DNA from: Chiloscyllium plagiosum
Lineage: Eukaryota
Assembly (NCBI RefSeq): GCF_004010195.1
Contig: NC_057753.1
Coordinates: 6,437,277-6,462,162 of the forward strand
DNA length: 24,886 nt
Direction of reading: 5' to 3'
Below, in pieces: positions 1 through 24,886 of the stretch. The position numbers were made by a program, and so were the translations under genes. The notes beneath the pieces were generated by a model, which worked only from the letters and a program-made list of their open reading frames with translations, searched no databases and was not told where the DNA came from. How positions within the stretch are numbered: position 1 is the stretch's first letter; every line of letters begins with the position of its first letter.

Positions 1-2371
1 AGCAAACCTACATGCAATATTATTCACAATAAAAGAATACGTTGGTATTTATTTGATCCAGTTGGAATAATTCAAAAACGTTCTGCCAATCTAAACTGAA
101 CCTTATAATCAAGTCATTGCCACTAAACTCAACCTAGTTTTGTCCAGAAAACTAAGACTTAACTAAGTGTAGAAACTAGAGATTGGCTAAAACCAATTTT
201 ATGTCTATTAAACCTATTAACAATTTGGCTACGAATAAAATACTAACATAAAAAAAAAGCACGATCACAGTTAGGCGGTAGTGTGAGGAAAAAATAACAT
301 AAGTGTAAAACCCGAAAACAATTTGAATTTCAATCGAATCCCTTTCTTGGTAATAAACCTGAATTTAACAAACAGCGCAATGACATTCTCACCAAAAGCA
401 AAAGAAAAAAAAATGTACGAAATCTATTTTCATTTCAAATTCGAACTGACAATCCAAACTCAAAACAGTAAAGCAGAGATGGTTACAGCAGGACGCGTTC
501 AGACTGCCTCTACCCTGATAGTCCATAAGAATCTGACTGCTTTAACATACCAACTTAGTCCCCTCTCGTCTTCTGATTTCTCTTCTCTCTTCTCTCTGTG
601 AGTTCCTCCCTCCCTCTGAGTCATCTCCACCTTTACTGTAGTTGTTCCCATCTCTGCATCCACTGAGCCTTCTTTCCCCTCAATCTGTAAATCGCGCGAC
701 CCTCCTTGCACGATGCCGTCAATGCTTTGAATGATGCATAGCGTAAAGCATTCGCAAGTGTATTTGCCCACATTGGCTGATCTCAGCTAACACTGTTCTG
801 CACTGTCCTTTTCGAAGTGAGCGGAGGTGGGCTTGAAGAGACTGGACTGGGACTGGCGAATAGCAATCAACAGAACTTGGATAAAGGAAGTTGTGCTCCC
901 TGCAGACCCTGTGATTTGGACTGTCCCATTCTTACTCCAATGGTCCCCATTCTAAGTAGCCTTCTCCCCACTAAAAACTCAAATGTAATGTTTACTGTGG
1001 AAAATTGTCATTGTTAATATTTCACGTACGAACAGCAAAAATCCCAGACAGTGTAGATAGGAAGCTAGGGCTGTTTTGAGTGCGATAGACAGAGCATTAG
1101 TCGTTTTTGATGTGATTTTTCTCAATAGGGGCAAGAAAATGTTGAATGCGACAGGGAAATCACAGAGGGAAGGAGAGATACAGGCTCTGAAACTCAACGA
1201 GTAACTGCCTAGTCTTTCAGAATATATCCATTATGGGCAGTCAGACAACAGTTGTCCCTTGTTTTCTATTGAAATTTGGTCCTGTTGTCCACTTTTAATA
1301 TCAAAGGGAAATGTTCAAAAAATGAGAAGATGTTGGGAATCACTAGGTGACTGCATCCTGTTGTCACTTTTTCTTTCTAAAATAATTAACCTTTGTTTTC
1401 AACAAATTCAGCCTCTCAACTAGGAAATTGATGAAAGGCTAAAGTTTACATACAGGCAGAGGGAGAAATGTCATTTGTAGGGCTGAGGAGACAGGTGTCC
1501 ATTTCAGTCCCTCCCGTAGCTCTTCTGCTGTCCTGACACCAACCTGTCAAACAGAAGCGCTGGTAGAGTCCTGCGACAGGATTACAACGTCATGTGCTCT
1601 CATTCCTTGGGTTTGCACTCGGCCTGTGCTCGTCAATGTGTAAGATTGTGGAAATGGTGATAGAATCGTTGAAGTTTAAAGAAATTTCATTCCTCCCACC
1701 CATTTCCCCAACATCAAGGTCAATTTACTTGAAAGCTATAACTCAGAAGGGAAGTGGAGATAGAGAAAGAGTTGGGGCCGAGAGAGATGCAAAGCGAGAG
1801 GCAGAGAGAGCGAATCATTCTGACACAATCAATCGGTCGGCACGAGCTGAAACAAGGGAAAGAATAGCAATAAACTGCCTGGTCTTATTCTCAGTTATCT
1901 ATAAACATTCTGGTATGAGATGATTGTGTAGTTCATGCTGTCCCTAAAATTTGTCATACGAGGTGCAATTGCAGGAATGGATGGGAACAAAATGTGACAG
2001 AATTGTCAAGAGCGACTGATGCACAGAGCCAAGACTGATCTTACAAACGTCGCTCTGTCTATCTCTCACGACAGCACTAATCTCTGTTTTCAACGTAAAC
2101 AGAAATCGTTCCCGCCGTTTCATTAAATCTATATCTCTTCGTTTTCTTCACATCTACACCATGTTCACATTCTCCTTTAGATCCCTTCTCACAATTATCT
2201 CTCTCCTCGCTCTTCTGGAGCTTCGTGTTTGCAAATCATTCAATTTTCATTTCATCTAAAATCTGATTGCAAAAGCAAACGTCCATTAATTGTCAGAAGA
2301 GACAAGCATTTTTTCTTGGTTCAAGTTTCCTGTGACAACGGGAGGCATGTGCACTCATACACACCTTACGC

Positions 2372-2540
2372 TATTAGCTCCCAAACCATAATATAAAATA
2401 TTCAACATTATCTAGTAGACCCGACATAAAATAGAGAGCATTATCTGGCAGACACAATATGAAAGAGTGAACATTATCACCGCGACCCAATATAAAATGG
2501 TGACAATTACTAAGTCATGGAAATATATGGCACATTATCT
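2372..2540. repeat. Degenerate 33-bp minisatellite (~4-5 units)
   Basis: CATTATC recurs at 2406, 2439 and 2472 (exact 33-bp period), each followed by a GAC..A.AT.AAA-like block. Degenerate units lie at ~2372, 2505 and 2533. Confidence 0.75.
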
Positions 2541-3802
2541 CCGGGCTGATCAGTTATCTTCAACTGAATTAGTCCCATTTGCCTGAATTTGACCCCTGTC
2601 CTTCCAATGGTTTCCTCTGCGCGTACTGATGTTGTAATTGCATTTGCCATTACTACCTCATCTGGAAGCTTGTTCAATACACGCTCTGTGTGAGAACAAT
2701 ATCCCTTTCATTCCTTTTACATTGCCCTTTTTCATCTTAAAGGGATTCCCTTCAGTTTTGTAATACTAGAGCTTCGAGAGAAGACCTCAGCTAATCATCT
2801 TATCAAGGCACTTCACGAATTTATAAACGAGGAAGAAAATGTCCCACCATATTCAAAGAAAAACGAACAAGGAAAATTTACAGCCCAGAAATAGGCCCTT
2901 TGGCCTTCCAAGCCAGAGCTGATCCAAATCCACTGTCTAAACCTGTCGCCAAATTCCTAAGCATCTGTATCCCTCTGTTCCCCAGCTACTCATGAATCTG
3001 TCCAGACGCACCTTAAATAAACCTACTGTGCCTGCCGCTACTACCTCTGCTGGCAACGCCTTCAAGGAACCTGCAACCTTCTGGGTTGCTGCGTGAAACC
3101 CCCCTGAACGTTTTACATCTCACCTGGAACGCGTGACCTCTCGCTATTGATTCCCTCACCATGGGAAGAAGCTTATTTCTATCTACCTTGCCTATAGCCT
3201 TCATGTATTTGTAGACCTCAATGAGTCCCCGCTCAATCTCCTTTCTTCTAATATTCATTGTCTTTCGGACCAGGCAACATTCTTGCAAAATTTCAATGCA
3301 CCATTTCGAGTTAAACAACATACTTCTTATAGCAGAGTGAATATAATTTCACACAATATTATAAAAGTGGCCTCACAAATTTCTTGTATAGCATGATATG
3401 CCAACTCCTAATTTCAATGCTCCAACCAGTACATAAAAGTGGCTTGTTTACTACCCTAACTACCTATGATACTAGTTGCAAAGCACTGTGAGCTTGCGAC
3501 CCCAGGTTTCTCTGTTCGGTAAACACACCGGGAGCCTACCATCTACAGTGTAATTTCTGGACGAATTTCCTAACCAAAATGCCACACTTTATATTTATCT
3601 ACATTAACCTTCAACTACTTCTTCTTTGCCCATTTAAAAAAGATGTTGCTTTACACAAAGATCACCTTCCTATGGTCCATTATATTATGGGCTAAACATT
3701 GAAAACCACGTCTCCGATATTTCATCTAAATCAATTATGTAATTGACGAAAAGCAGGGGACTAATCACTGATGCTCGCAGAACACAACTCTCACTGGACC
3801 CC
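2540..3802 (-). mobile_element. Degenerate CR1 LINE 3' fragment (RT C-terminus + 3' region), interrupted at 2856-3250
   Basis: The reverse complement resembles the CR1 3' region and RT C-terminus: LVRPLL.Y-like sequence near 3340-3390 and a GVPQGSVLGP-like relic near 3750-3800. Confidence 0.75.
2856..3250 (-). mobile_element. 5'-truncated CR1 LINE 3' end nested in the older CR1
   Basis: Minus ORF 3013-3321 contains RGLIEVYKYMKAIGKVDRNKLLPMVRESIARGHAF, matching the CR1 ORF2 C-terminus. A simple-repeat tail lies at ~2856-2880, and ATATTCA flanks both sides (2849-2855, 3251-3257). Confidence 0.8.
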
Positions 3803-3834
3803 AAAGATGACATATTTCCTCAAACAGGCATTTC

Positions 3835-4470
3835 TGCTCAGGTCCTATCTCTAACACATATGCATTCATGAAGCAAAGCACCGTACTGCAGAAACAAGCT
3901 GTGATTTTAAGCAGACCATTCTTCGACCCTCATTATCTCCGCATGGAAAGTATGTTCCAACAAAGCAGTCACCTCGCCAGAACTAGAGGCCATGAAACTT
4001 ACGATGTCATTTCGGTTGCACTCCAGGAGCCAAACAGCTTTGTTTCCTGAAGAATGGGAAGATATGAAAGCTGCACTGTGCCTGTCAACTGCTGTTGAGT
4101 CTGACATTAAAGATGGATGTCCTTACGTCTGGAGCATGTGGCAAACGGAATCAATGAAACTCAACTTATTAAGCAGGACAAGGAGCTTACTACCGCTCCA
4201 CTCACTAAGGATGCTGCAAAGAAATCCTTGGCACCGCCGCCTTGTGTTCTTGATTATATTCGGAGCTGCCAGAGGTGGAATGTAGACAAGCAATTGAGAA
4301 TCCCACTATCCATAGCCTACCAGGTTCTGTCTCGGAGACTGAACATCGCATAGAAAAAATAATGGATTTCCTGGGGGGTGATTACTGGGACATTGTCTGT
4401 GATCAACTCTATTCCCTGTGCTTCAACTAAACAAATGTTTGTGATGTAATTCTATGTTACATGACCACAA
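3835..4470 (+). mobile_element. Possible remnant of a Gypsy-type LTR retrotransposon 3' internal region, PPT and LTR start
   Basis: SGPIS in frame with ORF 3868 resembles the post-integrase GPxSY motif, and a G-run (GGGGGG) followed by TG lies at 4373-4380. No integrase core is visible, so support is weak. Confidence 0.3.
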
Positions 4471-4929
4471 TTATTTCTCTTGGTGCTCTAAGGTTTCGTG
4501 GTCTAAATCTACAATGAATATTCCAAAATACTGACCATAGTAGGGTGGAAAAAGCCGTCGTGTGTTTACCATATCTCTGCGTACACTTATGGAATTATGC
4601 GAAATGTTGACCTGTATTAGTTGCTACGGCTATTAAAAGAGCCTCCTTTCTCTGAATTAGGTTATTCTGTTTCGCCCTTCCTCTTTGTAGCCACGAGATA
4701 ATTGGAGTTTAGGTACATCGAAATTAATATTTTATGTTCCTCATCATCTTAGTCATTTGTCAACATCTGGGAGTTTGTCTTTTGTCAAGACCTCCACGGG
4801 GTCATTAGCGAATTAATATGTGAGTACAATTTAGGAAATATTGATGAGTTCTGAGAATCCAAAAGATGTGGAATATTAAATGACCACCAGAGCATTCTGC
4901 TCTGCGGCACAAGTTGTCACTACAGGAAC

Positions 4930-5310
4930 TTTTACAACAGATGCGCAGGGCCCTCCCCTTTCCTCTCGAAATAAAGTGGTAGTGGGTGCGGGGTTGGAGG
5001 GTACCATTACTGCATATCAAACAAATGGTGTACCACCATCTTCGTCTCATAATCCATAACAATCCATGCGTCTACTCCCTTCCCTTCCTCTTCAAATGAT
5101 GTGGGTTGGAAGGCACACACACAATGTGCCTCGCTGAGCCGAAATCTGGCCCTGTAATTTGCGGACCTCTGTAAAATGCACTGTGTGACACCGTGATTGC
5201 CTCTGTTCTCTTCAGCTGCTTTACATGTTCTATTTATCGTAGTCCTCAAACAATCCCGTTGCTTTATCAATGGTGTCCCTCACAAGATCTTGTTTAACAT
5301 CCAAGTCAAC
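4930..5310 (-). mobile_element. Highly decayed fragments of a CR1-like LINE (second family)
   Basis: Reverse-complement blocks GACACCAT..GATAAAGCA and CCTTCCAACCC...GAAGG..AAGGG.AGTAGACGCATGG resemble a common chondrichthyan LINE 3' region as recalled. A similar block recurs near 4975-5000. Confidence 0.5.
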
Positions 5311-5324
5311 TTTATCTTTCCGTT

Positions 5325-8300
5325 TAGAACGTAGAGCATAAAACATCACAACGCAGCACAGCCCCTTCGGCCCTCAAGTTTGTGCCGATTTGTGAAACCA
5401 ATATGAAACCCATCTCAGCTACACGAATCCATTATCATTCATATGTTTCTCCAATGCCAATTTGAATCCCATAATTTTGGCGAGTCTACTGCAATTGCAG
5501 GCAAGGAGTATTGCATGCACCTCTGACATCTCTTCCATATCTATCAACACTGAATTTGAATCAATTTCAAATCATGCTGCCGTCACCATGCGAGGAAAAA
5601 AAGTCTCTCACTATCCACCTTATCTAATCCTCGGGTCATTTCGTATGTCACTATTATGTCAACACTGAACGAAATCAGATTCAAGTACCTCAGTCTTTCC
5701 TTATAAAACCTTCCATTTATACCAGGCAACATCCTGGTAAATCAGTTCTTTATCATTTCCAATGTTTCTCCAAACTTCCTGAAAATTCTATTAGATTTAA
5801 AAGAATGATGGAAAAGGATAGACCAGATCTAAAAGTTGAAGTTCTAATTTGGAGAAAGGCTAATTTTTGACGGTAATAGGCAAGAACGTTCGAAAGCTGA
5901 TTGGGGGCAGATTTTCGCAGGTAAAGGGACGGCTTGAAAATGGGAAGCCTTCAGAAATGAGATAGCGAGAATACAGGGAAAGTATATTCCTGTTAGGAAA
6001 AAAGGAACGTCTGTTAAGTATTATGGATGCTGGATGACCAAAGAAATTGAGGGTTTGGTTAAGAAAAAGAAGGAAACATATTTAAGGGACAGACAGGATA
6101 GATCGAGTGAATCCTGAGAAGAGTGTAAAGGAAGTAGGAGTACACTTAAGAGGGAAATCAGGTCGGCAAAAAGGGGACATGAGATAGCTTTAGCGAATAG
6201 AATTAAGGAGAATCCAAAGAGTTTTAGCAAATACATTAAGGACAAAATGGCAACTATGGAGAAAATAGTTCCCCTCAAAGATCAGCAAGGTGGCCTTTGT
6301 GTGGAGCCGCAGAAAATGGGGGGAGATACTAAATTAGTATTTTGCATCAGCATGTACTGGGCAAAAGCAAATGGAAGATATAGAATGTAATGAATTAGAT
6401 GGTGACATCTTGCAGAAGGTCTATAGTGCAGAGGTGGAAGTTTTAAATGTCTCGCAATGGGTAAAGGTGGATAAATCCCCAGGACTTGTGCAACCGCTGC
6501 AGTTGTGATCTATAAGGACTTCATTAAGGCGTTCATCAAGGTTCCCCATGGGACACTGATTAGCAAGGTTAAATCTCATGAAATACAGGGAGAACTAGCC
6601 ATTTGGATACAAAACTGTCTCAAAAGTAGATGACAAAGAGTGGTGGTGTAGGGTTGTTTTTCAGACTGGAGGCCTGTGACCAGTGGAGTGCCACAAGTAT
6701 CGGTGCTGTGTCCTCTACTTTATTTTGTCATTCACATAAATAATTTGCATGCGACCATAAGAGGTACAGCTCGTAGGTTTGCAGATGCCACCAAAATTGG
6801 AGATGTAGTGGACAGTGAAGAGGGTACCTCAGGTCACAACAGGATCTTGCCCAGATGAGCAAATGGGCTGAGAAGTTGCAGATGGAGTTTAATTCAGAAT
6901 AATAGCGAGGTGCCGCATTTTGGGAAAGCAAATCTTAACAGGACTTATACATTTAATGGTAAGATCCTAGGGAGTGTTGCTGAACAACGAGAACTTGGAG
7001 TGCAGGTTCATATCTCCTTGAAAGTGGAGTCGCAGGTAGATAGAATAGTAAAGAAGGCATTTGGTCTGCTTACCTTTATTGTTTTGAGTATTGAGTACAG
7101 GAGTTGTGAGGTCATGTTGAGGCTGTACAGGACATTGGTTAGGCCACTGTTGGAATATTGTGTACAATTCTGTTCTCCTTCCTAACGGAAAGATGTTGTG
7201 AAACTTGAAAGGATTCAGAAAAGATTTACAGGGATGTTGCCAGGGTTGGAGGATTTGAGCTATGGGGAGAGGCTGAACAGGCTAGGGCTGTTTTCCCTGG
7301 AGTGTCTGAGGCTGAGAGGTTATCTGGTAGAGGTTTACAACATTATGAGGGGCATGGATAGGGTAAATAGGCAAAGTCTTTTCCCCGGGCTTGGAGAGTC
7401 CACAACTAGATGGCATAGGTTTAGGGTGAGAGGGGAAAAATATAAAACAGACCTACGGGACAATTTTTCACACAGAGGTTGGTATGTGTATGGAATGTGC
7501 TGCCAGAGGAAGTGGTGGAGGCTGGTACAATTGTAACATTTAAAATACATTTGGATGGGTATTTGAATAGGAAGGGTTTGGAAGGATATGGGCTGGGTAC
7601 TAGCATGTGGGACTCGAGTGGGTTGGTAAATCAGATCGGCATGAACGCGCTGGAATGAAGGGTCTGTTTCCATGCTGTACATCTCTATGACTCTATGTTG
7701 CGTCCTGAACTGAACACAATACTCCAAGTACGGCTGCACCTGAGTTTTGTACATCTGCAACATAACCTAATGGATCCGAAACTCACTTCCACTTCCAATA
7801 AGAGCTAACACATAGTATACCTTCTCAACAACCCTATCAACCGGCGTGGCAACTTTCGGGGATCTACATACATGAGACTGAGATGTCTCAGCTCATCCAT
7901 ACTAACTAGAATCTGACCATTAGCACAGTGCACTGCATTGCTGTTACTTGTTCCCAAGTGAATCACCTCACACTAGGCCTCGCCCTTCACAAAAGCGTGT
8001 TGTCTATCCCTAATCATCTCATTTATTTCACGATGATTTTAAATCCAATCTGTTATTAACCTTTTTTGACACGTTGCACATGACCGAAGTAAGGCTCACT
8101 GGTCGAGAATGACCAGGGCCCTCTCTACTCCACTTCTTAAACAAACGGACAACAGTTGCTGTTCTTCCTATAGACAACGACGACATGAAGATAAAAGAAA
8201 ACAACGTTTCTGATATCTCCGCCCCAGTTTGCTAGAGAAACCGACGAAAAATCCCATCCGACCATGGGGACTTTTCAATTTTTATACTTTGCAGAATTTC

Positions 8301-10485
8301 AAACACCTTCTACATGTGAACATCAATCCCGTCTAGTCCCCTAGCGTGTATTTTACTTTTCTCCCAGACAACATTGTCTATTTCCAGTGTGAATACTGTT
8401 AATAAGCCTTGTTGTTGCACCTACACTATTTCTTTGGATTCCACGCATAACTTCCCACTACTGTCCTTTACTGGGCCTAATCTTACCCGAATCATTCTTT
8501 TATTCCTGATTTACCTCTGGAAAGTTTTCGTATTTTCCTTGATTCTACCTGCCAAAGTCTTCTCATGTACCCTCTTGGCACTTGTTGGCCCTCTCTTTAT
8601 GACCTTTTGGCTAACATGCAACTCTCAAGCATCCAAAATGAGCCTTCATGTCTCATCTTTACATAAGCCTCCTTCTCCTCTTGACAAGAGAGTCAAAATG
8701 TTGAGTAAATCACGATTCCCTTGCTTGACCACTTCCTCTCTGTCTGGAAGGTACTTATTTATCATAGGCACACTATAGGCATTATTTGAATATTTCAACT
8801 GTGCACATTACCCGCAGTTTCCTTTCGCATCCTATGCATTCTAAATATTGACTAATCGCATCATACTTGTCTGTTCCCCCAGCTATTCTCTTGGCCTGCA
8901 GTATATACCTAACAGTTTCTATCGCGAAAGTAAAATCTACCCAATTATCACCAAAGTGCCTATCTACCTCCAAGTCTAAAATCTAGCCTGGTTGCTTATC
9001 CAGTATCAAATTCAATGTGACCAACCATCTTGTTGGCCGATTTGCATAGTGTGTCAGAAAACCCTCCGGAAAATATTGGGCAAAAAAACTCTCCCAATTA
9101 AAGTTCTCGAATGATCGGGTATCCATTCAATATGCGGAAAAATGAAGTCCCCTTTAACAATTACCCTGTTACTTTCGGTCTTATTCCGAATCATATTTGC
9201 ACTCGGTTTCTCTACATATCTGGAACTTTTCTGAGGTCTTGAGAAAACTCCCAAAAGTGTGACCACTCCTCTCCTGTTTCTAACATCAATCCATGCTACT
9301 GCAGCAAACGAGACCTCATCAAACGTCCTTTCTGCCACCTCAATACTATTGTTGACACACAATGCCACACCTGCTCCTGCTTTGCCAAATTCCCTGTTCA
9401 TACTAAAATATGTGACTGCCAGAACCTGCCACAGCCATTCCCGTCCTTGTTGTGATCATGTCTCCAAACCGGCCACGATATTAAGTTCCCAGGTACCAAC
9501 CCATGCTGAAACTTCGACCACCTTATTCTGGATGCTCCTGGCTTTTAAATCAACACACTTCAAACCACCTTCCTGCATTCCAGTGCACTGTTGCAACCTT
9601 GAAATTTTATTTACGACATCACTACAATAAATATCCTGCAAAATGGAGCTACAATTCAGGTTTCCACCCACCTGCTCAATTAGTGTAAACCCTCCCAAAG
9701 ACCATTTATCAAGTCTCTCCTCCCGCAGGATATTGATACGCCACTGGTTCAGGTGCAGACCATCCAGTTTGTAGAGGACGCATCTACCTCTGAATGAGCA
9801 CCTATTATCCAGATAAATGAATCCCTCCCTCGTGCACCAAACTTGTAGCCACATGTTCAAATGCTCTGTCCCCTTATTCTCGCCTTTTAGTATGTGGCAT
9901 GATGAGCAAAGCAAAGGCAACAAATCTGCTTTTTTCAACTCTAAGCTTCCACCCCAACTTACTGAATTTCTGCATTACATTCCAATCTCTTTTCCTACCA
10001 CTGTCCTTGGGGCATCAGTGGACCATGTTAGGGCTGCTTCACCTCCGCCTTAAATATCCTAAAAAAATCATGCCAGATATCATAAACTCTGGCAGTTTGA
10101 GGCAACTCACCAAAAGCTAAACTCTCTCTCGGTTCCATAGAACGTCGTATCTTTCCCCTAATTGTGACGACCCGACCAACCGTATCGAAAACTGCATACA
10201 TGATTTTGAGGGAAATAAGCAGAAGGGACCCATATTCTGTCAGCCAGTTAAGTTTCAGTCGCCTGACTGTAATCAGGCTACCTCACTTTAATTCATCTCC
10301 ATTACTCACTTCCCCTTCCAAATGATCTAAATGTTATCTAGCCACAACGCCAGTTCCCTAAGGAAGTTTTGGAGGAGCTGCAGTTGAGGCCACTTCCCCC
10401 AGATGTAGTCAGTGGTGAAACTAGAGGTGGCCCTTATAGCCCACATTTTACAGGAGAAGTGTTCAACTGCCCTAACATCCTTTCT
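5325..10485 (-). mobile_element. Long degenerate CR1 LINE (ORF1 ZnF/leucine zipper + SGNH esterase; ORF2 APE + partial RT), split by an insertion at 5783-7696
   Basis: A (GTTCTAT)n-type tail lies at ~5325-5346. ORF 9456-9938 has WLQVWCTREGFIYLDN...DGLHLN (ORF1 esterase) running into CVDLKARSIQNK (APE start). ORF 9054-9401 has GAGVAL and VIVKGDF (APE). A decayed ORF1 N-terminus lies at 10330-10480. Many stops, plus an RT deletion near 7975. Confidence 0.9.
5783..7696 (+). mobile_element. Better-preserved 5'-truncated CR1 (HER1-like) LINE nested in opposite orientation
   Basis: ORFs 6676 (TSGVPQVSVLCP, FADATKIG), 6910 (LYRTLVRPLLEYCVQF) and 7198 (LERIQKRFTGMLPGL) are CR1 RT and C-terminus. The tail CTCTATGACTCTAT lies at 7683-7696. 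An internal deletion at ~6485-6500 joins DKSPG to the DF.KAF.KVPHG region. Confidence 0.95.
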
Positions 10486-10489
10486 AACA

Positions 10490-13400
10490 TCTGCGAGTGG
10501 AGATGAACACGTGGCTGAAGAGCTGACTTAGGATAGAAGTCTTCCCATATGTGGACCATTTGCATACCTTCTGAGGTTGAGGGCATCTGTACTAGAAGAA
10601 CGAGTTGCACTTGAACTGGAGGGCACCAATATCCGGGGAGGAAGTTTGTGAGAGCTTTTCCAGAGAGTTTATACTAGTTTGGCAGGGGGATAGTGACAGG
10701 ATCGACTGATCACAAAATGGGGTAAGTGAGGAACATGCATATGCACTGTGCAGAGTCTGTGAGGAGTGTTAGACTTTGGGGAGAGCAAAGTTGCATTCCG
10801 GGTGATGGTTTGCTGTGTATCTATTTTGATGCAAGAAGTGTCAGGAAAGTGGGTGTTCGTCCTATTGCATGGATCAGTACGTGAAGGAATGGTGTTGCGG
10901 ACATTTCGAAGACATAAATGTCAGAGGAGCAGGAAAGGATTTTGGATGTTCTACAATTTTGATGTTTTAGAAGGAGACGCGAGAGACGAAAAAGAAAAAG
11001 TGAAGTGGCATAGTTAATCAGGAGTAGGTTTACAGTAGCAGAAACGGAGGTCGTTGACGGCGGTTTGTCAGCTGAATCAGGAAAAGTTGAGGTGAGAAAC
11101 ATGAAAAGAGCATTAATTTCATTGGGAAGCTTCTTTCGACCCACAAATAGCAACAGTGAAACGAAGGGTCTGATTGGGAGTCAAACTTGCAAATGTGCAG
11201 CAGTAACAGTGTTGTTGTCGTGGTGGTTTCAACTTCCCTAATATTGATTCAAACCTGCTTAGTGCAAATATTTTGGATAGAGCAGATTTTGACGGGTGGG
11301 TCAAGGAAGGATTGGTGAATCAACATGGAGAGAATGTCATACGAATGGACACCATATTGGATTTGCTTTTTTTTTGGCAACGAGCCAAATCGAATGTCAA
11401 ATTTCACGGTGACAGAGCATCTTGCTGATCGTGATCACGACACCCTAACCTTTGAAATAGTCATGGAGTGGTATACGAGCAGGCAGTGGGAAAGTGTATT
11501 TAATGAGGTTGCGTGGGATTAAAAAGTTAATAGGCAGGAATTTTGGATCATAAATTGGGAGCACGTATTCTCAGAGAAATACACGACAGAAATGTGAAGA
11601 TTATTCATGGAGGGCTTGCAGTATGTGCTGGATAGGTTTCTCACCCTGAAGCAGGAATGAATAGCAGTGTGAAGGAATCTTTGATGAAAGAGCTTTGGGT
11701 TATCTAGTCAGGAGGAAGAAGGACGCTTATTCAAGTTTGAGGAAGCAAGGAATAGACAGGGGACTAGAAAGTTATAAGGTTGTTAGGAAGGAACTGAAGA
11801 CATGATTTGGCAGCACTGGAAGAGGACGAAAAATGTTCAGTGGGTAAGACTATGGAAAATCAGAAGGCGTAAGACCCTGATGTGAGAAACAAGATGACGG
11901 GCAGAGTGAGGGTCGGGCCGATCAAGGACAGTGAAGGGCACTTGTGCCTGGTGTCAGAGGAAGAAGGGAAGGTCATTAATTAATACATTGCTTCAATGTT
12001 TACTCCTGAGAGGGAATTTATGCATTATGAGGACAATGTGAAACAGGCTGATATGCTCTAACAGGTTCATGTTAAGAAGGAGAATGTACTGGAAGTTTTG
12101 AAAAACACGAGAATAGGTCAGTCCACCTAGCCAAACGGGATATACCCAAGGTTAATATGGGAGCCAACGTCTTTGGGGATAATACTTGCATCCTCGCTCT
12201 TCACTAGAGTCGGAAACAATAAAGGGAATGTTTTTCTCTTCTTCAAGAAACGGAATAGGGCTTAGCCTGGGAATTACAGAACAAGCAATCTTTCGTCGAC
12301 GATGCACAAATTCTTGAAGTCAATTCTGAGAGACAGGATTTAAGATTATTTGGAAAAGTACAGCTTTATTCGAGATAGTCGGCATGATTTCCAGAAGGTC
12401 AGGTCATGCCTCATAAATCTTGTTGAATTCTTTAAGAATGTGACAAAACGCATTGATGACATAAGGAGAGTGCATGTCTTGTGTGTGAATTTCAGCAAAG
12501 TGTTCAAGAAGTTTCCCCATTGTCGCCTCATTCAGAAAGTAAGGAGGCACGGGAGACAGGGAAATTTGGTTGCCTGGAGAAAGAACAGGGTGGCACATAG
12601 AAGACAGAGGATGGTAGTAGATGGAAATTATTCAGTCTGGAGTTCAGGGAATAATGGTGTTCGGCATGCATCTGCTGTGGGACCTCTGCTCTTTATGATC
12701 TTCGTATTTGACTTGAATGAGGGAGCGGAAGAGAGCTTTAGGAAGTTTGCCAATAATGCAAAGCTTGGGGGAGGCATGGATCGCGTAGATGGCTGTTATC
12801 AGTCGCAACGGGGCATTGGCAGATACAGAGCTGAACTGATCACTGCCAGATGGAGTTTAATCAGGAGAAGTGCAAAGTGATTCATTTTACAACTTCGAAT
12901 TTCAAGGCAGATTACAGGGTTTAGTGAGGATTCGTGTCAGTGTGGAGCAGCTGACGGACCATGAGGTCCACGTACATAAACCAGCATCTGTAGTGATCAA
13001 ATTCTTCTATTGTATCTTGTTCTGGTAGCTTCATTATAGGAAGGATATGGAAGAATTAAATAGGATTGTGAGGAAATAATCAAGGATGCTGCCTCCACTG
13101 AAGGGCTTGTCCTGTGAAGAAATCTTGAGGGAGCTTGGGATTTTTTTATTGAAGTGAAAAAGGATAAGAGGTGACTTAACAAATGTACACAAGATGACGA
13201 GGAGCACAGTTAGAGTGGATAGTCAGACTTCATTGTTTCCCAGTGCGGAAATGGGTATCAGAAGGGGACATGATATTTGCGTGTTTGGAGGAAGGTTTTG
13301 AGGATACGTCAGAGGTTGTTTCTGTACGCAGACGGTGGTAGGTGTTTGGAATACACTGCCAGCAGTGATGGAAGAGTCAGATACATCAGGGAAAATTAAG

Positions 13401-13546
13401 TGACTCTCGGATCGTTACATGGATCTTAGGAAAATGTCGGGCATGTAGGTTCGTTTGATCTGAGCTGAGGTTAAAATGTTCGCATAGCATCGAGTGGTGA
13501 AGGCAGATACTGTGCTGTACTGTCCTGTCCTATGTTCTATGTCCTG
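10490..13546 (+). mobile_element. Degenerate CR1 LINE from ORF1 esterase through APE, RT and 3' tail
   Basis: 10510-10635 encodes the WLKS...LHLNWRGTNI esterase relic, and an APE start is at ~10810. ORF 12350-12880 has HDFQKVRSCLINLVEFF, VNFSKVFKKFPH and FANNAKLGG (RT). The tail GTCCTATGTTCTATGTCCT ends at ~13546. Confidence 0.92.
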
Positions 13547-13616
13547 ACGTGTAGCATTAATGCAGACTACCCTATAAAATACTATGATGCTGATCTCTCA
13601 TTTTCCTCCTTTGTAG

Positions 13617-13819
13617 GAGAAATTCCACACCAATTAATGATAGAGGGAGCAATGAAGGGAAATTCTTCTCACTTTTCATCAATGCAAAGAAATCTATATT
13701 TCAGTGAAAGTGAAGAGAACGATTCTAAATCTTGTCACACATATTGCGGATTTCAGACAATTCCAGCGTATCACGTGACTTCAATTGACAAAAATGAATC
13801 ATCATTTAAGTGGGCAAAG
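13617..13819 (+). other. Exon-like segment of unknown identity
   Basis: Strong acceptor (ttttcctcctttgtag|13617), plausible donor (AAG|gtactc), and one frame open throughout (part of ORF 13532-13885). No confident protein match. Confidence 0.25.
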
Positions 13820-14554
13820 GTACTCTTGGTGCTCTTTGATAAGCATTTATGCAATAGTGAAAAGATTGGGATGCAAAAACTATAAGTGCTAAGTAGATTT
13901 TCTAAACTTCTCTCATTTTCTCAATCTTTTCTATTTTGTCACTTCCCAAGTTTCATTGACATATCAATTCCCGCTCAGGGATTGATATATTGTGCAATAA
14001 CAGAGATAATGCTCACGCTGTGAATCCAAATTGATCACTGAAGTTTATAGACACACTCAGCATCATCTGTAACTGGGTGTGGGGTAGGAGGAGGGCAGGA
14101 GACCAGAGATAGAGTGGGGGAAGGACCGAAGAATGACACTTTCCGTGTACAAAAAGATTGAACTGAATTAGAGTGTCAAAACAGACGGAACTCCAGCTTC
14201 TATTGTCCATTTTTGATAATAGCTTTTTCTGTTTTCTGTCCCTTTAGATGTTAACCTCAGAGAGCAGTTTTTCTTAGTCAAATACTGCTCAATCTCTAGT
14301 AATTTCAACTCTTCTTGTCCATAAATCTTAACCAAATGCATTCTTCTACTCACAAAAGCAGCTTCATTAACACTTTCGTGGGCTGACTCTTTCTACAGGT
14401 CGATTGCAGTTCCTGCTTTTGGCTATAATGATCTCTAACCTGCAGAATACACAAATTCTTACTTCAAAGAGAGGAAAAACGGAAAACTTTTTTTTTCCTG
14501 TTTTGGCGCATGGCGAGTGTTGTAAGTATTATGCAGACTAACACTTGTTACAAT

Positions 14555-14735
14555 TACACTGGTCGGAAAATGTTTGAAAACATGTCAGATTTTATAAGTA
14601 TGATCACATTGACATCAACTGATTTATGTGAGATAATCAACATGGTTTTCTTTCGGGAATTTCGTGTCTGCTGTACTTGGCTACCTTTATGGAAAGAAGA
14701 AGAATGGTCAATGAAGGAAATGTTGGTGATGAGAA
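14555..14735 (+). mobile_element. Very old CR1 RT fragment
   Basis: GATAATCAACATGGTTTTCTTTCGGGAATTTCGTGTCTG reads DNQHGFLSGISCL, the CR1 QHGF..G.SCL motif, and is followed by an NEGNVGD relic of DEG.AVDV. Confidence 0.6.
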
Positions 14736-14869
14736 ACAATTGGATGAACAGAAGATTTGGGAATGACTTTGATCAAAGTAACTCAGTTGAGAATGTGTCA
14801 AAATAAAAACCTCAATCTCATGGTTTTCAGCTACGTTTCTTGTCAGATTTACTGGCTCATACATTCATT

Positions 14870-16290
14870 GGATAGAAGAGAAGAATTAAGTAATTTGTCC
14901 CTAAGGCTCTGCCCACCATTCGATTACGGCTGCCGTGTTTCTCAAGCAAAAACTTCTATATAATGCATAATCCCTTTACCAAATAACAACCTGACCACCT
15001 CCATCTTGTATACACGACATAAGTTGGCCATCCGCAGCCCATTGCAGCAGTGCGTGCCTTAGATTAATCAACCACTGGCTGAAGAGGTCCTTCATCACTT
15101 CAGCTTTACATTGTCATCCTTTATTTATGGCACTAACCTCAGGAAATAGTCTCTCGTAATAGTGGGAACATCTTCCCCATGTCCAAACCAAAGAGGTCTC
15201 TCAGTATGCTACAAGCTCCAATCTGAATATGCCCGCTACCACCTAACATCCTTTTAATCTTAATGACACACCCTTCCTCCCTGGGTTTATTTGTGCAATC
15301 ATCGTTTGCACCCGTCCAACGACAACATATCTTTCCTTACATATGGGTAGAATAATGAGTACAATATCACAAGTTATTTTGACCCGAGCTCTATACAGCT
15401 TCAACAGTACGTCGCTACTCTTGTATTATAGCATTCTTTAAATGAATGCCGACGATATGTTTGCGATCCTGTCAACTGAGCTATAGCTTTAAAAAAATCC
15501 TGAAATAGCATCCCCCCAAAGCAAATTTTGCAGCTCAAATTTTCTATAGAATTTCTCTATGCGGAAAATATTCTACTCCCTCTATTTTCCCGTCAAAAAT
15601 GCAAAAACTCTCACCTTGCCTCATCGTTTTTCATTATTTGCATACTCGCCTCACATGTCCGTTCCCTTCAACCTTTTGGTTGCTTCCTCAACACTATTTA
15701 CGTTTGTGTCAGCTGCACAATCAGCTACAATGCCCTCAGTTCCTTTGTCCCCTTTGTGTACCGTGAATAGTTTCAGTCCAAACACTGTCCACTAAATTCC
15801 AATAGCCATCAAATGCAACCCAGTAAAATACTTCTTCTTCCCAATCTCTGTCCTCTACCAGTCAGACAATTCCCTCTCCGTGCTTGAACCTTCCCCCTAA
15901 CATCACGTGTTCGCTATTATCTTGTTTAACCGCCTCCTGTGCGACACGTTGTCAAAGGCCTTCTGAGAATCGAACTAGATTCACGTTAATTGGTTCTCCT
16001 TTGCTTAATCTGGTCGTTACCTGCTCAAAGACATCTAGCAGATACGTTCAGGCGGGATCTCCCTTTCACGAAGTTGAACTGGTCCAGTCATATTCTACCA
16101 TGCGCTTCCAAATACACCAGAATGGCCATTTAAGACTGGACACTAACATTTTCTTAGCGATCAACTTCAGGCTACATAACCTCGAGAGTTGTGTCTTCTT
16201 CCTCCAGCCCTTCATAAATACGGTTGGTATGTTAACAATTTTCTCGTCCTCTGTGATCCACTCTGATTCCTGAAAGATCACCACTAACGC
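14870..16290 (-). mobile_element. Degenerate CR1 LINE 3' part (RT + 3' region)
   Basis: Reverse complement shows SQKAFDNVSHRR (~15930-15967) and ESEWITEDEKIVNIPTVFMKGWRK..SLKLI (ORF 16066-16338). A CR1-type 3' end lies near 14870-14940. Confidence 0.8.
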
Positions 16291-16319
16291 CTCTATGAAC
16301 ACAATGGAACAAATGGCTT

Positions 16320-16589
16320 CGTTATGTATTGTAAACATTGTTGTATTACTGAGCGATACAGGACATTCATGTCATCAAAGAAGTATGAAGGAATCTGACA
16401 GGTTTTCCTGTCAATTCACCATCGCAGTATCAGACGATTGGGTTGATATCTCAATAGAGAGAGATCAGAGGTATTGGTTTAACCGGAGCGTCACGAGATT
16501 TGCCGGGGTGAAGAGAGGTTGAGAATGAGTGTCTTTCGTTGTGTGTAGAAAGAGCCCACGTTGTTGGCACCACATTGCTTTACATAACA
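16320..16589. mobile_element. Candidate solo LTR or short TIR element
   Basis: Perfect 8-bp terminal inverted repeat GTTATGTA (16321-16328) / TACATAAC (16581-16588). The right end is CA and the left end is CG instead of TG. Flanks GCTT/GCTG are a 3/4 match. Confidence 0.35.
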
Positions 16590-16789
16590 GCTGCTCAGCC
16601 AACTGAGGTAAACTGACAACTGTCATATTACACTGATAATAAGAACATATTAAAATGTACTGACAGACTCGAGATTGTTAATATGGAAAGCTCCTTCGAA
16701 AATGAGTTTCTGGGGGATCCTCATTGGCAATAATCTCGCCATAAATGTCAAAAGGATGAAGGATCTGTTCATTTACTTCAGTAAGTGGA

Positions 16790-17450
16790 ATTGAGAGCAC
16801 GTCAATGCCTGCGTCAACAGTGCTAAGATATCAATAGTCGACAGGGAGTTCCTGGTCAATCTACGTCGATTGTATGGTCAAGTAAAAAAACATTAACGCT
16901 TCAACCAGCTCAGTCGACCAAGAGATATTCGGCATTTCCATAAAGACTCTTAACGGAATTTCATTGTATAGATTCACTATAGAAAGCATCCTGTCTGAAT
17001 GCATCACAGTGTGGTATGGCAACTGTTGTTACCAAGACTGCAGAGAGTCGTGAAGGGAATCCAATCGATTACAGCCCTCAGTCTCTTGACTCCATCTATG
17101 CTTCCGGATTCCTTGGGAGAACAACCAGCATTGTCAAAAACGTCTCTCATGCGGGGTCCAATCGCTGGTTAGAAGATATAAACGTTTGAATAAGCGTGGG
17201 GACAGATTCACGAATCGCTTCTTCCCCATTCTTATCATACTTTTGAACCGACCTCTCAATGATAATATTGATCTCTCTCTCTCTCCCCCACCCACTTTCT
17301 CTCTCTCTCGCTCTCTCTCTCTTTCTCTCTTTCGATCTGCACTCGTACTGCTACCCTGATGAATCGTATATGGTACGATTTGCTCAACACAAAACAACTT
17401 TTTCAGTGTATCTCGATACATGTGATAATAATAAATCAAATCACATCACA
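16790..17450 (+). mobile_element. Rex1/Babar-type non-LTR retrotransposon 3' fragment
   Basis: Decayed FG.S.KTL..YRFTIESILSECITVWYGNC motif (16928-17027), typical of the Rex1/Babar RT C-terminus. It ends with AATAAA and an (AAATC)n-like tail at ~17429-17450. Confidence 0.8.
17272..17331. repeat. Interrupted (CT)n microsatellite
   Basis: CT dinucleotide runs are directly visible. Confidence 0.9.
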
Positions 17451-17677
17451 ACACTGGTCAATTGTTTTTCCTGGTTATTCACAAAATGGAATTTGCAGAC
17501 GGCAAAAAGCCAGCCAAATCATTCCAAGTGAGGAATAAGCTTATAGAATTATCTGTTTAGTTGGTTAGAAATACCGCCTGATATTATTCAATCTGAAAAA
17601 TGCTCGGATTGAGAACAGATCGTTTGCTGAAGATCTGTCATCCTGACCACCGTCTGATTAACGCTTAAAATACTAAA

Positions 17678-17769
17678 TTTTATTCGTTTGTTGGACTTCA
17701 GCATCGCTGGCTGGCCAGCATGGATAGCCCACACCTATTTGCTCTTGAGCAGGTGGTGCTGAGTTGCCC
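17678..17769 (-). mobile_element. Short 3'-tail fragment of a CR1-like LINE/SINE family
   Basis: CATCGCTGGCTGGCCAGCAT...GCCCA..CCTA.TTGC resembles a common shark retroposon tail in reverse. A second copy lies at ~21294-21356. Confidence 0.65.
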
Positions 17770-17947
17770 TACGTTTGAAATAGGATTTACTCAACATTGA
17801 TACTGAGATTAAAATCAGACATTTAATGCATTGCCTGAGTTAAAATGACAACTATTATTAGATAGGCTGACATCACCTTGAGAATGTATTTCTGGGATTT
17901 CCATATTAAAGAACCTAAAACACCATATTCTATTCTAAAAGAAGAAA

Positions 17948-18447
17948 NNNNNNNNNNNNNNNNNNNNNNNNNNNNNNNNNNNNNNNNNNNNNNNNNNNNN
18001 NNNNNNNNNNNNNNNNNNNNNNNNNNNNNNNNNNNNNNNNNNNNNNNNNNNNNNNNNNNNNNNNNNNNNNNNNNNNNNNNNNNNNNNNNNNNNNNNNNNN
18101 NNNNNNNNNNNNNNNNNNNNNNNNNNNNNNNNNNNNNNNNNNNNNNNNNNNNNNNNNNNNNNNNNNNNNNNNNNNNNNNNNNNNNNNNNNNNNNNNNNNN
18201 NNNNNNNNNNNNNNNNNNNNNNNNNNNNNNNNNNNNNNNNNNNNNNNNNNNNNNNNNNNNNNNNNNNNNNNNNNNNNNNNNNNNNNNNNNNNNNNNNNNN
18301 NNNNNNNNNNNNNNNNNNNNNNNNNNNNNNNNNNNNNNNNNNNNNNNNNNNNNNNNNNNNNNNNNNNNNNNNNNNNNNNNNNNNNNNNNNNNNNNNNNNN
18401 NNNNNNNNNNNNNNNNNNNNNNNNNNNNNNNNNNNNNNNNNNNNNNN
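17948..18447. other. Assembly gap (500 N)
   Basis: Exactly 500 Ns, a round placeholder size, so the true distance across it is unknown. Confidence 1.
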
Positions 18448-18639
18448 CCTTGTGGAAAGATGTCAATAAGCAACATTTCTTTCAACTTCCGATTATAGCA
18501 AAATGTACAAGTTCCCTGTCCCGACTGTTCCAAACACGCAGATGAGATACAGCGCTAATATGAAACAATGATTATGCTGACTGCATTCATTTCATTCCAT
18601 TGTCTCCGATGAAACTGTCTGATATTATATCAGAATATT

Positions 18640-19115
18640 TTCAGACGAACATAATCTAATTCGTTATTGTGAAAATCGCTGACCTCCAACACTGTGTCGT
18701 GTCATCTGTTGCTGCAACCCTCACACATGCGTTAGTTCAGTTTGTAATTGATAACTACAATGTTCCCTTGATTGATCTGGCATTTTTCAAGCACATCTGC
18801 ATTTGATTATGCAAAACCTCAATCAAACCAATTCCAGTTTGCCAATAAGCAGCATCTTTATTTATCTTCAATGGCTTCAGGTGCGACAATCTGCCAATTT
18901 TAAAATCAAACCTTAATTTCAAATTCTTTATGACATCCCCACTGTCCCCATTTCTCGAAGGTTCCTTGTGCCACAATGTGAATTTCCCTATTTTAATCTA
19001 TTAATCATGATAATCGTTGCTTTCAGCTGATCCGTTATGAAATTTTGAAGCCATCCCAATTTAACCCATTGCTAATCCTCCTTAAGATGCTCCTTGAAAT
19101 CTCCCACTTTGAAAA
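18640..19115 (+). mobile_element. Old L2 LINE 3' fragment (tail may extend to ~19262)
   Basis: GCTGCAACCCTCACACATGCGTT resembles L2 AETLIHAF. AATTTTAAAATC...TTCAAAT, GCTTTCAGCTG and TCCTCCTTAAGATGCTCCTTGAAA...TTTGA follow the order of the L2 3' end as recalled. Confidence 0.65.
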
Positions 19116-19117
19116 AC

Positions 19118-19411
19118 AACGTTATTAAAATTACAGAATATTCAATTACTTAACTTTATGATTATATCATTAGTAGTCAACGCGTGGGTGTATTTGTGAG
19201 TTTTGGTAACGTTGAAACAATTGAATCCGTTAATCAGTTGTTCCTGATCATGCAAGTTGTGATATCCAAATTGCTCCTCATCACTTCCAAAATTAATCTC
19301 GCTGCTTGTGGTTAGATGCTGCACTAAGAATAGGAACTGTCAGAATATTTTAATTATTTGAAAGTCTCCCGTTATCTGCCATGGGCAATCCTCCATATTG
19401 TTTTGCATCGT
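19118..19411 (-). pseudogene. Possible heavily decayed trypsin-family (S1) serine protease relic
   Basis: One frame reads DCPWQI...IF*...FGYHNLHDQE...HKYTHALTTNDIIIKLSN*IFCNFNNVV, with motif spacing like trypsin. CGG and AAHC are not intact, and the segment overlaps a possible L2 tail. Confidence 0.35.
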
Positions 19412-19937
19412 CAGCTCGGTCAAGCAACAGTATGGTCAAATAAGCTGCCATTTGAATCAGCTTGTGTTTTCAAATTCCCCTTCAGGCAAGCATGGACAAT
19501 TCAAGGAACTATAAAATATACTTTAGCTATCCAGTGATACATTTTAAGGCAGTACTAAACCTGCCATTTCCTTCACCTGCGTTCGTTGTTAGTATCGCAT
19601 CCATGCAGAGAAATCAATTCTTACAGAAAAGGCACAATTTTTTCAGCATTCAGTCTTGGAGTACGTTAGAAATCATGAACCTATATTGCCAGGGATGTGC
19701 AAGGATTAAAGTATTTCTTAATGTTTGTAATCTTTCCAAAATGTTCTATCTTTACAGACAAAGGTCAACCAAAAACACGGGCTTCGTTTCTGTACTTAAG
19801 GACATTGTGGGTTATTCCACATTTCTAAGTTATCGCTGACAGTCAATAACTTTGAACTCGTAACCTCTAAGTAAACGATGTTATTCCATAATCCACTTAT
19901 AGCAGTCCCCCAAATAACCATTGAAACGTATTAGTTG

Positions 19938-20032
19938 TATATGTATATATATATATATACATATATGTGCACACACACAAACACACGCATATATATATAA
20001 TAATAATATGCAGTTATGTAGGGAGAGAGAGA
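19938..20032. repeat. Compound microsatellite (TA)n/(CA)n/(TAA)n/(GA)n
   Basis: Directly visible. Confidence 0.9.
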
Positions 20033-20763
20033 AAAAAACTGGGCGGCGTTACAGTTACCCACAGAGTGCACTGAACTGTTGTCTTTTATCAAGAGCATTT
20101 GGCTGCTGTTGAGCACATCTCCAGCTCCTTTTTGTTTGCTTGCAAAAGACAGAGCATCATACTGTAACAAAGGAACAAAAGAAAGACCTTCAGTCCAACT
20201 AGTTCCTACCGCCCATAATTACAAACTGGACAGGTCACTTCTGCCTGGAATGGGCCCATACGGCTCCGAAACTTTCCTATTCATGGAAATATCCAAACGT
20301 CTTTTTAACATTGCAATGGAACCCGCACACATGACCTGACCTGCCAATTCATTCTGCACACAGGCCATCCTCTATGCAAAATATACCCCCCCATGTCTTT
20401 GCAGATCTTTCATCTCACCTTAAAATTTTACCCTCCAGTCTCAAAATACCCCCGGTCAAGCAGAAGATCACCTAGCATTAAATGTAGCGATACATCTCAT
20501 GATTTTATACACCTATAAGGTCGCAGACCACTTCTTCGGCTCCAGTGAAAATAAATACTCAGCCTTTCCAGTTACTCCTGAGAAGTCAAAGGTTCCATAA
20601 TCCTCAGCATCCTTGTATAAAAAAAAATGCTGAACTCTCCAAACTTCATTATAAAGCATTCCAATAAGAGGAACAATTGAGGACTGCAGAATCTGGGGAT
20701 CAGAGTCAAAACTTGTGTTGCTGGAAAAGCACAGCCGGTCAGACAGCATCCGAGGAGCAGGAG

Positions 20764-20799
20764 AACCTACGTTTCTAGCAGAAGCACTTCCTCAGGAAT
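20764..20799 (-). ncRNA. Minimal hammerhead-ribozyme-like motif (core intact, stem II degraded)
   Basis: The minus strand reads ATTC-CTGAGGA-AGTGCTTCTGCTA-GAAAC-GTA: CUGANGA and GAAA boxes, a GUH triplet and a palindromic ACGT helix III. Confidence 0.6.
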
Positions 20800-20801
20800 G
20801 C

Positions 20802-20832
20802 GTGATGAAGAGCTTATGCTCAAAACGTTGAC
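20802..20832 (+). ncRNA. Degenerate minimal hammerhead-ribozyme-like motif (stem II intact, core mutated)
   Basis: GTGATGA-A-GAGC-TTAT-GCTC-AAAAC-GTT: a perfect 4-bp stem II, with C3>G and G12>A substitutions in the core. Confidence 0.5.
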
Positions 20833-21293
20833 TATCCCTCTCTGCAGATGCTGCCTGTATGGCTGTGGTTTTCTACCACCAGAAGTTTTGACTCTTTCCC
20901 ATAATAGGTCGAAAAGAAATGGACAACAATGCTCCATGGGAGACCTCACTAACATTTTTACATATCAAAATGACGTCCCAATTCTTATTCTCAATGGTCT
21001 GAACAGTGAAGGCCAGCATACTAAATGCCTTCTTAACTATCCTATAAATGTGTGACATAAAGTTCAAAGAATTATGTACCTAATCTTCGAGGTCCGTCTT
21101 ATCTATAATACCATGTAAGGTCTTGCTTTAATTGAATATTTCCTGCCTTGGTGTTTTGCAAAATCAATATTTCGTATTCACTCCTGTTATACTTGGTCCA
21201 CCATTATTCCACTCCTTCATCCATTCAATAGAAATCACTTTGTCATCTTAGAAAACTGTTTGCTGTCTTCCATAACTTTATTGATATTTGTGC

Positions 21294-21356
21294 TATTCTG
21301 CGGCAGGATGAGTGTGTCGCTGGCTAGGCAGTATATATGGCCCATTCCTAATTGCT
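21294..21356 (-). mobile_element. Short 3'-tail fragment of the same family as 17678-17769
   Basis: GTCGCTGGCTAGGCAGTAT...GGCCCATTCCTAATTGC aligns by eye with 17703-17743. Confidence 0.6.
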
Positions 21357-22142
21357 GGAAACAGGTCTCTAGTCCGAAAAAAAACAACCATTCACCAACC
21401 CTCTCTGTCTCTTGCTCGCAAGCATATTTCATATCCAATTGCCAGGGTAACTCGGAATCCCATGTGATCAAACTTTACAATTAGACGAGAATGAGAAGCC
21501 TTGTCACAGTCTTTACTAAAGTCCTAGTAAACAACATGAACCAGAGTCACTTATCGATCTTTTTGGATGTTTCCTGAGAAAAGTCAATCACCAGTTTGAG
21601 AGACGATTTCCAGTGCACAAAGTTATGCTGATTCATCAACCCTTGACTCAGGCAGTACATACACATCCTAGATTTTAGCAGCACCTACAAGAACTTACCC
21701 TTGATTAAATATGGACTCAATATATCTGCAATTCCTCGGTTTCTCCTTGTATACCTTTATCAACAATGCCACTCTCAAGTAATCTCGCATCTCTCTCTTC
21801 GATATGCATGATGCACACGTGTCTGCAAGAGCCCTGTAAATTCCTCCCTAATTTTCCTCAATGTTCTGAGACATGCGAAATCAGGTCTCGGATATGTATC
21901 GATATTTATATTTTCAAAAACTTTCAACACTTCCAGGTCTGTGGTATGAACAATTTCAAAACACCAATATTTAGTTCTCTTCATCCTCTCGACTTTGTTC
22001 ATTTCACTACAGTAAAACAGCAGAGGACATAAAATATTCACTGAATATGACGTGTCTCGTAGGATTGAACACAAAGGCGACCTCTTCGACCTTTATTGGG
22101 TCCTTCTCTCTCTTTTGCCCTTTTGCTCAAAATCACTATTGT

Positions 22143-22883
22143 CACCTTCCCCTGCCACAACAGTATGTGCACAACCTGCCCCTGCATCGTCCCCTCACCT
22201 CCATCTAAGGCCCCAAAGAATCCTTGCACATCTGACAGAAATTTACCTCTACCTCCACAAATGTCAATTGCTGTATCCGTTGCACTTGATGTGTTCGTCT
22301 GTACATTGCGGAGAGTGGATGTCAACTTGGAAAATCGTTTCAGAGACCTTCGCTGGGACACCCGCACCAACCAATCCCATTGTCCTGTGGTTGAACACTT
22401 CAACTGTCCCACACACTCAACCAAGGACATGCAAGTCTTGGGCCTCTTCCATCGCCTAACCTTAACCATCCAAAGACTGAAGGAAGCATGCCTCTTCTTC
22501 TGCCTTTGGAAAGTGCAACCATATCGGATTAAAATGGACCTCATAAGTTTCCCCATTTCGTCTTCCTTCAGTTTATCTCAGTCCCAAGACTCCAACTCGA
22601 TAAAACCTGCTGGAACTATCAATCGCCATTCCCATCTATCCATTCCCCCCCTCATCTCTGACCTATATCCTTCTCCCTACTTTCATCTACCTATTGCCTT
22701 CTTAGCTACCTTCCCGCGAACCGCAACACCTTCCATTTATCTCTCAGACCTCCTCCCCCAAGCCTCATTCCGGATGACTGAAACTCGATCCTCCTGCTCC
22801 TCGGTTACTGCTTGACGAGGTTTGTTTTTCCAGTACCATACTTCCGACTCTGATCTCCAGCATCTGCAGTCCTCACATTCTCC
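22143..22883 (+). mobile_element. Penelope-like element 3' fragment: GIY-YIG endonuclease + terminal repeat
   Basis: Frameshifted TFPCH..CTTC, NVNCCIRCT*C..LYIAESG (GIY-YIG relic), RFRDLRWDTRTNQSHCPVVEHFN and MQVLGL..RLKEACLFF. A C/T-rich 3' region follows, with a collapsed hammerhead relic (CGGATGA-CT-GAAAC, 22771-22785) and the terminus ..CTGCAGTCCTCACATTCTCC. Confidence 0.92.
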
Positions 22884-23269
22884 GGATGCATTGCTTTGTT
22901 TCAGACATTCAGTGATTTATGAGCGATCGGGACTGATGTTTATTGCTGTTTCTCCCCAATACCATGGGCCCCATTATTTTTATTCAGCATTTTTCAATTA
23001 GGCGATGTTTGTCTGGAAAGTTATAGGAGAACTGCAGGCATGATTCATTCTTCCTCTTGACGGGAACCTCAGTATGTTTATTCATTCATTGTACTCAAAT
23101 GTTACCAGGCATGTATTTCAATTTAACATGAACATAATTATTCAGAACTGACCTTCCATTTTCAGACGTCCTATTGCATTTAAAAAGTGTACGTTAATCA
23201 TCTTTGAATGTTCTGGTAGCATACCAAAAAAATCTGCCTTTATTTAATTATCTAAGATGTCTTAACATA

Positions 23270-23640
23270 TATATTTCTCAACTTAACTGTGACTACTTGA
23301 ATGCCTAAAGTACAATCTCAACAAGGTGACGATTCCTTTCTTATTTCGAAATTCAACTCATATGTTTTCGCTCAACTTTTTTTTCAGAAATGTCGTCTCG
23401 AGTTACAACAGTAATGAAAATTTGAGATCCCACTCCTCTCCGCCCTCCCATTCCATCTTTCCAGTAGCATTTTGCACCTTGGAACATTGAGCTGCCACAC
23501 CTGTCCATTCCTCCAATTTCTGTAATGACTACGACGTCTCAACCCCATCTTTCCCAGCATTCGCTGCGTTCATCAGCCTAACATGCAAAACAACTTTCCT
23601 TAAAAAAGAGGCAGTTTAATTCTTCGTACTCTGATATTTC
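23270..23640 (-). mobile_element. Decayed CR1 APE endonuclease N-terminal fragment
   Basis: Reverse complement gives LNCLF..., ADE, DVVVITE, GQVWQLNVPRCKCYWKD..GGRRGVG. It may be the continuation of the 20150-22130 element. Confidence 0.7.
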
Positions 23641-24479
23641 ATCGTCAGTTGCTTCGAAGTAACTTGTTATTTTCATAATCAATGCTTTCTTTATTCATGT
23701 TCTATTTACACTGCTGCCTAATCTTGCTCTACCAGCTACCCCTCCCCACTAACACTTTACATTCTCACTTAATGGAACTAGCAAAGAGGGCGAGTGGTTT
23801 ACAAATTAGTAAAATCTGTGAATTATTGATCACCTTAGCGCAAACGTCACCTTGAATAAAATGGCCTTTTTCAAACCTCACGTTTTTTTATACTGCAAAA
23901 AGACACACCATGTTTACTTCTCAACATCAGAAAACTTTGAAAGTATTGTTCACACTCAGAAGACGTACACTGGTGACAAATACAAATGTTAATCCTTTGT
24001 CAGCCCTAACTAGTCTGAATAACAAAAACAAAAATCAAGTCTTTAGTTCGGGCAATTGTCGTTGTGAAGTCACCTGTTGCTGTCATCCTATTAGTAGTGA
24101 ACCTCCCCTAATTCTCAAATAAAGTGATCGTGTAAGCATCATCTACCATGACTTTTTTTCCAAACTTAGTTCTAAGAATCACAGCAATTTCTTTAATGAA
24201 GCATCATGTTAAAACAGTTGTTTTCCTACGTCGGTTCATAACTTTTTAAAAAACGAAAAACATAGACATTTCCATGTGCAAGGAATGCATCTGAAATTAC
24301 TTAATGGTGAGATTAAGGAAACGATGGTTCCAAGCGAGGGAAAAGAAGAAATAGGATCTCAGTGAAACATGAGGGAAGAATGCAACACAGGGTGCGAGGA
24401 AAACTTAGGGAAGAACAAGAGACTTAATGCTGGGAAATGAAAGGATGATTCAAGGAAGTCAGTGCAAAAACTTACTCGC

Positions 24480-24860
24480 GAGACAAATGAATACCAGCTA
24501 AGTAGTTTAAACTAGAGACGTTCGGAGAAGCAGTTCGTTCTGGACATGCTATTGATTGAATGACTGATAAATACATACATTGGGAAAAACATTACAATTG
24601 CTTAAAAAACTGGTGCATGTTATTACGTGTTGATTTCAAAACAAAAATATGCAGGAAACGTTTAAGTTATACTGGACTTCGTGAAATCAGACTTGGAGTA
24701 TTTCTAAAGCCATTACCCTGGCTAATTAAGGAAATATCCAACAGTGGTGAAATCAAATTAGAGACGATTTAATCATCTAATAACTAGAATATGTGGCAGT
24801 ACATTTTGGACATTACCAGGCTGGCACATGTCAAAGATTATAAGATGTGACTTAATATGT
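24480..24860 (+). mobile_element. Very old CR1 RT C-terminal fragment
   Basis: AGTTATACTGGACTTCGTGAAATCAGACTTGGAGTATT (~24665-24702) resembles the sequence encoding LY.TLVRP.LEY. Confidence 0.45.
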
Positions 24861-24886
24861 ATATATTAATGTAAACCCTTTGTCAG

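Follow-up and report, generated by a model that had tools for sequence, protein, structure and literature searches.

Results

A fold-back insertion in a CR1-type LINE

The window analysed here is a stretch of 24,886 nucleotides from Chiloscyllium plagiosum. A short non-coding fold-back element lies in it between the two copies of a target site duplication (TSD) and splits a LINE fragment, which we take to be of the CR1 type. A decayed 3' fragment of a Penelope-like element (PLE) is located about 2 kb away (Table 1). The host LINE is recognizable by a tblastn match at 21148-20966 and by its alignment, on either side of the insertion, with a CR1-like copy elsewhere in the window (6886-7548). When aligned separately to this second copy, both flanks end on the identical 13 nt. 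Because the flanks overlap on one 13-nt stretch of another CR1 copy, the 224 bp constitute a true single insertion into a minus-strand CR1. Among the nearby boundaries scanned, no register fitted better than the 13-bp TSD, which encloses the whole unit.

Table 1. Features of the fold-back locus and the neighbouring PLE fragment, in window coordinates.
Feature	Position	Strand	Observation or basis
Whole element	20672-20895 (224 bp)		One insertion between TSD copies; flank alignments to second CR1 copy
Left TSD (CR1 sequence)	20659-20671		11/13 identical to right copy; corresponds to CR1 7178-7190
Right TSD	20896-20908		Corresponds to CR1 7178-7190
Host CR1-type LINE fragment, late ORF2 region	about 20300-21200	-	Split by the insertion; alignment and tblastn
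PLE tail (30 nt) continuing the inverted arm, left end only	20672-20701	-	No mirror partner; 20678-20701 matches 22852-22875
Left arm, PLE pseudo-LTR end module, hammerhead end at centre	20702-20800	-	Complementarity and alignment
Head-to-head junction	20796-20801		Centre sequence; arms start within ~5 nt upstream of the C3 position
Right arm, PLE pseudo-LTR end module without tail	20801-20895	+	Complementarity and alignment
Decayed minimal type I hammerhead	20768-20795	-	Boxes intact (C3 20795, G12 20775, NUH triplet ending 20768); stem II broken
Decayed minimal hammerhead	20802-20829	+	Stem II paired; core mutated C3G (20802) and G12A (20822)
Separate decayed PLE 3' fragment	22144-22885	+	CX4CX2C linker, frameshifted GIY-YIG region (22144-22542), 3' UTR, hammerhead-plus-tail module (22766-22885)

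The two arms (20702-20794 against 20803-20895, 93 nt) are 75% complementary. The 250-nt region has a predicted minimum free energy of -107.1 kcal/mol, compared with -68.7 +/- 5.0 kcal/mol for shuffled sequences (z -7.69), and none of 200 shuffles was equally stable. Around the centre at 20798/20799, 25 of 97 mirrored pairs are mismatched, and the copy is therefore old. Sixteen of the 25 mismatches are transversions, and nine cluster within 18 bp (20751-20768 against 20829-20846). A first-pass annotation of this DNA had described a non-coding fold-back of about 224 bp in a CR1, flanked by this TSD and inserted in a single event, and each of these points holds up. Its description of the unit as a palindrome is accurate for the arms but not for the element as a whole, which the one-sided 30 nt at the left end make asymmetric.

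The arms and a neighbouring Penelope-like fragment

Alignment joins the left arm, the right arm and the end of the downstream PLE fragment into one module. The left arm with its tail (20678-20763) is 78% identical to 22791-22875 over 86 nt, and stem II of the fragment's hammerhead module has lost 12 nt. When the three copies were made into a profile, the rest of the window yielded nothing else convincing (a single 27-nt match, E 3.6), nor was a convincing TSD found around the fragment.

The coding piece of the fragment has no Pfam match of its own. It has seven protein matches at E<=0.001 (best 4.5e-07), two of which carry sub-threshold Pfam GIY-YIG matches, and it is through these relatives that we infer the GIY-YIG likeness of the parent element. 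The longest relative aligns with the endonuclease region (tblastn E 2e-11), CX4CX2C linker included, and the N-terminal half of this region lies in another frame. An ESM Atlas search gave a GIY-YIG cluster at 0.92 (42% of 67 members), which serves as a lead only. A protein search for longer relatives of the piece yielded 34 candidates, none at E<=0.001, and a PDB sequence search with an alignment as query gave three uninformative matches (E 0.66-0.92).

A CX2-5CxxC linker ahead of the GIY-YIG domain is described as a mark of Neptune and Nematis PLEs (PMC8557442). As the arms share the module that ends a GIY-YIG-like fragment with a CX4CX2C linker, they are the terminal pseudo-LTR (pLTR) module of a PLE, probably of the Neptune type, set head to head with a tail at one end; the fragment has no RT, and the clade name comes from the linker. 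The Penelope origin proposed earlier for the element is thus borne out by a module that also ends the GIY-YIG-like fragment. A TCATTCC word stands just ahead of the hammerhead core, and the arms begin at or inside this word (20796-20801 and 22765-22771). We presume a likeness of the word to a Pol II initiator.

Decayed hammerhead cores

The first-pass annotation placed a CUGANGA/GAAA-type core on each strand. Both boxes are present on the minus strand, where stem II has lost two of its four pairs and does not form (pairing probability no higher than 0.013), but the plus-strand boxes read GUGAUGA and AAAA. Stem II of the plus strand pairs with a probability of 0.74-0.84 in the isolated arm. G12, replaced on this strand, is essential for hammerhead function. 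The C3G change abolished activity of the ribozyme of the Poseidon element PAc (PMC11167929). Contig depth at 20802 has mostly C (2547.7 of 2973.6, run X3). Hammerhead positions were numbered by eye from the description of minimal hammerhead ribozymes (min-HHRs; PMC4209133).

Scans with hammerhead descriptors, proposed earlier as a check, identified no hammerhead on the element. Rfam gave six matches in the window at E<=5, of which none falls on the element and none is a hammerhead, and a relaxed minimal-hammerhead descriptor, run without a positive control, had no match on either strand. At 23550-23576 (minus strand), a CUGAUGA...GAAA spacing with a small hairpin has neither NUH triplet nor helix III, fails the relaxed descriptor and is probably due to chance.

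The loose ends of matching contigs allowed a family consensus to be read by eye on the minus strand. Its elements are CUGAUGA, one additional A, a stem II of 4 bp rich in G-C pairs, GAAA, the palindrome ACGU and the triplet GUC; helix I is weak (two pairs, a mismatch and one pair, likewise by eye). The published min-HHR description fits this consensus except for the weak helix I (PMC4209133). Neither arm in the window has the full set of min-HHR features, unlike the consensus. With boxes and stem II intact there, the cores can be regarded as hammerhead-derived, as first annotated.

Folding predictions indicate that the fold-back itself would impede both ribozymes. In the whole element, stem II is predicted to pair with a probability of 0.0 on either strand, and freeing the core boxes would cost 11.0 and 12.4 kcal/mol, against 3.3 and 8.4 kcal/mol in single arms. 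Transcripts barely long enough to hold a ribozyme are predicted to be zipped to antisense sequence already. In this copy, both ribozymes are decayed and, according to these predictions, sequestered by the hairpin. Each strand has one sense core with its own antisense ahead of it, and therefore no intramolecular dimer should be possible. In both arms the catalytic core is retained, and the DNA boundaries fall some 30 nt upstream of the GUH site; the template had thus not been cut at that site and is not a 3' cleavage product.

Copies in contigs and reads

Sequences of four runs, three of DNA type (assembled into contigs) and one of RNA, were matched to 20500-21100 at 80% likeness. Matches comprised 26,711 of 22.7 million contigs in X3, 22,644 of 25.8 million in X1 and 23,502 of 25.2 million records in X10 (organism B), as well as 2,053 of 12.96 million reads in the RNA run X18. 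Both this genome and a related one are very rich in the family. Depth is highest on the left arm (20710-20772), and the CR1 has a lesser peak. From 20786 to 20802 it drops from 15,315 to 2,974 (X3), from 30,925 to 3,097 (X1), from 19,057 to 4,237 (X10) and from 446 to 6 RNA reads (X18). Summed contig depth does not measure copy number; the 80% cut-off gives an advantage to the left arm, which is less decayed, and palindromes are under-represented in short-read contigs.

Joints that skip from the inverted to the direct arm vary in position. Ten such joints occur among the 15 listed of 67, with eight distinct inverted-arm ends between 20711 and 20766, each found in at most three contigs per run; the letters in between are known for six of the ten. 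Eight of the ten re-enter at 20803-20805, a position partly forced by the window. Among the 12 rows listed (of 79) that give the letters in between, nine re-enter at 20802-20805 with 1-13 intervening letters, and six of these nine contain the (A)TTC found ahead of the core; such rows hold at most 40 letters, which hides longer direct arms. Of 73,701 contig pieces, 24 are listed and eight of these cross the centre in the arrangement of the window, four of them having no fewer than 31 letters to either side. Compared with the window, the listed centre-crossing contigs have 1-9 gap letters. Near-symmetric copies therefore recur beside many with shorter inverted arms.

A run search listed no RNA run that contains the sequence. 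None of the 2,053 X18 reads is at least 99% alike to the window, and the RNA reads therefore come from other copies of the family. Their starts and ends show no pile-up; a single-cell poly(A) library of this kind cannot show cleavage ends.

The right junction and its CR1 flank (window 20791-21100) occur in several diverged or high-depth contigs of organisms A and B. A contig of organism B spanning 20833-20957 has four differences and one gap, at a depth of 92.8 against 10.8-14.7 in four other listed contigs of that run. The right-junction contigs of X3 have 9 and 18 differences at depths of 32.7 and 15.4. The organism B contig (4 differences in 124) is nearer to the window than the listed paralogues of A (9 in 113 and 18 in 139). 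Judged by these sequence differences, the insertion is probably older than the divergence of the two organisms, and it seems to have been duplicated together with its flank. The paralogues could stem from segmental duplication or from CR1-borne re-mobilisation. Duplication with the flank would inflate counts of copies that share identical boundaries.

Discussion

A probable truncated Penelope-like insertion with an inverted arm

Most likely, the element is an old Neptune-type PLE insertion with extreme 5' truncation, made of two head-to-head terminal modules of which the inverted copy arose at the time of insertion. As its fallback, the first-pass annotation had named a Penelope insertion, extremely truncated and bearing an inverted terminal repeat, and the TSD, the PLE-derived arms and the one-sided tail all support it. 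The tail of 30 nt matches PLE tails of 30-40 bp and 31 bp (PMC8557442, PMC3846280), the module is shared with a GIY-YIG-like fragment, and the inverted arms of the family end at variable points. The centre-crossing contigs (eight of the 24 listed pieces) and a PLE frame without a Pfam match speak against this reading.

The architecture itself is already known, and the locus is best read as an EN+ PLE insertion that was truncated and has its pLTR inverted. An inverted pLTR, a one-sided tail of 30-40 bp and a TSD form an established PLE layout according to PMC8557442 and PMC3846280. The complex EN+ PLE insertions treated there (Arkhipova et al. 2013, PMC3846280; Craig et al. 2021, PMC8557442) resemble the present element in the head-to-head inverted pLTR, the 30-nt tail at one end, the landing inside another retroelement and a TSD of variable length (13 bp at this locus against 8-10 bp in the rotifer cases described). 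The window holds the features that place an insertion in this class: a terminal module of a GIY-YIG element, an inverted 5'-truncated copy head to head, a tail at one end and a TSD around the unit. Compared with those insertions, the element is truncated to the limit, with no ORF, about 95-130 nt per arm and arms that stop just ahead of the hammerhead. The neighbouring fragment resembles Neptune- and Nematis-type PLEs in its CX4CX2C linker and GIY-YIG-like region, and differs from those described in PMC8557442 in having no RT.

Pairs of min-HHRs on opposite strands have been linked to truncated PLEs as well, at distances of 100-700 bp (Cervera and De la Peña 2014, PMC4209133). The cores at our locus are about 6 nt apart in contrast to those of metazoan PLE pLTRs, and they differ further in the 4-bp stem II, the weak helix I and the mutations in both window copies. 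A literature search found no paper devoted to this palindromic family, which may nonetheless be catalogued in Repbase/Dfam or appear among the vertebrate min-HHR alignments of PMC4209133.

How the inverted arm might have formed

Experiments on the Poseidon element PAc suggest how such a structure could arise. In vitro, the PAc protein nicks or cleaves both target strands and extends them, and reverse transcription begins from two internal positions that delimit the tail (PMC11167929). The protein is predicted to dimerise, and insertion persists in PAc hammerhead mutants, which makes the hammerhead dispensable for insertion (PMC11167929). If these findings on a Poseidon element are extended to the Neptune type, twin priming would proceed at our locus as follows. 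In the CR1 target, the endonuclease cuts on the two strands would lie 13 nt apart. Priming from the outer start site would give one end its tail, and priming from the inner site would leave the other end without one. Both cDNAs would run about 95-130 nt to a point just ahead of the hammerhead, probably the 5' terminus of the template, and would be joined head to head where they stop. The hammerhead would be a passenger, with the template left uncleaved and the resulting hairpin blocking the folding of the ribozyme.

The main alternative for the inversion step is fold-back or self-priming, as proposed in PMC3846280, in which a single cDNA or an antisense template is copied back on itself; a second PLE insertion at the 5' end of the first would have a similar outcome. 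Together these routes have a minor but appreciable chance of being correct. Palindromes at inverted junctions were interpreted as self-priming by Arkhipova et al. 2013 (PMC3846280), and PAc nicks its own pLTR region (PMC11167929). The arms also differ more from each other (25/97, with 16 of the 25 transversions) than the TSD copies do (2/13), but a TSD is too short for a useful comparison of divergence. Both arms lie within one TSD, the centre has little or no loop, and the tail is present on one arm only, which two start sites of reverse transcription explain directly.

On the reading as a truncated PLE insertion, the palindromes might record a more general process, and we put this forward as a speculation of about the same modest standing as self-priming. 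Short transcripts would start at the initiator-like site ahead of the hammerhead and be copied by a dimeric PLE protein from both nicked strands via two start sites of reverse transcription. The copies would run off the 5' end of the RNA and be joined. Such stubs may in turn be sources of new copies and form a SINE-like, non-autonomous PLE population. If this is true, thousands of junctions would map the transcript start and allow tests of how inverted pLTRs form.

A discrete family of palindromes or of retrozymes

The near-symmetric copies could also belong to a discrete non-autonomous family, in which a head-to-head master is transcribed and re-inserted as a unit by a PLE protein, with no need for the ribozyme. 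We consider this improbable. Eight listed contigs do cross a similar centre, and pLTRs are described as able to act in trans (PMC3846280), but these contigs differ from the window by their gap letters, some may be duplicates of this locus given the higher-depth contigs with the right junction and flank, and the inverted-arm ends among the listed joints are heterogeneous. Relative to the PLE fragment copy at 22 kb, the right arm has 11 private changes and the left arm five in 80 columns, as a fixed imperfect palindrome might give; the difference is not significant (p=0.21). The same counts leave an origin of the two arms from two different subfamilies or templates unsupported.

The first-pass annotation suggested a ribozyme-processed, retrozyme-like family, in which hammerheads cleave and circularise RNA transcribed from either strand and the product is retrotransposed. 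It expected copies to share boundaries and took heterogeneous inversion points as evidence to the contrary; the listed joints, although a partial list (15 of 67), are of the latter kind, with eight inverted-arm ends in ten. The consensus does retain an intact core with CUGAUGA, GAAA, stem II, a palindromic helix III position and GUC, and animal retrozymes have been proposed to derive from PLEs (bioRxiv 10.64898/2026.07.22.740005). Non-LTR retrozymes (Cervera and De la Peña 2020, PMC7229834; bioRxiv 10.64898/2026.07.22.740005) resemble the element in being non-coding and PLE-related, with a type I hammerhead and a TSD of more than 4 bp. However, they are defined in these accounts by tandem head-to-tail repeats, with same-sense, mostly canonical ribozymes and circular RNA, whereas the window has a single inverted pair, head to head, with one minimal, decayed and antisense-blocked sense core per strand. 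Cleavage as a dimer needs two same-sense copies, and a single min-HHR showed no cleavage in the in vitro assays of PMC4209133. On either strand the antisense arm comes first and is predicted to be paired already in the nascent transcript. With an uncut template, element ends away from the cleavage site, a weak consensus helix I and PAc hammerhead mutants that insert nonetheless (PMC11167929), a retrozyme-like origin is scarcely credible.

Implications

As a single locus, the element carries little weight, being a dead insertion of known architecture. The abundance of its family provides a large natural data set on how tandem and inverted PLE structures form, a question that PMC8557442 names as open. 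The apparent start of the direct arms lies a little upstream of the hammerhead and not at the cut site, which suggests that the ribozyme does not define the end of the template. Hairpins of this kind are at risk of mis-annotation as MITEs, retrozymes or miRNA precursors.

Other features of the window

Pattern scans gave no match in viral contigs, and three matches in metagenome contigs were isolated (22-23 nt, with no further similarity to the window) and were attributed to chance. Pfam identified no host exon or gene in 107 frames of at least 65 aa; the only match among four frames is a weak RVT_1, and the other 103 gave two sub-threshold matches. At least six decayed CR1-like LINE pieces lie on both strands (3085-3529, 5598-5762, 6517-7536, 7707-7969, 12344-13298 and 20300-21200). 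The assembly has a gap of 500 N at about 17950-18450. A (TA)n/(CA)n microsatellite at 19923-20003 gave sub-threshold Rfam miRNA matches (mir-297, mir-466), which are an artefact. At 2387-2509, a 33-nt tandem repeat is present in three copies with 70-72% identity.
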